Shown here: piece by piece, positions 1-64,000 of the stretch
How the letters are laid out: every line of letters begins with the position of its first letter
How positions within the stretch are numbered: position 1 is the stretch's first letter
Source: Poseidonia sp.
Lineage (GTDB): Archaea; Thermoplasmatota; Poseidoniia; Poseidoniales; Poseidoniaceae
DNA length: 64,000 nt
Assembly: GCA_965661285.1 (NCBI GenBank)
Contig: CBFIDD010000004.1
Coordinates: forward strand, 32,001 to 96,000
Reading direction: 5' to 3'
Made by a program: the position numbers and the translations under genes
Notes under the pieces: generated by a model
The model's input: the letters and a program-made list of their open reading frames with translations, nothing else
The model's database searches: none
What the model was told of the DNA's origin: nothing

Positions 1-1547
1 AACAGCAGCAGCCAGCCGTACGGTGCAAGCACGGCTACACCGGCCATGCTGGGCGAGGACCGCAGGACGGCGATGGCACCAAGACCAACCCACACCGCGC
101 CTTGCGATGCCAGAAGCAATCGGGCGTTGTCGCCACCGTCCTCAGCAGGGATGAGCAAGGTCAGCAACACCACGATGACCAGCGCCCCCATCCAAAGGAC
201 ATGGTCGGAAACATTGGCTTGGTGCGTAAGCAGCACGCCTCCGCACAGCAGCGACGTGATGGCGGCGAAGACGGCGTATTCTCCCAGTTCGAAGGGAAAG
301 GCCAACGACACCACGCCGGCATTGAGCAGGGCCAATGCGGCGATGAGGAAGGGCATCGGCGCCAAAACGAACGGCATGAGTCGAGTCCACGGTACCCCTC
401 GTACCACAAGGTAGGACGAGGTGAACGCCAGTGTGAGGAGCATCAACTGCGCCAACGCATACCCCGTCTCCGCTCGGTGGGCTGCAATGGCCATCAGGGC
501 GCCCACCATGCCCAAGGAAACCGAAACCGCCCACAAACCGGGCTTCCCCAAACCGATGGCATGAACGGCCTGGCTGAGCCAATTCTCGTGATGAACAAAC
601 GCGGCGGCCATGGCGGCGTTGGCGGCGGTGACCACGCTGAGCAAGAGGAAGAGGGTCAGGTCGTTTTCGATGGGCAACAGGGTCAACGAAAGGAGGCTCC
701 AATCATCGGAGAGTGCGTGAACGCCCACCCAGAGGTAGGACATGGAGATGCCAAGACTGGCGAGATTGCCTGAGGACCGAAGCAGCGCGAGGCCGTGCAT
801 GAGCGCCATGGCCATGACGATGAGAACGGCAATGCCAAGTTCCCCGTAAACGGCTCCTGCTGAGCTGCCGATGGCAAATAGCACGAGTGCGGATTGTGCG
901 GCCACAGCGTCCTCATCATGGCGAAACGCCAGACCGACGTTGACGCCAACCAGCCCCAGCATGAGGCCGCCAAGCACCTGGCTTTCTGGAATCCCAGCAC
1001 CATCCAGCCACCCCCAACGCCATGCATCCAGCGCCAACCCGTAAAGCAATTTCATGGAGATGATGACCCACGTGATGCCCAGCAGGTGCATGTTCGGTCG
1101 TTGTATCCACCGCTCACCCAAATACAGGCCAACGCCAGCCATGACCAACAAGCCCAGACCGCCCAACACCGGCGGCAGCACCGTACCCACAAGCGCCCCG
1201 ATGGCCGTCCAAACCACAACCATGGTCAACGCAAGGCCCTTGCCAATCGTCTGCTCTGCGTGGACCGCCAGTTGTGTTGTCGCATCGGAGGTGGGTTCCG
1301 TTGAGGTCTCGAGAGTGAACAGTGCTCGAACCTCACCCACGGCGGCATCGTGAGGCTCGGGGTGTGCAGGGGCGTGGGGCACCTCTTCGGGCTGATCGCT
1401 TTGTTCAACCGGCGCCGATTCTTCCTTCGGCGAGCCGAGCATGAACGAGTCAAGATTGAGGCCTTGGGGGCGTTTGAAGTTCTGCTCTCGGAGAACATCG
1501 TCCTCCTCTTGGAGGGACTGGGTTTGCTTGTCAGCCTCCTCCTCCAT
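1..1547 (-). CDS. Large polytopic membrane protein, N-terminal part (runs off the left edge)
   Basis: Manual minus-strand translation gives MEEEADKQ..., an acidic disordered N-terminus, then many hydrophobic segments (GLALTMVVVWTAIGALVG..., LLGITWVIISMKLLYG...). It is absent from the ORF track, presumably because no stop lies in the window. An alternative ATG is at 1592. Confidence 0.75.
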   Translation of the reverse strand, partial: MEEEADKQTQSLQEEDDVLREQNFKRPQGLNLDSFMLGSPKEESAPVEQSDQPEEVPHAPAHPEPHDAAVGEVRALFTLETSTEPTSDATTQLAVHAEQTIGKGLALTMVVVWTAIGALVGTVLPPVLGGLGLLVMAGVGLYLGERWIQRPNMHLLGITWVIISMKLLYGLALDAWRWGWLDGAGIPESQVLGGLMLGLVGVNVGLAFRHDEDAVAAQSALVLFAIGSSAGAVYGELGIAVLIVMAMALMHGLALLRSSGNLASLGISMSYLWVGVHALSDDWSLLSLTLLPIENDLTLFLLLSVVTAANAAMAAAFVHHENWLSQAVHAIGLGKPGLWAVSVSLGMVGALMAIAAHRAETGYALAQLMLLTLAFTSSYLVVRGVPWTRLMPFVLAPMPFLIAALALLNAGVVSLAFPFELGEYAVFAAITSLLCGGVLLTHQANVSDHVLWMGALVIVVLLTLLIPAEDGGDNARLLLASQGAVWVGLGAIAVLRSSPSMAGVAVLAPYGWLLL

Positions 1548-1696
1548 GGTGGGTTCCTCGCCTTGTTTGACTTGAAGTTGACCGACACCCATTTCCACAA
1601 ACTCCGGTTTTCACCCAAAAGAACCCTTGCCCGAACCCCTCGGGCATCTTGTGATTCAGCCAAAAGGGACAAAGAGGAGCGGCAGAAACGCTCGGC

Positions 1697-3298
1697 ATGG
1701 GCGGCATTGTCGGTACCCCCTCCGGGGACCTTGAAAACACTGGAATTTCACCGAGTGGAAGCGTGTATTGGAACCTGCCTGCAAAGGAGTTGATCGCCCT
1801 TGCGGTCGAGCGTGGTGAAGGTGTTTTGAGCGCTCACGGAGCCCTGGTCACCGAAACCGGTGAGCGAACCGGCCGTTCCCCCAACGACAAGTACATCGTC
1901 GACGAACCTTCGGTTTCCAACGATATCAACTGGGGTGAAGTCAACGTCTCAACCGACCTTGACACCTTTACCCGGATGCGAGCCAAGGTGATTGACTTCC
2001 TCTCAAAGCAAAACGCTCTCTTTGTCCAGGACCTTTACTGCGGTGCTGATTTTTCAGAAGCCCTGCCCATCCGTGTGGTCAACCACAACGCCTGGCACAA
2101 CACCTTCGCTCGAAACATGTTCATCCGCCCCGATGCTGAACAACTCGCCAAGCACGAGCCGGAATTCACCGTCCTCCACGCACCGCATTTTGAGGCCGAT
2201 GCCGAGAGCGACGGTCTGAATTCACAATGCTTCGTTATCGTCAATTACGCAGCCAAAGAGGTCATCATCGGCGGTACCCGCTACGCAGGTGAAATCAAGA
2301 AGTCCATCTTCTCAGTCATGAACCTCATTCTGCCCAAGAAGGGCATTCTCCCCATGCACTGTTCAGCCAACACCACCGGTGAAAACACGGCGATTTTCTT
2401 CGGTCTCTCCGGCACGGGGAAGACCACGCTTTCCGCCGACCCAAAGCGCGCCCTCATCGGCGACGACGAACACGGCTGGGGTGCCAACGGCGTGTTCAAC
2501 TTCGAAGGCGGTTGCTACGCCAAGCTCATCGACCTCTCGGAAGAAGACGAGCCGGCCATCTTCGCCACCACCCGCAAGCACGGTACGGTGCTCGAAAACA
2601 TCGTGCTCGACAGCGAGGGTGTGCCCGATTTCCACGACACGTCAAAGACGCAAAACACACGCGGCTCCTACCCCATTGAGTTCATCGACAACCGCACCGC
2701 CGATTCCAAAGGCGGCCACCCGCAGAACGTCATCTTCCTGACCTGCGACGCCTTCGGTGTTCTTCCACCCATTTCCCGCCTGACACCCTCACAGGCTGCC
2801 TACCACTTCATCTCTGGCTACACCGCCAAGGTCGCCGGCACCGAAGTTGGCGTGAAAGAACCCCAAGCGACCTTCTCGGCCTGCTTTGGTGAACCGTTCA
2901 TGCCCATGCATCCCGGCGTGTACGCCGACCTGCTCTCTGAGAAGATGGACCAACACGGTTCAACGGCTTGGCTCATCAACACCGGTTGGTCCGGTGGCGC
3001 CTACGGCGAAGGCAATCGAATGAAGATCAAATACACCCGAGCCATGCTCAACGCTGCCCTTGACGGCGACTTGGACGGTGTTGATTTCATCACCGACCAG
3101 CGCTTTGGCTTCGAGGTCCCCACATCCTGCCCGGGCGTGCCTGCTGAGGTGCTCCAGCCCAAGTCGACATGGTCGGACGGCGAGGCCTACGACGCCACCG
3201 CCGACAAGTTGGCCTCGATGTTCAACGAGAACTTCAAGCGCTACGAAGCCGGTGTTTCCGCAGAGGTTAACGCTGCTGCGCCTGCCCCGTTGGCGTGA
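1697..3298 (+). CDS. pckA: Phosphoenolpyruvate carboxykinase (ATP)
   Basis: Motifs TGRSPNDK, YAGEIKKSIF, MHCSAN, FGLSGTGKTTLS, IGDDEHGW, FEGGCYAK. Confidence 0.97.
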   Translation: MGGIVGTPSGDLENTGISPSGSVYWNLPAKELIALAVERGEGVLSAHGALVTETGERTGRSPNDKYIVDEPSVSNDINWGEVNVSTDLDTFTRMRAKVIDFLSKQNALFVQDLYCGADFSEALPIRVVNHNAWHNTFARNMFIRPDAEQLAKHEPEFTVLHAPHFEADAESDGLNSQCFVIVNYAAKEVIIGGTRYAGEIKKSIFSVMNLILPKKGILPMHCSANTTGENTAIFFGLSGTGKTTLSADPKRALIGDDEHGWGANGVFNFEGGCYAKLIDLSEEDEPAIFATTRKHGTVLENIVLDSEGVPDFHDTSKTQNTRGSYPIEFIDNRTADSKGGHPQNVIFLTCDAFGVLPPISRLTPSQAAYHFISGYTAKVAGTEVGVKEPQATFSACFGEPFMPMHPGVYADLLSEKMDQHGSTAWLINTGWSGGAYGEGNRMKIKYTRAMLNAALDGDLDGVDFITDQRFGFEVPTSCPGVPAEVLQPKSTWSDGEAYDATADKLASMFNENFKRYEAGVSAEVNAAAPAPLA

Positions 3299-4769
3299 GG
3301 CCGTCCAAGAGGCGACGAAGCACCGGGATGTTGGTTCGGTCGCTGTCGTCAAGGGCGAGTTCTGCTTGAACCATGGACGTGTTCAGCGCCTCATGCCGCT
3401 CATCGTCTCCCGCTATGACCGCGCATTCCATCGCTTCGTCAAAGAGTTCAATCGCGAGTTCCGGTCGGTCGATGGCCAAGAGGGCTTTTCCCGTACGCTC
3501 CAGCATGTTCGAGCCTTCAGTGGGGTTCTCAAGCAATCGTGAAGAGGCTTTGGTGACCCACGAGGCCGCCGTGTCAGCGTCTCCCGTGAGGGACGCCGCA
3601 ATAGCGGACAACACCATGGGTGGAACCGCATGAGATGCCTCCGTTGTCGGTTGATTGGCGGCCGTGGTGAAGAGGTCCAACGCCTTTGGTTCATCCCCGC
3701 CTTGCAGCGCAAGCATACCCAACCTTCGCATGGCTTTGCATTCTGAACCAACATCATCGACCAGCGTCGCCAGATGAAGCGCGCGAGCAAGATGGCGCCG
3801 CGCGTGTTGATATTGGCCGGCCATGCGCGCCATGAGTCCAAGCGCTGATTCCGTTCGCAGGAAACTCCCTGCCATGGCGCGATGGGCTATTTCCGCTTGC
3901 TCCTCGCCCAGAGGGGCCAGTCCCATACCGACCTCTTCCATGACATCGGTCAGCAAGGCCGATGTGGCCTCGATGGCCTCCGGAAGCCGGTCATCTGCCG
4001 CTGTTCTCAAGGTCGAAAGATGGACGTCCAACTTTGAAACAGGAGCACAGATTTCTGCGAGTTCACCTAGGGTCTCCAATCGCTTGGGCTTAATCTTGTA
4101 GCCCCGAATCACCCGGGTGAGGTCGGCGATTCGACGGCGTTCAAGACGTTCTGCGTCTTCTTCATCGTCGTCGAGCGCATGGCTCGATGCGAGCAAAGAG
4201 TCCACCATCCAGGTTAATTTTCGCTGGACGTCGTATTCGCTGCGTCGACTGATAGCGTACTTCATCTCCGCCGCGCGAACCTGGCGAGAGAGGCTTCGGA
4301 ACCTGGCATCTCGGCCAGCATCGGGTGCCTCTGCAACCAATCGCTGGAGGAACGTGGAAGGCGGGCAGGTCTCGAAGCGCAATCCTGTGCGCTCAGCCGT
4401 GGTGGTCATCTTGAAATCGTCCGAAACCAGAACGATGTCGCTGCTTTCTGCGCCCAAGCTGTCGGCGAGCACCATCAAGGACAAATCCACATCTTGCGGG
4501 GCTGCCGATTCTCCGATCCGTTGGGCCAGCGCGCGCACATCATGCTCGTCCACGGGGATGGAGTGGAGCATGGCGTCAAGCGCTTTGAGCAAATTTGGAC
4601 GGCCTTCGCAGCGACGCAGGGCGACCGTTGCCACCTCGTTTTCCACGCCCGGCGTGATGAGCAATTTTCGCCCCCGGAGCACGGCGTTGAGGTCTTCAAC
4701 AAATCCATCTTCGGCTTTCTGACCGAGGTGGATAAAACAGTTTGAATCGACCACCCAAACAGAACCCAT
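3267..4769 (-). CDS. PIN-domain protein with C-terminal TPR-like helical region
   Basis: N-terminal VVDSNCF, ITPGVENE, QDVDLSL and LVSDDFKM match PIN acidic motifs. The C-terminal half has TPR-like A/L/G helices. Confidence 0.7.
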   Translation of the reverse strand: MGSVWVVDSNCFIHLGQKAEDGFVEDLNAVLRGRKLLITPGVENEVATVALRRCEGRPNLLKALDAMLHSIPVDEHDVRALAQRIGESAAPQDVDLSLMVLADSLGAESSDIVLVSDDFKMTTTAERTGLRFETCPPSTFLQRLVAEAPDAGRDARFRSLSRQVRAAEMKYAISRRSEYDVQRKLTWMVDSLLASSHALDDDEEDAERLERRRIADLTRVIRGYKIKPKRLETLGELAEICAPVSKLDVHLSTLRTAADDRLPEAIEATSALLTDVMEEVGMGLAPLGEEQAEIAHRAMAGSFLRTESALGLMARMAGQYQHARRHLARALHLATLVDDVGSECKAMRRLGMLALQGGDEPKALDLFTTAANQPTTEASHAVPPMVLSAIAASLTGDADTAASWVTKASSRLLENPTEGSNMLERTGKALLAIDRPELAIELFDEAMECAVIAGDDERHEALNTSMVQAELALDDSDRTNIPVLRRLLDGLTPTGQAQQR

Positions 4770-4813
4770 GGTCCCAGTGTGGCGCTCTCAAATCATGATG
4801 TTTGCGCCAACGC

Positions 4814-6298
4814 TCATCGGTCGTCTCGGCGGGGTTGGCGACGATTCGAGCGGTTTGAGGAGCGGCGATTGGACGCATTTGATCGGCCCTGCTGCTTTCC
4901 GCGGCGACCTCCAGGTGGTTGAGGTGGACGGCCGGATGAAGGGCGATTCGGCTGGTCGCTTCGTTGACCTCGTTGGGGCCGATTGTTCTGCTGGCGGCCT
5001 TGTCCGGAGGATCGGTTGTTGCGTTGTTGTTGCTCATTTCGCTTCTCCCCCCCTCGGTTGTAGCGACGCATGTTTCGGCCTCGACCCGTTCCTCGCTTTG
5101 AGCGCCCACCCACAGGTGAGCCCTTGACGCGCCCGGGTTTCTGTCCGGGTTTGGGCCGGGCTTTCTCAAAGTGATAGGGTTGGTCTTCCAGCACCTCAAT
5201 GTCGTGGCCCAAAAGACGCTGAATGCCGACGAGGTAGCCGGATTCTGTTTCGTCGCAGAAGGCGTAAGCAAGGCCTTCTCTCCCTGCACGGGCCGTTCGA
5301 CCGATGCGGTGAATGTAGACCTCGGGTTCGTTGGGCAAGTCGAAATTGAACACGTGGGTGATGTCCTCGACGTCAATACCACGACTGGCGATATCGGTGG
5401 CCACCAACACAAACACCTCGCCGTCCTTGAACCGCTTCAGCGCTCGCGTACGTGCCGTCTGGCTTTTGTCCCCGTGAATGGAATCCGCAGGAATGCCCAC
5501 CTTGTCCAGTTGTTTCGCAAGTCGGTTGGCGCCGTGTTTGGTGCGCGTGAACACGATGCCGCACGAGACCATTTGACCTTCCAGCAAATCGATGAGGAGC
5601 TCGCGCTTGTCCTGCTTGCGAACGAAGGAAACATACTGCTCAATGCGGTCGGTCGTCGGCGCTTCGGGGCTGATGTCAACGCTGACGGGTTGATAGAGCA
5701 TCTCGTTCGCAAGCGTTCCGATGGCTTTGGGCATCGTTGCGCTGAACATCAAGTTCTGACGGCGCTTTGGCATCAAACGAAGAATGCGTTCGACATCTTT
5801 GCTGAATCCCATGTCGAGCATGCGGTCCGCTTCGTCAAGCACGAAATGTTGGATCTCGCTCAAATCGACGTGGCCTTGGTTGTGCAGGTCAAGAAGTCGG
5901 CCGGGTGTTGCGACCAAGATGTCGACGCCGCGTCGCAGCGCCTTCACCTGCGGCGATTGCCCGACGCCGCCGAAGATGACGGTGGAGTACAACGGAAGAT
6001 GCCGTCCATAGACACGCAGGCGCTCCCCGATTTGTGCCGCTAATTCCCGAGTAGGGGTCAGCATGAGCGCACGAATGGGCCGGCCACGACCGGGTTTCTC
6101 TGCCCCGAGGTGGTGGAGGATGGGGAGCGAAAACGCCGCCGTTTTGCCCGTGCCTGTCTGGGCGATGCCCATCACGTCTCGGCCGTCCATGAGCGCCGGG
6201 ATGGTCTGCTCCTGAACGGGCGTAGGCGTTTGGTAGCCTTCGGCTTCAAGAGCCTCGAGTATGCGTTCGTCAAGGTTGAGTTCGGTGAAGGTTGTCAT
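4814..6298 (-). CDS. rhlE: DEAD-box RNA helicase (RhlE-like)
   Basis: Q motif PTPVQ, AQTGTGKT, PTRELA, DEAD, SAT, HRIGRTAR, and an R/G/Q/N-rich disordered tail. Confidence 0.93.
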   Translation of the reverse strand: MTTFTELNLDERILEALEAEGYQTPTPVQEQTIPALMDGRDVMGIAQTGTGKTAAFSLPILHHLGAEKPGRGRPIRALMLTPTRELAAQIGERLRVYGRHLPLYSTVIFGGVGQSPQVKALRRGVDILVATPGRLLDLHNQGHVDLSEIQHFVLDEADRMLDMGFSKDVERILRLMPKRRQNLMFSATMPKAIGTLANEMLYQPVSVDISPEAPTTDRIEQYVSFVRKQDKRELLIDLLEGQMVSCGIVFTRTKHGANRLAKQLDKVGIPADSIHGDKSQTARTRALKRFKDGEVFVLVATDIASRGIDVEDITHVFNFDLPNEPEVYIHRIGRTARAGREGLAYAFCDETESGYLVGIQRLLGHDIEVLEDQPYHFEKARPKPGQKPGRVKGSPVGGRSKRGTGRGRNMRRYNRGGEKRNEQQQRNNRSSGQGRQQNNRPQRGQRSDQPNRPSSGRPPQPPGGRRGKQQGRSNASNRRSSNRSNRRQPRRDDR

Positions 6299-6659
6299 GT
6301 CAATGCCTCAAGGACGAACACCCCGGGACCAATGCCTTCGGACCAACCGTTCCGGTTCGTCGTCCAACCCATTCCCTATGAAGACCGAGGGTGCCTCCCC
6401 CGTCCACGCCAGCGTTCAAGCCAATTTTGGGAGTGGCGGGCCGCGGTATTGATGAGAAGTGCGTCGTTTTCCAACCATGAAGCGCTCCTCTGGATGTGAT
6501 GAAAAGCGCGTTTGCCTACTCGGGTCGCTGGATGGCAGAACACGGTGATTCCATTGGTGAACGCTACCAAAACGACTGCCAAGAACAACAGTATACGGCG
6601 TTGCGAGAAAAAATGATGATGTAAGCAACCTTTTTGAGAGTGGGCAAATACCTCCTATC

Positions 6660-7181
6660 ATGGCAAGGTGGGCTCTCATCCTCCTCGTCCTGACGGGGGC
6701 GCTCTCCACTGCTTCAGCCCACGGAGGAGAAGACGGCCTTCAGGAAGAACAGATTTCAAACAGCCAGGTCTTGTTGATTTCGGGCATCGGCGCACTGGTA
6801 CTTTGGCAATCGACCTCTGTCTTGGTCGGTGTTCGTGCAGACGGATTCTCACCGGTGATGGTTGCTTTGGCTGGGTATTCAAGCCTCGTTCATTTAATGC
6901 TTGGTCTGCAAGACACCTTGCTCCTGGCTGGTGGGGCCGGGTTGATGATTGGGCTTGTCGCTTTGGTCATGTTGGACCTTGGTGAACAACGGCACAGGTG
7001 GATTCAGCTCGCCATGGGAGCAGGTGTGCTCGTCATGTTCATCGGCTATTTTGCTTCCAATCATGAACTCCATGCCTTCCTTGAAGACCGGTTGGGCGTG
7101 ACAACAAAAATTGCAGAACTTGCCTTGCTCACCCTCCTGTATCGATCTCTTTTCAAGGGTCAAAAGCAGGCCATTGTATGA
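6660..7181 (+). CDS. Membrane protein with signal peptide and His residues
   Basis: Signal peptide ending ASA-HGG followed by about 5 hydrophobic segments. Confidence 0.65.
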   Translation: MARWALILLVLTGALSTASAHGGEDGLQEEQISNSQVLLISGIGALVLWQSTSVLVGVRADGFSPVMVALAGYSSLVHLMLGLQDTLLLAGGAGLMIGLVALVMLDLGEQRHRWIQLAMGAGVLVMFIGYFASNHELHAFLEDRLGVTTKIAELALLTLLYRSLFKGQKQAIV

Positions 7182-7192
7182 GGTGAGGAAAA

Positions 7193-7792
7193 ATGAGGCG
7201 GGGTTTGGTTTTGCTGGTGCTTGCAACCATGCTTTACATTCCAACCTCTCAAGTTGACGCCTCCTCTCACGGCATGGAAGGTTATTCTGAGATTGGATGC
7301 AACTGCCATGGTGAGACACCGGGTGAGAACGCCATGGTCACCATCACGGGCATTCCCAGTGTCTATCGCGCAGGAGAAACATACCCTCTCACCGTGGCCC
7401 TCTCCGGCGGCCCAGAAGTTGCCGAGCAAGGTCATCAAGGTGGCTTCAACCTGAAAGCCACAGCAGGAACTCTCCACCCGGTTGACGCCTCGACCCACGT
7501 CATGGATTCTGGAGAGATCACGCACGAGCATGCCGGTGCGAATCAACGATCATGGGTGGTGCAATGGGAGGCTCCAGTGAGCGATGCTGCAGTTGAATTC
7601 ACCGTGGCAGGAAACATCGCTGATGGCGACCACCAACCAACGGACGGGGACGATTGGGCTCTGGCTTTCTATTCTTCTATCGGACAAGAATTGAGTTTCT
7701 CTGACCTCGTGAGGTCACACTTTCCCAAGCTGCTGGCTATCTCCCTTTTTGTTGTCCCCACGGCCTTCTTGTTTTGGAAGAACAAGGCGTAA
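7193..7792 (+). CDS. Secreted Reeler/choice-of-anchor-V-like protein with CxCH motif and C-terminal anchor
   Basis: Signal peptide, GCNCHG, GIPSVYRAGETYPLTV, GGFNL, ITHE, W-x-V-x-W-x-AP, then a C-terminal TM helix and basic tail. Confidence 0.7.
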   Translation: MRRGLVLLVLATMLYIPTSQVDASSHGMEGYSEIGCNCHGETPGENAMVTITGIPSVYRAGETYPLTVALSGGPEVAEQGHQGGFNLKATAGTLHPVDASTHVMDSGEITHEHAGANQRSWVVQWEAPVSDAAVEFTVAGNIADGDHQPTDGDDWALAFYSSIGQELSFSDLVRSHFPKLLAISLFVVPTAFLFWKNKA

Positions 7793-7806
7793 GAAAGACA
7801 AGTGTG

Positions 7807-8259
7807 TCAGATTGAAATCTCGTCTGGCTGAGTTTTCGTGGAAAACCGTTCAACGTTGCCGTCGCTATCAATGAGAAACTTCTCGAAATTCCAACGCACA
7901 TCACCGGCTTCACGTCCTGCGACGGCGGTCTGGCACAGACGCTCGAAGAGCGGGAGACGGTTGGGTCCGTTCACGTCGATTTTGGCCATCAGCGGAAAGG
8001 AGACGTTGTATTTGGAGGCGGTGAAGTAGCAGATCTCCTGGTGAGTTCCGGGTTCTTGTGCGCCGAATTGATTGCAAGGAAAACCGACCACGGTCAGATC
8101 GTCGTGCTTCTCGTGAAGGTCTTGAAGGCCGGCGTATTGGGGCGTAGCGCCACAGTGGCTGGCGACGTTCACCACCAACCAGCGTCTTCCCCCAAGGGCT
8201 CGCAGCGTCGTTGTTTCGCCGCCCATCGTCGTGATGGGTTCGTCAAGGAGGTGGGTCAT
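7807..8259 (-). CDS. Glutathione peroxidase family protein (Cys type)
   Basis: VNVASHCG, GFPCNQFGAQEPG, WNFEKFL. Confidence 0.95.
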   Translation of the reverse strand: MTHLLDEPITTMGGETTTLRALGGRRWLVVNVASHCGATPQYAGLQDLHEKHDDLTVVGFPCNQFGAQEPGTHQEICYFTASKYNVSFPLMAKIDVNGPNRLPLFERLCQTAVAGREAGDVRWNFEKFLIDSDGNVERFSTKTQPDEISI

Positions 8260-8346
8260 GGATGTTCCTTTCTGCTCTCAATTATGAACATGTGCCTCGC
8301 CCCACGGCAGGCAAATCCTCTTCAAGTGCCGCTCCGTGGTCGGCCC

Positions 8347-8829
8347 ATGCAAGTCCTCATGGAAACAAGCGCAGGCAACATCACCATCGAACTCTTTCAC
8401 GGAAGCGCCCCCGATACCGTGGCGAATTTCGTCAAACTGGTGGAAATGGGTCATTACGACGGTTTGCATTTTCACCGCGTGATTGAAGATTTCATGATCC
8501 AAGGCGGCTGCCCCCACTCCAAAGATCCGATGTCCCGAAGAGCCGGTACCGGAGGCCCTGGCTGGCAAATCCCCTGCGAGCCTTCTGCTCTTGCCCTCAA
8601 GCACGACAAGCCCGGTGTGCTCTCCATGGCCAACGCTGGTCGAAACACCGGTGGCTCCCAATTCTTCCTCACCACGGTTCCCACGCCGTGGCTCAACGGC
8701 AACCACGCCGTGTTCGGTGCCGTCAGTGAAGGCATGGACGTCGTTCACACCATTGAGCGATGCCGAAAGCTCCCCGGCGACCGCCCCGCTGAGCCCCAAC
8801 AAATCATCCGCTGCACCGTCCTTGAGTGA
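8347..8829 (+). CDS. Cyclophilin-type peptidyl-prolyl cis-trans isomerase
   Basis: FHRVIEDFMIQGG, LSMANAGRNTGGSQFF, WLNGNHAVFG. Start placed at ATG 8347. Confidence 0.95.
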   Translation: MQVLMETSAGNITIELFHGSAPDTVANFVKLVEMGHYDGLHFHRVIEDFMIQGGCPHSKDPMSRRAGTGGPGWQIPCEPSALALKHDKPGVLSMANAGRNTGGSQFFLTTVPTPWLNGNHAVFGAVSEGMDVVHTIERCRKLPGDRPAEPQQIIRCTVLE

Positions 8830-8838
8830 GGTGAGCAC

Positions 8839-9789
8839 ATGGTCGTCCTCGCCGTGCACGGAGGTGCAGGTGGCGACGGCCCGTGGCGCGGCATGACCGA
8901 CGCTGACCCGCAACGCATGGCCTGCATGGAAGCACTGCTGAACGACCTCGGCGAACGCCTAAACACAGGAGAACTCGACGCACTTGAAGCGGTCACCCGG
9001 GCGGTGGAAGCGATGGAAAACGAACCGTTGTTCAACGCAGGATGCGGAGCAGTTCTGGATGAATGCGGCAAGGTGGGCATGGATGCAAGCATCATGCGAG
9101 GCGAAGACCAAGCAGCAGGCTCGGTCATCGGTTTGACGTCCACGCGACACCCCGTACGCGCAGCCCACCATCTCTTGAAGCAAGGCTGGCCCGTGATGTT
9201 AGCAGGTCAGCCGGGTGATGATTTTGCGAAGGCCTGCGGCGTTGAACAAATGGCGTCGACTTGGTTTGAAACCGATTTGCGACGAGCTCAATGGCAGAAA
9301 TGGAAAGCGCAGCGGCTTCGGCCTGGTGCCACCGATGAGGAGGACGCGCTGCTCGACCACGACGGCGACGAAGATGGATGGGGAACGGTTGGTGCGGTGG
9401 CCTTGGATGTGCACGGCCATGTCGCTGCAGCCACGTCCACCGGAGGCATGACGGGAAAACCGCTCGGCCGGGTGGGCGATACGCCCATCATCGGGGCTGG
9501 GACATGGGCGGACCCAAACATCGCCGTTTCGTGCACCGGCGTGGGAGAGGCGTTCATTCGCACCGTGGCGGCGCACGCCGTCGCTGTTCACCACCGCGCC
9601 GTCGGGTTGGAGGAAGCGGCGTTGAAGGTGCTTGAGGAGGTTGAGCCGCTCGGTGGGCGAGGTGGCCTCATCGCCGTGAATACGAACGGGGATGTCGTGA
9701 TGCCGTTTCAGACCATGCTGATGTACCGGGGCGTGTACAAGAATGGCGGAATTCACGTGGGCATTGGACCGGACATTCTTCAATCATAA
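8839..9789 (+). CDS. Isoaspartyl peptidase / L-asparaginase type 2 (Ntn hydrolase)
   Basis: AVHGGAG, FNAGCG, MDASIM, GTVGAVALD, AATSTGG, GRVGDTP. RBS GAGGTGA lies upstream. Confidence 0.93.
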   Translation: MVVLAVHGGAGGDGPWRGMTDADPQRMACMEALLNDLGERLNTGELDALEAVTRAVEAMENEPLFNAGCGAVLDECGKVGMDASIMRGEDQAAGSVIGLTSTRHPVRAAHHLLKQGWPVMLAGQPGDDFAKACGVEQMASTWFETDLRRAQWQKWKAQRLRPGATDEEDALLDHDGDEDGWGTVGAVALDVHGHVAAATSTGGMTGKPLGRVGDTPIIGAGTWADPNIAVSCTGVGEAFIRTVAAHAVAVHHRAVGLEEAALKVLEEVEPLGGRGGLIAVNTNGDVVMPFQTMLMYRGVYKNGGIHVGIGPDILQS

Positions 9790-9830
9790 ACGCCCCTAAG
9801 TTCATGACCTGTTGAGCATGCCAAAGAGGC

Positions 9831-11006
9831 ATGCCTGTCGATGCGGAAGAAGCGTTGCGTCGAGCAACCCTCGTCCGCAGCGACCCTTCTCTGCGAGGTG
9901 TCTCGCGATGCAACATCGCAACCGAGGAAGGCGAGGTGCTTTGGGAATACATCGCCCCCGACGGTGAGCCCATCGAAGAGGAAGACCGGGTTCAACGATG
10001 GAACAGTATGGGCCTGCCCCCTGCGTGGGAAGACGTCTGGATTTGCCCCAACCCGCGCGGGCACATCCAGGCCACGGGTCGGGATGTCAAAGGTCGGCTT
10101 CAGTACCGCTATCACCCGGATTGGACGGAGATCACCACGGAAATGAAGTACGATGACGTGGCTTACTTTGCTGCGCAACTTCCTCGGCTTCGCCGTCAGG
10201 TGATTCGCGACATCGATGAGGGCGATATGTCCCTCAACACCGTGGCGGCGCTTGTGGTCCGACTGATGGATTTGTACAACATCCGGGTGGGTTCCGATGA
10301 ATACGCCCGTGCCAACGAATCCTACGGGCTGACAACGCTCAAATCGATGCATGTCAAACACATCAAGGGAGAAGACGCCGAAGGGCGGCACGACGTGGTG
10401 TTTTCGTTTACCGGAAAGTCCGGCAAAGATTGGGACATCACCATCGAGGACGACCATCTCGTTGACCTGATTTTGAAAACCAATCGCCTGGGGGCCAAGG
10501 ACGCTGATTTGTTCATGTACATCTCCGAGGCCGGCAACGAAGTCGACCTCAAAGCCGAGCACATCAATCAGTACATTCGAGATTCAAGCGGCATGGGGTT
10601 CACCGCCAAGAACTTCAGAACCTGGGCCGCTACCTCACGTTGTGCCGAACGGTTGGCCTTCCTTTCCGTTCCCCGAACCGAAGCAGAGATGAAGCGTTGG
10701 AAGCGACGAACACCCAAGGTGGACGCTCTTGAGAAAATCTGGACGGAAGGCGAATGGGCCCCGCCGGAGACCGATACCGCCCGAAACAAAGTGATGTTGG
10801 CCGTCATCGACACCGTCGCATCCGATTTGGGTAATACCCGAACAGTATGCCGTTCTTCCTACATCCACCCTTGGTTTTTGGATGCATGGAGCGAGGGAAG
10901 ACTGGCCGAGGCTTGGGCGGAATTCGCCGAGATGCGCTCCATGGGGAACATGACACCGGGTGAAAGCACGACGTTGCGCATTTTGAAATCCATCGTCAAA
11001 GGATGA
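9831..11006 (+). CDS. DNA topoisomerase IB, short bacterial/poxvirus type
   Basis: [18 protein letters not shown][10 protein letters not shown], [22 protein letters not shown], catalytic Tyr in CRSSYIHP. Confidence 0.93.
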
Positions 11007-11019
11007 GGTATCTGTCATC

Positions 11020-11043
11020 TCGGCTATATTTATTAAATGCCGA
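11020..11043 (+). promoter_or_regulatory. TATA-like promoter of RHH-fumC, flanked by TCGGC/GCCGA inverted repeat
   Basis: TATATTTATTAAAT (11025-11038) lies about 25-30 nt upstream of ATG 11059, consistent with a leaderless transcript. It has 5-bp inverted arms. Confidence 0.5.
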
Positions 11044-11058
11044 TTGGGGCTTCGTCTC

Positions 11059-12660
11059 ATGGCTAAACATCGCGCCGGCGACCGACGAATCATCAGCATC
11101 AGTATCCCCGAACCTCTCGCAAAAAAACTCGACCGAAAGGTCGGCAAAGGGCGTAAAAACGGCCGCTCTGCGACCATCGCGAAATTGATTGAACAGGGAT
11201 TGAATCAACCTGCTTCTGTTCCGGTTCCAATGACTGCGAGTGAGACCGCCCCCCAAGCGCCCAAAGGCGAGGTGCGCATTGAATCCGATACGATGGGCGA
11301 ACTGGAAGTGCCCGGCGACCGTTATTTTGGGTGCCAGACCGCACGCTCCCTGCTGAACTTTGACATCGGCCACGACACGATGCCCCCCGGCGTCATCCGC
11401 GCCTTTGGTGTTCTCAAGCAAGCAGCGGCCAAAACCAATGTTGCGCTCAAACAACTGGACCCGGAAGTGGGCGACTTGATCATCGCCGCTTCCCAAGAGG
11501 TTCTCGAAGGCCGACTCAACGAACACTTCCCCCTTCGCGTTTGGCAAACAGGAAGCGGGACGCAATCCAACATGAACAGCAACGAGGTCATCGCCAATCG
11601 GGCGATTGAACTGGCCGGCGGCGTCCTCGGTTCGAAAACGCCTGTCCACCCCAACGACCACGTCAACCGGGCCCAATCCTCCAACGACACCTTTCCCACC
11701 GCCATGCACATCGCAGCGGCTGAAGCGTTCACGCACCGGCTGCTCCCGAGCGTCCGAGCGTTGCGCGAGGCCCTTCACGCAAAGGCCGAGGAATGGACCA
11801 GCATCGTCAAAATTGGACGAACGCACCTGATGGACGCCGTTCCGCTGACGCTGGGTCAGGAAGCATCCGGATGGGTGGCTCAACTCGACGCCGACCTCCG
11901 CCGCCTGGACTTCGCACTCGACGACTTGTTTGAACTCGCTCTTGGCGGCACCGCGGTGGGCACCGGCCTCAACGCCCACCCGCTCTTCGCACAGATGGTC
12001 GCCGATGAAATCGCCAACATCACCGGCCTGACCTTCTGTTCTGCTGAAAACAAGTTTGCACAACTGGCCGCTCACGACGCCATCGTCGCTGCCTCGGGAG
12101 CGCTGAACACGCTGGCGGCTTCACTGATGAAAATCGCCAACGACATTCGCTGGCTTGGTTCGGGCCCTCGCTGCGGATTGGGCGAACTCGCCCTGCCGGC
12201 CAACGAGCCTGGTTCCTCCATCATGCCCGGTAAAGTCAACCCGACCCAGTCTGAAGCCATGACCATGGTGTGCTGTCAGGTGATGGGTAACCACACCGCC
12301 ATCACCATTGGCGGCAGTCAAGGCAACTTCGAGCTGAACGTGTTCAAACCGATGATGATTCACAATTTCCTTCATTCCGTTGACCTGCTCACCGACGCCT
12401 GTCGCACCTTCAGAACGCGCTGCGTCGAAGGCCTGGTCGCCGTTGAAGACAACATCCAGTCGCATCTCGAGAACTCGCTGATGCTGGTCACGGCACTCAA
12501 CAATCACATCGGGTACGATAAGGCGGCGAAGATCGCCAAGAACGCGCACGAAAAAGGCACCACATTGCGAGCCTCGGCGTTGGAACTCGGCTACCTGACC
12601 AACGAGGAATTCGATGCTTGGGTTCGCCCAGAAGACATGACCGGGCCAAACCAAAGTTGA
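11059..12660 (+). CDS. fumC: Class II fumarate hydratase with N-terminal ribbon-helix-helix domain
   Basis: [54 protein letters not shown]. Residues ~8-48 have an RHH pattern. Confidence 0.93.
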
Positions 12661-12662
12661 CC

Positions 12663-13736
12663 TCAAGAGCGCCGAAGCGCGCGAAGTTTAGCCTGAAGAG
12701 CCGATGTTCGCTCATCGGCTTCCTCAGAGGGTCCAGCCGAGGTCAAGCGGCGATGGAACATTTCGCGGTCCCACACCACCACGCTCCCGTCCTCACAGCC
12801 AAGCACCATGCGTTCGTTCGTGCCGTGCATCGCGTGAACTTTGGCAAACGAACCAGATGCGAGTTTTCCACCTTTATTGGTCGCCCAGACATTCACGGTG
12901 CTGGTCATACCGTCATCGCGGGCCAACCAAAGAAGGGAGGCCCCGTCGTGGACCATGGCTTCGGTTTGAGTTGAAACAGGTGCACCCTTGGAGGACCAGC
13001 ATCGCTCTCCGTTTTCGGTGCGACCAACCGCCAACCCGTCATCCGTGGTCGCCACGTAGCCTTTGACCATGCACGTCAAATGTTCAACAGCCCCCTCTTC
13101 GGTGGAAAGCACCGCACCGAGATGGTTGGCGACCGTTCCGTCGGTTTGCCCAAACAGGCCTTGTGTCCTCCCAGAAGTCCCGCAGGTGGTGGGGGAAGAA
13201 GTGGGGGGTTTTGTGTGTTCAAACGGTGGTTCGGAGGAAACGTCCAGATGACCGCAACGAGGGCGTCCAAGTCCGGCGAGGAGTTGCTTGTCTGCGACGA
13301 TGAGGGTCCACGGGCGTTCGTCCATCCGTTCGACCCAATGAAGTTCGCCCGCTGAAGAAAATCGCCATATGGCGGACTCGATGAAATCGTTGTGCTCAAT
13401 ATCGTAAACGGAAGAAACGGCCACGAGGTCGCCTTGCCACCACTGCACCTCATCGGCACTCCCTTCAAGCGCTGCAGACCACGCCACTTCGCCCGATGAC
13501 CTCGAGAGCACCACGATGTGCAATCCACTGGCAACCGCCACCATGGTCTCGCTGAGGGCGATGGCGCTGATGCGGTCGTTGGTGGGTGTGGTCCAGAGAT
13601 GATTCCCTTCGCCATCCCAATGGGTCAGTTGTCCGTCCCAACCGCCGGCGAAGACGCCGTGTTGGGGCGTGAGGTGCACCATAGAAACAGGCTGGTCCAA
13701 CGTGCGGACCATCCACGTCGCCGTCTTCAGGTCCAT
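12663..13736 (-). CDS. Beta-propeller (PQQ/WD40-like) protein
   Basis: Repeated G-x-x-x-W motifs (GNHLW, GEVAW, GELHW, GERCW) and LGCEDGSVVVWD. Start placed at MDLKT. Confidence 0.65.
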   Translation of the reverse strand: MDLKTATWMVRTLDQPVSMVHLTPQHGVFAGGWDGQLTHWDGEGNHLWTTPTNDRISAIALSETMVAVASGLHIVVLSRSSGEVAWSAALEGSADEVQWWQGDLVAVSSVYDIEHNDFIESAIWRFSSAGELHWVERMDERPWTLIVADKQLLAGLGRPRCGHLDVSSEPPFEHTKPPTSSPTTCGTSGRTQGLFGQTDGTVANHLGAVLSTEEGAVEHLTCMVKGYVATTDDGLAVGRTENGERCWSSKGAPVSTQTEAMVHDGASLLWLARDDGMTSTVNVWATNKGGKLASGSFAKVHAMHGTNERMVLGCEDGSVVVWDREMFHRRLTSAGPSEEADERTSALQAKLRALRRS

Positions 13737-13850
13737 GGTGGGAGGACACGTCTCACCACCATAAGGAGGACGCTTGACTGTGAGGATGGGGGTCGGGTTT
13801 TGGTGAACAAGCGAGCAAGAACAAAATGCTACCTTTGGGGCCTTTGATGT

Positions 13851-14354
13851 ATGGCTGATGCACCTGCCTTGATTCGCGAACTCCAATCCTCCAACGCCAA
13901 GTACGCTGCTTCGTTTGAGGCCGAAGGGGTGCCTGGGAAGGCGGGTCAACGCTTGTTGTTGCTGACATGCATGGATTCGCGGATTGTACCCCATGCTGTG
14001 TTCGGACTCAAAGAGGGCGACATGAAGGTCATTCGAAACGCTGGCGGCCAACTCAACCCCGAAGTGACCAAAGACATCGTGCTCGCAAGTTACCTGCTGG
14101 ACTGCGAATGCATTGTGATCATGCCCCATACCCGGTGCGCCATGGCCAGCCTGTCCGTTGCCGACGTGCAAGCCACGCTTGGCGAATTGAGCGGCAAGGA
14201 TTTCTCTTCGTTTGAACCGAGCATGATCGAGAACGCCGACCAAAAATTAGCTCACGATGTGGCCACGCTCCAAGCCAACGCAATGTTGAAGACGGGCGTG
14301 ACGGTTCACGGAGCCGTGTACGACGTCGATACGGGCACCGTTCGCTGGGTGTGA
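13851..14354 (+). CDS. Beta-class carbonic anhydrase
   Basis: LTCMDSR, IRNAGG, H-x-x-C (HTRC), GAVYDVDTG. Confidence 0.92.
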   Translation: MADAPALIRELQSSNAKYAASFEAEGVPGKAGQRLLLLTCMDSRIVPHAVFGLKEGDMKVIRNAGGQLNPEVTKDIVLASYLLDCECIVIMPHTRCAMASLSVADVQATLGELSGKDFSSFEPSMIENADQKLAHDVATLQANAMLKTGVTVHGAVYDVDTGTVRWV

Positions 14355-14358
14355 AGGG

Positions 14359-15240
14359 TCACACCAGCGGTATTCGCCGGCGAGGAATGGCGAAGGTGAG
14401 AATGAAGGCGAGGAGCCCGAAAATACAGGCCGTGTAGTAGTGACCCATGGTGAAAAACGCGAGCACCGAGGATGTTCGAAGCAACACCACCGAACCGGAT
14501 TTGAGCGCCCACAGCGCAAAACCGGCGGCGATGAGCGCCACGCCCATGAAGCCGAAACCAACCAAAACGTACCCTGTTGCGGCACTCGGGTCCATCAAAG
14601 GGTGGTCCATTTGTGACGGGGTCCTGTCGATGGTACGGATTTCGCACTCGGGAGCGTCCCCTTCACACGGTTGGTCAGCAAACATCGCAGACGAAGGGAA
14701 GTCGAAGTCGATGGTGGTGAAACCAATCGGTTCGATCAAGGCCGGCGGAGAGAGCAGGACGCGATTGGAAAACACGTCTCGGTGCCCGTCTCTTGCCACG
14801 ATGATGTCGACGCGAATCAGGCCGGGGTCCAGGGATTCGAACGAAAACCGACCGGTGTCGTCCGTTTCATTTTCTTCAGAAACCCACTGCGACGAGGCTT
14901 CGTCAAGCCAGGAAAGGTACACGGTCGCGTTCTCGATGGGTTGTCCATTGTCGTCAACCACCGTTCCCCGGAAGGTTGCGGTATCGTCGGGCGCCGTGAG
15001 CGCCAGCCTGTAGACAAACTCGTCAGGGCGGACCAAACCGTCGTTGGGCGAAGCGTAATCCAAGCCGTTGAGAAACCCCATCATGCACGTGAAAAGCAGG
15101 AAAAGGGCCGTTGCTTTGCCCATCGGATGCAGTTTTGGGTCCTCGATGGTGAGGACGGTGTCGGAGGATGCGAAGAGCATCGGCGTTTCCTCAACCACCT
15201 CATCGAGGTAGGTCGGGTCGTCCTCCTCGACATCCGCCAT
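14359..15240 (-). CDS. Membrane protein with carboxypeptidase-regulatory-like (prealbumin-fold) domain
   Basis: TM helix, then GTVVDDNGQPIENATV...TDDTGRFSFESLDPG, then C-terminal TM helices. Confidence 0.7.
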   Translation of the reverse strand: MADVEEDDPTYLDEVVEETPMLFASSDTVLTIEDPKLHPMGKATALFLLFTCMMGFLNGLDYASPNDGLVRPDEFVYRLALTAPDDTATFRGTVVDDNGQPIENATVYLSWLDEASSQWVSEENETDDTGRFSFESLDPGLIRVDIIVARDGHRDVFSNRVLLSPPALIEPIGFTTIDFDFPSSAMFADQPCEGDAPECEIRTIDRTPSQMDHPLMDPSAATGYVLVGFGFMGVALIAAGFALWALKSGSVVLLRTSSVLAFFTMGHYYTACIFGLLAFILTFAIPRRRIPLV

Positions 15241-15261
15241 GGATACTCTGAAGCGTGCGCC

Positions 15262-16641
15262 CTACTTGATGTCAATGCGGCCTTTCCAACGAGCGAGCAA
15301 CTGGGCCTGCTTTGCGGGCGCCATCCACACCTTCATCGACATAGGACCGCCTTCAGAGCGCTGGTCATCTTCCACCATGCCGTTGGCGTAGATCTCGGCT
15401 ACGATGCGTTCGCTTGCGTCGGGAGAACCGTTCGTTGGGGGTTGGACCTCAACGACCACGGCTTGGCCGAACAAGCGCTCCCGAATCAGATGCTGAAGGG
15501 CTTCAATGCCCTCACCTGTCATGGATGAAACGGGTGCAGGGTCGTCAAAACCGAGGTGGGAAACAAGGTCGACAACGCCCTGAAGTTGTTGGGGCGTCAC
15601 TTTGTCGATTTTGGTCAGCACCACGTGCGGCGGTCGCTGTTCTTCGAGGGGGGCGGGTTCGGTATCTTGGCGCTCGACCACCTCTCGGCGCGTGGTTTCC
15701 AATTTTCGTTTGATTTCAGGGATGGAGTCGGAGGAGTCGAGCAAAATTAGCGTCAAATCGGCATCTATCGCTTCAGCAATAGTTGATTTAAATGCCGATA
15801 GTGTGGCATTTGGTATATTGTCAATAAATCCAATCGTATCCGCCAGAAGAATGCGCGGACTTTTCTCCATCCGGCCCACGGTGGTCTCCAGCGTGGAGAA
15901 CAATTGGTCCTCCACAAGCACGGTTTTCCCTGATAGATGCTGGAAAAGGGAGGATTTTCCCGCGTTGGTGTAGCCCACAAAGCCCACGGTCATTGCGCCG
16001 CTGCGGCTGCGTTGACGTCGATGTTCACGCTGCGCATTGGCGTGTTTTTTCTGTCGGCGGCGGAGATTGGTCAATTCCCTGTTGAGATTGGCGAGCACAC
16101 CTTGCAGGGCCGTGATACCGCCACCACCGTATCCAGCCCGCTCTCCGGTCGTCTGCTGGTTGGCCAGCTCTCTGAGAACGGTTCGGTCGGATTGGAGTTG
16201 GGCGATGCGAACTTGCGTGCGCGCCTCGACCGACGAAGCGTGAGCGGTAAACAGCGCGAGAAGCAGGCGAACCCTGTCCCACACCTCCACTCCGAGTGCT
16301 TGGTTCACGCCGACCAATTGCCGCGGGGTGGCGTTGGTGTGAATGATGACAAGGTCAACACCCTCCCACGGGTGGCCCGTCATGGTGCTGTTTCGCTCGT
16401 CCGCAATGTCCTCAAGTCGGCCTTTTCCAAAGTAGGTCCTCGGGTCAGCGTGCCCGCTTTGCGCCACGGTTTCAACGATGCTGATGCCCATTGTTTCAGC
16501 CAGCGAACGCAGTTCCGTGGTGTCCTCGATGCCGCGCACAAGCAAGAGCGCCCGACGACCTTGGTGGTTGGTGCGGGCCTCGCCCAACACCACACCGCCG
16601 CTTCCGGCGACGACAAAGGGGTCTTCGGGCGGCGGGGCCAT
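15262..16641 (-). CDS. hflX: GTPase HflX
   Basis: TYFGKGR, VWDRVRLLL, VGYTNAGKSS, DQLFSTL, DTIGFI, TKID. Confidence 0.92.
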   Translation of the reverse strand: MAPPPEDPFVVAGSGGVVLGEARTNHQGRRALLLVRGIEDTTELRSLAETMGISIVETVAQSGHADPRTYFGKGRLEDIADERNSTMTGHPWEGVDLVIIHTNATPRQLVGVNQALGVEVWDRVRLLLALFTAHASSVEARTQVRIAQLQSDRTVLRELANQQTTGERAGYGGGGITALQGVLANLNRELTNLRRRQKKHANAQREHRRQRSRSGAMTVGFVGYTNAGKSSLFQHLSGKTVLVEDQLFSTLETTVGRMEKSPRILLADTIGFIDNIPNATLSAFKSTIAEAIDADLTLILLDSSDSIPEIKRKLETTRREVVERQDTEPAPLEEQRPPHVVLTKIDKVTPQQLQGVVDLVSHLGFDDPAPVSSMTGEGIEALQHLIRERLFGQAVVVEVQPPTNGSPDASERIVAEIYANGMVEDDQRSEGGPMSMKVWMAPAKQAQLLARWKGRIDIK

Positions 16642-16690
16642 GCTTTGGTGCGATGGTTAGTCTCATATCAGCCCACCCCAAGGCAACATC

Positions 16691-16918
16691 ATGACCGAAG
16701 CGCACACCATGACGGTTCGCTGGGCCGGTGATGGCGTTCTTGCCAACGCCTTGGCAGCAGCGGCCATGGAACAGGGTCATAAGGCGTTGGTTGCGCAGGA
16801 CGAAGGCAACGCCTCGCTGACGGTTGAAGTCTCTGACAACGACCTGCAAAGCCTACGGGACCGGGTGGATGCGCTTCTCGTCGCCTTCAGTGCTCTTGAA
16901 GAGCAGCACACCGGGTGA
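16691..16918 (+). CDS. Small protein, possibly KEOPS Pcc1-like
   Basis: 75 aa. C-terminal LTVEVSDNDLQSLRDRVDALL resembles the Pcc1 pattern, but similarity is weak. Confidence 0.4.
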   Translation: MTEAHTMTVRWAGDGVLANALAAAAMEQGHKALVAQDEGNASLTVEVSDNDLQSLRDRVDALLVAFSALEEQHTG

Positions 16919-16922
16919 AGGC

Positions 16923-17282
16923 ATGACGAAAACCACGCTCCTCATCGATGCCCATTGCGTGATGTGCAACGGTCTGGCTCGTTTTCTTCGCAAGCGAACC
17001 TCGCCGAAGGCAGCATTGGTCATCGAAGGCATTCAATCCGAAGAAGGGCAGGCGCTCATCTCGACCTTCCCGAAACGAATTCGGGCTATGGACACGCTCT
17101 ACGTGGTTCGAAACGGCAAGGTGCATGTCCGATCCGCAGGAGCGATACGATTGATGTTGTGCATGAAATGGTACTACGCGATGTGGTTTCCCGTTGCTTG
17201 GTTGGTTCCGCTTCCGCTTCGAGACGGCGTCTATTGGGTCGTTTCCAAAATACGACACCGCTTCGGGCGAACCGACGCTTAG
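16923..17282 (+). CDS. DCC1-like thiol-disulfide oxidoreductase (DUF393)
   Basis: N-terminal D-x-x-C-x-x-C (DAHCVMC), IQSEEG, RSAGA, LRDGVY...RHRFG. Confidence 0.88.
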   Translation: MTKTTLLIDAHCVMCNGLARFLRKRTSPKAALVIEGIQSEEGQALISTFPKRIRAMDTLYVVRNGKVHVRSAGAIRLMLCMKWYYAMWFPVAWLVPLPLRDGVYWVVSKIRHRFGRTDA

Positions 17283-18058
17283 AGGTCCAAGTCCAAGACC
17301 ACCGGTGCATGGTCGGATACATCGAGGCCGCCTTGGCGCACGATATGGCAGTCCACAAGGGCCGCCGAGGCAGCGGGATTGAGCAGGAAGTAGTCAATGC
17401 GCCAGCCGCGGTCCTTCGCTCGTGCTTGCCCTCGATTTGACCACCAGGAGTAGATCTTGGCTCCTTCACCCGCACAGGACCTGAAGGCATCGGTCCAGCC
17501 GTCGGCAAGAAGTTCGCTAAACCACGTCCGCTCATGAGGCAAAAAGCCGGAATTTTTTGCGTTCCCTTTTGGGTTCCAAATATCGTCTTCGGTGTGAGCG
17601 ATGTTCAGGTCACCGCACACCACGACGGGCCGCTCGTCGTCCAAATACGGACGAATGAATTGTCGCCATTCCTCCATCCATCCCTCTTTGAATTGTTGTC
17701 GTTCATCTTTGCTCGAGCCGCTTGGCAAATAGGTGTTGATGCACACCACTCCGTTGAATTCACAGGTGAGGACACGCCCTTCGAGGTCGTCGGAATCCAG
17801 GGCACCGCCCTTTCCTTTACCGAGCACTGTATGCGCACCCACCGTACCGGTGGCGACGCCAGAATACCCTTTCTTTTCTGCCGGATGGAGGGTTACGGTC
17901 CAAGCCTCCGGCCACGACCACCCCTTGGGGAGTTGCTCCTCCAACGTTCGGGTTTCCTGCAGCATCATGACGTCAGCGTTTAGATTCTCAAAATAACCGT
18001 CAATGCCCTTGCGAATCGCCGCTCGAAGTCCGTTGACGTTCCACGAAACAAAACGCAT
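17279..18058 (-). CDS. xth: Exodeoxyribonuclease III / AP endonuclease
   Basis: SWNVNGLR, LQET, GYSGVA, GDLNIAH, SGFLPHER, WRIDY, SDHAP. Confidence 0.95.
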   Translation of the reverse strand: MRFVSWNVNGLRAAIRKGIDGYFENLNADVMMLQETRTLEEQLPKGWSWPEAWTVTLHPAEKKGYSGVATGTVGAHTVLGKGKGGALDSDDLEGRVLTCEFNGVVCINTYLPSGSSKDERQQFKEGWMEEWRQFIRPYLDDERPVVVCGDLNIAHTEDDIWNPKGNAKNSGFLPHERTWFSELLADGWTDAFRSCAGEGAKIYSWWSNRGQARAKDRGWRIDYFLLNPAASAALVDCHIVRQGGLDVSDHAPVVLDLDL

Positions 18059-18091
18059 GATGGTCGGTCAACGCCGACGGTGAATAAGGGT

Positions 18092-19177
18092 TCAAGGAAC
18101 ATGTTGTCCGCACAGCTTCCCGGTTGCTGCAGCTGCATCGGCGAGTTCGTATTCACTCTCGACCCATTCGCCCGCCAGCAGGATGTTATGCTCGGCGTAA
18201 TGGTCGAAACGGGGTTTGGTTCCCTCCGTTTGGACCGTGATGCTCGTCTGTTTGCGCTGATGGACGACGTGGCGCTGCCAGCCTGTTGCCGTGCGTTCAA
18301 GGAAGGCGTCAAGGCGAGACATTCTCGCGTCGCTGGATTCGTCCGGGCGTTCGACCATCACCGCTGATAACAACGCACCGTCGAGATTCAGCCGCGGTTG
18401 GATGTTGGCGAGGTCGACGATGTAGGCGCCCTCGCGAGCATCGATGATGCCGTGTTTTTCGCCCAGAGGACGAGCGGTGAGAAGGGCATCCAAGGTGCTC
18501 GCCCGAACCGGTTTGACGCCCTGAAGCGCTTCGTCATCAATCGGTTTGAGCAGACGAAGGGCTTGGGAGGCCCCGGTTGCCAACACCACCGTATCGCTTT
18601 GGAACGCCCGCCCATCCTCGAGGACAACACGCCCACGTTCAACGGAAGCCACCGTGCAGTTGGCCTCGATCAACACGCCCACCTCATCCAGCGCAGCCGC
18701 CATGCGTCCAACCAAACCCGCCCAGCCTTCGCCGATGACCGCAAGACGTTGTTTCTGAAGCGCCGTGTAGCGTGCTGCGAAACGAAGCACCCCCGAACCC
18801 GCCAACAAGGCCGCTGCACGAGCCGCTTCGGAGGTTGAGTCCCCACGACGCAATTCCCTGCGGAGTTGAGCAGCGAGGCGCACGTTGTTTCGCGGGCGAA
18901 GCGGGCCGACGGACGTCGCGTGGAGCCGGTCGAGACGCGGGGCGGCAAGGACAAGCGGAAGGCGACTGATTTTCTTGATGACCTTCATCAGGGGCCCCCG
19001 GCGATGAAGAAGGTGCAAACCGTAGCCAAAGGGAGCGCCCTCGACGGTCTGTGAGGTTCCGCGTCCGCCGAGGCGGTCGGTACGGTCCAACACCACGACA
19101 TGGTGGCCCGCTGTGACCGCATAAAGCGCGGTCGTCAGGCCAGCGATGCCTGCCCCGACCACCGTAACACGTGCCAT
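18092..19177 (-). CDS. FAD-dependent oxidoreductase (amine oxidase/phytoene desaturase-like)
   Basis: N-terminal VVGAGIAGL...DRLGGR and C-terminal LAGEWV. Confidence 0.8.
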   Translation of the reverse strand: MARVTVVGAGIAGLTTALYAVTAGHHVVVLDRTDRLGGRGTSQTVEGAPFGYGLHLLHRRGPLMKVIKKISRLPLVLAAPRLDRLHATSVGPLRPRNNVRLAAQLRRELRRGDSTSEAARAAALLAGSGVLRFAARYTALQKQRLAVIGEGWAGLVGRMAAALDEVGVLIEANCTVASVERGRVVLEDGRAFQSDTVVLATGASQALRLLKPIDDEALQGVKPVRASTLDALLTARPLGEKHGIIDAREGAYIVDLANIQPRLNLDGALLSAVMVERPDESSDARMSRLDAFLERTATGWQRHVVHQRKQTSITVQTEGTKPRFDHYAEHNILLAGEWVESEYELADAAAATGKLCGQHVP

Positions 19178-19250
19178 GGTCTCCGTAAGAGGTGGGCATC
19201 AAAAGGTCTTGGAGGGGTGCTTTCAAGAGGTCGTCCACACTCCACTCAAC

Positions 19251-20195
19251 ATGGCCGATGCTCCCGCCCTGCCCCACGACCGTGGGCATGAACTGTGGAC
19301 CATGGAGGACGGTCCGAGCAGGAAATTGATGGCCAGCATCGACCGTTGGGTGGGCGCAATGGTCGGCGATGACGGGATCGACATGCCGCTTTCGGGCGGC
19401 GGGCCTTCCATTGAGGCGACGGTGTTCGCCCGCGCCGACGGTTTGGTCGTCGGGTGCGCTGTGGTGGACTACCTGCTGCAAATTTGGGCGCCTTCAGTCA
19501 AAGTTTCGTGGTTTGCTGGTGACGGAAAACGTGTTTCATCGGGCGATGAAATCGCATGCTTTTCCGGTGCTCGTGAGGACGTGCTCGCCGTTGAGCGGAT
19601 TGCACTGAATGCCCTTGGACAACTCTCCGGTATCGCTACCGAAACAAAGCGTTGGTCCGCGATAGCCCCCAAGCAAATCGCGAGCACGCGGAAAACGGTG
19701 TGGGGTCTGCTCGACAAGTGGGCCGTCCATATGGGAGGGGGGTTGACGCACCGCCTCTCAAAAGACGACGCTTTGATGCTCAAGGAAAACGACCTTGCCA
19801 GCATGCACGATGATCTTGAGACGCACGTTGAACGCATGGTCACCTTCCTGCAGAACGTGAACATGGAAGAGGTCGGCGCCTTCCTTGAAATTGAAACCCG
19901 CACCGACAAGGAGGCTTTGATGGCGGCCATGGTGTGGTCGCAACGTCGGCCAAACGAAGGGCTTGACCGACTTGTCGTCATGCTTGACAATTTCACGCCC
20001 GAACAGTGCAAGACGGTGCACGAACAAATGCAAGACCAAGGTGTACGGGAACACGTGGTCCTGGAGGCCAGCGGAGGGATCGTGTTTGACGACCTCAAAT
20101 CGTGGCATGAATGCGGCCTGGACGTGATTTCCACGAGTGCGGTGAACCGCGGCGTTTCTCCCCTCGATGTGAGCATGCTCGTCAACGGTTTGTGA
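19251..20195 (+). CDS. nadC: Nicotinate-nucleotide pyrophosphorylase (quinolinate phosphoribosyltransferase)
   Basis: ERIALN, SGIAT, TRKT, GGGLTHR, VMLDN, EASGG, LDVSM. Confidence 0.88.
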   Translation: MADAPALPHDRGHELWTMEDGPSRKLMASIDRWVGAMVGDDGIDMPLSGGGPSIEATVFARADGLVVGCAVVDYLLQIWAPSVKVSWFAGDGKRVSSGDEIACFSGAREDVLAVERIALNALGQLSGIATETKRWSAIAPKQIASTRKTVWGLLDKWAVHMGGGLTHRLSKDDALMLKENDLASMHDDLETHVERMVTFLQNVNMEEVGAFLEIETRTDKEALMAAMVWSQRRPNEGLDRLVVMLDNFTPEQCKTVHEQMQDQGVREHVVLEASGGIVFDDLKSWHECGLDVISTSAVNRGVSPLDVSMLVNGL

Positions 20196-20204
20196 GGCGA
20201 TACC

Positions 20205-20954
20205 ATGGACGAAATCGCGGCCGACCCAAGTCATCCACGCTATGCTTCCCTTCTCATGCGCCATCGCCTTGAAGTCGCTGCTGAACGAGGCATGCTGGCA
20301 GCAAGTGCCATGATCGCCCACGGGCGAGGGGAGGCGTTTGACTATCTGTTGGGCGAGCGAACCACCGAGAGCGCCGCTGCAGCAGCCCGCCAAGCGCTTG
20401 CCGTCCTCCAAGCCGCCAAACGACCGGTGCTCAGCGTCAACGGAAACGTGGCTGCATTGGCGTGTGATGAAATGTTGCGCCTGGCCGATGTGCTCCAGTG
20501 TCCCCTTGAGGTCAACATCTTTTATCGCACGCCGCAGCGAATGGAGGCCATTTTGTCCTACATGAACGAACGAAAGGTTGCGCTCGGGCTGAACGTTACC
20601 GTCCTTGGCGATGCGCCCAACGCCACCATCCCGGGACTCAAAGGGCCGAGGGCTGCGTGTCATCGCGAAGGCATATTGGAAAGCGACGCCATCCTTGTTC
20701 CGTTGGAAGATGGCGACCGATGTCAAGCCCTCGTGGCCATGGAAAAAGACGTCATTGTCATCGATTTGAACCCGCTTTCCCGCTCCGCAAAAGAGGCGAC
20801 CATCACCATCGTTGACGAACTCTCACGGGCCCTGACCACCATGCTCAATCTGGCGGAAACCGATGGCAAGGTGCCCGTTGACGAAACCTATGACCACGAA
20901 GCTATCCTGGATGCAGGCCTCGGTGCAATGCTTTCAGCGCTCAAGGAATCGTGA
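20205..20954 (+). CDS. Archaeal 4-phosphopantoate--beta-alanine ligase (phosphopantothenate synthetase)
   Basis: HPRY, IAHGRGEAFDYLLGE, SVNGN, EVNIFYRT, VPLEDGDR, IDLNPLSR. Confidence 0.93.
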   Translation: MDEIAADPSHPRYASLLMRHRLEVAAERGMLAASAMIAHGRGEAFDYLLGERTTESAAAAARQALAVLQAAKRPVLSVNGNVAALACDEMLRLADVLQCPLEVNIFYRTPQRMEAILSYMNERKVALGLNVTVLGDAPNATIPGLKGPRAACHREGILESDAILVPLEDGDRCQALVAMEKDVIVIDLNPLSRSAKEATITIVDELSRALTTMLNLAETDGKVPVDETYDHEAILDAGLGAMLSALKES

Positions 20955-21037
20955 TGTTGAACCTCGTCTGAGGCCCGTGGGTCGTCCGGGTTGGCGCATC
21001 AACAGATCTTCATGTGCAATGGGGGAGCCATTGGGCC

Positions 21038-21226
21038 ATGTCCCGGCTCAAGCAAGGATTTTTGCGTCTGATTGAACTCTCACTCTACGGGCACGGCGTG
21101 CTGCATTTTGCCGAGTTGGGATTCGCCGTCTACGAAGAGGCGTACATCACCGCTTCGCTTGCGGGATTTGGAGCACTCACGATGATCCTGGGTGCTCTTT
21201 TCCTCGGGCGAACCCATCATCATTGA
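21038..21226 (+). CDS. Small membrane protein
   Basis: 62 aa with two hydrophobic segments and His residues (HGVLH, C-terminal HHH). Confidence 0.5.
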   Translation: MSRLKQGFLRLIELSLYGHGVLHFAELGFAVYEEAYITASLAGFGALTMILGALFLGRTHHH

Positions 21227-21340
21227 TAGCACAGGATGGCGATCGTGCGCTCAAAGGCAGATGACGGTGGAGCCAAGCCGAGGAGTGGTTATCCCGTCGT
21301 TGGGCTTGTTATGGCTCGTGGCAGGTGCTGCCCCAGAGGC

Positions 21341-22522
21341 TCAACGCTCTTTGAGTTTGGCTGCGAGTCGGTCGGCAATGCTCTCGCCCACGTCGGAGCA
21401 CGAGGCGGTGCCGCCCAAATCGTAGGTCAGCATGTCGCCCGCCTTGAGGTGGTCAGCGACGCTTTCATCGATGAGCCGGCCGATGTCAACGAGGTCGTCG
21501 TCGTTGTTCTTGCGACCCAGATAATCCATCATCATCTGGATGGAATTGATGGAGGCGATGGGGTTGACCTTGTTTTGGCCGGCATGCTTTGGAGCAGAGC
21601 CGTGAACGGGTTCGAAGAAGGCGTGGTCGTCACCGATATTGCCCGAGGCCGCCATGCCCATGCCACCCTGAAGCACGGCGCCGAGATCGGTGGAAATGTC
21701 GCCAAACATGTTGGAGGTCACGACGGTGTCATAGTGCTCAGGCGAGCGGGTGATCCACTGCATGAAGGCGTCGATGTAGCCGTAGTCGGCCTCGGTGCCG
21801 GGGTAGCCTGAGGCCACTTCGTCAAAGGTCGAGCGGAAGAGTTGGCATCCTCGGGTAACGTTGGACTTGTCAATACACGAGACACGGCGCACACCGTCGG
21901 CAGGAGCGCCGTTGCGCGTCTCTGCGATTTCAAAGCCCATGCGAATCAAGCGCTCGGAGCCGCTCTTGGAAATGGGACGTGGGTCGTAGGCCACCTCGCC
22001 GTCCAAGCCGGGGAAGGTCATCGGCTCAGGCTCGTACTCGGGGCGTCCTTGTGCTCGGTCAGCGGAGCGGCGCAGGAGGGCGTGGTAGAGGCCTTCGGTG
22101 TTTTCTCTCAGAATGGTCATGTCGACCATGCCGGGCTCCCAAATTTGGCGGAAGCCACCGTGGATTTTGTGCGGGACCCCTTCGTAGAGCTTGATGGGGC
22201 GGACGTTCGCATAGAGGTCCAAACCGCTTCGAAGCCCGAGAATGACCGACCCGCCAGCCAAGTCGCCGTTGGGCAGACGTGCGCCAGGGTAGCCGATGGC
22301 ACCAAGGAAGATCGCATCGGTTTCGTTACGACAGACGTCAAAGGACCCTTCGGCCCACTCCTCGCCCGTGGCTTTGTAGTGCTGGCCCCCACAGGGAATG
22401 ACCGTTTGCGTGAAGCCATGATTGGAGTGCGCTTCGATGGTGTCGAGAATGCGCTGCGCTTCGACGGCGACTTCTCGGCCTGTCCCGTCGCCTGGCAGAA
22501 CCGTGATGCGATGGTCACTCAT
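21341..22522 (-). CDS. Isocitrate/isopropylmalate dehydrogenase family protein
   Basis: LPGDGTGREV, LYANVRP, RENTEGLY, DKSNV, NMFGDISTD, FEPVHGSAP. Confidence 0.92.
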   Translation of the reverse strand: MSDHRITVLPGDGTGREVAVEAQRILDTIEAHSNHGFTQTVIPCGGQHYKATGEEWAEGSFDVCRNETDAIFLGAIGYPGARLPNGDLAGGSVILGLRSGLDLYANVRPIKLYEGVPHKIHGGFRQIWEPGMVDMTILRENTEGLYHALLRRSADRAQGRPEYEPEPMTFPGLDGEVAYDPRPISKSGSERLIRMGFEIAETRNGAPADGVRRVSCIDKSNVTRGCQLFRSTFDEVASGYPGTEADYGYIDAFMQWITRSPEHYDTVVTSNMFGDISTDLGAVLQGGMGMAASGNIGDDHAFFEPVHGSAPKHAGQNKVNPIASINSIQMMMDYLGRKNNDDDLVDIGRLIDESVADHLKAGDMLTYDLGGTASCSDVGESIADRLAAKLKER

Positions 22523-22694
22523 GGCTCCTCGCACAGGGCGCTTCTACATGAACGCGACCCTTTCGGTTGAACGGCGGCATGATGGGAGCGGAAAGCGCAC
22601 GGTGATTGGAGAAGGACAAGAACCGAATAAAAATCAGTCGTTTCAGCACCTTCCAAGGGGATGTTTCATAGGCTGTCAATTGAGAAGAATAACC

Positions 22695-23345
22695 ATGGCA
22701 GACGAGAACAAAAACAGCCAAGAACGGCGTGTTTCCCTCGAGGATTTGCCATCGGAAGTTCACCAACTCGCTGATGCGATGCTCGGCATCAACCCGCAAT
22801 GGAACGTGCACGATTGGTTGGTTGAGCAAGCCAACTTGGCGATGGACCTGCTGGCGGTTGACCTGCTTAGAGAGAAGGTGATGATCGAACAGCGACTTCA
22901 ACGACTCGACGACCTCGGTCGGCGCTTGGAGTCGAAGGAAACCATTGTGCAGGGCAGTGACGACCCGCATCAGCGCAACCTGTTTGATTGCTTTGACCTG
23001 AACGAGCCACATGCGCTGCGCGGCCTTGGCGAACGCGCCACGACATCTCCAAAACAAGGTGAGGCAGCGGCTGAAGAACAGCACCCCTCCAATATTTTCC
23101 TCGACCTCATGCCGCACGCCAACACCGACGACCCGCTGTTGGCCATCGCCTGCCAGGCTGTCGTCATGTGCATTGAACACGAGTTGGGGCGTGGCGAGCC
23201 GGTGGCCACGCTACAAGCGATTTTTGACCACACCCGAACATCGAACATCGAAGACAACGAAACCGATGAAGCGTTGGACCATCTGTTGACAACTGGCATG
23301 GTGCTTGAGGTGGATGATGACTGCTTCATTCTCCTCCCGCCGTGA
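22695..23345 (+). CDS. Hypothetical protein with C-terminal winged-helix-like segment
   Basis: ATG 22695. C-terminal ETDEALDHLLTTGMVLEVDDDCF resembles a winged helix. Confidence 0.6.
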   Translation: MADENKNSQERRVSLEDLPSEVHQLADAMLGINPQWNVHDWLVEQANLAMDLLAVDLLREKVMIEQRLQRLDDLGRRLESKETIVQGSDDPHQRNLFDCFDLNEPHALRGLGERATTSPKQGEAAAEEQHPSNIFLDLMPHANTDDPLLAIACQAVVMCIEHELGRGEPVATLQAIFDHTRTSNIEDNETDEALDHLLTTGMVLEVDDDCFILLPP

Positions 23346-23403
23346 AGGGACCCCGGAGCAGTCCCAACGACCGACTTTAGTGTACGGGCATCCAAGTTAC
23401 CAC

Positions 23404-24012
23404 ATGGGCATCGTTCGTTCGGTTTTTTGGGGAAGTGCAGCATGGTTTTCAGCAACGGCGATGATGGTTCACCCTGAGATGGCGCTGGGTTTGGCCATCG
23501 TCGTCGCCTTCCTTTCCGAATCGACCCACCACGGTGCTGAACTTCGTCGGATGCAACGGGACGGGCAAAATCTTTCCAATCAACTCCGAGACGCAGATCG
23601 TCACGTCGAGGAACTCAAGCGCGCCCTAACGAGAAGGCACGTCGAGTTGAACACCGCCATTGAAGAACTGCAACGCAGGGACGCTGTGGGCAGCCCTGCT
23701 GCACGAGAATTATTGAAACGCCAGGAAGAAGCCATGACCGCCGCCTCCAAAGCCCTTGAGGCCCGGCAGGAGCGCAACGATGTTGTATTCGACAGCATGG
23801 AGCGCCTCCTCAACATGCAGGTGGAGCAAACGGCGAACATGCAACAAGCCATGAGTGACCTTCTTCAACACCTCATCTCCCAGCCGCGAGGTCATTTTAC
23901 CATGCGCGACAGCGTCCTGGTCAACGAAGGTTCAACCCACGATACTCACCTCAGCGATACCGTTGCCGAAGTCAACAGGTGGTTGGCAGAAGAAGCGGCA
24001 CCTTCACCATGA
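23404..24012 (+). CDS. Membrane-anchored coiled-coil protein
   Basis: N-terminal hydrophobic segments followed by a long heptad E/Q/R/L-rich region. Confidence 0.65.
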   Translation: MGIVRSVFWGSAAWFSATAMMVHPEMALGLAIVVAFLSESTHHGAELRRMQRDGQNLSNQLRDADRHVEELKRALTRRHVELNTAIEELQRRDAVGSPAARELLKRQEEAMTAASKALEARQERNDVVFDSMERLLNMQVEQTANMQQAMSDLLQHLISQPRGHFTMRDSVLVNEGSTHDTHLSDTVAEVNRWLAEEAAPSP

Positions 24013-24031
24013 GAACCCACGTGCAACAACC

Positions 24032-24343
24032 ATGGCTGGAAAGAAGGAAGGGGCGCAGCGCGTCCTCGATGCGCATGCCTCACGCCTGAGGGTCAAGCAG
24101 CGCCTCGTTCCTGTCGGCGTGATCATCGTGCTCATCGGCATCGGCGTCGCCGTCCTCACACGCTGGGAATTCGGTTTGGCCACCGTTCTGTTGTGTGGCT
24201 TGCTGTTTCAATATGCAGTGGAGCGCATGACCACCATCCTTGACGCAGGCATCATCAACGGGCTGAAAGACATGGGGTGGGACGCAGAGACCGAGCTTGA
24301 CGAGCAGACGCTTGAGAAAATCCAAACCATCGCAACGCGTTAG
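24032..24343 (+). CDS. Small two-TM membrane protein
   Basis: Starts MAGKKEG and has two hydrophobic helices. Confidence 0.6.
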   Translation: MAGKKEGAQRVLDAHASRLRVKQRLVPVGVIIVLIGIGVAVLTRWEFGLATVLLCGLLFQYAVERMTTILDAGIINGLKDMGWDAETELDEQTLEKIQTIATR

Positions 24344-24352
24344 GTGGACGCC

Positions 24353-25066
24353 ATGACCAACAAGGCGTTGATTGAGCAATTTTTTGTCCTAGAACGAGCC
24401 GGTCGGAAGAAACTCATTCTCACGATATGGAGCATTGTCATTTTAACCGACATCTTCGCTCTCATCGCCTACCTCCAAGGCATGGACGTCTATCGCATTC
24501 TTCAGTTCCTCGTCATTCCGTTTGCGTTCGCGTTGACGGTGCAGTGGCTCTCCTCATATCGTACCAAAACGTTGCAGCGCAGGCTTGGGGCACTGCTGGA
24601 CAGCATCGAATTTGGATGGGATGAATTGAACGGGCTTGATTTGAACCAAAAGGAAGCGGATCTGCTCCATCAAGCCTTTGCAGCGAGTAACCTCGGTCGT
24701 ATCGCCACCAACGAGTCCTATCTGCGCACGCGTGGAGGCGATGAAAAGGGGCCAGCCTTTGACAAAACAGAAGCGAGCGTGGACCCAAACCTCGTACGGG
24801 TGGACCCTTCGGTCCACGAAGGCGATTATGTGGGTCTCGAAGACGATTTAGGCGTGGCCGAGCAACTCGTCCACGAAGCCAACCAGCACTATGCGGAAGA
24901 GGCACAGCGCCAGTGGGAGGCGGCCGAGCAGCGCGACATGGACATGGTCGAGGCCGGTGTTGAACGGCTGGGAGATCTGGTGGCCAGTGGATGGTTTGAA
25001 CAGAATTCGGAAGACGGTGCGCTATCGGCCTTGATGGAAAGCGGAGAAGAGGACGAAGTCCCATGA
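24353..25066 (+). CDS. Hypothetical membrane protein
   Basis: Two N-terminal TM helices and an acidic C-terminal domain. Confidence 0.65.
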   Translation: MTNKALIEQFFVLERAGRKKLILTIWSIVILTDIFALIAYLQGMDVYRILQFLVIPFAFALTVQWLSSYRTKTLQRRLGALLDSIEFGWDELNGLDLNQKEADLLHQAFAASNLGRIATNESYLRTRGGDEKGPAFDKTEASVDPNLVRVDPSVHEGDYVGLEDDLGVAEQLVHEANQHYAEEAQRQWEAAEQRDMDMVEAGVERLGDLVASGWFEQNSEDGALSALMESGEEDEVP

Positions 25067-25101
25067 GCATCTTCTAAAGCCGTCTCCTCGCATAGCGCTC
25101 T

Positions 25102-25848
25102 ATGAAGATGAAAGCCATCTTGGTCGCTGGCGGCCACGGTTCCCGTCTCCATCCGTTTACGCACTTCACGCAGAAAACACTCCTGCCGCTGCACGACCGT
25201 CCCGTCATTGACTACGCGCTCGGTACCATCCGCCGGGCGGGGATCAGGGACATCACCATCATTTCCAACCGATTTGTCGGTCAAATCGCCAGCCATGTTG
25301 GCCAAGGCCTTCCGGGCGAACGCATCCACTATGTCATCGAAGAGGAGCCGAAAGGCGTCGCTCATGCCCTCAACCTCGCACGCCCTTACAACGAAAACGC
25401 CCGTTTGATGGTCTATTTCTCCGATAACATCACGACCATCGAATTTGGCGAACACGTTGAGGCGTTCAAAGCCTCAAAACACCCTCCGGGTTGTGTGCTC
25501 ATCGCCCGCGAAGAGGAGCATCCCGAAGCGTTTGGCGTTGCCGTATTGGACGACCAAGGTGGCATTTGTGATATCGTCGAGAAGCCTTCAAACCCGCCTT
25601 CGAACCTCGCCATCGGTGGTATCTACCTGTTTGATAAGCGGTTTTGGAAATACCTCGATGCTGCTTCAAATGAGTGCGGGGCTTCGTTCTCCATCTCTGA
25701 CATCACCCGGACCTACGTGAAGCAGGGAGAGGCGAAAGTGGTCTCGGTAGGCAAAGAAACCTGGGTCGATTGCGGGACGCCGGATTCCCTTTTGCAGGCT
25801 TCCGTCATGGCCAAAGAAGGTAAGTTGGACCCAAAACCGCACCGATAA
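25102..25848 (+). CDS. Sugar-phosphate nucleotidyltransferase (RmlA-like)
   Basis: AILVAGGHGSRLHP, KTLLP, EKP, WVDCGT. Confidence 0.9.
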   Translation: MKMKAILVAGGHGSRLHPFTHFTQKTLLPLHDRPVIDYALGTIRRAGIRDITIISNRFVGQIASHVGQGLPGERIHYVIEEEPKGVAHALNLARPYNENARLMVYFSDNITTIEFGEHVEAFKASKHPPGCVLIAREEEHPEAFGVAVLDDQGGICDIVEKPSNPPSNLAIGGIYLFDKRFWKYLDAASNECGASFSISDITRTYVKQGEAKVVSVGKETWVDCGTPDSLLQASVMAKEGKLDPKPHR

Positions 25849-25863
25849 CGAGGAGGAAGCCAC

Positions 25864-26688
25864 ATGAAAATAGGAATTATTGGAGCAGGCATGGTCGGTG
25901 GCGCGATTGAACATTGCTTTGGTCACGCCCACGAACTCTTCGTTCACGACCCGGCTCGAGGAACATCGCTCAGCGATGTCGTCGAACATGTTGACATGGC
26001 ATACATCGCAGTCCCTACGCCGCCCCATCCCGAAACGGGTGCGTGTGACACACACATTGTGGAGGAGGTACTGGATGCGCTCCCTGAGGGCTTTACCGCG
26101 GTCATCAAAAGCACCGTTGTTCCTGGGACTACGCAACTGTACCACGAACGGTACAGCCACCTCAAAATCGCCTATTCTCCTGAGTTTTTGGTGGAGCGGA
26201 GACGTCTCGAGGATTTTGCCAATCAAGACATTCTGGTAGTGGGCACCCATCACAAGGATGTGGCGGAACTGGTCTTCAAGCATCACAACGAAGCGGGCGT
26301 CATGCGCAAAGAGCAGTTCTTCCAGGTGTCTCCAACACAGGCTGAATTGGTCAAGTACACAAAAAACACGTTTTACGCTCTCAAGGTCACGTTTGCCAAT
26401 CAAATGTACGATATCTGCCAGGCGATGGGCCAAGACTGGTATGCCATCCGAGACATCATCACGGCTGACCAAGCCCAACCCATCGGGCCTTCCCACCTCG
26501 ACCCCATCTTCGGCCTTCGCAGAGGGTTTGGAGGCAAATGCTTGCCCAAGGACAGTTCGGCGCTTGGTGTGCTCGCCGACGAACTCGGCGTCAAGTACGC
26601 CATCATGGACGCGATGCAGTCGGATAACGCTGTGCTTCGGGACATCTTGACCGGCAAGCCAAGCGACGTGATCACCAATGATGACTGA
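25864..26688 (+). CDS. UDP-glucose/GDP-mannose dehydrogenase family protein, short form
   Basis: [41 protein letters not shown]. Only 274 aa. Confidence 0.88.
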
Positions 26689-27151
26689 GGTCCTTAACTG
26701 GCTCGACCAGCGGGTTCCGCGTGGTTCAATCGTACGATTCGGCATGGCGGGTGGGTTCAACAGCACGGTGTTCTATTTCATGTGGAGTCTCTTTCTGGAG
26801 GCGTCATCCACCATCGATGTTGAGATTCTGTGGGGGGTCTGCTGGGGAGTGACCGGTGTGCTCGCACATTTCGTTCATCGCTGGTTCACCTTCGACGACC
26901 GAAAACCCGTGTCATGGACCTTGCCCTCCGCCGGTCCCGTTTACTTCATCGGCTTGGTCGGCTCAAGCGCCTCCATCGGTTATATCGAGGATATGTTCCC
27001 GGAGAACGTACGAATTCTTGGCGCGTTCAACCTGCTCGCATGGGGCGTTCTCACCTGGTTGATGATGCGATTCTGGGTCTTCCAGTATGCCCCCGGGGAA
27101 AAGAATACAACATCTACAGAGCGTGCGTCTCCAACACATCAAGAGGAATGA
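26678..27151 (+). CDS. GtrA-family membrane protein
   Basis: [24 protein letters not shown]; four TM helices. Confidence 0.82.
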
Positions 27152-27476
27152 TGTCCAACGCACGCTGGTGGGTGGCCTCGAGGTCGACCGGGCAGCCCAT
27201 GCCGGCGTTCACGGCCAGCAACCATGTTCGCGCACACACGCACCATGCGTCGCCCGGCTTCAAACCAGGAAAATTGAATCGGGGGGCAGGAGTGATGAGG
27301 TCGTTGCCCATGTCTTTTGCAAAGTGAAGAAAATCTTCGGTCAAGACGCAACACACCGTGTGGGAACCACGGTCGGCGTCATCGGTGTTGCAGCAACCGT
27401 CTCGGTACCATCCCGTGAGAGGTGACTCAGAACACGATTCCAATTTTGTTCCAAGGACGTTCACGCTCGGGTCCAT
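27114..27476 (-). CDS. DUF2237 family protein
   Basis: NVLG, PLTGWYRDGCC, GSHTVC, GNDLITP, GLKPGD-x-WCVC, LEATH. Confidence 0.9.
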   Translation of the reverse strand: MDPSVNVLGTKLESCSESPLTGWYRDGCCNTDDADRGSHTVCCVLTEDFLHFAKDMGNDLITPAPRFNFPGLKPGDAWCVCARTWLLAVNAGMGCPVDLEATHQRALDIIPLDVLETHAL

Positions 27477-27523
27477 AGGTGTGTTGGGGAGAAGAGACCC
27501 TATCAACGCTTGTTCGGCTCACT

Positions 27524-27850
27524 TCATCGGCCAAAACGGCGTTTGAGGCGCTGGAGCCACGGGGTTTTCGCTCTGGGTTCTGCTCGCCCCAGGAGGACAT
27601 CGAGTTCGCCGGACTGCTCAAGGTTGACCAGGTCATCAAACCCACCCACGTTCTCACCGTTGATGATGATTTGAGGGACGGTTCTCGCACCCGATGTCGC
27701 CCGTGCGTAGGCGCGCTGGATCACGGGGTCATTTTTCAGTCGTCGCTCTTTGTAGGTCACGCGTTTTCCATCGAGGAGTTGTTTTGCTCGAACACATGCA
27801 GCGCAACCGCGCCCGGTCCAAACCACAATCTCGAGGTCCTCCCTCGGCAT
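27524..27850 (-). CDS. Glutaredoxin (Grx3-like, CAAC active site)
   Basis: C-x-x-C, RAKQLL, RTVPQI, VGGFDDL, GELD. Confidence 0.88.
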   Translation of the reverse strand: MPREDLEIVVWTGRGCAACVRAKQLLDGKRVTYKERRLKNDPVIQRAYARATSGARTVPQIIINGENVGGFDDLVNLEQSGELDVLLGRAEPRAKTPWLQRLKRRFGR

Positions 27851-27944
27851 GGCGTTCGGTCCTCGGCCCGGTGTTTCAAAATTTGGGGGTGGGCGGGGGT
27901 TTCCTCCGTTGGGTTCATTGGGTAGAAGCGCCCAAACATTTCCA

Positions 27945-28376
27945 ATGCTACCCGATACGGTCCACAAACTCCCGAGAGAACAACGGTTTGCCTATGCTCG
28001 CCTGCTCGCCTTCATGGCACGAATTGACAACGAATTGACCGTTGACGAGATGGCCATGTTTGAACAACGCTTGGGTACTGCGTTGCTCTCTCCAGGGCAA
28101 CGGGACGCCATCCGTGCGGCCCTCAAGAATCCTCCAAGCCTCGAAGAATGCTTGGCCGAACTTTCCGGAGAAGCGGGTCGACTCGCCCTTCGGGATGCTG
28201 TTATGATGGCAGCAGCCGACGGTACGGTTGACGAAGACGAGCGCGATGCACTCGAAGACATCTCCGAACACCTTGGATTGAAGGAAAAAGCGGTTGAGGA
28301 ACTCCTCCACTGGACGGTCAAAGGTTACAAGTGGATGAAGGAAGGGTACGAACTGCTCGATTCGCTCGAGGAATGA
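27945..28376 (+). CDS. TerB-family protein
   Basis: MARIDNELTVDE and MAAADGTVDEDE motifs. Confidence 0.85.
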   Translation: MLPDTVHKLPREQRFAYARLLAFMARIDNELTVDEMAMFEQRLGTALLSPGQRDAIRAALKNPPSLEECLAELSGEAGRLALRDAVMMAAADGTVDEDERDALEDISEHLGLKEKAVEELLHWTVKGYKWMKEGYELLDSLEE

Positions 28377-28382
28377 GGGCGC

Positions 28383-28805
28383 ATGTTCCCTGACGGGATG
28401 CTCCAGCGTTCTTCTCAAGAGCGCATACGATACGCCCAGGTTTTGGTCTACATCGCCGCTGCCGACGGTGCGCTGGTGAGGGAAGAGATCGCCATGATCG
28501 AATCGATGATGGGAAGGGCAATGTTGCATCCCGAGTCGAGGATTACGGTTCGAGCGGGGTTCGAGCAACCCGTTCCTCTCGAACAATCCATTGCCGACAT
28601 CGACCCGGAATTTGCCCAAGTTATGCTCCGAGATGCAGCCCTTGTGGCTGCGGTTGACGGCGCCTACGACCGGAAGGAATTGACCGCCCTTCGGAAGATT
28701 GCGAAAGTGGGCAAGGTCTCACCCGACCAACTCTCTGACCTGCTCGATTGGGTGGCTGAGGGATGGAATTGGTTCGAAAAGGGTCTTGGGATTTTGGTCA
28801 AATAA
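28383..28805 (+). CDS. TerB-family protein (paralogue of the upstream gene)
   Basis: IAAADGALVREE and VAAVDGAYDRKE; same architecture as 27945..28376. Confidence 0.85.
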   Translation: MFPDGMLQRSSQERIRYAQVLVYIAAADGALVREEIAMIESMMGRAMLHPESRITVRAGFEQPVPLEQSIADIDPEFAQVMLRDAALVAAVDGAYDRKELTALRKIAKVGKVSPDQLSDLLDWVAEGWNWFEKGLGILVK

Positions 28806-28869
28806 TCGCCATTTTCCATCCTTTCGTCAAGAGACATCTTCAAAGAGAGAAAGCCGTCACGTCGGTTTG

Positions 28870-30873
28870 GTGGGGACATTGCAAAACGGGGTTAGTGGAT
28901 GGTATGCACGATTGGACCGATGTCTCGACAACCGCGAACAACAAATTGACATTTGGTTGAACACGTGGGAAAAATCACTTCGCTCTTTCCAACCCATCGC
29001 CGCCCTTCTCCCTGAAGACTGGCCCACGCTCCCAGCCAACCTGTTGACCGACCCCGGTCACGTCCTCGACCATCTCCTCGCCCGCCACGATGCGGAGTCC
29101 GACGGACGCTCCCCCCGAGGCGCACACCCCACGCCACCACGACTGGCTGATGCCGTGATTTGCTCGGAGATGAAGGACAACTTGGTGAATCCAAAAAAGC
29201 CCGTCCAACAATCAAATTTCCTGATGAGTAACCTGCCACCCGGATTCCGACAACACGTCGAGCGCCTCAACCTCCCCAAGGCCACACAAGACAGCGACGT
29301 GAACGACGAAGCCGAACGCAAAGCTGTTTCACAGAACAAGCGTACGCTCAGCGGCATCCCCTTGCCGATCGCCGACACCGCCGCGGGTGGAGGCTTGTTT
29401 CACGCTCGCCTTATTCGACGCCTCGCTGATGCGCACGAAGACGCCGACCTTGAACTGCGAAAAGAAGACACACGGCGTCTCTTCTCCAACATCCAGCTGC
29501 TCGATGTGGACCCGTTGGTGGTCAAGAGCACCAAACATCGTCTTCTGCTCGAATCCATCCGCCACGAACTCGTGAGTTTTGGCCCCGAAACCCCCGGAAA
29601 AATTTCCCGAAAGGAAATGGAGGCGCTGTTGGATGATGGCGTCAAGCAAGGCGACGCCCTCCAAGGCGAATGGCCTTGGACCACACCCCCCGCACTGGTG
29701 CTGACCAACCCACCGTGGTTGCGCATCAAAGACCGATTCCGTGGAATGGAAGATGGAAGTCAGTTGCGAAAGGAACTGGGCGAGCGCCTGCGAGGTCTGA
29801 CCGACAACGGCACGCCCCGCTTTTCCACCATGCGAGGTAACGTCAACCTCTACCGTCTTTTCATCGAGCGAAGCCTGCAAATCTTGCAAAAAGGAGGACG
29901 GCTCCGAATCATCGCCCCCGACAGCCTCCTGCGAGAGCAGTCCTCCCATCCCCTTCGAGAGTTGCTCGTGAAGCACCACGGCTGGACCCACGCTTGGGCC
30001 ATCGAGGAAGCCAACCTATTGTTCCCCGGCATGACGCAAGGCGTTGTGGTGCTGGGCATCACGGCCCAGGGCGACGCCCCTGTCCTCAATCTCCACGGCC
30101 CCATCACGCGCGCCGACCTCCGCAAGGAAGGCGAAGGGCTCTCCTCCCGCGTCCCCGTGTTCCAACTGGAGGAGGAACGTTGGGTTTCGTGGGCTCGAGA
30201 CACCTGGGCCGTGCCTCGCCTTCCTCGAGACCGAGTGGAGCGCGCGCACACGCTGAAGGTGCTCGACCGTCTTGCCAACCTCCCCCGATTGAGTGATGAG
30301 GAACACCCGCTCACCACCAACGATCGCCAAGTCCGCGTTCGTGTTGGGGAGATTGACCAAACAGCGCACGCCAAAAACATCGAAACGTGGGTGAAGGGAA
30401 AGCGGAGTCGCCCGTTTATTCGTGGCGTCCATTTCTCAGAAAGTGAGGATGGGCAGGTGTTCATTCGCCACCCTGCCTTCCGGACCGACATTCCATCGAG
30501 GGCCAGCGAGCGACAGTTGGCGATGTGGATCGGCGAAGACCATCCTGCCTACGGCCCTCGTCTTGCCTGTCAAGCCATCGTCAACGCTCACCAAGAGCGT
30601 CGATTGCGCTGGGCTGTCATCCCAGAAGGAAGCGTGCTTGGCAACAGCGTCAACCACATTGAACTCCACGACGACATTCAGGAGCGCCTTGTGAGCGACC
30701 ATACCACCATCGAGAATGGCCTCCAGTGGCTCTGCAGTCACCTCAACAACAACGATTTGGATGAATGGGCTCGTGCTTGGGCAGCAAACAACAACGTCAA
30801 CAACTACGAGTTGGAGATGCTCCCCGTCGAATTGCCCGACTCGTTTCCACAATTCGGCACTGTCGCCCCTTGA
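28870..30873 (+). CDS. N6-adenine DNA methyltransferase (gamma class, Eco57I/Alw26I-like); start uncertain
   Basis: HPTP, motif I DTAAGGGLF, motif IV NPPW, NLYRLFIE, C-terminal GEIDQT and NNNVNNYELEMLP. Confidence 0.8.
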   Translation: MGTLQNGVSGWYARLDRCLDNREQQIDIWLNTWEKSLRSFQPIAALLPEDWPTLPANLLTDPGHVLDHLLARHDAESDGRSPRGAHPTPPRLADAVICSEMKDNLVNPKKPVQQSNFLMSNLPPGFRQHVERLNLPKATQDSDVNDEAERKAVSQNKRTLSGIPLPIADTAAGGGLFHARLIRRLADAHEDADLELRKEDTRRLFSNIQLLDVDPLVVKSTKHRLLLESIRHELVSFGPETPGKISRKEMEALLDDGVKQGDALQGEWPWTTPPALVLTNPPWLRIKDRFRGMEDGSQLRKELGERLRGLTDNGTPRFSTMRGNVNLYRLFIERSLQILQKGGRLRIIAPDSLLREQSSHPLRELLVKHHGWTHAWAIEEANLLFPGMTQGVVVLGITAQGDAPVLNLHGPITRADLRKEGEGLSSRVPVFQLEEERWVSWARDTWAVPRLPRDRVERAHTLKVLDRLANLPRLSDEEHPLTTNDRQVRVRVGEIDQTAHAKNIETWVKGKRSRPFIRGVHFSESEDGQVFIRHPAFRTDIPSRASERQLAMWIGEDHPAYGPRLACQAIVNAHQERRLRWAVIPEGSVLGNSVNHIELHDDIQERLVSDHTTIENGLQWLCSHLNNNDLDEWARAWAANNNVNNYELEMLPVELPDSFPQFGTVAP

Positions 30874-30983
30874 TGTGACTTGAGAAGGGGTTATTTTTCC
30901 GAATACCCGCATCCTCAAACCTAGATTTTATAGCAAATGCACCGCTGGATTCGGATGCGCACTCTTTGGAGGATGAAGAAAGA

Positions 30984-31565
30984 ATGGGAGTTCATCCAAA
31001 AATTGGCATCACGGGGCTGCCTCGAAGCGGTAAGTCGGCGGTGATGGAAAAGGTCCTTGAAATGCTCTTGGATGAGCGCAAGCGCGAAATTTCAATGCGT
31101 GGTGGTTCCAGCGAAGGCGCCATCATCGGTGGGGTGCGGACCGAGCCGCTGCTTGAGAACGGCGAACGAATGGGCTACAAAATCATCGATATTGTCTCGG
31201 GCGAAGAAGGCGTGATCGCCCACAAGGGCATTGATTCTCGTCTCCGTGTTCTCGGCTACGGTATTGACACGGAAGAATTGGACCGCGTGGCCCTGCCCGC
31301 CATCGACCACGCTCAGCATCACTGCGAAGTCCTCGTCATCGATGAAATCGGAAAATTCTCGGTTGAATCCGAAGCCTTCGTTCAGGCCGTTCGGGCGGCC
31401 TTGGAGGTTGACATGCCGACCTTGCTCACCCTTCACAAGAAAAGCCGTCATCCACTGTTGCAAGACATTCGCCGCCGTGATGACGGGCGAATTCTTGAGG
31501 TCACGCCCGTAAACCGAGCGCTGCTGCCGTACAAGATTCACAAGCTCATGCGCGAAACCTACTGA
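30984..31565 (+). CDS. Nucleoside-triphosphatase (THEP1/NTPase_1 family)
   Basis: ITGLPRSGKS, IDEIGK, TLH. RBS GGAGG lies upstream. Confidence 0.9.
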   Translation: MGVHPKIGITGLPRSGKSAVMEKVLEMLLDERKREISMRGGSSEGAIIGGVRTEPLLENGERMGYKIIDIVSGEEGVIAHKGIDSRLRVLGYGIDTEELDRVALPAIDHAQHHCEVLVIDEIGKFSVESEAFVQAVRAALEVDMPTLLTLHKKSRHPLLQDIRRRDDGRILEVTPVNRALLPYKIHKLMRETY

Positions 31566-31618
31566 TGGCGGATGTTCAGCATCGGTTGGTTCATGGGGCA
31601 ACGTGCGCTGGCCATTTC

Positions 31619-31960
31619 ATGCACCCACCGAGTGTCGCCGTCGAGCGCCTTCTGTATGGCACGGGTGTGGGCTTCCTGCTGGGCATCGGGTTTGGTTTGC
31701 AATCGGGTCGGACGCTTGGTGCAACGCCTCCCGTGATGGAGGTGTTCATCGGGGCCGCCGTGCTTTTCTTCGTCCTCGGGTGGACCATAGGCAACGGCAC
31801 CGGACCGCTCGCACGTTGGTTTTCGCACGAGACCGAGGCCGACATGGCTCGGCGCGTGCGCTCAGAAATCGATGAGGTCCAACGCTCCGAAGACGTGACG
31901 TCGAAGTGGGCTGAACTCGAGGCCAAGGTATTAACACATGATTTAGGCGAGGAAGTCTGA
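31619..31960 (+). CDS. Small membrane protein
   Basis: Two TM segments and a charged C-terminus. Confidence 0.6.
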   Translation: MHPPSVAVERLLYGTGVGFLLGIGFGLQSGRTLGATPPVMEVFIGAAVLFFVLGWTIGNGTGPLARWFSHETEADMARRVRSEIDEVQRSEDVTSKWAELEAKVLTHDLGEEV

Positions 31961-32018
31961 ATCGTACATCGTAGGGTTGATGTGCGTTCGTGCCTTGGTT
32001 AAGAGCAGAGGCGAGACC

Positions 32019-32402
32019 ATGAGCGATGTCCCCGAAGGATTGTACTACACCAAAGAACACGAATGGATGCGAGTTGAAGGCGACACCGTCACCATCGGTA
32101 TCACCGACCACGCACAAGACATGCTGACGGACATCGTCTACATCGAACTTCCAGAAGAGGGTGACGTCGTCGGCGATATGGGTGAATTCGCCGTGGTCGA
32201 ATCCGTGAAGTCGGCTTCGCCAATTTTCGCACCGCTTGCCGGTACCATCGCTGCGGTCAACATGGAGCTGGAAGATGCCCCCGAACTGATGAACACCTCG
32301 CCTTACGGCGACGGGTGGATCGTAAAGATGACGCTTGACAATCCCGATGCCGTGTCGGGCCTGATGGACGCCGCCGCTTACAAAGCTGAAATCGGCGAGT
32401 GA
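32019..32402 (+). CDS. gcvH: Glycine cleavage system H protein
   Basis: YTKEHEW, GITDHAQ, VESVK (lipoyl Lys), PYGDGW. Confidence 0.96.
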   Translation: MSDVPEGLYYTKEHEWMRVEGDTVTIGITDHAQDMLTDIVYIELPEEGDVVGDMGEFAVVESVKSASPIFAPLAGTIAAVNMELEDAPELMNTSPYGDGWIVKMTLDNPDAVSGLMDAAAYKAEIGE

Positions 32403-32944
32403 GTCCGTTGACGGATTCGCCGTGGACACTCTATGTTGACGGGTCCTGTCTGGGCAACCAAAACGTCGATGCGACCACCCCCGCTTCGTGGGGTTTGGTG
32501 GTCGTAGTCGGCGATTCCGGCCTTGGAAAAGGGTCGGGTGAACTGCACCATGAGGAAGCGGGTGCCGTGATCACCACGCCAGGTGCCGACGGATTCATTG
32601 GCGCTACGGTCGGTTCAAACAACACCGCAGAATTGAGCGGCTTTGCAGCCGCCCTCCGATGGCTTCTGATGGAAGGTGGAGAGGCGGCGGCGACGATTCG
32701 TGCCGATTCCACCTATGCGGGCAACCTCGCAAGCGGAGCGTGGAAGGCGAAAGCCAACCGCGAGTTGGTGGCCCATGTTCAGGCGCTGTGGGCGGAAGTG
32801 GCAAGCCTGCGCCCACTTTCGTGGTCGCACGTCAAAGCGCACCGTGGACATCGCTGGAACGAACGTGCGGACCATTTGGCGGCACGCCATGCCAACGGGG
32901 AGACGCCAGAGCCGCTGACGTTTTGGAAACCCGGTCAGCGCTGA
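32399..32944 (+). CDS. rnhA: Ribonuclease HI
   Basis: YVDGSCLGN, SNNTAEL, DSTY, HVKAHRG, NERADHLA. Confidence 0.9.
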   Translation: MSPLTDSPWTLYVDGSCLGNQNVDATTPASWGLVVVVGDSGLGKGSGELHHEEAGAVITTPGADGFIGATVGSNNTAELSGFAAALRWLLMEGGEAAATIRADSTYAGNLASGAWKAKANRELVAHVQALWAEVASLRPLSWSHVKAHRGHRWNERADHLAARHANGETPEPLTFWKPGQR

Positions 32945-33804
32945 TCGCCGAGGCGTTCTTCCAACCACGTTCTCATCTCATCCGCGTAATCAGGCCGGCG
33001 CAACGCATGGTCCACTTGGGCTTTCAACCAGAGCAAGGGTGCACCAGAATCGTACCACTGCGTGTTCTCAAGAACAACGCCGTGAAGGGAACCTTCGTCC
33101 ATCCAATGCCGCTGCAGCGCAATGCTTTGGAGTTCACCGTGCTCCTCGTAAGTGTAGACGTTCAGCAACTCCTGGGTGGAGGACGGAAAGACATAGCGGC
33201 CGCACAGTGCGAGCCGGCTGGGGGCCTCATCGGGGGTTGGTTTCTCGACCATATCGACGATGCGATGTCCGTCCATGCCAACGATGCCATAATTTTGGAC
33301 GTCGCGTACTTGAACTTCCATCAGCCCGACGGTGGCCTCACCGCGGTTCATGAACGCGTCAACCAGACGCTTGGAAGCGGTGGAAGGCGCATAGGATTCG
33401 ATGGAAGCGTGCGTATCCATCAACAGGTTATCGCCCAGCATGACCAGAAACGGCCCGTCAATGGCGTCCAAGGCGGCGCCGATAGCGTCGCCAACGCCCT
33501 TCGGTTCGTGTTGGATGTGAACGAGGACTTCGAGGCCGTCGGTGGCGTGAAAGAGGGTTTCATCCAAATGGGCCTGCAGGCCGTGGAGGTCGCGACGGTC
33601 GGTGAGCCAGGGCTGGAAGGATTTGGTGGGCGACACCACGACGTGAAAGCGCTGGATGCTGGCTTCTTTGGCTTCCATCACGAGATGGGTGAGAAGGGGA
33701 ACATCAACCAAGGGAAGCGATTCCTTCGGTGAAAAGGCACTGGTGGGGAACATTCGCGTTCCGAGACCGGCCGCCACCAGCACGGCGTCTCGAACCACGT
33801 CCAT
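32935..33804 (-). CDS. galU: UTP--glucose-1-phosphate uridylyltransferase (GalU-like)
   Basis: AAGLGTRMFP, PKESLP, QHEPKGVGDAI, LGD, VEKP, GRYVF. Confidence 0.8.
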   Translation of the reverse strand: MDVVRDAVLVAAGLGTRMFPTSAFSPKESLPLVDVPLLTHLVMEAKEASIQRFHVVVSPTKSFQPWLTDRRDLHGLQAHLDETLFHATDGLEVLVHIQHEPKGVGDAIGAALDAIDGPFLVMLGDNLLMDTHASIESYAPSTASKRLVDAFMNRGEATVGLMEVQVRDVQNYGIVGMDGHRIVDMVEKPTPDEAPSRLALCGRYVFPSSTQELLNVYTYEEHGELQSIALQRHWMDEGSLHGVVLENTQWYDSGAPLLWLKAQVDHALRRPDYADEMRTWLEERLGDQR

Positions 33805-33853
33805 GACCTTCCTGAGAAGGCACAGGCTTTCAAGCGTGAGGCTCCAGCGGGGG

Positions 33854-34270
33854 ATGATGGACCGAAAAGCGTCGGCGCCTCTCTTCGTGGCGGGCGTTGT
33901 TTTGGTCGGGCAGAGTTTCACCGACCTCGCTCCTGCCGGGCCGTGGGATTCAGCGTCGTTTTCCCGGGGCGTGATTGGCCTGGTGGGCATGGTCCTTCTC
34001 TACCTCGCATGGTTTGAACGCACCTTCGGCTTCCTCGGTGTTGCGCCAACGGTTGACCGATGGCAGTCCCCTGAACAGACGTGGCTTCAGGTCGTGGTGT
34101 TTGGCCTGGCGTGTCTCGTGCTGACGCGTATCGTTCGCATGTTCGATGGCGACGGTCTGGTGCCGGAACCTGCTGGACTGGTCCTCTCGCTGGTCGGTGT
34201 TCTCGCCATCATGAACGGACTGTATGTCTGGCTCATCACGTCTGGCCCGCTGGCTGAGGAAGAGGAGTGA
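33854..34270 (+). CDS. Four-TM membrane protein
   Basis: Hydrophobic ORF starting MMDRKAS. Confidence 0.65.
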   Translation: MMDRKASAPLFVAGVVLVGQSFTDLAPAGPWDSASFSRGVIGLVGMVLLYLAWFERTFGFLGVAPTVDRWQSPEQTWLQVVVFGLACLVLTRIVRMFDGDGLVPEPAGLVLSLVGVLAIMNGLYVWLITSGPLAEEEE

Positions 34271-34272
34271 AT

Positions 34273-35745
34273 TCACTCGTCAAGGGAACGCAGGGCGTCA
34301 TCCAACTCGGGCAGCGACGCCGGCGCTTCCATTTGAGAAACATGGGCCGAGCGCTCCACCGTGGTCGGTTGCTCACCTTCGCCCGCAAGCCATGCTTTCC
34401 AGGCGTCGCAGCGCTCAGGGTGTCGCAGCGCCAGTGGCTCCCACAGCGGTTCAAGGTCCGCCCCCACATCGTGCAGTGCCTTGACCTGAGAGGCGAAGTG
34501 GTCGGGTGCGACTTCTTCCATGCGGAGGAGCAATTCTCGCAGGCGGATTCGCACGACTTCGTCGCCGTCTTTCCACAACTCGTGAAACAGGCCGCGCTCG
34601 TCACTGGGGTCGAATTCGATGTATTCGCGCAGATTGGGGACGAGGTTTCGTCGAACGATGGCAAGCGGGTGGTCGACCAGTTGGCGCAAGCGGTCGGCCC
34701 ACTGGTCTTTGTCGAGGTACTTCACGTCGCCAACCGTCGCACTGGCTGCCGCCAAGACGCCCTCGTCCTCCGACTGGAGCATGTCGTCAAGCAGCGGCAA
34801 AGCGTCCCACGTCAGGCGGCGAAACAGGCGGGTCAACACATCAGCCATGGCGCGACACACGAGGGTTTCCTCGCGTTCGTGAAGACGAAGCGCCAGTTGA
34901 TGACCGAAGTCGCGGTCGGCTTCGATGGCCTTGGCCAAACACAACGTGACTTTGTTCGCGACTTCGCCCACCGGGTCAGCGGCTCGACGCAAAAGAATGT
35001 CCTTCAGGCCGAGCGGCTCGATGAGCGGTTGACGTTCCAGCAGGAGGCGAACCCATTCGAGCAGGAGGAGACGGCGGTCCAAATCGCCGCCTTCCAAGCG
35101 CTCGAGCACCCAACGCGCGGCTTCGACGCCGCGTTCGTGAGCGACCACGGTGCTGGACATGCGCGGCACCACAGCGTGCGGGTTCCAATCCATGTGTTGG
35201 GGGCCGGCGTCGGGTTGCGTGTGCCACGTGCCGGGACGTTCTGCGAGGGCGATGGACTCCACGAGATGGTAGCCCTGATGGACGGGTTGGCCGTAGGGCA
35301 CGGTCGACAAACCGTTGAGCAGCGCAATGCTGAGCCACCAGCGGTCGGTGTTGGGTGCGTGCGGGTCAAACGCCTGAGCGAGCCAGTCGGTGGCGATGTG
35401 AAACAACAAGCGGTCGGCCACGTCATCCATGCGACGACTGAGCCATTTCTGATGGATTTCAAACGGGTCGTCGCTGAGGTTCATTCTGTGCGGGACGATC
35501 AAATCCACCACGGTGTTGAGGTGGCGGTCAAACATCCCTCGGTCGACGTTCAGGATACCGAGGCCCTGTTCGAACAGCCGGTGAGGCGAGGTCGGAGCGA
35601 TAGCGGGGAAATCCGGGTCGCTCATGGGCGGTTCGGGCAGCGGCCATGCTTCTGTGCCGCGTTCAAGCGCTTCAACCAGTCCCGTCGCCACGCGTTCAAA
35701 CGCTTCGTCGGAAATCTTCGTTCGGCTCTTGCTCACGCTGTTCAC
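34273..35745 (-). CDS. HEAT-repeat-containing protein
   Basis: C-terminal repeats DPVGEVANK, SEDEGVLAAA, HPLAIVRR, DGDEVVR. Confidence 0.7.
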   Translation of the reverse strand: MNSVSKSRTKISDEAFERVATGLVEALERGTEAWPLPEPPMSDPDFPAIAPTSPHRLFEQGLGILNVDRGMFDRHLNTVVDLIVPHRMNLSDDPFEIHQKWLSRRMDDVADRLLFHIATDWLAQAFDPHAPNTDRWWLSIALLNGLSTVPYGQPVHQGYHLVESIALAERPGTWHTQPDAGPQHMDWNPHAVVPRMSSTVVAHERGVEAARWVLERLEGGDLDRRLLLLEWVRLLLERQPLIEPLGLKDILLRRAADPVGEVANKVTLCLAKAIEADRDFGHQLALRLHEREETLVCRAMADVLTRLFRRLTWDALPLLDDMLQSEDEGVLAAASATVGDVKYLDKDQWADRLRQLVDHPLAIVRRNLVPNLREYIEFDPSDERGLFHELWKDGDEVVRIRLRELLLRMEEVAPDHFASQVKALHDVGADLEPLWEPLALRHPERCDAWKAWLAGEGEQPTTVERSAHVSQMEAPASLPELDDALRSLDE

Positions 35746-35777
35746 CTGTTGGATTTACCGTCGTTTCAACAGGAGAC

Positions 35778-36704
35778 TCAAATGTCGAGCTCAATGTTCA
35801 GGTTTTGGATGAGTTCCTTGTACCTGTTGCGGATGGTGACTTCTGTGACGCCCGCCACTTCAGCCACTTCACGCTGCGTTCGTCGCTTGCCGCACAGCAC
35901 CGAGGCGATGTAGATGATGGACGCAGCGATGCCCGTAGGACCGCGGCCGCTGGTCAATTCCTTTTCCTGTGCGGCTTTGATGAGTTCGTAGGCCTTGGCT
36001 TCAACGTCAGCGTCGAGGCCCAATCCGGAACAGAATCGGGAGATGTAGTCTTCTGGGCCGGTTGGCATGATCTTCATCTTCAATTCACGAACCATGAACC
36101 GATAGGTTCGACCGATTTCCTTACGACCGGTACGAGAGGCTTGACCGATTTCGTCAAGCGTTCGTGGAACACCGCACTGTCGGCAGGCTGCATAGAGCGA
36201 AGCAGCAGCCACACCTTCAATGGAACGGCCACGAATCAGGCGCTTGTCGACGGCTTTCTTGTAGTTCACAGCCGCGGCTTCACGGACCGATTTCGGGAGT
36301 TCCAAGCGGCTGGCCATACGGTCGAGTTCGGCCAGCGCCATAGCGAGGTTTCGCTCGGTGGCGTTGCTGACACGGCTTCGCTTCTGCCACTTGCGCATGC
36401 GGTAGAACTGGGAACGGTACCTGGAGTTGATGGTTTTTCCAGAGTAGTCTTTGTTTTGCCAGTCGATATCGGTGGACAACCCCTTGTCGTGAAGCATCAC
36501 GGTCATGGGCGCACCGGTACGAGCACGCTGGTCGCCTTGCTCGGGGGAAAAGACACGCCATTCGGCACCTTGGTCGATGACATTGTCTTCCAACACCAGG
36601 CCGCAATCGTCGCAAACGACCTCGCCACGGGTTTCGTCTCTCGAGAGCGATCTGCTTCCACAGTCGCTGCATTTCACAATATCTTCCACTTGTTGGTCAC
36701 TCAC
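35778..36704 (-). CDS. tfb: Transcription initiation factor IIB (TFB)
   Basis: Zn ribbon CSDCG...[46 protein letters not shown]. Confidence 0.98.
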
Positions 36705-36761
36705 ATGTATCCCTCAACGATTCCCATCGATGTGCGAACCTATTTAATCCCTTTTGGCATT

Positions 36762-36780
36762 GATATTTATATTTAATGAT
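36762..36780 (-). promoter_or_regulatory. Probable TATA box upstream of tfb
   Basis: Minus strand reads ATCATTAAATATAAATATC, within an AT-rich intergenic region about 60-75 nt upstream of the tfb start. Confidence 0.45.
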
Positions 36781-36984
36781 ACGAAAAGAACCACGCATTC
36801 CTGAGCAAAGGGTAGGCAATGACAAAGCCCAGACCGAACATTGGGAAAGGAACACCATTGGATGAGCGTTGTTAGAAAATATGCCAGGATTGTTGCTTTC
36901 GTGGGCCATTCAACGGCCAACCCGACAGCCGCCCCCCGAACCGATTATGAACGGATGGCCCTTGAACGGCATTGAGGGGGAAGC

Positions 36985-38973
36985 ATGGGAGGGAACAAAC
37001 CAGCAGCGAGCATCGCTCTAACCCCCGGCAAAAGGGTGCTTTTCCTGACCAAGGACTTGGACCTCATCAAGCAACAGCTCTACGACGGCCTCGACCTGCG
37101 TATGGAAGATTTGACCGTCGACGACTTGCTGGACGACATCAACACCGATGTCATGACGCCGGCATGGGTGTGCTTTGACCACGATCCTGCTGAAATCGCC
37201 AAAAACGCATACGCTGGCTTGATGCACAACGGTCTGCGTGTGTTTCGAGAAAACGCCCTGAAGGACGGGAACTTCGAAGTCATCGTTTCGGGCCAGCGCA
37301 AAGGTACCGGTTCAAGCCGAGAGACCGCCGCTCAATGCGAACGCTGGGCCGGCATCAGCATCGTCATCGCAGCCTCCTTTGCACCCATCCATGAACGCAA
37401 CAACATCAACCTCGGCCAGTTGATGGGCGACCACGCCATGCTCGAGCGCCTGCAAAACGGCGAATCCATCGCTCTTGCCGAATTCACCGGGCAGTACGAC
37501 CCCGTCACCCAACTCATCGTCGAACACGGCGGCCTGTTCCCCTTCGCCAAGGCCCTCAAGGCAGGCGAACTCGATCTCGCGCCGTTGAGCACGACCCAAC
37601 GCCCGATGACGATGGCTGAACGTATCATCAGCCGAAACTTGGTGGGCCAACCCGATGGTCAGTGCGTCCAACCGGGCGACCCGGTCATCGCACAGGTTCA
37701 AGGCGGCTACTCCCACGAATTTACGACAGCACAAGTTCACACCTTCCTGCAGGAGGAGTACGGAGAGGGTTACGCCCTGCCCAATTCGAGCAAATTTGCG
37801 GTGTTCGAAGACCACCTGCTCTACGCCCAACACAACCCGAAATTCGTTCCGTTCATGCACAAGGTCCAGACCCTGCGCGACCTTCAGGTCGCATTCCAGC
37901 AACACACGGGCGTGCGTGATTATTCGGCCGTGGACGGCGTATCGCCGGGCATTTGCCATCAAGTGGCCCGCGAAGAATTCATCGAAATTGGCGACTTCAT
38001 CCAAGCCACCGATTCCCACACCTGCATGGGCGGTGCTTCAAACGCCCTCACGTGGGGTGTTGGTGCCACCGAATATGCCAACCTTGTCAGCGCAGGCTTC
38101 ACCTTCGTGAAAGTGCCTGAATCCATTCGATTCGAGCTCGTCGGGGAACTCAACCACGGGTGCACCGCAAAAGACGTCATTTTGGCCATTCTCGCCGACC
38201 ACGCTCGCAAGGAGTTGACGCTGAACCGAAGCATGGAATTCGGCGGGCCCGGACTTGCCTCCCTTTCGGTGGACGAACGAGCAACGCTGTGCAACATGGC
38301 TACCGAATGTTCGGGACGAACCGGTATCTGCGAGGCCGATGACGCCCTTATGACGTGGATGCTCAAAGCGCAACCCCACCTTTCGGAAGAGAAGCAGCGC
38401 GCTCGCATGGTGGCGCCCGATGAAGGCGCCCATTACGACGGTGGCGTCCACGTCATTGACCTCTCGTCCATCGTACCGATGGTGGCCCACCCAGGCAACC
38501 CCGACGAAGGCATCCCAAGCGACCCGACCAACGGCGCCAACATCGCTGACATTGGCCAAGTCGCAGTTGACATCGCCTACGGCGGCTCGTGTACCGCCGG
38601 AAAGGAGGACGACATCGCCTACTACGCTGAGGTGTGCCAAGCGGCCAAAGACGCCGGCCTCAAGGTCAAAGACGGCGTTGATTTCTACATCCAATACGGC
38701 TCTGGTCAAGTGAAGGCCCTTGCCGAGCGCAAAGGCTGGCACGACCTGTTTCTTGAGGTCGGTGTGAAACTCATCGACCCGGGATGCGGCGCTTGCATCG
38801 GTGCTGGACCGGGTGTTTCCCTGACCCCCGACCAAGTGACGGTCTCCGCCATCAACCGCAACTTCCAGGGTCGGTCTGGACCCGGGAAACTCTACCTCGC
38901 CAGCCCGCTCACGGTCGCCGCTTCAGCCTTCACCGGACACATCAGCATCTGGAGCCCCGGCCTTTTCGCTTGA
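36985..38973 (+). CDS. Aconitase-family hydratase with swivel domain N-terminal to the Fe-S domain
   Basis: N-terminal DINTD and GTGSSRE (LeuD-like). Then EDH, GICHQ, TDSHTC, TLCNM, GSCTAG, GCGACIG, NRNFQGR, YLASP. Confidence 0.9.
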   Translation: MGGNKPAASIALTPGKRVLFLTKDLDLIKQQLYDGLDLRMEDLTVDDLLDDINTDVMTPAWVCFDHDPAEIAKNAYAGLMHNGLRVFRENALKDGNFEVIVSGQRKGTGSSRETAAQCERWAGISIVIAASFAPIHERNNINLGQLMGDHAMLERLQNGESIALAEFTGQYDPVTQLIVEHGGLFPFAKALKAGELDLAPLSTTQRPMTMAERIISRNLVGQPDGQCVQPGDPVIAQVQGGYSHEFTTAQVHTFLQEEYGEGYALPNSSKFAVFEDHLLYAQHNPKFVPFMHKVQTLRDLQVAFQQHTGVRDYSAVDGVSPGICHQVAREEFIEIGDFIQATDSHTCMGGASNALTWGVGATEYANLVSAGFTFVKVPESIRFELVGELNHGCTAKDVILAILADHARKELTLNRSMEFGGPGLASLSVDERATLCNMATECSGRTGICEADDALMTWMLKAQPHLSEEKQRARMVAPDEGAHYDGGVHVIDLSSIVPMVAHPGNPDEGIPSDPTNGANIADIGQVAVDIAYGGSCTAGKEDDIAYYAEVCQAAKDAGLKVKDGVDFYIQYGSGQVKALAERKGWHDLFLEVGVKLIDPGCGACIGAGPGVSLTPDQVTVSAINRNFQGRSGPGKLYLASPLTVAASAFTGHISIWSPGLFA

Positions 38974-39115
38974 GTGGATGCACCCAAAGGCCGTCATTTT
39001 CGGCTTGCTCCATCCCGTTTCGCCTAAGGAGATTATAATCCCTCAAAGGACGGAGACGGTCATCTGTCGGCCCGACGTCGTCAAGACGGAGGAGGACCGG
39101 GGGAGGTGAACGCCC

Positions 39116-41206
39116 ATGGCAGGCACAGCAGAACGCATGGCAAAAAATCAGAAGCAAGTCGCTATTTCAGAATTTTTTGAGAAAAACAAGCACTTTCTCG
39201 GCTTTGATTCCTTAAACCGCTCGCTGATCACGGCGGTCAAAGAAGCGGTGGACAACTCCTTGGATGCGTGCGAAGAAGCACGTATTTTGCCCGAAATCAA
39301 GGTCAAAATCTCCAAGATTGACGACAAGAAGAACATCATTGAACTCCAAACTGAAGACAACGGACCCGGCATTCCAAAACGCAGCATTGAGAAGGTGTTC
39401 GGACAGTTGCTGTTCGGTTCACGTTTTCATGCCATACGACAATCTCGCGGCCAGCAAGGCATCGGTATCACGGGCGTGGTCATGTACAGCCAACTCACCA
39501 CCGGAAAGAAAACGCATGTTCGTTCAAAAATAGCCACCGAGACCTCGGCTGCCATTGTCGACATCGGGTTGGACACGCGGAAAAACAAAGCGACGAAGAG
39601 CAACGAAGGCCGTGAGCTTTGGGAAAAAGCCGATGGTACGCTCAAGGAACACGGGCTTGAAATCACCTGCCGGATGAAAGCCAAATACCAGCGCGGCCGA
39701 CAGAGCGTCTACCAGTACTTGCGCATGACGAGCATCGTCAACCCGCACGCCGACATCACCTTTGTTGACCCCGACGGCGAGGTTCACCACTGGCCTCGAG
39801 TGACCGAACGCCTGCCGAGGAAGGTTGAGAGCATCAAACCTCACCCGCACGGCATTCATCTCGGTACCCTCCAGCGCATGACCACGGAATCCACAGACAG
39901 TCGGATGACCTCGTTCCTGTACAAAAATTTCTCAGGCGTCTCATCGCGAGCGGCAAAAGAGTTGCTGGCGGCGGCTGAAATCGATGAAAAGGCCAAACCC
40001 AAATCGATGAAACCCGACCATGTCAGGTCCTTGCTCGAAGCCTTTCAAGGGGAGCGAACGCTCAAGGGAAAAGCCGTCAAGCTCCTCAATCCACCCACGA
40101 ACTGTTTGTCGCCCATCGAGGAATTGCTCATCAAGAAAGGGCTCTCGAAAACGATTGATTCTCGATTCGTCACGACCATGACCCGGTCGCCGACCGTCTC
40201 GCAGGGTAACCCCTACCAGGTTGAAGTCGGGCTGATTTTCGGCAACGGGATGCCGGCGGACAAGCCGGTCGAAATCCTCCGTTTTGCCAACCGCGTCCCG
40301 CTGATGTACCAGCAAGGCGGGTGTTTGCTCACCAAAGCCATCGAATCGGTGGATTGGCGCCAATACGGCCTCGACCAAGCCGGTGGACGTGGGGTGCCGA
40401 AGGGACCGGCTGCCATTTTGGTTCATCTTGCCAGCACCAACGTGCAATTCACCTCCGAAGCCAAGGAAGCGCTGGCCGATAACGGCGAGGTGATGGACGA
40501 GGTCCGCAAAGCCATGCTCGAGATGGGTCGAGGACTTCGTAAGCACCTTGAGAAGAAGAAAAAGATGGTCAAGGTGCAAGAAAAGTTCGAGTTGGTCAAC
40601 GACATCATTCCCGCCATTGCGGCAAAGTCGGCTGCTATTCTCAAGCGTCCCGTCCCCAACCTTGCAGGCTCCATCACCAAAATCATGGGGGCCGTCATCG
40701 CCGAAAGCACCACCACGTGGAACAAGGAAACCAAACAAACCGATGTCGCCATCACGCTGTTCAACTACACCTCGAGAGCCCGAGCATACACGTTGTTGGC
40801 CTCGTGGCCGGAACAGGAGGGCGTTGCTATGGAAAAGAACGAAACCGGTGGTCGAAAGGAAGCGACCGGCGTGTGGGCATGGAAACTCGAGACGTTGGAG
40901 CCAGGCCAAACCTACACCATCACCTATTCACTGACCGGCCTCGAAAAGGGCGATTGGACGGAAACCGATGTCTTCTACCGAGGCAGTCAGGAAGTGATCG
41001 GTGCCTCGAAGATGGACGAAAAACTGCTGGAAGAAATTCGACGTCAGGAAGCCCGAGCCCACGAAGAGGAGGAGGGTGGAGCGCCCTCCGATGACACCGA
41101 GGCTTCGAGCGCTGATGCCCCTGCTCCAGAACCACCATCGGCGGAGAACGAGGTGCCCAAAACCCCCGGGCAACAGACCCTGATGGGCTACGGGAGTGAT
41201 GCATGA
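39116..41206 (+). CDS. top6B: DNA topoisomerase VI subunit B
   Basis: EFFEKNKHFLGF, KEAVDNSLDACEE, DNGPGI, SRGQQGIGI, RFANRVPL. RBS GGAGGTGA lies upstream. Confidence 0.97.
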   Translation: MAGTAERMAKNQKQVAISEFFEKNKHFLGFDSLNRSLITAVKEAVDNSLDACEEARILPEIKVKISKIDDKKNIIELQTEDNGPGIPKRSIEKVFGQLLFGSRFHAIRQSRGQQGIGITGVVMYSQLTTGKKTHVRSKIATETSAAIVDIGLDTRKNKATKSNEGRELWEKADGTLKEHGLEITCRMKAKYQRGRQSVYQYLRMTSIVNPHADITFVDPDGEVHHWPRVTERLPRKVESIKPHPHGIHLGTLQRMTTESTDSRMTSFLYKNFSGVSSRAAKELLAAAEIDEKAKPKSMKPDHVRSLLEAFQGERTLKGKAVKLLNPPTNCLSPIEELLIKKGLSKTIDSRFVTTMTRSPTVSQGNPYQVEVGLIFGNGMPADKPVEILRFANRVPLMYQQGGCLLTKAIESVDWRQYGLDQAGGRGVPKGPAAILVHLASTNVQFTSEAKEALADNGEVMDEVRKAMLEMGRGLRKHLEKKKKMVKVQEKFELVNDIIPAIAAKSAAILKRPVPNLAGSITKIMGAVIAESTTTWNKETKQTDVAITLFNYTSRARAYTLLASWPEQEGVAMEKNETGGRKEATGVWAWKLETLEPGQTYTITYSLTGLEKGDWTETDVFYRGSQEVIGASKMDEKLLEEIRRQEARAHEEEEGGAPSDDTEASSADAPAPEPPSAENEVPKTPGQQTLMGYGSDA

Positions 41207-42303
41207 TGTCCGCGAGCCACACACCAGAAGAGACCAAGGCAGCCCTTCACGAGGTCGTGACCGAAATGTACGACAAGATCGTCAATGGCGAGGCCCCCAC
41301 GATGACCCTGCCCGTTCGCACCAAGAACAACATTGGATTTGATGACAAATTGGGCGTCTACAAATATGGAAAGAAGCGTTCTGTCCGAGACGCTACGAGT
41401 CTGGGCTCGGCCAAACAATTGTTGCGAGCGCTCCACGTCGTTGAGTTCATCGAAGAGATGATCGACGCCGGAAAATCATCAACCCTGAGAGAAATGTACT
41501 ACATTTCGGAGAGTTGGGGGCTCGGGAAATTCTCCTCCCAAAACGAGAGCAATAACCTCGCTGAGGACCTTGAAGTGGTCACCAAGTGCCTGCGCGAGGA
41601 CTTCAAACTCCGACCGGAGGAAGACGGTGCGCGCATGATTGGCAACCTGACGCTCCGCGAGCGCAATCGACGCGGCGAATGGATGCGCATCAACGCCAGG
41701 GACGACGTCGGTGATTCTGGCTACGGCGTGCCGTACAACGTGGAAGAGGAAAAAATTGAGTTGCTTGAACACGACATCAATTTCATCATGGCCATCGAAA
41801 CCGGTGGTATGTTTGACCGACTCATCGAAAATGGATTTGACGAGGCGTACAAGTGCGGTTTGGTTCACCTGAAAGGTCAACCTGCGCGCTCTACACGGCG
41901 TATCCTGAAGCGAATGAGCGAGGAATGGGATTTGCCCGTCGTGGTCTTCCTCGACGGCGACCCGTGGTCGTTCCGTATCTTCGCTTCCATCGCCTACGGC
42001 GCCATCAAGACAGCGCACATTTCCGAATATTTGGCCACGCCTTCTGCGACGTACCTCGGCATCACCGCCGATGATATCGAAGCGTATGATTTGCCAAGCG
42101 ATGACCTGTCGCCCAGAGATATTGATGCATTGAAGGCTGAACTCTCCGACCCGAGATTTGCCGACGGTTGGTGGCAAGACCAGATCAACATGATGCTTGA
42201 ACTTGGCAAGAAGGCTGAGCAACAGTCGCTGGCCAAGTACGGTCTTGATTTCGTAACCGACACGTACCTGCCGGAAAAACTGGCTGAGCTGGGTCTTGCA
42301 TGA
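41203..42303 (+). CDS. top6A: DNA topoisomerase VI subunit A
   Basis: TLREMYY (catalytic Tyr), IETGG, KGQP, DGDPW, KAEQQ. Confidence 0.97.
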   Translation: MMSASHTPEETKAALHEVVTEMYDKIVNGEAPTMTLPVRTKNNIGFDDKLGVYKYGKKRSVRDATSLGSAKQLLRALHVVEFIEEMIDAGKSSTLREMYYISESWGLGKFSSQNESNNLAEDLEVVTKCLREDFKLRPEEDGARMIGNLTLRERNRRGEWMRINARDDVGDSGYGVPYNVEEEKIELLEHDINFIMAIETGGMFDRLIENGFDEAYKCGLVHLKGQPARSTRRILKRMSEEWDLPVVVFLDGDPWSFRIFASIAYGAIKTAHISEYLATPSATYLGITADDIEAYDLPSDDLSPRDIDALKAELSDPRFADGWWQDQINMMLELGKKAEQQSLAKYGLDFVTDTYLPEKLAELGLA

Positions 42304-42345
42304 CCGCATCAGCGAGCCTTATGGAGGAAGAGGGTCTGGAAGACC

Positions 42346-43389
42346 ATGATGCAAGCACCTGAGCCTGCCAAGCGCTCGCCTTGGGCGCTACGCCTCGCCA
42401 TCGCTGGCGGCGTCATGCTGTTGCTCGGGGGCATCTTGATGCAGAGTCAGGCCTCCACCATCGGTTCCGTGATGGACCCCCGTGAACAGTATCAGGGCGC
42501 CTACACGGGCGAAGGCACGCACCGCACGGGTGTTTTGGAAGACACATGCTACAGGTTCTATCAGGAAGAGGATGACGCCGTTATGGCCGTTCAATTGTAT
42601 CGTGTAGAAGGCGACACGATGGTCGGGGAAGCCCTTGGGGAGAACACCTGCATGCTCGACTGGCAACCCATGACCATCGACGGCGCTGTTATGGTGGAAC
42701 GTGCGTCGTGGACGCTCAACGCGTCCGGAGATTTTGCTGTGGTCTCTACCTGCGATAAAGACTGCACGGAGACCACCGGCTGGTTTGTCTCGGTTGACGA
42801 AATGCCCGAGAACTTGATGCAGTCAACGCCCCTCTTGTTTGGTGGCGCCATGTGCTGCTTGGGTGTGCTCACCACCCCCATCGCCCTCATCGTGTATTTT
42901 TCCTCAAAACCGAGCCGCAGTCCTCGCGTGATGATGGTCGGCGAAGACGGACGTCTCGTACCACTCACGGACGTGCATCCAGACCACCCCACGCTGTTTG
43001 AACAAAAAGAAGCGGCTTCGCCATCGCAACCCTCGGTAGCACCGCCCTTTGCGGACACAGCAGAACACCAGCCCTCTGAGGATTTCGTTGACGGGTTGAG
43101 CGATGTCGCAGCAGGCAATCTCCTCACCACCGAGCAAGTCTATGCGCTGATGCGTGGGGATGTGGAAGGGGCACAGGAACACGCCAAGACGGGGCGTTAC
43201 CAAACAACCACCGCCGAGGAAGCCATCCAAGATGCAGCCAATGCGGCAGCCATCGCTTCATGGGATGAAGGGGTCACGCTGGCCGAGCCTCGAGCCGTTG
43301 AACGGAAACCCACCTCCCCCGTGCGAGCATCGAAGCCAACGGAAGCGGCAAATTCCACCAACGCATGGAAAGATTGGGACGAACAGTGA
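42346..43389 (+). CDS. Hypothetical membrane protein
   Basis: Two TM helices enclosing a Cys-containing extracellular domain, with a disordered C-terminus. Confidence 0.65.
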   Translation: MMQAPEPAKRSPWALRLAIAGGVMLLLGGILMQSQASTIGSVMDPREQYQGAYTGEGTHRTGVLEDTCYRFYQEEDDAVMAVQLYRVEGDTMVGEALGENTCMLDWQPMTIDGAVMVERASWTLNASGDFAVVSTCDKDCTETTGWFVSVDEMPENLMQSTPLLFGGAMCCLGVLTTPIALIVYFSSKPSRSPRVMMVGEDGRLVPLTDVHPDHPTLFEQKEAASPSQPSVAPPFADTAEHQPSEDFVDGLSDVAAGNLLTTEQVYALMRGDVEGAQEHAKTGRYQTTTAEEAIQDAANAAAIASWDEGVTLAEPRAVERKPTSPVRASKPTEAANSTNAWKDWDEQ

Positions 43390-43443
43390 GCGAACGGTGC
43401 GTTCATAGAGGAGGGGGCACTACCCAACCTCGGGTTGAGAAGT

Positions 43444-44190
43444 ATGACCGACCTCGATCGAGCCCTGTACCTCTTGCAGAACAAAATCAGAAGACAAATT
43501 CTCGAGCGTTTAGCGCGGGAACCTCACTATCCAATGCAGTTGGCAGAACTGATCGGTGTGAGCCAGCCTGCCGTGGTCAAGCACCTCAAAGAATTAGAAA
43601 AGGGTGGTATGGTCTCCAAGAACAAAGTACCCTCGCAAAAAGGTGGACCGCCTCGAACGATCTACGCCGTGGAGCGTGCCATGTCGATTCAAGTCGATAT
43701 CGGGCCGGATTTGTTCCGATGTGAGGAGCGAAAGCTTCCCGCAGGAGGTCCAATGCGCCTCTCGACCAACCTTCCCCCTGCATCCATGGCGGTGGCCGAA
43801 TCGCTGAGTGGACGAAAGAAAATCGCCGTTGCCGAAGGTTTGTCGCACATGCGAACGCTTGCGTCGGTCTTGGAAGAATTGGACGCCCAGCGCGATGCCC
43901 TCATTTCACTCCATCAACACGTGCGACAGCGCGTCTCCGCTGCGGTTGAAACAGACTTCGAATCCTATGAAGACCGAAGCATCATCCAAACGATGGTGGA
44001 AGCGACCGGGAGCAGGGTCGACCTCACGACGCTGGTGCAGCAAGAAATCGCAGGCAACCCCAACGTGGGCGAAGTCATCACCGCCCTGCGTTCTCGACTT
44101 GAGAAGCAGATCGCTCGAAGGTCCGGCCAGGTCATCGCTGCGCCGTTGGACACAGAGCTTCGCTGGTACCTCGGGCCGGGGCCCAAGTGA
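43444..44190 (+). CDS. ArsR-family HTH transcriptional regulator (archaeal type with coiled coil)
   Basis: LQNKIRRQILERL, YPMQLA, VSQPAVVKHLKELE, GPPRTIY. Confidence 0.88.
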   Translation: MTDLDRALYLLQNKIRRQILERLAREPHYPMQLAELIGVSQPAVVKHLKELEKGGMVSKNKVPSQKGGPPRTIYAVERAMSIQVDIGPDLFRCEERKLPAGGPMRLSTNLPPASMAVAESLSGRKKIAVAEGLSHMRTLASVLEELDAQRDALISLHQHVRQRVSAAVETDFESYEDRSIIQTMVEATGSRVDLTTLVQQEIAGNPNVGEVITALRSRLEKQIARRSGQVIAAPLDTELRWYLGPGPK

Positions 44191-44208
44191 AACCGCAACT
44201 CAGTTGGC

Positions 44209-47200
44209 TCAATCGTTGGCTTCGTCAGCCAGCACAGAAACAAGTGAGGATTGCTCAGCAAGCCGCTTGTTGACCTCATCGCGTCGTCCCTTGCCAACCA
44301 GGTAAACCACGCCAAGGAGCGCGATGGTCAGCACGATAACGGCAAAGGGCAGAGCGGTCTTTCCAACCACTTCTCTGGCCAGGTCGAGCACGGGGCTGTT
44401 GGAGGCAAGCTCTTCGGGAATCGGTCGGACATTGTCCTTCTCATCGGATTCCACGATCTCGTTCATCGGGTCGACAACCACGTAGACGCCCTTGCTACCT
44501 GCCGTGACAGGGTAGAGCAAGTAGAGTTCAATCTCCTTCGCATCCTCCGTGTCGTCCGGTGCCAGCAAGGCGCCGACCACTTGTCGCATGACCACGCGCT
44601 CTTCTTCGCAGCCGTTGTCGCGAATCTCCTTCGTGATGTCCGCATCGTTGGCGACGTCGTACTCGCAGAGAACGATCTCGATGTCCGTTGCGTGGACGTT
44701 ACCGGTGTTCTGCAAGATGATGCCAATAGGGATGGTGGAGTCCACTTCGCTGGAGGTGGACGGTGGCATGATGATCTCCTTGATTTCGAGGTTTGGTGCT
44801 CGTAGTCGGAGCGTGACGATGAACTCGTTGGTGTCGTAGTTATCGCCATCCCACTCTGGAGAATCGTCGTGGTCACCGTCGTTTTCCATATCTCCGTACA
44901 TGGACACGACCTTCAGCCCGATGCTTCGGGTGTCGAGTTTCGCATCGGTACCGATCTTGACCGCAGCAACGGTGATGATGGTTTCGTAAGGCGCCATTTC
45001 TGGAAGGCGCCATTCGTCAATGTCCTCAAGGTAGACACAGGCATCTTCTGGGAACGAGGAAGCGGTGGATTGCATGTTCATGCACGCCTCTTCAATGACG
45101 AGGTCTGCGCTTACCTGGCGCATGATGAACCAGTCGACATCCCACGAGCTGAGCACGTTCATGCCGGGCAACTCGTTCCACAGAAGCGAATCACCGTCTC
45201 GCTGAGCGGTGTGGTTGTTCAAGGTCGGAACATCAGGCACGTTGCCGTTGTTGGTGACGTTGAAGGTAAAGCGAACGATCTTACCCGGAGCTGATGTCTT
45301 CACGGCGTTGTCAACGGTTGGGTCCATCGAGATTTGCATGTCGTGGAATTCGTCAACGGTGACGGAGAGGACAATGGTGTCGCGGATTCGTGTTTCTCGA
45401 CCGTTGGCATCCGGGTAAACCTCCTCGGAGAAGGCCTGCATCACCACGGTATACTCGCCAGCAGGGACACGGTTGGGGACGTTCATGGTGACATCAAACG
45501 CCTGATAGGTGTCGGGAGAGAGTTCCTGCAAGGTTTCTCGTGGAATTTCGATGTCCCAAATCACATCGACACCGAACGCGTCCGTGACACGAGCGAGGCG
45601 GAAGTCGAAGCGGTCAGGGCCGTTTCCGTCGTTGGTGACCGTGATCGGCAGCGTGATTTGCTGGCCTGGATTCACGTTCATCGAGGTCCCAACCTCGGGG
45701 TCAATGCCCGCATCGAGGTCAAAGACATGCTCAACATTGGTGGACAAAATGGCCGAGTCAGAGATCCGTGGATAGCCATCGAGATACCCCTTCAGCGTAA
45801 TGGCTGGCCCAAGGCCTGCGGTTGCATTTCTTGGGGCACAGACGTGAACGGTCACCCGCTTGGTGATCTTCTCAGCAGAGCCTGGAATCGTCCAAGCGAT
45901 GGGGTCGCCAAGGCCGTCGCCAGCATCGGCTGAACCTGTTGCGTTGGCAAAGTCGACCATGACCAACCAGTTTTCTTCTCGCCATGCATCCATGGCGATG
46001 CCGTCTGGCTTTGCTTCAGGAGCACCGGGTGTGGCGAACACCAATTCACCCGAATCGAAGTTCTTGGTGACGTTGATGTTGTAGGAGGCACATTCACCTG
46101 GCTTGACCTGGTCGGAACGGTCATCAACAGCGAACACGATGTTGCCGGTTGACCGAATGGAGACGAACACACCGAGTTCGAGGATGTCGTAGGTTCCCTT
46201 CTCCACGGACTTAATCGGCTCACCTTCGGACCAACCCTTCACGTAAATCACGAACGCACCAGGGTCTTCAGAGGTTGGAACAAAGACCTCGAGGTTCTTG
46301 GTTACCGACTGACCGGGGTCCAGTTCCACCCGAATCGGGAAGTTCACCTGCCAGCCGAACGGCAGCAACCATTCTTGCTGACCCTCAAGGCTGTTGGGGT
46401 CCCAGAAGACGAACGCATCGTGCACGTTTCCGGTGTTGGTGATGGTGATGGAGAAAATGGCGGTGTCGCCCTGTTCAATATCGGCCATGCTGTGAGAGGT
46501 ATCGAGATTGATGCCGTGAACGACGTCCATCAGCGTGAGCGTGATGATATCGTTCTGAATGGCTGGGTCCTTGTAAGACTGCGCTGTGACCCGAATCTCA
46601 GCCAGTTCGTCGCCGTTGGCCTGGTAAATGGATGGTGCTTGGACTCGCATGTAAAAGCGGATGTCTTCGCCACCCTCAAGGAAAATCGGGGTGTCTGGGA
46701 AAATGCTCGAGTGGTTCGAGGCGAAGTAGAGGTTCGCCGTCCAGTTCATTGGCACTCCGGAGATGTTCAGGCCATAGGTGTCAGCGACCAGGTCCTTTGG
46801 ACCGGGTGTTGAGTTGTTCATCGTCATGTTGTAGATGGTCTGCTGCCCAGGCTCAATCACGTGGTAGAACGTCTCGCCTTCGTCAAATTCAACGTCGACT
46901 TGGCCGGTCAAAACGTGTGAATAGCAAATGGTGAATCGGTTGTTGTTACCCTCATCCCCGCAGGTGTTGGTATCCGACCATGCAATGTGGGCACCGCTTC
47001 CCAAATCGTTGGAGAAAGCCGGTGGCATACCGATGGCCGGTTGACGCCCGCTATTTGGTCCCAATTTATTGGAATTCCACGACGTTACGGCAACCGCATC
47101 CCACGGGTCAAGGGCCGTCAAACCGTCTCCGGTGAGATCGGTTTGATTGAGTCGGGTGTAGAGGACTTCCTCGGTCGCAGAAAGATTTCCTGAGTCAACC

Positions 47201-49239
47201 CACGCGATGTGGACGTTGTTCTGGTCGTCGGTCAGCAGCGATGGGAACACGGAGTTTCCGGCGTAGGGTGAAGCGGGTGGGAGGCCGCCGTTGCCTTCGA
47301 CGTTGGAAATGGGGGTGTCGTTGATCCTCTTGATGGCATAGGTGGAGAGGCCTTCCTCTGCACCGTCCCATGCACCTGCGCCTTGGAGGCGAAGTTTGGT
47401 GTAGTAAACCTCGTAGTTCACGTCCTTTTCGAATCCGTAATCACGGCCGTCCATCCAAGCGATGTGCGTGTTCCCCTGTTGGTCAACGCCGATGGATGGG
47501 TGGAACGAGTAAGCGTCGTCAATGGTGACGCGGGTATCGTTGACAACCACCAAGTGGCCGTCTGCACCTGCACCGGTGTCTTCGGTGTAACCGCCGCCCT
47601 GCGAGGAGTGGCCTGGCAGACCGGGCGTGAAGCTGGGGTCGTTGTTCATCTTGGCATACGGGTCGAGGACGGACATGTAGATCTCGCGAGAGTTATTGGT
47701 CGAAATGTAAACCATCGCTTCGACGAGAAGGGCCATTTGGTTGGTACCGGAGCCGGACGGGAATTCGTAGGCTTGACCACCAGCATCGGTGTTAGCGAGC
47801 GTGTTTCCGGGACAGTTTCGGGTTTGTGTTGAAACGATGCCGTTGGGACACTGGACGAGGTCCATGAAGTGAGACTGGATGTTTCCAGCACCGCCGTAGC
47901 CTTGGCCGTAAAGACCGACAGGAACCACGCCGGCCAACAAACAGTTGTCGTGCGCTTCTTGGATGGCTGCTTTGTCATCGGCTTGTTGGGATGGGTCGCC
48001 GTCCTTGGGGCCTTCGTCGGAAACGGGGATGACGATCTTGGTCGCGTTGGGGTTCCATCGGTGGTCCGATTGTGTCGGCGGGTTGCCCGGGACGTTTCCG
48101 GCTGAGTCCTTCCAAGAGAGGCAAGCCCAGTTCGAACCTGGGCCCCAGTCTTCACCTGAGTATCCTGAATAGGTGTTGCCGTTGTAAATGGTACCGGGGA
48201 GTTTTCGAATACCGCCGGAATCATCGCCGGGCGTTTGTCCAAGCGGCGTCGTTCGTGGGCCTGCGTTCTGGTTGTAGCCCTGACAGTTTCCAGAGCTGGC
48301 TGCACCGGGGAGGGTGTTGCCCAAACCGTAGATGGTTTCGTAAACGGTCATGTTGCCTTCTTCCAGCATGGGTTTGATGCCTTGGAAGTAAGGGCCAGAT
48401 GCAAAGTTGCCGCCGTAGATGACGGTGCAGATGTCGGCCCACTCTGAATACATGGAACCGGAGGTGTCGACGATGAACGCCAACTCAACCTTACCACCGC
48501 GGGTGTCATCCCATGCAACTTGAACGTAGTCGTTGGCGTCAACCACAACGTCGGGATGTCCTTTGTGGCCGATGATGGGGGTCAGCAGCGTGTCGTCGAA
48601 GAGGGTCACCACAGCGCCCGAGCCAATGTCGGGCTGAATCATGGAGTAGTAGATTTGTGGCTGGTTGAAGAAGCGGCCAAGTTCGTCGTAATTGTCTTGC
48701 CATACGATGTGAACGTTGTTTTGGCTGTCGATGTCGAGAGCAGGCCAATCTCGGTTTTGAGAGCGGCGTGAAATGATGGTGTCGTCAATGGCCGTGATGG
48801 TGCCGTCATCGGAGGCCATGCCGTCCATTGGTGCGGCCCAAGGAGAGAGTGCTGTGTACATGATGGCGTGCTGGCCGGCTTTGTCGGCCCAAACGACGTG
48901 AATACGGTCGTACTCGTCGACGGCGAGATCGGGATGCCAAATCTTGTGAAGCCCTGAATTGGTGATTTGGGTGGCATCGATGAGTGTTTCTCCGCGGGGT
49001 GAAATCATCGAATAGTAGAGGTGAAGGTTGTTACGGGTCCAAACGATGTGAACATTGCCTGAACTGTCCGAGCCCACCGCTGCTTGTTGGTCAGAGGATG
49101 TTCCCCCGTCCACGATCTGGATGGCTTCGGTGATGACCACCGTGCTGGCGCTCACCGAAACGGAGGCAATCAAAAGAGACGACATCACGGAAAGGACCAT
49201 GATTGAGGCAAGACTGACGGATTTGATTTTTTGACTCAT
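44209..49239 (-). CDS. Giant cell-surface protein: propeller-like repeats, vWA domain, Ig-like/NEW3 repeats, CARDB, C-terminal TM
   Basis: Signal peptide, repeated D-x-x-x-x-(V/I/T)H(I/V)-x-W units, MIDAS IVDTSGSM...SDE, repeated (T/V)N-x-GN-x-x-D units, VVDPMNEIVE (CARDB), TM anchor. Confidence 0.82.
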   Translation of the reverse strand: MSQKIKSVSLASIMVLSVMSSLLIASVSVSASTVVITEAIQIVDGGTSSDQQAAVGSDSSGNVHIVWTRNNLHLYYSMISPRGETLIDATQITNSGLHKIWHPDLAVDEYDRIHVVWADKAGQHAIMYTALSPWAAPMDGMASDDGTITAIDDTIISRRSQNRDWPALDIDSQNNVHIVWQDNYDELGRFFNQPQIYYSMIQPDIGSGAVVTLFDDTLLTPIIGHKGHPDVVVDANDYVQVAWDDTRGGKVELAFIVDTSGSMYSEWADICTVIYGGNFASGPYFQGIKPMLEEGNMTVYETIYGLGNTLPGAASSGNCQGYNQNAGPRTTPLGQTPGDDSGGIRKLPGTIYNGNTYSGYSGEDWGPGSNWACLSWKDSAGNVPGNPPTQSDHRWNPNATKIVIPVSDEGPKDGDPSQQADDKAAIQEAHDNCLLAGVVPVGLYGQGYGGAGNIQSHFMDLVQCPNGIVSTQTRNCPGNTLANTDAGGQAYEFPSGSGTNQMALLVEAMVYISTNNSREIYMSVLDPYAKMNNDPSFTPGLPGHSSQGGGYTEDTGAGADGHLVVVNDTRVTIDDAYSFHPSIGVDQQGNTHIAWMDGRDYGFEKDVNYEVYYTKLRLQGAGAWDGAEEGLSTYAIKRINDTPISNVEGNGGLPPASPYAGNSVFPSLLTDDQNNVHIAWVDSGNLSATEEVLYTRLNQTDLTGDGLTALDPWDAVAVTSWNSNKLGPNSGRQPAIGMPPAFSNDLGSGAHIAWSDTNTCGDEGNNNRFTICYSHVLTGQVDVEFDEGETFYHVIEPGQQTIYNMTMNNSTPGPKDLVADTYGLNISGVPMNWTANLYFASNHSSIFPDTPIFLEGGEDIRFYMRVQAPSIYQANGDELAEIRVTAQSYKDPAIQNDIITLTLMDVVHGINLDTSHSMADIEQGDTAIFSITITNTGNVHDAFVFWDPNSLEGQQEWLLPFGWQVNFPIRVELDPGQSVTKNLEVFVPTSEDPGAFVIYVKGWSEGEPIKSVEKGTYDILELGVFVSIRSTGNIVFAVDDRSDQVKPGECASYNINVTKNFDSGELVFATPGAPEAKPDGIAMDAWREENWLVMVDFANATGSADAGDGLGDPIAWTIPGSAEKITKRVTVHVCAPRNATAGLGPAITLKGYLDGYPRISDSAILSTNVEHVFDLDAGIDPEVGTSMNVNPGQQITLPITVTNDGNGPDRFDFRLARVTDAFGVDVIWDIEIPRETLQELSPDTYQAFDVTMNVPNRVPAGEYTVVMQAFSEEVYPDANGRETRIRDTIVLSVTVDEFHDMQISMDPTVDNAVKTSAPGKIVRFTFNVTNNGNVPDVPTLNNHTAQRDGDSLLWNELPGMNVLSSWDVDWFIMRQVSADLVIEEACMNMQSTASSFPEDACVYLEDIDEWRLPEMAPYETIITVAAVKIGTDAKLDTRSIGLKVVSMYGDMENDGDHDDSPEWDGDNYDTNEFIVTLRLRAPNLEIKEIIMPPSTSSEVDSTIPIGIILQNTGNVHATDIEIVLCEYDVANDADITKEIRDNGCEEERVVMRQVVGALLAPDDTEDAKEIELYLLYPVTAGSKGVYVVVDPMNEIVESDEKDNVRPIPEELASNSPVLDLAREVVGKTALPFAVIVLTIALLGVVYLVGKGRRDEVNKRLAEQSSLVSVLADEAND

Positions 49240-49377
49240 AGGTATACCCCGGACTTCAACACTTTTTCGTGTCTCTAATCATACTTAACCGCGTCCCCTA
49301 TCGGTCATGTTTTCTCTCGTGCCGCGCTTCACCCACGCGTGCCGAGCGAACGAAGGTTTTCGGCCCAAAATGAAAGA

Positions 49378-50055
49378 TTAGGCCCATTCGGAGGGATCGA
49401 ACCCTGAACCAAAGGACATCTTCTCGTCAAACTCGATTTCCGCCGTTGGCCGAGGCTCCTCTGCCGCCTGCTGGCCGTCGTTCATCGGCTTTGATTTCGC
49501 CCAGTCGTCCACAGGACCGGGTTTGCCAACACCGGGGCCGTAGGAGTACTTGATTTCGTGAATCAATGCGAGTTTCGCAAGCCACAATCGGCGCAAACTG
49601 TTCATGAACTCGTGCTTGGTAAGGCCGTCAAACCAAATGGGCAAACTCACATTGAACGCCTGAAGCGGTCCGGGTTTCTTTTCGCCGTCATGGCCCATGT
49701 GAATCACCCAGTCCACGCCGGTTCGAATCAAGTGAAGACGGCTCTCGTGAATCCACTCCGACCAATCGCTGTCTTTGTCGTCCATGTGGTCTTTCATTTC
49801 CTTCTGCTGACCTTCATCGACCCTTGTCATGCTCGAAACAGCCACCAAATCCCGTCCCTTTGGAACGACGATGGCGAACATGTGCCCTTGCTTCCCGCTT
49901 GGGTAGCGGACGAGGAAATGTGCGTGCGCTCGTGGGTCCTTTTGCGCCTTCGCTTGAAGGCGTTCTTCGGTGAGCCATTGCTTGAGAACATTAACGGTCT
50001 CATCGGGCGTCATGTTGCCTTCCAATTCCTCATCCCGTTTGAATGCACCCTTCAC
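49378..50055 (-). CDS. Conserved archaeal protein (DUF2299-like)
   Basis: QWLTEE and IWFDGLTKHEFMNSL pattern. Confidence 0.6.
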   Translation of the reverse strand: MKGAFKRDEELEGNMTPDETVNVLKQWLTEERLQAKAQKDPRAHAHFLVRYPSGKQGHMFAIVVPKGRDLVAVSSMTRVDEGQQKEMKDHMDDKDSDWSEWIHESRLHLIRTGVDWVIHMGHDGEKKPGPLQAFNVSLPIWFDGLTKHEFMNSLRRLWLAKLALIHEIKYSYGPGVGKPGPVDDWAKSKPMNDGQQAAEEPRPTAEIEFDEKMSFGSGFDPSEWA

Positions 50056-51644
50056 GGTGTAAGTTGACCCAGAAGGGCCTCAAGACGTAATTTTTCCTCC
50101 TTTGGAACACGGAATCTCACCCACGCTTTCCGAGCGTCGACCCAAACATCCCATGCGAAAGCGAACGATTTTCCACTCGCCCAAAAAACAGGGAAGCAAA
50201 GAATGTACACGGCCATCAACCCGACCGCTGCGCTGCTGGTGCCCATACGGAGCCAGGTATCGGAAAAGCCGAGGACGTCCCCAACAGCACCATGATTGGC
50301 CCAAACCACCCAGGTCCACCCTAAGGCGATGAAGGGCCACACGAGCATCGAGCCAAAGAACGACGCGAGAAACTGGTAGCTTGTTCTGGCATCAAGGCCC
50401 TCGTCGGTCGAATCACCGAGCAGGCGACCGAGGGCGATTTGGAAACCCAGTGAAGTGATTGAAAACGGCAACAACGCAAGAAAACAAAACAGGGCGACCA
50501 TCGCCGAGGGCAGGCGGCTCATGTTGGCTCGGCGCAGCGGCCTTCCTTTTGGCCCGAGGTCCCGACCGTCCAATCCCCTTGTCTCAAGCAGTTCAGCCGC
50601 CTCTGAAGCGAGTTCGAATTGTTCACCGGCCAAGGGCTGTGGGGGGAACGTGTTTTCCCGCCCGGGCCATTCGTCCCGGACGGTTCTCGCCGCCAGCACC
50701 TCGGACGTCCAATCGGAGAGACGCTCGCCCTTGTGGCGGGCACGGGCATGGGCGAGAAGATGGAGGGCGCGGTGTTCTTCCCACGTCGCGGTGTTGGGCG
50801 TCATGCTTGGAAGGCGGTCTTGCAGTTGGCCCCTGATGCGATGAACCGTTTCTGCGGGTGGCTCAACCCATCCGCCTTCTCGAACGGCGTTGACCATGGC
50901 CTCTGGGATCTGGTCATCCTCAAGTCTGATGGGGTCGCCAAACTCGATGAATTGGTCGGTTCGGAAGAGTTCTCTGCGACGGAAATGAAGACCCACGGGG
51001 ACGAGGTGCGGGAGCGGTAAATCGTTGGCCTTCGCCAGTGCGGCTGCGGCAAGAACGGTGCGAATCGGCCCGGTTTTGAACCGGAGCATCGACGACTGAC
51101 TGTGGCTCGTGCCCTCGGGGAACAAAACGCAACCAAAACCGTGGGCGATGCCGCTTGAAAGAGCGAGAAGTGAGCGCCCGTTCAACACCAACGCTTCCTC
51201 TTCGGTGCAACCGCCTCTGAGGAGTTCGGCCTTGCGCACGACCGGTTGGACCGCAAGACGGCGGGTCCACCAGCCCAAGAGAGGGCGTGTCACCAAATCA
51301 TGGCGAGCTCCAACGACGAATTCCTTGGGATGGTTGAGAAAAATACCGAGCGGGTCCATCAGTCCGTTGGTGTGCCAGCCGCAACACATGGCACCTGCGC
51401 CACCCACCTCGAGTGGCGTGGTGGATGACGAAGCCGTGGTTCGAAACTGAACGCTCGCAACGCGACGGCACATCCAGAACGCAATTTTCGTCCACAAAAA
51501 CGAGCCCGGCACCGATGAATCGTAGGTTGGGAGTGGTGCGTTCAGAAGTTTGTCGATGTTCATCTTCTTCGCCGAGGCAGACAAAATCGGAAGGGCTTCG
51601 CCGTTGTGGATCATTTTCTCTTCTCCTGTGTCGATCGTGGCCAT
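50052..51644 (-). CDS. PlsC/GPAT-family glycerolipid acyltransferase with C-terminal TM domain
   Basis: H-x4-D motif (HTNGLMD), QPVVR, FPEGTSH, FKTG, VPVGL. Confidence 0.88.
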   Translation of the reverse strand: MATIDTGEEKMIHNGEALPILSASAKKMNIDKLLNAPLPTYDSSVPGSFLWTKIAFWMCRRVASVQFRTTASSSTTPLEVGGAGAMCCGWHTNGLMDPLGIFLNHPKEFVVGARHDLVTRPLLGWWTRRLAVQPVVRKAELLRGGCTEEEALVLNGRSLLALSSGIAHGFGCVLFPEGTSHSQSSMLRFKTGPIRTVLAAAALAKANDLPLPHLVPVGLHFRRRELFRTDQFIEFGDPIRLEDDQIPEAMVNAVREGGWVEPPAETVHRIRGQLQDRLPSMTPNTATWEEHRALHLLAHARARHKGERLSDWTSEVLAARTVRDEWPGRENTFPPQPLAGEQFELASEAAELLETRGLDGRDLGPKGRPLRRANMSRLPSAMVALFCFLALLPFSITSLGFQIALGRLLGDSTDEGLDARTSYQFLASFFGSMLVWPFIALGWTWVVWANHGAVGDVLGFSDTWLRMGTSSAAVGLMAVYILCFPVFWASGKSFAFAWDVWVDARKAWVRFRVPKEEKLRLEALLGQLTP

Positions 51645-52069
51645 CACTTCACACCCTGAAGTTCTGCGGCAAGGTCGGCCAGCGCGATGTGGTCCGCCTC
51701 GGAGACGGGGGTTTGAGGCCACATCGCCATGAGCGTGGAGCCACCATCGTGTGGTGTTCTTGGGAGGACATGAACGTGGACGTGAGGGACTTCCTGTCCT
51801 GCCAACGGCCCGTCGTGAATGCACACCGTGAAGTCCGTTGTCTCAAATCGCTGACCAAGGAGGCGTTGTACGGAGGAGACGCCCTCCATGAGTTGTGCTT
51901 GTTCTTGCCTGGTCAAATCTGCCAAACGTTGCACACCACGAACAGGAATCACCAGGGTGTGCCCTTCTCTTCGCGGGAAGATGTCGAGAAAAGCGTACCA
52001 CCCTTCTCCACTTGCGACACGATGCGAGGGAATGTCACCGGAGAGTATCTTCTCAAACAGCGTGGTCAT
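51644..52069 (-). CDS. HIT-family hydrolase
   Basis: LFEKI, FLDIFP, GHTLVIP, GQEVPHVHVHVLPR. Confidence 0.95.
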   Translation of the reverse strand: MTTLFEKILSGDIPSHRVASGEGWYAFLDIFPRREGHTLVIPVRGVQRLADLTRQEQAQLMEGVSSVQRLLGQRFETTDFTVCIHDGPLAGQEVPHVHVHVLPRTPHDGGSTLMAMWPQTPVSEADHIALADLAAELQGVK

Positions 52070-52098
52070 GACCGTTGGGTGTTCCCCGATGTCTTTCT

Positions 52099-53718
52099 TC
52101 ATTGTGGAGGAAGAACCCAATGGCCGCCTGCTCCCTTCTTGATGGCGAGCGTTCCGATGGCCCCCTCACGGTCAACGGTGAGATGATGCAGGAACGCGTC
52201 GTTGGATTCAGGGAAGTCTTCTCGTGTGAACGAGCCACGGGACTCTTCGCGCGCCTGTCCGCTTTGAACGGACGCCAAGACCATGCGAACAGCTGCCTGG
52301 GTTCGAAGAACCTCGAGGAGGTTGGTGTTTGCAATGAGCGAGTGCTGGTCGAGATGAAGCGACTCGGCCGTGATGTTGAGTTGTTCAAGCTTGGCTTGGA
52401 GGTTGGCCATGCTGTCCGATGAGAAGGACGACGTGGCCGCCAACCCAGCGTGAAGGTTGGCCATCACGGTGCCACAGCGAACCACATGGGTCGCTTCGTC
52501 GGATTCCATCATGGCAGAAACATCGGCTTGCGCGTCATCCAGAGCCGCTTCAAGTGCGGTGGCGGTGCTGAACTTGCGGTCGGCGACCCATTGCCCAGCG
52601 TGTTCTCCAGCGGACGTTCCCGAAGCGAGGGCGTCGAGAAGACGGTTGCCTGCGAGCGGTGCAGCCCCGTGGAGGCCGGTGCACGATGCGTCGCCCGCAG
52701 CATAAAGACCGGTGAACCAGCGGGACCACGTGCCGACCACACATCGTCCGTGGCCATCAACGGGAAGTCCGCCGAGGGTGTGGCCGACGGTGGGGGCCAA
52801 AGGAACCGTTTGCCGGTTCATGTCAATGCCCGTGCGTTGTTTGACAAGGCGGAAGAGGGAGGCCCACCACGAGGCGCTTAGGCCCATGTTTCGAGCATCC
52901 AACACGGGTTGAACAGCTGCGGAGATGGCGTCGACGATGTCTTGGGAAGAGTGGCCGTCCACTTCGATAGCAGCACCCGATGCTTCGTGGAGTTGGGCCC
53001 CGTCAAGGAGGAGGCCGGTAGGCAACAACACGTTCGTGCCTTTGATGGCGAGTGGATGGTGGGTCATGAATTCCATATCTCGCAGAGCGACGCCCGCACG
53101 GAAGGCCATGTCCATGCCAAGACCGACAAGCCCTGAGGAAAACGCCCCTTCGAAACCCTCGTCAGCGATGATGAGCGCTTTGCATTGCAAGCCGATGACC
53201 TTTCCGTTGACCATGTCAACGGCGACGAGGCCTTCAACCGATTGATTGGTGTGAACAAGGGTCAACGGCACCTGGTCGCCCCGTCGAATGACGCCGTGGC
53301 GCATGCATTGCTCTTCGCCGAGTTGTTGGAGGCCGAGCGCCGTGGCACTGCCGGCATCCACCGTACGGGGTTGTTGATGGCTTGGAGCCTTGCGAACCAT
53401 GGGCAGGCCCTGTTGGTCTCTTCGGAAGTTGAACCCTCGACGTTCGAGGAGGTCGACGAATTTGATGGCCCCGGCTGTGGTTTCGGCCACCACGTCCTGA
53501 TCGCACAGGAATGCGCCGCAACGGATGGTGTCCTCTCGGTGGCTCCGGTTGTTGGCTTCTTGAATAGAGGCTGAAAGGCCTTCAAGCGAAGTTAAACCGG
53601 GGTTGCCCAAACCGGTGGATGACATCATGAGGGTGTTCGCCCCGGATTTTGCTGCCGCAGCGGCGGCGTGAAGTGCAGCGGGCCCGTCTCCAAGCACAAT
53701 GACATCCCATGCTTCCAT
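52099..53718 (-). CDS. SdhA/FrdA/NadB-family flavoprotein paralogue with degenerate active site
   Basis: GDGPAA, DTIRCG..LCDQD, DMEF, GLYAAGD, LHGA, REESRG. Several catalytic motifs are altered. Confidence 0.82.
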   Translation of the reverse strand: MEAWDVIVLGDGPAALHAAAAAAKSGANTLMMSSTGLGNPGLTSLEGLSASIQEANNRSHREDTIRCGAFLCDQDVVAETTAGAIKFVDLLERRGFNFRRDQQGLPMVRKAPSHQQPRTVDAGSATALGLQQLGEEQCMRHGVIRRGDQVPLTLVHTNQSVEGLVAVDMVNGKVIGLQCKALIIADEGFEGAFSSGLVGLGMDMAFRAGVALRDMEFMTHHPLAIKGTNVLLPTGLLLDGAQLHEASGAAIEVDGHSSQDIVDAISAAVQPVLDARNMGLSASWWASLFRLVKQRTGIDMNRQTVPLAPTVGHTLGGLPVDGHGRCVVGTWSRWFTGLYAAGDASCTGLHGAAPLAGNRLLDALASGTSAGEHAGQWVADRKFSTATALEAALDDAQADVSAMMESDEATHVVRCGTVMANLHAGLAATSSFSSDSMANLQAKLEQLNITAESLHLDQHSLIANTNLLEVLRTQAAVRMVLASVQSGQAREESRGSFTREDFPESNDAFLHHLTVDREGAIGTLAIKKGAGGHWVLPPQ

Positions 53719-53816
53719 TCTGAAACTCCCCTGTGGCTGGCGAAGCAGAGGACCGCCATAAGGTGCGCGCTTCGCCCACAAGCAGCAACGCTCGTCGCCC
53801 AACTCCTTGAACGGAT

Positions 53817-55328
53817 TCAGACTTTTGGCAGTGGCCGCGTCGCCCACGTGCGAGCACGCTCGAGGGCGCTGTTCTTTTTCCTCGATTGGAAACTTGATTT
53901 CCGCTTGACCAACGTGCGAAGAACCCGCGACTCGATGACCACGCCTTCCTCATTGCGAAGAATGACCTGCACATAGCGCTCGGTTTGGTCTCGCTCCGGC
54001 CATGCTACACCAAGCCAGAGAACAACGCCCTGCTGGAGATAGCGAGGCACCCAATCAAGCGCATCGTCTTCACCTTCTGCGTTCAATCCAACCGCTTTAC
54101 GGGGAGGAGGGCAGGGTTGCAAGTCAAACCGGTGGTCGCGCGCAAAGGGTTCCCCGCCGGGACAAACGACCTCAATCCTCGCCACGGCATGGTCAAAGGT
54201 TTGGTTGTTGAGCGCAATGAACAGGTGGCCCGTGCCTTCGTCGCACTCGGGGTCGAGGGCCACGTCCATCCGCCACGGTGAGCGCAACATGCTGGGCGTG
54301 CCCGAGAGGAGGTCCAACTGGAGGCGTTCGAGCAGGCGAAAGGCGCTGGGCTGCCAAACTCGAGCGTGGGCCAAAAGACGCTGGAGGGAGCGCCAATTGA
54401 ACTTGGCCTCCTCGTCCAACAACACGTCTGCAATGGCGTCAGGGCGTATGAATTCACACAACTCCCCCATGGCAACGCTGTCGCTGAGGTCGCCCTTGGC
54501 GTTGAGATGTAAGATGTAGAGAACGCGCTCCCAAGACTGGTCTTTGTCATAACCCGGCAGCACGCTCTTGCGGAATTCACTGAGCCAGTCGCGCCAGTCA
54601 AGATACAAGTCGGGGTCAAGGTGCAGAACGATCAGTTCGCCCAGAATAGAGCCGAGTTGGGTGGGGTGGTGTGTTGGGGCGTGATGGACCAGGCACGGCA
54701 TCTGGTCGCCTTGCTGGCGAACGGAATCGGAGGTGAAAAACGAATGAAATGAATGCGCAAAACCAAGGGTCATCGAGACCAAAAACGACAGGCTCCAGAC
54801 CAACGACTGTTCCTGGAGCGCGGTGCCCAAACCCAGCAGCGAAGCGCTGCTGAGGGCCAAAAGAATGTTGACCGTATTGTGCCGTCGTACGTCGGTGAGC
54901 CCCTCCAAAATACGATCCATGCCCGGTTGGGAACGGAGTGAGAGTTTTCCGCCCTGCCTGCCGTCATCAATTTCGCGCAGAGAAATGCGTGCTTGGATGG
55001 ATTGCCACATGGACTCCCCGGCTAGAAGCGGTGGAACGGTTCCCAACAGCAGCGGCACCAACCAGAACATCAGCACGTAGCCCGGATTGGGCGGAGCAAG
55101 ATTGGGGGAAATGATCGAGAGAAGGGCGACGGTGGCGATGCTTGCACCAAAGGCCAAGCGGAGAAACATCACGGCGGGATGGCGGGCCAGTTGGCCAGAA
55201 CGAAGGCGAAGCATCTCTTGTTGTTGCCATTTTTCGCTGGTTCGCTCGATCGGGTTTTCCACTCGGGTGAAACCCTGACCGTACGGATCGGGAAGAACGT
55301 TGTTGGCGTCCGAGGCTTGGTCGGCCAT
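53817..55328 (-). CDS. Hypothetical membrane protein
   Basis: Four TM segments followed by a soluble C-terminal domain; start MADQASD. Confidence 0.65.
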   Translation of the reverse strand: MADQASDANNVLPDPYGQGFTRVENPIERTSEKWQQQEMLRLRSGQLARHPAVMFLRLAFGASIATVALLSIISPNLAPPNPGYVLMFWLVPLLLGTVPPLLAGESMWQSIQARISLREIDDGRQGGKLSLRSQPGMDRILEGLTDVRRHNTVNILLALSSASLLGLGTALQEQSLVWSLSFLVSMTLGFAHSFHSFFTSDSVRQQGDQMPCLVHHAPTHHPTQLGSILGELIVLHLDPDLYLDWRDWLSEFRKSVLPGYDKDQSWERVLYILHLNAKGDLSDSVAMGELCEFIRPDAIADVLLDEEAKFNWRSLQRLLAHARVWQPSAFRLLERLQLDLLSGTPSMLRSPWRMDVALDPECDEGTGHLFIALNNQTFDHAVARIEVVCPGGEPFARDHRFDLQPCPPPRKAVGLNAEGEDDALDWVPRYLQQGVVLWLGVAWPERDQTERYVQVILRNEEGVVIESRVLRTLVKRKSSFQSRKKNSALERARTWATRPLPKV

Positions 55329-55384
55329 GTCATCCCCACGTGTTCGGTGTGTGCACCCAATTATGGCTCTTGTCCAAAAAAAAG

Positions 55385-55458
55385 CGGGCGTGGCAGGATT
55401 CGAACCCGCGATCTTCGGCTTAGGAGGCCGATGCATTATCCAGCTGTGCTACACGCCC
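55385..55458 (-). tRNA. tRNA-Arg (anticodon CCT)
   Basis: Minus strand GGGCGTG...CACGCCC acceptor stem, anticodon arm TCGGC-CTCCTAA-GCCGA, T-loop GGTTCGAATCC, followed by a T-run. Confidence 0.95.
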
Positions 55459-55481
55459 AAAAGGCGCTGATGTGCGACCTT

Positions 55482-56639
55482 TCAAGACGCTTCCGTTGAT
55501 GAAGGCCGGAGGTGCTGAGCGCCCACTTCCGCAAAGCGGTGCAACATCTCCTCCAACTGAATACGCTGCTGGGCTGAACGTTGGAGGTTCATGTCGCAGG
55601 CTGAAAGCGCAGCCAATACATCAGCCAGCAACGGCTGCGGGTAGTGGGTTCGCCCCGCGACAAGAAAGTGGTGCATCCTGTCAACGACGCCCCTTGCGTC
55701 AAGGTCGTGCGAGGCCATCATCTGGTCGAGCGCCCCCATGGCACCCTTCAGCACACGGACATTTTTCTCACCCTGCCGCTCCCATTTCCATTCGTGCACG
55801 CGCCCCCGAAGGGCTTCTTCGAGCACCAATTGAACCTCTCGACGACTCGAGTTCGCCATCAACATCTGCACGTTCTTCCGGTCGGTCAGAAGGTCGCGCT
55901 GAGCGAGGAGCTGGAAAGTGAAGATCGCTTTTCGGAGATTCCCGCTGGCGACGTGAGCGATATCGCCGAGGACGCCCGAGGCCGGATGGAGGTTTTCCTG
56001 TCCTGCGATGTGTTCGAGGCGCTGCTCGATTTGCAATCGGGTGAGCGAAGGCATGCGAACATGTTGTGTTCTGCTTCTGAGCGCTTCGATGATGCGAGAA
56101 GGCGTGTGTGTGGTGAACAGGAAGCGAGCGCTTCGGCTGCTCTCTTCCATCATTCTGCGAAGATAGGATTGTCGCGCATGACCCAAATAATCGGCGTCTT
56201 CAATGATGATGATGCGAGAGACGGCAGCAAACGTCCCCGCCTGAGGCGCTGCGGATTCTTCTCCAGCTGGCGGGGGTGAAGCATCGGCGGAAGCACTGAT
56301 GCCGTGATCGAAGGCGTCAAGACTTGTTCGCCCGGCAAGCGTATCTTCAGACCCGGCGCCCTCGGGGCGCAGAAAGGCTTCGAATTTGGCCATTGCTCCG
56401 GAGGTTTTGTTCAAATCGCGGGCCTGCAAGATGTGGGTGGTAGCGCGCCATGACGGCCCCAAGACCTGGCGGCAGACGAGTTGGAGGGCTGCGGTTTTTC
56501 CACATCCTGACGGCCCTGAAAGCAGAAGATGGGGGGGATTGGCTTGGAGGGAAAGGTGTTTCAGGGCATCGATGACATGTTGCGACGTCAACAGGTCGTC
56601 AAACAACACCGGCTTGTATTCCTCAAGCCAGACGGTCAT
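55482..56639 (-). CDS. Replication factor C small-subunit-like AAA+ protein (divergent)
   Basis: WLEEYKP, PHLLLSGPSGCGKT, IIIEDAD, LRRMME, IIEALRSR, GNLRKAI. Confidence 0.85.
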   Translation of the reverse strand: MTVWLEEYKPVLFDDLLTSQHVIDALKHLSLQANPPHLLLSGPSGCGKTAALQLVCRQVLGPSWRATTHILQARDLNKTSGAMAKFEAFLRPEGAGSEDTLAGRTSLDAFDHGISASADASPPPAGEESAAPQAGTFAAVSRIIIIEDADYLGHARQSYLRRMMEESSRSARFLFTTHTPSRIIEALRSRTQHVRMPSLTRLQIEQRLEHIAGQENLHPASGVLGDIAHVASGNLRKAIFTFQLLAQRDLLTDRKNVQMLMANSSRREVQLVLEEALRGRVHEWKWERQGEKNVRVLKGAMGALDQMMASHDLDARGVVDRMHHFLVAGRTHYPQPLLADVLAALSACDMNLQRSAQQRIQLEEMLHRFAEVGAQHLRPSSTEAS

Positions 56640-56687
56640 GAACCCAAAGACAGGTCCATGGTCTTTGAACTCTGCGAGCGATTTGGC

Positions 56688-56837
56688 TCACTCTGCGCTA
56701 AGGCGCTTGGTACCGTGTCGGCGGAGTTTCATGAAAATGCGGGAACCGCACGCCTTGCAGCTGATTCCGTTTCGCTCTCGGTGGAACGATTCGAGGTTTC
56801 CGCAGTTGGCGCACTTGTAGTCAACGAGTTCAACCAT
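56688..56837 (-). CDS. rpoP: DNA-directed RNA polymerase subunit P (Rpo12)
   Basis: YKCANCG...ISCKACGSRIFMKLR; 49 aa. Confidence 0.9.
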   Translation of the reverse strand: MVELVDYKCANCGNLESFHRERNGISCKACGSRIFMKLRRHGTKRLSAE

Positions 56838-56883
56838 AGTTCTCTCTCCAAGGCTGGCGACTTCGCATCCTGTTTTCAACCTT

Positions 56884-57087
56884 TCATTCAACCAATCGTT
56901 CGACAAATGCATCAAAGGTGGGGCCTGCCATGACGACGAAGGCCCCTTGATGGTAGAGTTGAACCATTTTGAAAACAACATCGGACGGGGTTCGGCCAAG
57001 CACATCGGAAACGACCACAAGGTCATGTCCGAGTTCAAGATTCTCAACGAGGAGCGATTCCTCGATCGATGACCAACGCCCCATCAT
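56884..57087 (-). CDS. Small Myb/SANT-like helix-turn-helix protein
   Basis: RWSSIEESLL...G...SDVLGRTPSDV matches the W-(S/T)-x-x-E-x-x-x-L...LGRT pattern. It starts 5 nt after the stop of the poly-Ubl gene. Confidence 0.6.
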   Translation of the reverse strand: MMGRWSSIEESLLVENLELGHDLVVVSDVLGRTPSDVVFKMVQLYHQGAFVVMAGPTFDAFVERLVE

Positions 57088-57092
57088 GGGAT

Positions 57093-57737
57093 TCAACAAG
57101 CACGTCCACCGACGAGGCCGGGCATCAAGCGAATGCGGCAGCCTGCTTCCAAGTTCATGTTGGCAATTTCAGCGGTGCTGACGAGTTGGTTGTTCACAAA
57201 CACCCAGGAGCCTTGGGTTTGGCTGGCCTTTTCGACGAGCTCGTCTTGTGTCATTTGCACGGTGGTGTGGCCGGTTGCGTCGGCGATTTCCACCTCAAAG
57301 GCGGGGGCGTCCTGGCCGCCGATGAGACCGGGGGCCAACCGAACAGTGCTGCCCTCGCTCAGGTTCATGTCGGCGATGTCGGCGGCGCTGACGAGTTGGT
57401 TGTTCACAAACACCCACAACTCGCTGTTTTGCTCGGCAGTGTCTGCGATTTCTGCCTGCGTCATCACGGCTTCAGAGTGACCGCTCTTGTCGGTGATTTG
57501 AACGACGAAGGTCGGGACGTCTTGGCCACCGACGAGTCCGGGCATCAAGCGGATGCGGCTGCCGGCTTCCAAGTTCATGTCTGCGATGTCAGCGGCGCTG
57601 ACGAGCTGGTTGTTCACAAACACCCAGGAGCCCTGGGTTTGGGTGGCCTTGTCGGCGATTTCGTTCTGTGTCATCTGGACAACGGAGTGCCCAGATGCGT
57701 CTGCAATTTCAACGTCAAATTTCGTATTGTTTTCCAT
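57093..57737 (-). CDS. Tandem triple ubiquitin-like (beta-grasp) protein; polyubiquitin-like precursor
   Basis: Three 70-71 aa units, each with WVFVNNQLVS and ending RL-x-PGL(V/I)GG. The final GG is followed by RAC-stop. RBS AGGTGA precedes ATG 57737. Confidence 0.85.
   Translation of the reverse strand: MENNTKFDVEIADASGHSVVQMTQNEIADKATQTQGSWVFVNNQLVSAADIADMNLEAGSRIRLMPGLVGGQDVPTFVVQITDKSGHSEAVMTQAEIADTAEQNSELWVFVNNQLVSAADIADMNLSEGSTVRLAPGLIGGQDAPAFEVEIADATGHTTVQMTQDELVEKASQTQGSWVFVNNQLVSTAEIANMNLEAGCRIRLMPGLVGGRAC
57105..57737 (-). repeat. Three ~210-bp imperfect tandem repeats (57737-57525, 57524-57315, 57314-57105)
   Basis: The plus-strand block gctgacgag(t/c)tggttgttcacaaacaccca recurs every 210 bp. 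Confidence 0.95.
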
Positions 57738-57743
57738 GGTATT

Positions 57744-57781
57744 CACCTGTTTGAAAGACTGAACAATTTACCCCATATAAA
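57744..57781 (-). promoter_or_regulatory. TATA box and RBS of the poly-Ubl gene
   Basis: Minus strand TTTATAT (57781-57775), then AGGTGA (57749-57744) 6 nt before the ATG. Confidence 0.6.
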
Positions 57782-57887
57782 GAAACGAAAAACGAGGAGA
57801 AAGGTGTCTCGCTCGAAGTGTTCGCTCTGTTTGAGGGCACATTCGTACACGTCCACCGAACGTATCGGTCAAGTGTATATGAAGGAC

Positions 57888-59198
57888 TCAAGTTTTCAAG
57901 TTCGCTTGACGGGCAAGGAGGTGAATTTGCATGCTGTGTTCAACCATCGCTGCGTTGGCCCAAGCCTGGTCAAAGTCCGCACCAACGGCATAGGCGCCGT
58001 TACCGCGAATCACGACGCAGCGCATACCGCCCTGATTGAGGGCTTCTGCCACCTGCCGAAGATGGTCTTCGGGGTGTTCGGGGTCCGGGTCGACGATGAT
58101 GATCTTGCCGATGTGGTGCTTGCCGATTTCATCGATGGGGGTCAGCAGAACGAGGTCTTTCTCACAGCTGGCGGCGGTGGTGTGGGGTCCATGCATGTGA
58201 ATCACCGCAGCAGGTCCTCCGGTGACCATGGCCACCGAAGCGAGCACGACTTCGAGAACATGCCAGTCGGTGGGCGCTCCGCGCGGCGAGGTTGACCCGA
58301 GTGGGGCCGCACACAGGCTGCGTTCGTTCATGCGTGGAAGCGTGACCATGTGACGAGTGGAGATCATCACGCCTGGCTGCTCGGGATGAATCATCGCAAG
58401 CGAGCCCATGGTGGCTCTCACCAAATGTTCCCGGTCGAGTTGACGACCAAGCCGGACGAAATCGGACACAACATAGGGCGGGATGACGATGTTGTCTTCC
58501 ACCAAGGGAGGCATTGGAGGCTCTTCCAATTCCTGGATAACTTCGGTCGCGCCGACGACAGATTGGCGCAGTCGGGCGTTCTCCATGTGAAGGCGTTCAA
58601 GTTCAGCCTCTCTTTGAGCAAGAAGGTCTGCCGTGGCTTGGTCCGCGTCAATGACCGGGGCGGGGCGTTCGTCCTGAACTTCCGGTTGCGCTTGCTCGAC
58701 ATGCGTTTCTGCTTCCCCAACAGGCGCACGAGAGGCTTCTTCCGGTGCTGGCTCAGGATCGGAGGCTTCGGTGACGTCGGGTTCTGCGGTCGGTTCGGGG
58801 GTTGGCTCTGGTTGAGCAGGGGGTTCTTCCGTTGATTCGGGTGCTGAGACGAGGGGGTCGTCCGATGGGGTTTCTGGAGCTTCTTCTGCCGGCGGAGTCG
58901 AGGAGGGGCCGCTTGGTGGGCCCGAAGGAGGACCTGATGGGGGGCCACTTGGAGGGCCCGAAGGTGGACCCGAGGGTGGACCCGAGGGTGGGCCCGAGGG
59001 TGGGCCGGTCGGTGGGCCTGATGGGGGTCCGCTCGGACCGGTGGGGGCGGGCGGCGTCGGCTCTTCGGCCGGTGTTGTTTCCTCTTGCGGCTTCTCAAGG
59101 GATTCGATGTCCCCAAAGGCCCCGCCGAGCATGTTGTCGAGTTGGGACTGTTCTTCCTCATCCCGTGCTTTCTCTGCTGAAGTTTTTCCCTTTGCCAT
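57888..59198 (-). CDS. Class II aldolase/adducin-like domain with long Pro/Glu-rich N-terminus and short coiled coil
   Basis: The C-terminal ~190 aa follow the FucA pattern (GRQL...LV...G, AVIHMHGPHTTA, IRGNG, GADFDQA). The N-terminus has (PPSG)n. Confidence 0.8.
   Translation of the reverse strand: MAKGKTSAEKARDEEEQSQLDNMLGGAFGDIESLEKPQEETTPAEEPTPPAPTGPSGPPSGPPTGPPSGPPSGPPSGPPSGPPSGPPSGPPSGPPSGPSSTPPAEEAPETPSDDPLVSAPESTEEPPAQPEPTPEPTAEPDVTEASDPEPAPEEASRAPVGEAETHVEQAQPEVQDERPAPVIDADQATADLLAQREAELERLHMENARLRQSVVGATEVIQELEEPPMPPLVEDNIVIPPYVVSDFVRLGRQLDREHLVRATMGSLAMIHPEQPGVMISTRHMVTLPRMNERSLCAAPLGSTSPRGAPTDWHVLEVVLASVAMVTGGPAAVIHMHGPHTTAASCEKDLVLLTPIDEIGKHHIGKIIIVDPDPEHPEDHLRQVAEALNQGGMRCVVIRGNGAYAVGADFDQAWANAAMVEHSMQIHLLARQANLKT
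58905..59045 (-). repeat. 12-bp coding tandem repeat encoding (PPSG/PPTG) about 10 times
   Basis: Plus-strand ggcccgagggtg / gacccgagggtg units with synonymous variation, in frame within the CDS. Confidence 0.85.
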
Positions 59199-59264
59199 GG
59201 TGGCACCCATTTCACCCACATGGCGCGGCTTAAATAGCGGTTGCGTCCCCGAGGGAGTGCAACT

Positions 59265-59339
59265 GCCCGCTTGGTGTAGAGGTTATCATGCAGGATTGTC
59301 ATTCCTGCGACCCGGGTTCAATTCCCGGAGTGGGCGCCA
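59265..59339 (+). tRNA. tRNA-Asp (anticodon GTC), CCA encoded
   Basis: GCCCGCT/AGTGGGC acceptor stem, CAGGA-TTGTCAT-TCCTG anticodon arm, GGTTCAATTCC T arm. TTAAATA lies about 30 nt upstream. Confidence 0.95.
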
Positions 59340-59341
59340 CC

Positions 59342-60259
59342 TCACTCTTCTTCAGGGCCAACGTAGTTCTTCCCATCCCGGTGAGAGACGGTGGCAGGTA
59401 AAAGGTACCACATGAACGGTAACACCAGCAGACTGTCGAGGTTTTGACCCAGTTGGATTTCAAACGTTGATTCAAACGCAATGAAGGACGAGGCGTCCTT
59501 ACTCCCTTCCTCGGGGACCTGCGCAGCGACGGTTGTTCGGTTCTCAGGCTCAACCAGGCCCAAATCATAACCGGAAAAGTCCGCCTCCAACTCAACGCCG
59601 AGCCAAATCAACGAGAAGTCTGAAGAGGCGTTGGTGTGAACAAAGGAAACGGTCTCGATGTTGGCCCCTGGGGTATTGGTTGCCGTATTGTCGCTTTCAT
59701 CCCCCTCGCCGCCGCTCAGCTCCAACACATAGCAAGCAGGGAATACGACGGTAAACGCCGTAAGCGTCGCCAAAAACGCGAGTGTACGAACGTGATGGCG
59801 CCACTTGAATTGAACGAGCATCAGCAGTTCGCTGAGCACCAAGGCAACCAAGGCGATCCTGATGGATTGACGCCCGGTCGAAAGCCATGCTTCATCGCCT
59901 CCGTCGTTCTGTTCATCATCACCACCCCCATCCTCGTCACCGGACGTGTCGCCGGACGTGTCCCCGGAGGTGTTCGCTGAGGTGGAGGAGGAATTGACGG
60001 GTACGCTTGCATCACCGTCTCGTTCGAGTGCATAGAAGAAAAACGACGTCGCTTTCTTGATTTCGACATCGATCATCGTGCGGTCGTTGTCGATGGCAAC
60101 CAGTGAATGGGCTTCCGTTGGCGCTGGCTTGCCTTCGGTGTAGACGCCTTCAACCGTTGCGACCAGCCACGCTGAAATGAACACGTGAACCGCAAGAAAC
60201 GCCGTTACGGCTAGGCGAATCGCACCAAAGGCGCGGTGGGGACGTGGCCGTGGTAGCAC
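59342..60259 (-). CDS. Hypothetical membrane protein
   Basis: About 4 TM helices with acidic low-complexity loops (TSGDTSGDTSGD). Confidence 0.65.
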   Translation of the reverse strand: MLPRPRPHRAFGAIRLAVTAFLAVHVFISAWLVATVEGVYTEGKPAPTEAHSLVAIDNDRTMIDVEIKKATSFFFYALERDGDASVPVNSSSTSANTSGDTSGDTSGDEDGGGDDEQNDGGDEAWLSTGRQSIRIALVALVLSELLMLVQFKWRHHVRTLAFLATLTAFTVVFPACYVLELSGGEGDESDNTATNTPGANIETVSFVHTNASSDFSLIWLGVELEADFSGYDLGLVEPENRTTVAAQVPEEGSKDASSFIAFESTFEIQLGQNLDSLLVLPFMWYLLPATVSHRDGKNYVGPEEE

Positions 60260-60289
60260 GGCGTTGCGTCCCCCTACTTCCTTTTGACT

Positions 60290-63200
60290 TCACTCGTTCT
60301 CGCTGCCACGGCGGTTGCCGGCAAGTGCAGCAAGACCGATCATCGCCATCACGGTGAGTGGCGAAACAAAGGGCAGGAGGCCTGCATCTTCAGCGATGTC
60401 TTCGGCCGTTTGTTCGCCGTCGTCGGTGGTTTCGCCACTGTTGTCGGTGGCGTCGCCGAGGCCGAGGTCAGAGGTGTCGGCACCTGCTTCCTCGAGGTCG
60501 GCCGCCAATTCGGACAGATCGTGGTTCTCAACGTCCACGATGTCTTCGAGGTCGTCAAATTCAGCCATCTGTTCCTGAGCCTCTTGGGCGGGAACGCCGG
60601 TAATGTAGCGGATGCTGGCGAAGATCATGGGCAAGTCTTGGCTGTAGCCGGCCGTTTCTGGTCCAGCGATGACGTAGCCATTCCCGTCCTCGTCCCAAGC
60701 ATAGACGCCAACACCAACGATGGTGGCGTGTTCGTTGCTCCAAAGCGGCGCCCACATACCGTCGGTGTAGGGGAAGACAGGGACTTCGTAATCCTCGTCG
60801 AGGTCTTGGAAGGTCATCTCGAGGTTGTTGCCGAAGTTCTCCAGCACGTTACTGAGGCCGGAATCGGCCAAAGCGCCGGCGATTTTCTCCATGCGCTCAC
60901 TGACTTCTGGACCGTCTTCAACGGTCATGCAATCTTCGTAGGTATCGAAGGGTTCGGTTTCACCGTTCTCCACCAACTCCACGGAGAGGCAGTATTCGCC
61001 CTCTCCAGCAATGTCGACGAAGTTTTCGGTGGACACCTCGGACTGGTCGTTAAACGCAACGCTGCCCTGGTCGATGACCGTGTTGTCGGCATCAGAAACA
61101 GCCCAATGCATCGTGATATCGTCGAAAGAATCGCTCCAGGTGCCTGCTCCCGCTGTGACACGGAGGGTGTTGTCGCCCTCGTTGTTCATGTTGCTCTCCC
61201 AGTCTCGGATTTCAGGTCCATTCCAGGTAGAATCGCAGGTTTCATCGGCGGAGACCAAGGTGGTGCCATCCGGAGCAGAGATGCTTGCCCCGACGCACAT
61301 TGTGTTTTCACCGTATCCCATGTCGGCTGGAACGGTGGTTTCGACCGAGATGTAGCCGGAGTCGATGCTGATCGAAACATCGCAGGACCAGTCCGCACAT
61401 GCCATCACATCATCCATTGAGGCAAGCACGGTGCCTTGACCGTCGTCCATGTAAGCGTCCATCATGAAGAAGGTGGCTTCCCCTTCGTCTTTGCCGTCTG
61501 CGCAGTCGACGGTACCGTCGTTCACGAGGGTAAAGTCCAGGTTCGTGTTGTAGTCGTCGCAGTAGAAATTTCCTGACTGGCGAGTGTCGTGTTCATCATC
61601 GCCATCCTCGCAATGCTGCGTGCCGTCATTGACATACTGGAACGGAATGCGGTCGTAGTTTTCACAAAGGAACCAATCGCCGAGGTTGTCGGCTGGTTCA
61701 TCCGAAGCATCAGCGCAGTCCACCGTGCCGTCGTTCACGAGTTCGAAGGAAATCTCAGAGCCGTCGAGGCAGACATAGGTGCTGGTGAGGCCGTTTTCGT
61801 ATTCATCCGAACCATCGTCGCAGTCATCCCAATAATCGTTCACATCGTCAATGGCCAGTTCTTGGTATTCACCGTCATAGTTGCACATGATGGTGGCCGA
61901 TTCCTCAAATCCAAGGGCGGTAGCGTCAACACGTCCGTTGAAGCTGTAGTATTCTTCACCGGTGTTCCAGTCCTGGGAAGTCCCACCGCTGAGGTAGAAA
62001 TCGTCCTCATCTGAACCGTCCATGCAGTCTTCGTTGCCGTTGTTCACATACCAGGATTCGATCATCTCACCACTGTCGCACATGAACCAGTTTTCACTGT
62101 CGTCGTAGTCCATGTCGCCCTCTTCGTTGCTGCCAAACCAATCTTCGATGAGTTCTCCCACGGAGTCTTCAAGTTCGGCCTCGAAGTCTTCAGCCACAGC
62201 CTCGCCAAAGGATTCACTGGCGTGAACCAAAACGTTGCCCATCATGATGAACATGACCGGGTTACCGGGCGGGCAGGTGTCGCAAGCCGTTACATCGAGC
62301 GTGTTTCCGTCTCCCAGGCTGACCTCGAGTGGTTCGTCGGTGCGCATGCTGAACGAGACATCATCCATGTCGGCTTCGCCTTCGTAGTCGCCTTCGCTGG
62401 TGAGTTCGTCGCTGATGCTGATGTCAAACTGACCCGCATCAAAGCCAAACTCTTCCATGGGCAGACCGGTCAAATAGACGTTGTAGTCGGCCGAGCCAAT
62501 GTACGAGCCGTCGACCATGCCGCACATGTCGTAGACCTCGGCTTCGTCCGAGCCACCGACGCCATCGGTGTTGTCGCCAACGTCGTCGCTTTCCTCAACG
62601 CAATACCAATCGGTCCGGTCGTTGGCAGCAGCGGTGACGTAGATGGGGCTTGGGTTGCCAAGGCGCCATTCGGCCTGAGAAGCGATGGAGTAGCTGAAAT
62701 CCATGCCGGTGTCGAAGTCAACGTTGAGTTCCTCGCCGTCGCCCTTGAGGGCAATATCAATGCCGAGGTTCATGTCGTTGCCGACGGTCATGTCAATGTC
62801 CATATCGGCGCCGACAAGTTGGTACTGGTCGTTGAGGTACTCGGTGTAGAGCATGTCCACGGTCAGCACGTTTTCGGCTTCCGCAAGGACGTCGATGTCA
62901 AACCCGGTGGGCTCGCTGCCAAAGGTGGTCTCCGACCAGTCGGTCATGATGACGGCGTTGGAAAGCAGGCCGTGGCGGAGGACGACATCGCTGGTACGGC
63001 TCCACACTTGGACATCGTTGCCTTCCAAGTCCTGAATGGTTTGAGGCGTGATGTCCTCGGTTTGGTGAATGTAGACATTGGAGGCGCCGGTGGTCAACTG
63101 ACCGATATCAAGATTGAAACCGGCTTCATCGGCGTCGGCCATGATTTCGGTGAACAATTCTTGGATGTCCAAGCCTGTCACGTTTTGGAGGTCGCTGTCA

Positions 63201-63343
63201 AGGCTTGACCAATCGTATTCCACGCCATAGTAGTACTCTGATGGTTCGTCAGGGACGGCTTGGACCAGAGCAATGGGGGAAAGGGCGGTCAGCAACAACA
63301 GGGTTGCGAGCAGGCGGGCTGGGGTTCGTCGCGAGGTGGACAT
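60290..63343 (-). CDS. Secreted acidic surface protein with five LDL-receptor class A-like repeats and a PGF-CTERM-like C-terminal anchor
   Basis: Signal peptide; five units C...VN(D/N)xxx(D/H)CxD(G/A)xDE; C-terminal LLPFVSP-TM-RR. Confidence 0.82.
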   Translation of the reverse strand: MSTSRRTPARLLATLLLLTALSPIALVQAVPDEPSEYYYGVEYDWSSLDSDLQNVTGLDIQELFTEIMADADEAGFNLDIGQLTTGASNVYIHQTEDITPQTIQDLEGNDVQVWSRTSDVVLRHGLLSNAVIMTDWSETTFGSEPTGFDIDVLAEAENVLTVDMLYTEYLNDQYQLVGADMDIDMTVGNDMNLGIDIALKGDGEELNVDFDTGMDFSYSIASQAEWRLGNPSPIYVTAAANDRTDWYCVEESDDVGDNTDGVGGSDEAEVYDMCGMVDGSYIGSADYNVYLTGLPMEEFGFDAGQFDISISDELTSEGDYEGEADMDDVSFSMRTDEPLEVSLGDGNTLDVTACDTCPPGNPVMFIMMGNVLVHASESFGEAVAEDFEAELEDSVGELIEDWFGSNEEGDMDYDDSENWFMCDSGEMIESWYVNNGNEDCMDGSDEDDFYLSGGTSQDWNTGEEYYSFNGRVDATALGFEESATIMCNYDGEYQELAIDDVNDYWDDCDDGSDEYENGLTSTYVCLDGSEISFELVNDGTVDCADASDEPADNLGDWFLCENYDRIPFQYVNDGTQHCEDGDDEHDTRQSGNFYCDDYNTNLDFTLVNDGTVDCADGKDEGEATFFMMDAYMDDGQGTVLASMDDVMACADWSCDVSISIDSGYISVETTVPADMGYGENTMCVGASISAPDGTTLVSADETCDSTWNGPEIRDWESNMNNEGDNTLRVTAGAGTWSDSFDDITMHWAVSDADNTVIDQGSVAFNDQSEVSTENFVDIAGEGEYCLSVELVENGETEPFDTYEDCMTVEDGPEVSERMEKIAGALADSGLSNVLENFGNNLEMTFQDLDEDYEVPVFPYTDGMWAPLWSNEHATIVGVGVYAWDEDGNGYVIAGPETAGYSQDLPMIFASIRYITGVPAQEAQEQMAEFDDLEDIVDVENHDLSELAADLEEAGADTSDLGLGDATDNSGETTDDGEQTAEDIAEDAGLLPFVSPLTVMAMIGLAALAGNRRGSENE

Positions 63344-63418
63344 CAGTACACCTACGGTTTTTTGTCCATATTAACTCTATTCTATTGGAATTCCCCTTCA
63401 ATCGGGGCTTTCGTGTGT

Positions 63419-63964
63419 TCAGAATTTCCAAATTTTCTTCATTTCATGGGTGTCACCGATGAAAATTTTCTTGGAGAATGGTTGTGAACACGCCTTTCTC
63501 ATGGAGGTCATTTTTGCACCAACACTGTCCCCATCGAGGATATTTAGGAATTTCGTATGCTTATCTCCTGAAGATTTCAAGTAAGATTCTTGGCACTTGA
63601 TGAAGTGATACACCTCTCTCATTGAACGAGTTTGCGCACCGCCGGTCCCAACGATCATTTTGAAGTTGACGAGGTATCGTATTTTTCCGACAAAAAATTC
63701 GCCATCAAAATCTTCCGTCCATTCAAATTCATCCGGTTCACTGCTCGGCCGGGAAATTCTCTTGAGCTCGTGGGTTTCAAGATTTAGTCGTAAATTTGTT
63801 TTCCTACATTCTTCGCCCGTAATCTTTTCCAAGCACATTCTTTGCCATTTTTCTGTTTTTGATGAGGTCGCCCCCCCCATTGGCTTTCCACCGCCGATGA
63901 TTTCTATTCGCCATTCTTTGGTCATTTTTTTACCCGGAATAAGGTCAATGAACTTAGCAGTCAT
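63419..63964 (-). CDS. AT-rich hypothetical protein, putative PD-(D/E)XK-like nuclease
   Basis: Lys-rich 181 aa with EDFDG...VNFK and GGAQTRSMREVYHF. Composition shifts abruptly from ~63350. Confidence 0.5.
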   Translation of the reverse strand: MTAKFIDLIPGKKMTKEWRIEIIGGGKPMGGATSSKTEKWQRMCLEKITGEECRKTNLRLNLETHELKRISRPSSEPDEFEWTEDFDGEFFVGKIRYLVNFKMIVGTGGAQTRSMREVYHFIKCQESYLKSSGDKHTKFLNILDGDSVGAKMTSMRKACSQPFSKKIFIGDTHEMKKIWKF

Positions 63965-64000
63965 GTATAATCCCTTAGTCCTCTATTATTGATTTGGCAT

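Follow-up and report, generated by a model that had tools for sequence, protein, structure and literature searches.

A class II fumarase fused to a ribbon-helix-helix module in marine Poseidoniales, with possible action at its own promoter

Introduction

Ribbon-helix-helix (RHH) modules act as dimers whose two-stranded sheet enters the major groove of DNA, and RHH proteins are usually sequence-specific. Two described systems lie closest to the locus reported here. The nickel-responsive repressor NikR joins an N-terminal RHH to a C-terminal tetramerising, metal-binding domain, and its two RHH dimers reach two half-sites. Enteric PutA, the textbook RHH trigger enzyme, combines an RHH with proline dehydrogenase and P5C dehydrogenase and autoregulates at its own promoter region. 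Few enzymes also act as transcription factors; to our knowledge, PutA is the only classic RHH-based one, and no such dual protein is known among TCA-cycle enzymes or in archaea.

We also know of no DNA-binding domain in the fumarases that take part in the DNA-damage response, which reach DNA by relocalisation or through partners. Class II fumarase is a homotetramer in which the subunits share active sites (PMC5806193), and it is reported to join the DNA-damage response and to co-localise with bacterial DNA (PMC5711358, PMC2834712, PMC6068284).

Here we analyse an archaeal fumC gene within a 64,000-nucleotide stretch of DNA, hereafter the window, whose product is one polypeptide composed of an RHH module, a flexible linker and a class II fumarase. 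A preliminary description of the locus, made from the letters alone, had proposed such a fusion and knew of no described example; a search of the literature, covering titles and abstract openings, likewise gave none. Public records name the relatives just 'class II fumarate hydratase', and for the 120 clusters listed the Pfam annotation consists of PF00206 and PF10415 only.

Results

The gene occupies 11059..12660 on the forward strand of the window as a single uninterrupted frame of 533 codons plus stop, read from the ATG at 11059..11061 to the stop codon at 12658..12660; as listed among the open reading frames, the same frame opens earlier, at TTG 11044. The FumC core opens at R73-I-E-S-D-T-M-G80 and is preceded by 72 residues, where the preliminary description had put about 70. 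The sequence pieces quoted there are all present: RRIISISIP at residues 9–17, a helix stretch at 18–28, GKGRKNG at 29–35 and a second helix stretch at 36–48.

Sequence comparison indicates that translation begins at ATG 11059, as had been proposed. The ATG and the first 10 residues are conserved in all 24 of the long forms compared (FumC sequences with the N-terminal extension, from two families), the spacing between the upstream box and the ATG is fixed, and the conserved box begins at −30, where the TATA-like hexamers of the genome peak. An internal start at ATG 11230 (Met58), named beforehand as the competing possibility, was rejected because the window's sequence alone has this Met, which is not conserved in any of the other 23 long forms. 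There is no TATA-like hexamer about 30 nt before Met79, and no Shine-Dalgarno-like GGAGG in the 22 nt before ATG 11059. Since the box-to-ATG distance of 30 nt is a spacing typical of the genome, the fumC mRNA is probably leaderless. The source stretch occurs as contigs in six runs from three studies, with no RNA run among those listed. We are almost certain that the gene product is a real fused protein.

The RHH module spans residues 1–49 (11059..11205, forward strand) and consists of a basic arm (residues 1–10), a strand (about 9–16), helix A (18–28), a G-R-S turn (35–37) and helix B (36–49). The Pfam model RHH_1 matched the 55-residue N-terminal piece, the check proposed at the outset, at 20.8 bits against a cut-off of 20.5, a marginal match; it scored 19.9 bits for a 71-residue piece and only 16.5 bits for the full-length protein, and in a genome-wide scan it rose above the cut-off only together with its neighbours in the frame. 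The same model matched 22 of 22 orthologous domains at E<=0.1, the best at 4e-5. An AF2 prediction built on 22 sequences (mean pLDDT 80.5) placed a strand at residues 9–11 and helices at 18–28 and 36–49. The same strand-helix-helix elements appear in the full-length predicted model, and with the invariant G35-R36-S37 the AF2 layout has the strand, helix, short G-x-S/T turn, helix topology of the RHH superfamily.

In a VIA-align comparison with 48,161 chains, rows 1–22 and most of the best 50 were RHH proteins, at Z scores of 4.7 or less, which is below the reliable range of the tool; matches with Z from 4.7 to 3 included AmrZ-DNA, ArtA-DNA, NikR, the PutA RHH-operator complex, Arc and omega. 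Among the named Atlas neighbours (protein-language-model clusters), the ten nearest were also RHH families. Foldseek, run with the module against the PDB, returned nothing at E<=0.001 and only two rows, at E about 10, and a profile of the 22 modules against PDB sequences returned only chance-level rows (E>=0.5). Homodimer prediction for the 55-residue module scored 0.31, against a mark of 0.42 and controls at 0.00, and was counted neither for nor against pairing. The module very probably has the RHH fold, as the preliminary description had recognised from its pattern.

Among the 22 orthologues, 23 of the 55 module positions are invariant, including H4, R5, R9 and R10 of the basic arm, I11, S13 and S15 of the strand stretch and the G35-R36-S37 turn. 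We infer that these arm, strand and turn residues form the surfaces that RHH proteins use on DNA; judged by sequence, the fusion protein probably binds DNA.

Fused in frame to this module is a bona fide class II fumarase (FumC; residues 73–533, 11275..12657, forward strand). Pfam places Lyase_1 at residues 80–410 (11296-12288, forward strand; 4.7e-109) and FumaraseC_C at residues 476–529 (12484-12645, forward strand; 6.8e-26), and TIGR00979 (fumC_II) matches residues 72–528 at 757.7 bits against a cut-off of 664.75, covering model positions 1–457 of 458; the aspA equivalog stays below its own cut-off (461 against 681.2). Within a conserved 11-residue loop at residues 385–395 (12211..12243, forward strand), 34 orthologues share 10 residues without exception, and the eleventh, V393, is nearly invariant. 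This GSSxMPxKxN loop, intact in the fusion protein, we take to be the catalytic SS loop of the fumarase/aspartase superfamily. The fumC_II match, both Pfam domains and the loop are shared with ordinary FumC, from which the fusion differs by its 72 extra N-terminal residues including the RHH. No class I fumarase was found in the 93%-complete genome, and the single FumC is the only fumarase detected.

Module and body are connected by a variable linker of 23 residues rich in Pro, Ala, Ser and Thr (residues 50–72, 11206..11274, forward strand), with pLDDT below 50 at residues 50–60 of the full-length model. Mean identity among the 24 long forms from the two families is 80% in the RHH and 27% in the linker. 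Within the genus, dN/dS is 0.096 for the 49 RHH codons, against 0.26 for the linker and 0.03 for FumC, and it is 0.083 for the RHH within the window's own subclade. As modelled, the long flexible linker offers no obvious allosteric path to the active site.

Like NikR, the fusion carries an N-terminal RHH on a tetrameric, small-ligand-binding body, and NikR chains are among its VIA-align matches (1q5v, Z 4.2; 2bj1, Z 3.9; 2ca9, Z 3.8). Unlike NikR, it has as its body a 460-residue metabolic enzyme, not an ACT-like metal sensor, and a long disordered linker lies between module and body; since the NikR equivalog TIGR02793 scores 12.9 bits, with the RHH part only, far below its cut-off of 175.45, the fusion is not a NikR. 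With PutA it has in common an N-terminal RHH joined to a catabolic enzyme, and the PutA RHH-operator structure 2rbf is another VIA-align match (Z 3.9), but the enzyme is unrelated, FumC is without a flavin or membrane switch to drive DNA release, and the gene belongs to an archaeon, has a TATA/TFB-type promoter and probably gives a leaderless mRNA. By analogy, the architecture is closer to NikR than to PutA, the parallel first suggested for it. By domain assignment, the protein has the make-up of trigger enzymes of the PutA, BirA and NadR type, with enzyme and putative DNA-binding domain in one polypeptide. The DNA-damage-response fumarases of yeast, human cells (FH) and B. subtilis are also reported to link class II fumarase to DNA (PMC5711358, PMC2834712); unlike them, the fusion has a DNA-binding-type module within the polypeptide.

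A survey of FumC N-termini found the RHH fused in 226 of 401 genomes of the class, in two families: it is present in 84/188 genomes of family f1, 141/166 of f3 and 0/43 of f4, and FumC was found in 372 of the same 401. Among the matches listed, the RHH sits in open frames of about 530–600 residues unless the frame is incomplete. Comparison of these sequences indicates that the fusion is ancestral to its two carrier families and has been kept by purifying selection. The RHH is missing from 19 of the 50 genomes of the same genus and is therefore dispensable.

A profile of the module run against 1.84 billion representatives gave 43 matches at E<=0.001, of which 27 were inspected. Eleven of these continue into the FumC N-terminus, and the remainder stop in or just past the linker or turn into adaptor-like or unrelated sequence; by their sequences P0002, P0015 and P0016 look like assembly chimeras, and P0043 (85 residues, E 2.6e-4) is a different RHH. 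With no convincing stand-alone copy among the matches inspected, we rejected separate encoding of the RHH in relatives; fragments do not prove that such a form is absent. None of five genomes with a short FumC gave a clear match to a separate copy, with a single weak one (E 0.002) in a 130-residue frame elsewhere in genome G012, and the window's own genome has no RHH paralogue, its next matches lying at E 0.22 and 0.74. The genomes with short FumC have lost the RHH rather than split it off. The preliminary description had allowed that relatives might encode the RHH separately or lack it, and only the second part applies, to some of them.

In a FumC tree of 29 rows (L018, missed by the motif filter, left out; midpoint root), the five short forms are nested within the genus clade and there are long forms outside it. 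The tree requires two or three changes. Given that its well-supported branches force only one and that it was rooted at the midpoint, independent loss of the RHH on several occasions is likely, on the sequences compared, rather than proven. L072 (genome G245), whose frame runs off the contig end, was excluded from the short-form count.

Upstream of the gene, an AT-rich box, ATATTTATTAAA (11026..11037, forward strand), would serve as TATA box and is a candidate RHH operator half-site. Its core, TTTATTAA (11029-11036, forward strand), begins exactly 30 nt before the ATG, in agreement with the TATA-like box placed about 25–30 nt upstream by the preliminary description. The 1.98-Mb genome holds TTTATTAA three times and the 12-mer ATATTTATTAAA once, and neither of the other two TTTATTAA sites has an ORF of more than 60 residues starting within 60 nt downstream. 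In this genome TT[CT]A[TA]A hexamers peak at −30/−29 before crude ORF starts, a rough figure in that each start was guessed as the first ATG, and a crude k-mer search for a motif common to promoters gave weak enrichment.

One of TTATTAA, TTAATAA and TTATTAT is found at −36..−24 in each of the 43 distinct long-form promoters. The AT-rich box occurs in none of 24 short-form promoters (5 + 19), which bear other boxes such as TTCATAGGATG or GGTATAATCC; the lineages are kin, so that these 43 and 24 promoters represent only a handful of independent events. A dyad, ATTAAT-N5-ATTAAT with at most one mismatch, is present in 13 of the 43 long-form promoters, in both families, beginning at −29 to −26 in 12 of them and at −32 in one; at up to two mismatches it is absent from 1147 crude upstream regions of this genome. 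The 17-mer TTATTAATAASTAATTA, allowing up to two mismatches, was found at fumC only in 5/5 genomes searched, and a reversed-pattern control gave one match in three of the same five, so chance matches do occur at this stringency. The window's subclade (L001-L012) retains the first half-element alone, as ATTAAA, with a G+C-rich second box site and three to five mismatches to the dyad. Half of the element is lost there with the RHH still under selection, so either one half-site suffices or the true target lies elsewhere.

Discussion

As the overall explanation, we tentatively propose that the fumarase binds DNA and represses transcription from its own promoter. The linkers of roughly 23 residues would let the four FumC N-termini pair as two RHH dimers, and the enzyme would take the part of the tetramerising body, much as in NikR. 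These dimers would bind the AT-rich element overlapping the TATA box and −10 region of the gene's own promoter, an element whose ancestral form would be two palindromic ATTAAT boxes 11 bp apart, and a promoter occupied in this way would be closed to TBP/TFB or RNA polymerase, resulting in negative autoregulation of the sole fumarase. From the sequences at hand, action of the fusion protein at its own promoter is a real possibility that stops short of being probable. It may be that the AT-rich element is simply a strong TATA box with an AT-rich melting region, and the joint loss of box and RHH could be the by-product of one deletion or replacement that took the promoter together with the 5' end of the gene.

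Our analysis favours plain autorepression over a metabolite-triggered switch, and the protein is unlikely to be metabolite-responsive. Equally doubtful is a more elaborate form of the proposal, in which the FumC tetramer would be a sequence-specific transcription factor, its two RHH dimers clamping the ATTAAT dyad and fumarate or malate occupancy tuning the clamp.

The RHH-like module might instead have a role without DNA, as a handle for oligomerisation or partner binding (for example in a metabolon) or as an RNA binder. The moderate support for the fold would allow this, as would the dispensability of the module in many lineages and its lack of a paralogue in the genome. We nonetheless think it rather unlikely, given that the first 22 VIA-align rows are RHH-type DNA-binding domains, several of them solved with DNA, that invariance extends beyond the hydrophobic core to the arm and I11, S13 and S15, and that the module and a special promoter element are found together.

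Autorepression also has to be weighed against a trigger enzyme governing a regulon, with operators at other genes such as those of the TCA cycle or dicarboxylate transport and with substrate occupancy altering binding as in PutA and NikR. The architecture matches such a protein, and the putative DNA-contact residues of the arm and strand stretch are invariant in two families, which would speak for a conserved target; the subclade that kept its RHH under selection after losing half of the promoter element likewise makes a target elsewhere plausible. Against this, the 17-mer element occurs at no other place in the five genomes searched, TTTATTAA is found at just two other places, neither with such an ORF nearby, and no ligand-coupling path is evident across the disordered linker. 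We regard a regulon regulator as quite unlikely.

An improbable alternative is a DNA or nucleoid tether, in which the RHH would anchor fumarase with little sequence specificity and fumarate or malate would be made on the spot. The part in the DNA-damage response that is reported for fumarase in yeast, human cells and Bacillus subtilis would then be hard-wired, and the strongly basic N-terminal arm would suit such a tether. A topoisomerase IB gene precedes fumC in this genus, but the adjacency is confined to the genus and persists beside two short forms, and we rejected this enzyme as a functional partner. The usual sequence specificity of RHH proteins is a further point against tethering, which would also leave the tight link between RHH and promoter element unexplained. 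Finally, an annotation artefact, with the upstream 72 codons untranslated and the enzyme beginning near residue 73, is scarcely credible: an open frame ahead of the usual FumC start can arise by chance and relatives with short forms exist, but dN/dS is 0.10 across the 49 N-terminal codons, two families conserve the ATG together with the 10 residues at the N-terminus, a promoter box stands at −30 of ATG 11059, no TATA-like hexamer precedes Met79 at about that distance and Met58 is not conserved.

The fusion is widespread: most of the order has it, with 226 of the 401 sampled genomes of the class, and it spans two families of the abundant marine order Poseidoniales (a name taken from the records of close relatives). 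It suggests that an enzyme of the citric acid cycle also sits on DNA, where it would most likely control its own gene, and so offers a testable hypothesis on how the amount of a central metabolic enzyme is set in uncultured marine archaea. The fusion is also an independent evolutionary hint tying class II fumarase to DNA, a link that has so far come from DNA-damage studies in eukaryotes and Bacillus. If the tetramer does clamp the dyad under the control of fumarate or malate, it would be the first enzyme-repressor in the central carbon metabolism of archaea, here the dominant planktonic ones of the surface ocean, and a natural 'Rosetta stone' for the long-puzzling connection between class II fumarase and DNA.

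Results

The fused gene occupies 11059..12660 on the forward strand as one uninterrupted 533-codon open frame. The preliminary description was correct in both its account and its coordinates. In the full-length protein, residues 80-410 match Pfam Lyase_1 (E 4.7e-109) and residues 476-529 match FumaraseC_C; the NCBIfam fumC_II equivalog TIGR00979 covers residues 72-528 with 757.7 bits (cut-off 664.75), and the aspartase equivalog stays below its own cut-off. The translation keeps the 11-residue FumC loop intact and has 72 residues ahead of the enzyme, namely a 48-residue stretch followed by one rich in Pro, Ala, Ser and Thr.

Taken together, the fold evidence makes it very probable that this N-terminal module is a ribbon-helix-helix (RHH), the type assigned to it from the sequence earlier. 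Scanned alone, the 55-aa N-terminal piece just cleared the Pfam RHH_1 cut-off of 20.5 with 20.8 bits, the score dropping with longer context (19.9 bits for a 71-aa piece, 16.5 bits for the full-length protein), and all 22 orthologous domains matched RHH_1 at E<=0.1, the best at 4e-5. AlphaFold2, given a 22-sequence alignment, predicts a short strand and helices at 18-28 and 36-49 (mean pLDDT 80.5). When the 55-residue model was compared exhaustively with 48,161 PDB representatives, solved RHH proteins made up the top 22 matches and most of the best 50, at Z scores (4.7-3) under the tool's reliable range; these RHH proteins include the Rv0298 antitoxin, AmrZ-DNA, TacA, ArtA-DNA, NikR, the PutA RHH-operator complex, Arc and omega. 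Neither Foldseek with the module model nor a search of PDB sequences by profile returned a match. As a lead only, all ten of the closest named neighbours in the Atlas, judged by language-model features, are RHH families. The sole other RHH_1 match in the window's genome (G000:C2:355064-355174, forward strand, 28.6 bits, in a 182-aa open frame) is unrelated to the FumC module by sequence, and the genome-wide search with profile A1 misses it.

Purifying selection can be compared along the protein: within the genus, dN/dS is lowest in the enzyme (0.03), intermediate over codons 1-49 (0.096) and highest in the linker (0.26), and the window's own subclade gives 0.025, 0.083 and 0.29 in that order. 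Invariant RHH positions (H4, R5, A6, G7, R9, R10, I11, S13, S15, P17, E18, A21, L24, D25, V28, G29, G31 and G35-R36-S37-A38-T39) extend beyond the core to the basic arm, the strand stretch and the turn that precedes helix B, and we infer that those of the arm, strand and turn face DNA; one rival reading is a role without DNA involvement.

The proposed start at ATG 11059 is borne out. Both this ATG and the N-terminal ten residues are kept in all 24 RHH-bearing (long-form) proteins compared, and the internal Met58 (ATG 11230) is absent from every other one. The AT-rich box ATATTTATTAAA (11026-11037, forward strand) begins 30 nt upstream, a spacing constant to within a few bases across the 43 distinct long-form promoters collected. 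The genome is 57% G+C, and its TATA-like hexamers TT[CT]A[TA]A, counted ahead of crudely called frames (long ORFs, first ATG taken as start), peak exactly at -30/-29, which fits leaderless mRNAs and a start at 11059. The same peak suggests that leaderless mRNAs are common in this genome, where AT-only 8-mers of classical type are very rare (5 copies of TTTATATA and 3 of TTTATTAA in 1.98 Mb).

TTTATTAA occurs 3 times in the 1.98 Mb genome and the 12-mer once. TTATTAA, TTAATAA or TTATTAT lies at -36..-24 in 43/43 long-form promoters. Many lineages, from both families, have a longer AT-rich tract that reaches about -10 and takes the form of two palindromic ATTAAT boxes spaced 11 bp apart, present with <=1 mismatch in 13 and <=2 in 17 of the 43, and at <=2 mismatches in none of 1147 crude upstream regions of the window's genome; the window's own subclade has the first half (ATTAAA) only. 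None of 24 promoters of short forms, which lack the RHH, carries the AT-rich element; they have other boxes at the equivalent position, TTCATAGGATG and GGTATAATCC among them. One alternative to autoregulation would be a wider regulon combined with metabolite sensing; the 17-mer TTATTAATAASTAATTA (<=2 mismatches) was found solely at fumC in each of five genomes searched.

The survey of relatives' FumC N-termini showed the fusion in most, but not all, genomes of the class. Among 401 genomes of the class, 372 have FumC and 226 the RHH (84/188 in family f1, 141/166 in f3, 0/1 in f2, 0/43 in f4, 0/2 in f5), and it is missing in 19/50 same-genus genomes. An f2 genome outside this sample, G027, gave a full-length match to residues 1-529. 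Listed RHH matches lie in open frames some 530-600 aa long unless a contig end intervenes, except for a 47-aa frame, the second match in genome G046, on a separate contig (C16:14517-14654). Searching 1.84 billion representative proteins by profile gave just 43 matches at E<=0.001; of 27 examined, 11 run on into FumC and the rest are truncated or chimeric-looking. Three of the matched proteins (P0002, P0015, P0016) have RHH and linker followed by unrelated sequence and are probably assembly chimeras. The extension also turned up in 122 clusters of 293-933 aa in a word-based search. Among the 120 listed, those named are fumarate hydratase class II, with one partial lyase family protein; source organisms named include Candidatus Thalassarchaeum, Candidatus Poseidonia and Poseidoniales, and precomputed Pfam lists hold PF00206 and PF10415 only.

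In some relatives the short form begins a few residues ahead of RIESDTMG, and no separate copy of the module was found in five short-form genomes searched. In the FumC tree the genus clade contains all five short forms examined, and long forms outside it serve as the outgroup; 2-3 long/short changes are needed, of which well-supported branches force only one. Two short forms retain topoisomerase IB upstream and the beta-propeller gene downstream, which indicates loss of the RHH in place. The same-genus genome G010 carries long and short fumC on different contigs (C9:5909-7501 and C13:296-1681), which may reflect a mixed bin or a real duplication.

The topoisomerase IB gene (9831-11006, forward strand, 391 aa; Pfam Topoisom_I 1.6e-27, Top1B_N_bact 3.3e-22), of eukaryotic/bacterial type and here in an archaeon, ends 52 nt upstream of fumC; it is upstream in 15/17 same-genus long-form, 2/5 short-form and 0/7 f3 loci. 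The beta-propeller-like gene (12663-13787, reverse strand, weak Pfam match) converges on fumC and adjoins it in 24/29 loci, including 5/7 of f3. Remaining neighbours (4814-9789 and 13851-16641) have no obvious functional link to fumC: a DEAD-box helicase, two ORFs without Pfam match, glutathione peroxidase, isoaspartyl peptidase/asparaginase, beta-carbonic anhydrase, a CarboxypepD_reg-domain protein and an HflX-type GTPase.

Discussion

FumC is a homotetramer and RHH modules work as dimers. Linker residues 50-60 are disordered in the full-length model (pLDDT <50), and a 23-residue disordered linker should let each tetramer present two RHH dimers in a NikR-like layout. NikR, and PutA as an enzyme with a fused RHH, are analogous to RHH-FumC, but it is a member of neither. 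A full-text literature search found no RHH-fumarase fusion or discussion of one for this order, in line with the preliminary description. A nucleoid tether would be another possible function, related to the part that class II fumarase is reported to play in the DNA-damage response (PMC5711358, PMC2834712, PMC6068284).

No class I fumarase was found in the window's genome (93% complete), which has a single FumC, so the fusion protein must serve the TCA cycle. Because the promoter element that goes with the RHH lies over the TATA box and the stretch from there to the start site, the simplest interpretation is negative autoregulation, in which RHH-FumC would occlude the promoter of its own gene, fumC.

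What the first reader, a model, noticed from the sequence alone, without database searches (positions are those of the whole stretch)
57093..57737. Archaeal polyubiquitin-like precursor: three head-to-tail GG-terminated Ubl units with a capped C-terminus
Seen: 214 aa = 71 + 70 + 70 + 3. Each unit has two N-terminal beta-strands, a helix, WVFVNNQLV, and a final strand ending RL(M/A)PGL(V/I)GG. Both internal junctions are GG|QD, and the last GG is followed by R-A-C-stop. The gene has its own TATA and RBS. Known: V-x-V-N...L-x-x-G-x-x-(I/V)-x-(L/I)-x-P-x-x-x-GG is the ThiS/MoaD/SAMP beta-grasp signature; characterised archaeal SAMPs are single-domain; eukaryotic polyubiquitin genes are head-to-tail repeats with a short blocking extension (human UBB is three units plus a Cys) that a protease must remove. 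Inference: since no GG is free in the primary product, it would need a JAMM/DUB-type protease to release three modifiers for E1 activation. That implies a polyubiquitin-like processing and conjugation system in a non-Asgard archaeon. No E1, E2 or JAMM gene is visible in this window, so partners would act in trans.
Basis: partly seen in the sequence, partly recalled or inferred. Interest (0 to 1): 0.93.

Follow-up and report, generated by a model that had tools for sequence, protein, structure and literature searches.

The report
Tandem ubiquitin-like precursor in marine archaea
A marine archaeon encodes three ubiquitin-like domains joined head to tail, each ending in Gly-Gly and followed by a short cap, and elsewhere in its genome a matching activating enzyme and protease, so the gene looks like a prokaryotic counterpart of eukaryotic polyubiquitin genes.

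Summary
ORF 57093-57737 (-) encodes 214 aa: 71+70+70 residues plus the tail RAC. Each unit is a beta-grasp domain ending PGL(V/I)GG.

It is not an assembly artefact. Contigs from three other studies bridge both junctions. The units differ at synonymous sites (dS 0.7-1.0) and each is under purifying selection (dN/dS 0.07-0.34).

Relatives in Poseidoniales carry 1, 2, 3 or 4 units. In 50 loci all 101 readable unit ends finish in Gly (92 GG, 9 AG). Tails there run 0-6 residues and vary.

I found them in trans: a minimal ThiF-type E1 ("E1b") overlapped by a divergent JAMM gene ("JAMMb"). In other Poseidoniales the order is Ubl-E1b-JAMMb, or Ubl-Ubl-E1b is one ORF. Ubl and E1b co-occur: 105 genomes have both, 82 neither, 13 one only, of 200.

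Best reading (0.55): a poly-Ubl precursor cut after each GG by JAMMb, then activated by E1b. Cleavage is inferred. Uncleaved three-domain bacterial Ubls are a real rival. No E2 was found. I class it as a new variant of a known kind, and my searches found no report of it.

The parts
57093..57737 (-). Poly-Ubl gene: 214 codons plus the stop (57093-57095).
   Evidence: ORF and translation. Pfam ThiS 30.1 bits in 3 stretches. 194 homologues at E<=1e-3. dN/dS 0.11-0.19 over the whole gene against three orthologues.
57525..57737 (-). Ubl unit 1 (aa 1-71), ending RLMPGLVGG.
   Evidence: AF2 model gives strand-strand-helix-strand-strand-short helix-strand, residues 6-65. dN/dS 0.07-0.21 between orthologues.
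57315..57524 (-). Ubl unit 2 (aa 72-141), the most divergent unit, starting QDVPT and ending RLAPGLIGG.
   Evidence: AF2 beta-grasp, residues 76-136. 56% identical to unit 3. dN/dS 0.09-0.34.
57105..57314 (-). Ubl unit 3 (aa 142-211), starting QDAPA and ending RLMPGLVGG.
   Evidence: AF2 beta-grasp, residues 147-205. dN/dS 0.07-0.17. In the complex model its residues 64-70 sit on the JAMMb motif residues.
57096..57104 (-). C-terminal cap R-A-C after the last GG.
   Evidence: The tail varies among relatives: RAC, SVC, LAC, MC, IY, LSA, GLHF, F, Q, I, E, none, ASAKAY, MASEVC and others. pLDDT is below 50 for residues 209-214.
57775..57781 (-). TATA-like TTTATAT, 38-44 nt upstream of the ATG.
   Evidence: Read from the sequence. 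A motif match only; no transcript start is known.
57743..57747 (-). Shine-Dalgarno-like GGTGA, 5 nt before the ATG.
   Evidence: Read from the sequence. A motif match only.
57888..59219 (-). Upstream neighbour, given as context: a 443-aa protein with a Pro/Ser-rich N-terminal part and a class II aldolase/adducin domain.
   Evidence: Pfam PF00596, 53.7 bits. The same gene lies upstream of the Ubl gene in L032. No functional link is shown.
56688..56837 (-). Downstream neighbour, given as context: RNA polymerase subunit P (49 aa zinc ribbon).
   Evidence: Pfam PF03604, 29.3 bits. The same gene follows the Ubl gene in L033 and L035.

Best explanation
The gene encodes a polyprotein precursor of three different ThiS-like ubiquitin-like (Ubl) domains. 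It belongs to an accessory Poseidoniales module whose other parts lie on another contig of the same genome.

Those parts are:
- E1b, a minimal ThiF-type activating enzyme (G000:C3:307231-307866, 211 aa).
- JAMMb, a divergent JAMM/MPN+ metalloprotease (C3:307863-308411, 182 aa), whose ATG overlaps the E1b stop.
- A conserved 78-aa acidic protein just downstream.

Proposed mechanism:
1. JAMMb cuts the peptide bond after each GG: GG|QD twice and GG|RAC once. The near-universal second JAMM, JAMMa at C3:258835-259581, may contribute.
2. This frees three Ubl monomers with free Gly-Gly ends.
3. E1b adenylates each one and probably holds it as a thioester on its invariant Cys156.
4. The Ubl is then passed to protein targets, or to sulfur.

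Shown by computation: the gene, the fold, the retention of the terminal Gly, the variable caps, the copy-number variation, and the link of this Ubl family to E1b and JAMMb.
Inferred: cleavage at the internal junctions, activation by E1b, conjugation, and the biological role.
For: **1. Fold.** The AF2 model has three separate beta-grasp domains. pLDDT falls below 50 only at residues 69-72, 138-142 and 209-214, that is at the GG sites. pTM is 0.38, so no fixed packing between domains is predicted. Top Foldseek matches are ISG15, linear di-ubiquitin and the OASL tandem Ubl; ThiS (1zud_2, 1f0z) appears lower.

**2. Unit ends.** In 50 loci with 51 Ubl ORFs (14 single, 24 double, 12 triple, 1 quadruple), all 101 readable unit ends finish in Gly: 92 GG and 9 AG. 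This holds in genus g4, where the aligned L032 units are only 37-39% identical to the window's unit 3. It also holds in proteins whose units are 28-55% alike. Homogenisation between repeats therefore cannot explain the retention.

**3. Caps.** Tails after the last GG run from 0 to 8 residues and are not conserved.

**4. Fused and free forms interchange.**
- L043 has two adjacent single-unit genes, each with its own stop.
- The 98 of 120 listed hits that parsed as clean full-length proteins have 2 (62), 3 (33) or 4 (3) units.

**5. Link to E1b by fusion.**
- P0128, P0275-P0279 and loci L094-L096 encode Ubl-GG-Ubl-GG-E1b as one ORF. P0159 is Ubl-E1b.
- Own E1b is 52% identical over 205 aa to the E1 part of P0128 (E 3e-62). 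The MoeB/UbaA-like E1 is 30% identical over 123 aa.

**6. Link by adjacency.**
- The order Ubl, E1b, JAMMb is contiguous in 7 loci of the other family (L043-46, 48, 50, 51) and in L098. L097 has the same order with a Ubl-domain fusion.
- E1b and JAMMb are adjacent in 12 of 12 loci of the window's genus.

**7. Co-occurrence** (200 genomes without G000). 105 have both, 82 neither, 4 the Ubl only and 9 E1b only. In six genera with patchy presence (g14, g16, g17, g19, g20, g23) the same genomes carry both.

**8. JAMMb active site.** E60, H98, H100, S108 and D111 are invariant in 15 sequences. The profile hits AMSH-type JAMM deubiquitinases at E 0.0026 across that motif.

**9. Complex model of JAMMb with one unit.** Score 0.88 against 0.36 for the best of 3 controls. 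That mark was reached by 58 of 80 solved complexes and 2 of 110 mismatched pairs. The runs agree in 100% of contacts and the partner's pLDDT is at least 85. Ubl residues 64-70 touch E60, H98, H100, S108, T110 and D111. JAMM-ubiquitin complexes are solved, so this pass may reflect likeness only.

**10. E1b residues.** The GxGGIG motif, the Asp and Arg residues and Cys156 are conserved in 37 sequences.

**11. Precedent.** In bacterial Type I Bub operons a JAB-E1 fusion cuts a Ubl-E2 pre-protein just after a conserved Gly (PMC11601596, passages).
Against: - No cleavage, adenylation or conjugate has been observed.
- The only RNA run laid (X20) covers rpoP, not this gene, so expression is not shown.
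- Bacterial Bub Ubls with three beta-grasp domains are studied in the source as whole proteins that form dimers and filaments (PMC11601603, passages). A tri-Ubl therefore need not be a precursor.
- The three units are distinct and partly position-specific, as expected for a multidomain protein.
- No E2 or E3 was found (control silent).
- JAMMb has no Pfam, NCBIfam or PADLOC match. It aligns with the other JAMM profile only over the motif (hhalign probability 27%).
- Nine unit ends read AG, not GG.
- In the window's genome the Ubl gene is not next to E1b-JAMMb.
- The co-occurrence threshold (best E<=1e-25 for E1b) was set after seeing the data, and related genomes are not independent.
Confidence: 0.55

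Rival explanations
1. An uncleaved three-domain modifier. Only the RAC cap is trimmed, and the whole tri-Ubl is activated at the last GG and attached as one piece. This would resemble ISG15 and FAT10 (recalled) or the bacterial Bub/Bil Ubl2 and Ubl3 proteins.
For: 53% of Bub Ubls have three beta-grasp domains and are studied as whole proteins that form dimers and filaments (PMC11601603, passages). The best Foldseek match is ISG15. The units differ from one another (55-80% identical) and unit 2 is a recognisable type of its own across orthologues.
Against: Every internal unit end keeps Gly, mostly GG, even between units only 28-55% alike. From recall, ISG15 and FAT10 lack an internal GG; this was not tested here. 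Unit number changes between close relatives, and separate single-unit genes exist. The model shows low-confidence linkers and no packing between domains. Ubl-Ubl-E1b fusions would block even the last GG unless it is cut.
Confidence: 0.25
2. A sulfur carrier rather than a protein modifier. The units, cleaved or not, are adenylated and thiocarboxylated as ThiS and MoaD are, for a cofactor or a tRNA thiolation.
For: Pfam ThiS is the only family above its cut-off, and some sources name relatives ThiS. The genome holds NcsA-like ATP_bind_3 genes and MoaE. A Cys-ended cap recalls sulfur-carrier precursors such as QbsE (recalled).
Against: The genome already has a canonical MoaD/SAMP1-like protein ending in a free SGG and a MoeB/MoeZ-type E1 with a rhodanese domain. 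E1b has no rhodanese domain. The conserved module genes give no match to sulfur or cofactor enzymes. The module was not found in 82 of 200 genomes of the order. ThiG was not searched.
Confidence: 0.15
3. A non-conjugated repeat protein, such as a scaffold or adaptor, whose GG ends are ancestral leftovers.
For: The passages read suggest that the bacterial 6e polyUbl domains lack a conserved C-terminal Gly (PMC1779556). This shows that tandem Ubls can exist without GG chemistry.
Against: dN/dS is 0.07-0.34 per unit, and a terminal Gly is kept at all 101 readable ends. The protein is tightly linked to an E1 and a JAMM by fusion, operon and co-occurrence.
Confidence: 0.04
4. The triplication is an assembly artefact of a shorter gene.
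For: De Bruijn contigs of X5 and X6 break inside the repeat.
Against: The X10 contig (857 nt) spans both junctions, and overlapping pieces from X5 and X6 cross each junction with 0-2 differences. The units differ at 20-34% of their bases. Three-unit orthologues occur in many independent assemblies.
Confidence: 0.01

Closest known systems
Eukaryotic polyubiquitin genes (UBB, UBC, yeast UBI4)
   Same: Head-to-tail Ubl units without spacers, each ending GG. A short non-conserved cap follows the last GG; a single Cys in human UBB is recalled. Copy number varies between relatives. The free modifier needs a protease. The unit profile picks up polyubiquitin in the 1.84-billion-protein library (P0262 at 3.6e-8, P0267 at 1.3e-7, through 8 and 7 summed repeats).
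   Different: The units here are not identical (55-80%), so three different modifiers would result. They are ThiS-like in sequence, not ubiquitin: a single ubiquitin scores only E 0.35. The candidate protease is a JAMM enzyme, the E1 is a 211-aa minimal ThiF, and no E2 or E3 was found.
Bacterial polyUbl / 6E 'Bub' operons (Iyer et al. 2006, PMC1779556; PMC11601596; PMC11601603)
   Same: A Ubl with 1-3 beta-grasp domains, encoded with an E1-like enzyme and a JAB/JAMM peptidase that are fused or adjacent. A JAB cuts a Ubl fusion pre-protein after a conserved Gly. Distribution is patchy and accessory.
   Different: Reported for bacteria only in the passages read. Bub has an E2 (BubB) and a DUF6527 protease and works through Tyr/Ser oxyesters with an E1 that lacks a crossover-loop Cys. 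E1b has an invariant Cys156, and no E2 was found. The domain order here is E1 then JAMM, not JAB then E1. The passages suggest that the internal domains of bacterial polyUbl carry no conserved Gly. No PADLOC or NCBIfam model of these systems is matched above its cut-off.
Haloferax SAMP1-3 / UbaA / HvJAMM1 sampylation
   Same: Archaeal, E2-independent Ubl conjugation with a ThiF-type E1 and a JAMM isopeptidase (PMC4443979, search listing only; otherwise recalled). The genome also holds that canonical set: a MoaD/SAMP1-like protein, a MoeB/UbaA-like E1 and JAMMa.
   Different: SAMPs are single domains that end in a free GG (recalled). The SAMP1 equivalog model scores 18 bits against a cut-off of 60, and UbaA scores 38.6 against 450 for E1b. 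The module here is a second, separate set.
Caldiarchaeum subterraneum ubiquitin operon (PMC5654768)
   Same: An archaeal Ubl system with an Rpn11-like JAMM. JAMMa's model matches that Rpn11 homologue (6fnn_B, 2.8e-4).
   Different: That system has a true ubiquitin, an E2 and a RING E3, and a single Ub unit (search listing and recall). None of these was found here.
ISG15 / FAT10 (recalled)
   Same: Several Ubl domains in one chain. ISG15 carries a C-terminal extension that is removed. ISG15 is the best structural match (7rbs_B, 3e-5).
   Different: They stay uncleaved between domains, and their first domain has no GG (recalled).

Membership tests
Beta-grasp ubiquitin-like fold | A beta-beta-alpha-beta-beta-(3-10 helix)-beta fold of about 70 residues. 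| tested here: met
   AF2 secondary structure of all three units. Foldseek matches ISG15, di-ubiquitin, ThiS and Mth1743.
ThiS/MoaD family (Pfam PF02597) | Score above the Pfam gathering cut-off. | tested here: inconclusive
   The whole protein scores 30.1 bits against 22.5, as the sum of 3 stretches. Of 36 single units, 0 match at E<=0.01. The own-genome scan with PF02597 listed two other places, not this gene.
ThiS/MoaD family | C-terminal Gly-Gly available for adenylation. | tested here: inconclusive
   GG is present at each unit end, but none is free in the primary product. Exposure needs proteolysis, which is untested.
ThiS equivalog (TIGR01683) / SAMP1 equivalog (NF041918) | Score above the NCBIfam cut-off. 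| tested here: not met
   29.7 bits against 37.45, and 18 bits against 60.
Polyubiquitin-type precursor | Spacer-less head-to-tail units, each ending GG, with a C-terminal cap. | tested here: met
Polyubiquitin-type precursor | Units identical in protein sequence. | tested here: not met
   Units are 55-80% identical within P0001. Only 3 of the 98 parsed proteins have a pair of units at least 95% alike.
Polyubiquitin-type precursor | Proteolytic release of monomers. | not testable with these tools
   Only indirect support: the variable caps, the interchange of fused and free forms, and the JAMMb complex model.
Bacterial Bub/6E operon | A Ubl with 1-3 beta-grasp domains encoded together with an E1 and a JAB/JAMM peptidase. 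| tested here: met
   The operon Ubl-E1b-JAMMb is present in relatives. In the window's genome the Ubl gene lies apart from E1b-JAMMb.
Bacterial Bub/6E operon | An E2-like BubB, a DUF6527 protease, and an E1 without a catalytic Cys. | tested here: not met
   No E2-like or DUF6527-like gene was recognised among the conserved module genes, which give no match to a known family. E1b has an invariant Cys156. The UQ_con scan was negative but its control was silent. DUF6527 was not searched as a family.
JAMM/MPN+ metalloprotease (JAMMb) | The motif E ... HxH ... S-x-x-D. | tested here: met
   E60, H98, H100, S108 and D111 are invariant in 15 sequences. The spacer is 7 residues in the window's genus and 6 in the other family. 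The profile hits AMSH-LP at E 0.0026.
JAMM/MPN+ metalloprotease (JAMMb) | A match to a curated JAB model. | tested here: not met
   No Pfam hit at E<=0.1, and no NCBIfam or PADLOC hit.
ThiF/E1 adenylating enzyme (E1b) | A Rossmann fold with GxGxxG, the Asp and Arg of the ATP site, and a score above the Pfam cut-off. | tested here: met
   PF00899 scores 68 bits against 28.1. The conserved residues are listed. No equivalog is matched: PRTRC_ThiF scores 57.8 against 144.75.

The most novel reading that the evidence does not exclude
Poseidoniales, a non-Asgard archaeal order, run a genuine polyubiquitin-style pathway. One gene yields several different GG-ended modifiers through a dedicated JAMM protease. 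A minimal Cys-bearing E1 then activates them and attaches them to proteins without an E2. Its patchy, accessory distribution could mean an antiviral or stress role like the bacterial Bil and Bub systems. If so, the polyprotein way of making ubiquitin-like modifiers arose outside eukaryotes.
Probability: 0.4. Interest if true: 0.88.

Novelty: new variant of a known kind. Interest (0 to 1): 0.8.

Why it matters
Genes that encode a ubiquitin-like modifier as head-to-tail GG-ended repeats with a blocking cap are treated as a eukaryotic hallmark. Here the same layout occurs in an abundant group of marine planktonic archaea. It comes with a compact enzyme set (E1b, JAMMb and a small acidic protein) that can be expressed and tested directly.

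This gives a simple system for several questions:
- How precursor processing, E1 activation and E2-independent transfer fit together.
- Whether the polyprotein strategy evolved more than once.
- What an accessory Ubl system does in uncultured ocean archaea.

The Ubl-Ubl-E1 fusions are natural evidence for which E1 serves which Ubl.

Tried and rejected
**Searches that found nothing**
- Viral contigs. The alignment query was not accepted because it had no conserved stretch. The single-protein query found 21 pattern matches but no relative. This method sees only close relatives, so it says nothing about viruses in general.
- Expression. The one RNA run (X20) held 4% of the words. When laid, it covered only rpoP (56677-56888), not the Ubl gene. 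That is no evidence either way.
- Joints 56849>57085 and 56850>57526 in X6 and X10. Each is a single contig with 30-36 nt on its shorter side, laid at 90% likeness. They probably come from relatives or the repeat and were not used.
- PF01398 (JAB) found nothing in the genome.
- UQ_con found nothing, but the control rang in no genome, so absence of an E2 is not shown.
- JAMMa by phmmer against PDB gave only chance hits. Its fold search did identify it.
- PADLOC gave nothing for the Ubl or JAMMb.
- The conserved 168-195-aa gene upstream of the Ubl in the other family has no tblastn match in the window's genome.
- A hit to PF02597 at C4:164149 is the S4 domain of a pseudouridine synthase-like ORF and was rejected.

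**Rejected reading**
- I first took the MoeB/UbaA-like E1 with rhodanese, plus JAMMa, as the cognate enzymes. I dropped this once the fusions pointed to E1b.

**Literature**
- Searches for a published archaeal tandem Ubl were made, with passages read. None reports one.
- Supplementary tables could not be seen, among them those of PMC2948915 and Table S1 of the Bub preprints. They may list multi-domain archaeal Ubls.
Full report
**The observation.** The minus-strand ORF 57093-57737 encodes 214 residues. It divides into 71 + 70 + 70 residues plus R-A-C. Each unit contains WVFVNNQLV and ends RL(M/A)PGL(V/I)GG, and both internal junctions read GG|QD.
- Tandem Repeats Finder reports a 210-nt period, 2.6 copies and 71% matches.
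- Pfam ThiS matches in three stretches at 30.1 bits, above the 22.5 cut-off. The NCBIfam ThiS and SAMP1 equivalogs are below their cut-offs.
- Upstream lie TTTATAT (57781-57775) and GGTGA (57747-57743). These are motif matches only.

**Is it real?**
- The three units differ at 20-34% of their bases, with dS 0.72-1.03 within the gene.
- Against three orthologous three-unit genes, every unit has dN/dS of 0.07-0.34.
- The stretch is held at 60% or more of its words by 19 runs. Eighteen of these come from about eleven studies other than that of the possible source.
- Contigs from three other studies cross both junctions.
- I reject an assembly artefact.

**Fold.** An AF2 model built from 22 three-unit homologues has mean pLDDT 73.8 and pTM 0.38. 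It gives three beta-grasp domains. Confidence drops below 50 only at residues 69-72, 138-142 and 209-214.
- Foldseek returns ISG15, linear di-ubiquitin and the OASL tandem Ubl, with ThiS and Mth1743 lower.
- At the sequence level the family is its own clade. Of 36 single units, 0 reach Pfam ThiS at E<=0.01.
- The unit profile finds only ubiquitin in the PDB, and not significantly for a single copy (E 0.35).

**Relatives.** The word-indexed search found 194 homologues.
- Of the 120 listed, 98 parsed as clean full-length proteins: 62 with two units, 33 with three and 3 with four. I dropped 22 that were fragments, had N-terminal extensions or looked frameshifted.
- Tails among the 98: RAC 66, SVC 11, LAC 4, others 17. 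The last residue is Cys in 88 of 98. These proteins are close kin, so the counts are not independent.
- In 201 Poseidoniales genomes the protein query matched 110, and 41 of the 61 high-quality ones.
- I read 50 loci holding 51 Ubl ORFs: 14 single, 24 double, 12 triple and 1 quadruple. All 101 readable unit ends finish in Gly (92 GG, 9 AG). Tails there run from none (L047) to six residues; L098 has eight.
- The sister family mostly has single units of about 70 aa ending PGLVGG plus 0-2 residues. L043 has two separate adjacent single-unit genes.
- The profile search of 1.84 billion representatives found only 270 members at E<=1e-3, mostly single units.

**Partners.** Genome-wide family scans place them on contig C3.
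- *A canonical set.*
  - A MoeB/MoeZ/UbaA-like E1 with a rhodanese domain.
  - A MoaD/SAMP1-like protein ending in a free SGG.
  - MoaE and NcsA-like genes.
  - A divergent JAMM, JAMMa. It was found in 185 of 201 genomes, and its model matches BRCC36, Rpn11, CSN5 and the Caldiarchaeum Rpn11 homologue.
- *A second set.* The profile search showed proteins in which one or two of these Ubl units are fused through their GG to a short ThiF domain (P0128, P0159).
  - That domain is the orthologue of a second E1 in the window's genome, E1b at C3:307231-307866. It is 52% identical over 205 aa (E 3e-62), against 30% over 123 aa for the MoeB-like E1.
  - Overlapping the E1b stop (ATGA) starts a 182-aa ORF with the motif ...LWVHTHPRFASYWSITD. 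This is JAMMb.
  - In 15 orthologues E60, H98, H100, S108 and D111 are invariant. The profile hits AMSH-type JAMM deubiquitinases at E 0.0026. No curated family model matches.
  - A 78-aa acidic protein follows in 12 of 12 loci of the genus and in L094-L096.

**How the Ubl ties to E1b and JAMMb.**
- *Adjacency.* Ubl, E1b and JAMMb are contiguous in seven loci of the sister family. In L050, E1b and JAMMb are fused into 411 aa. The same order holds in L098, and in L097 with a Ubl-domain fusion.
- *Fusion.* Ubl-Ubl-E1b is a single ORF in L094-L096 and in 6 of the 11 longer E1b homologues.
- *Co-occurrence.* I compared the per-genome tables and counted E1b as present at best E<=1e-25. I chose that threshold after seeing a gap between 6.6e-31 and 1.2e-17. 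Weaker hits are probably the other E1.
  - Of 200 genomes, 105 have both, 82 neither, 4 the Ubl only and 9 E1b only.
  - In six genera where only some genomes have the module, the same genomes have both parts.
  - Related genomes are not independent, but this repeated within-genus agreement is hard to explain otherwise.
- *Active sites.* E1b keeps the ATP-site residues and an invariant Cys156 in 37 sequences.
- *Complex model.* JAMMb with one unit scores 0.88 against 0.36 for the best of 3 controls. That mark was reached by 58 of 80 solved complexes and 2 of 110 mismatched pairs. Contacts agree 100% between runs and the partner's pLDDT is at least 85. The Ubl tail (residues 64-70) lies on the motif residues. 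Solved JAMM-ubiquitin complexes may explain this pass.

**Interpretation.** The gene is best read as a precursor of three distinct Ubls in an accessory Ubl-E1b-JAMMb module. I consider these points settled by computation:
- The gene and its fold.
- Gly retention at unit ends and the variable caps.
- Copy-number variation.
- The link to E1b and JAMMb.

Internal cleavage, activation by E1b, transfer to targets and the biological role are inferred.

The main rival is an uncleaved tri-Ubl. In bacterial Bub operons 53% of the Ubls have three beta-grasp domains and act as whole proteins that form dimers and Ca2+-dependent filaments (PMC11601603, passages).

Four observations weigh against that reading here:
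- The terminal Gly is kept on internal units that have diverged strongly.
- Separate, two-, three- and four-unit forms interchange freely.
- The modelled linkers have low confidence and the domains do not pack.
- The E1 fusions would leave no free GG without a cut.

A pure sulfur-carrier role is possible but lacks support from gene context.

**Comparison with what is known.**
- Iyer, Burroughs and Aravind (PMC1779556, passages) described bacterial polyUbl proteins with one to three Ubl repeats, encoded with JAB-E1 fusions and E2-like proteins, and noted the likeness to polyubiquitin. In the passages read these are bacterial, and the domains seem to lack a conserved terminal Gly.
- The Bub preprint (PMC11601596, passages) shows a JAB-E1 fusion cutting a Ubl-E2 pre-protein after a conserved Gly. 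That is direct precedent for the step proposed here. It differs in having an E2 and an E1 without a catalytic Cys.
- Makarova and Koonin's survey of archaeal Ubls (PMC2948915, passages) mentions Ubl-E1 and Jab-E1 fusions but no tandem Ubl.
- My searches found no report of an archaeal tandem GG-ended Ubl. Supplements were closed and may bear on this.

**Verdict.** It is a new variant of a known kind: an archaeal, polyubiquitin-like precursor layout inside a compact Ubl-E1-JAMM module. Interest is high (0.8). Confidence in the full mechanism is 0.55.

Noticed in passing
G000:C3:307231-308620 (outside the window; L002:1477-2890): Three genes with overlapping or abutting stops and starts: E1b (211 aa), JAMMb (182 aa) and a conserved 78-aa acidic, Cys-free protein of unknown function. 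The small protein is present in 12 of 12 loci of the genus and in L094-L096 (E about 1e-15). Similar ORFs sit in the same position in the sister family, with weak scores. It could be an adaptor, a target or a stand-in for an E2.
   Followed up: partly
window 56884-57099 (-): A 71-aa ORF between the Ubl gene and rpoP overlaps the Ubl stop by a few bases and has no Pfam match. Contigs of two runs join 56849 to 57085 and so skip these 235 bases. The segment may therefore be an insertion absent from relatives. Loci of genus g2 go from the Ubl gene to rpoP without it.
   Followed up: partly
P0127, P0167, P0131; P0189, P0196 and L097:1459-2559; P0158, P0161, P0218, P0160, P0148, P0166: In other members of the family the Ubl unit is fused through its GG to unknown domains of 130-300 aa. 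Two recurrent types are seen, and a third set ends ...AC or ...KC. None has a Pfam match among those tested. These may be further Ubl-capped pre-proteins, in the manner of ubiquitin-ribosomal protein fusions.
   Followed up: partly
P0270-P0274: Variant forms of E1b. Three carry an unknown N-terminal domain of about 165 aa in place of the Ubl units. Two have an insertion of about 190 aa rich in Lys and Ser inside the E1 domain.
   Followed up: no
L044:823-1386, L045:832-1338, L048:695-1282, L050:582-1169 (minus strand): A conserved gene of 168-195 aa lies head to head with the Ubl-E1b-JAMMb operon in the sister family, beside a B12-binding mutase-like gene. It has no tblastn match in the window's genome. 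I did not test whether it has an E2 or RWD fold.
   Followed up: partly
L036, L040, L041, L042, L051: A subgroup of the family has unit ends reading QAG, LAG or AAG instead of GG, at internal and terminal positions alike.
   Followed up: no
window 57888-59219 (-): The class II aldolase/adducin-domain protein carries an N-terminal region of some 250 residues. It includes about ten PPSG/PSGP repeats and an acidic, Pro-rich stretch.
   Followed up: no
window 60290-63343 (-): A 1017-aa, very acidic, probably secreted protein with a C-terminal hydrophobic anchor. It has repeated Cys/Asp-rich motifs of the form VNDGTxDCxDGSDE, seen in the ORF listing.
   Followed up: no
window 55384-55458 (-) and 59265-59339 (+): tRNA-Arg (CCT) and tRNA-Asp (GTC) flank the gene cluster.
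   Followed up: yes
G000:C3:258835-259581 (outside the window): JAMMa is a 248-aa JAMM protein with two insertions of low model confidence. It was found in 185 of 201 Poseidoniales genomes yet scores below the Pfam Prok-JAB cut-off (22.2 against 25 bits).
   Followed up: yes
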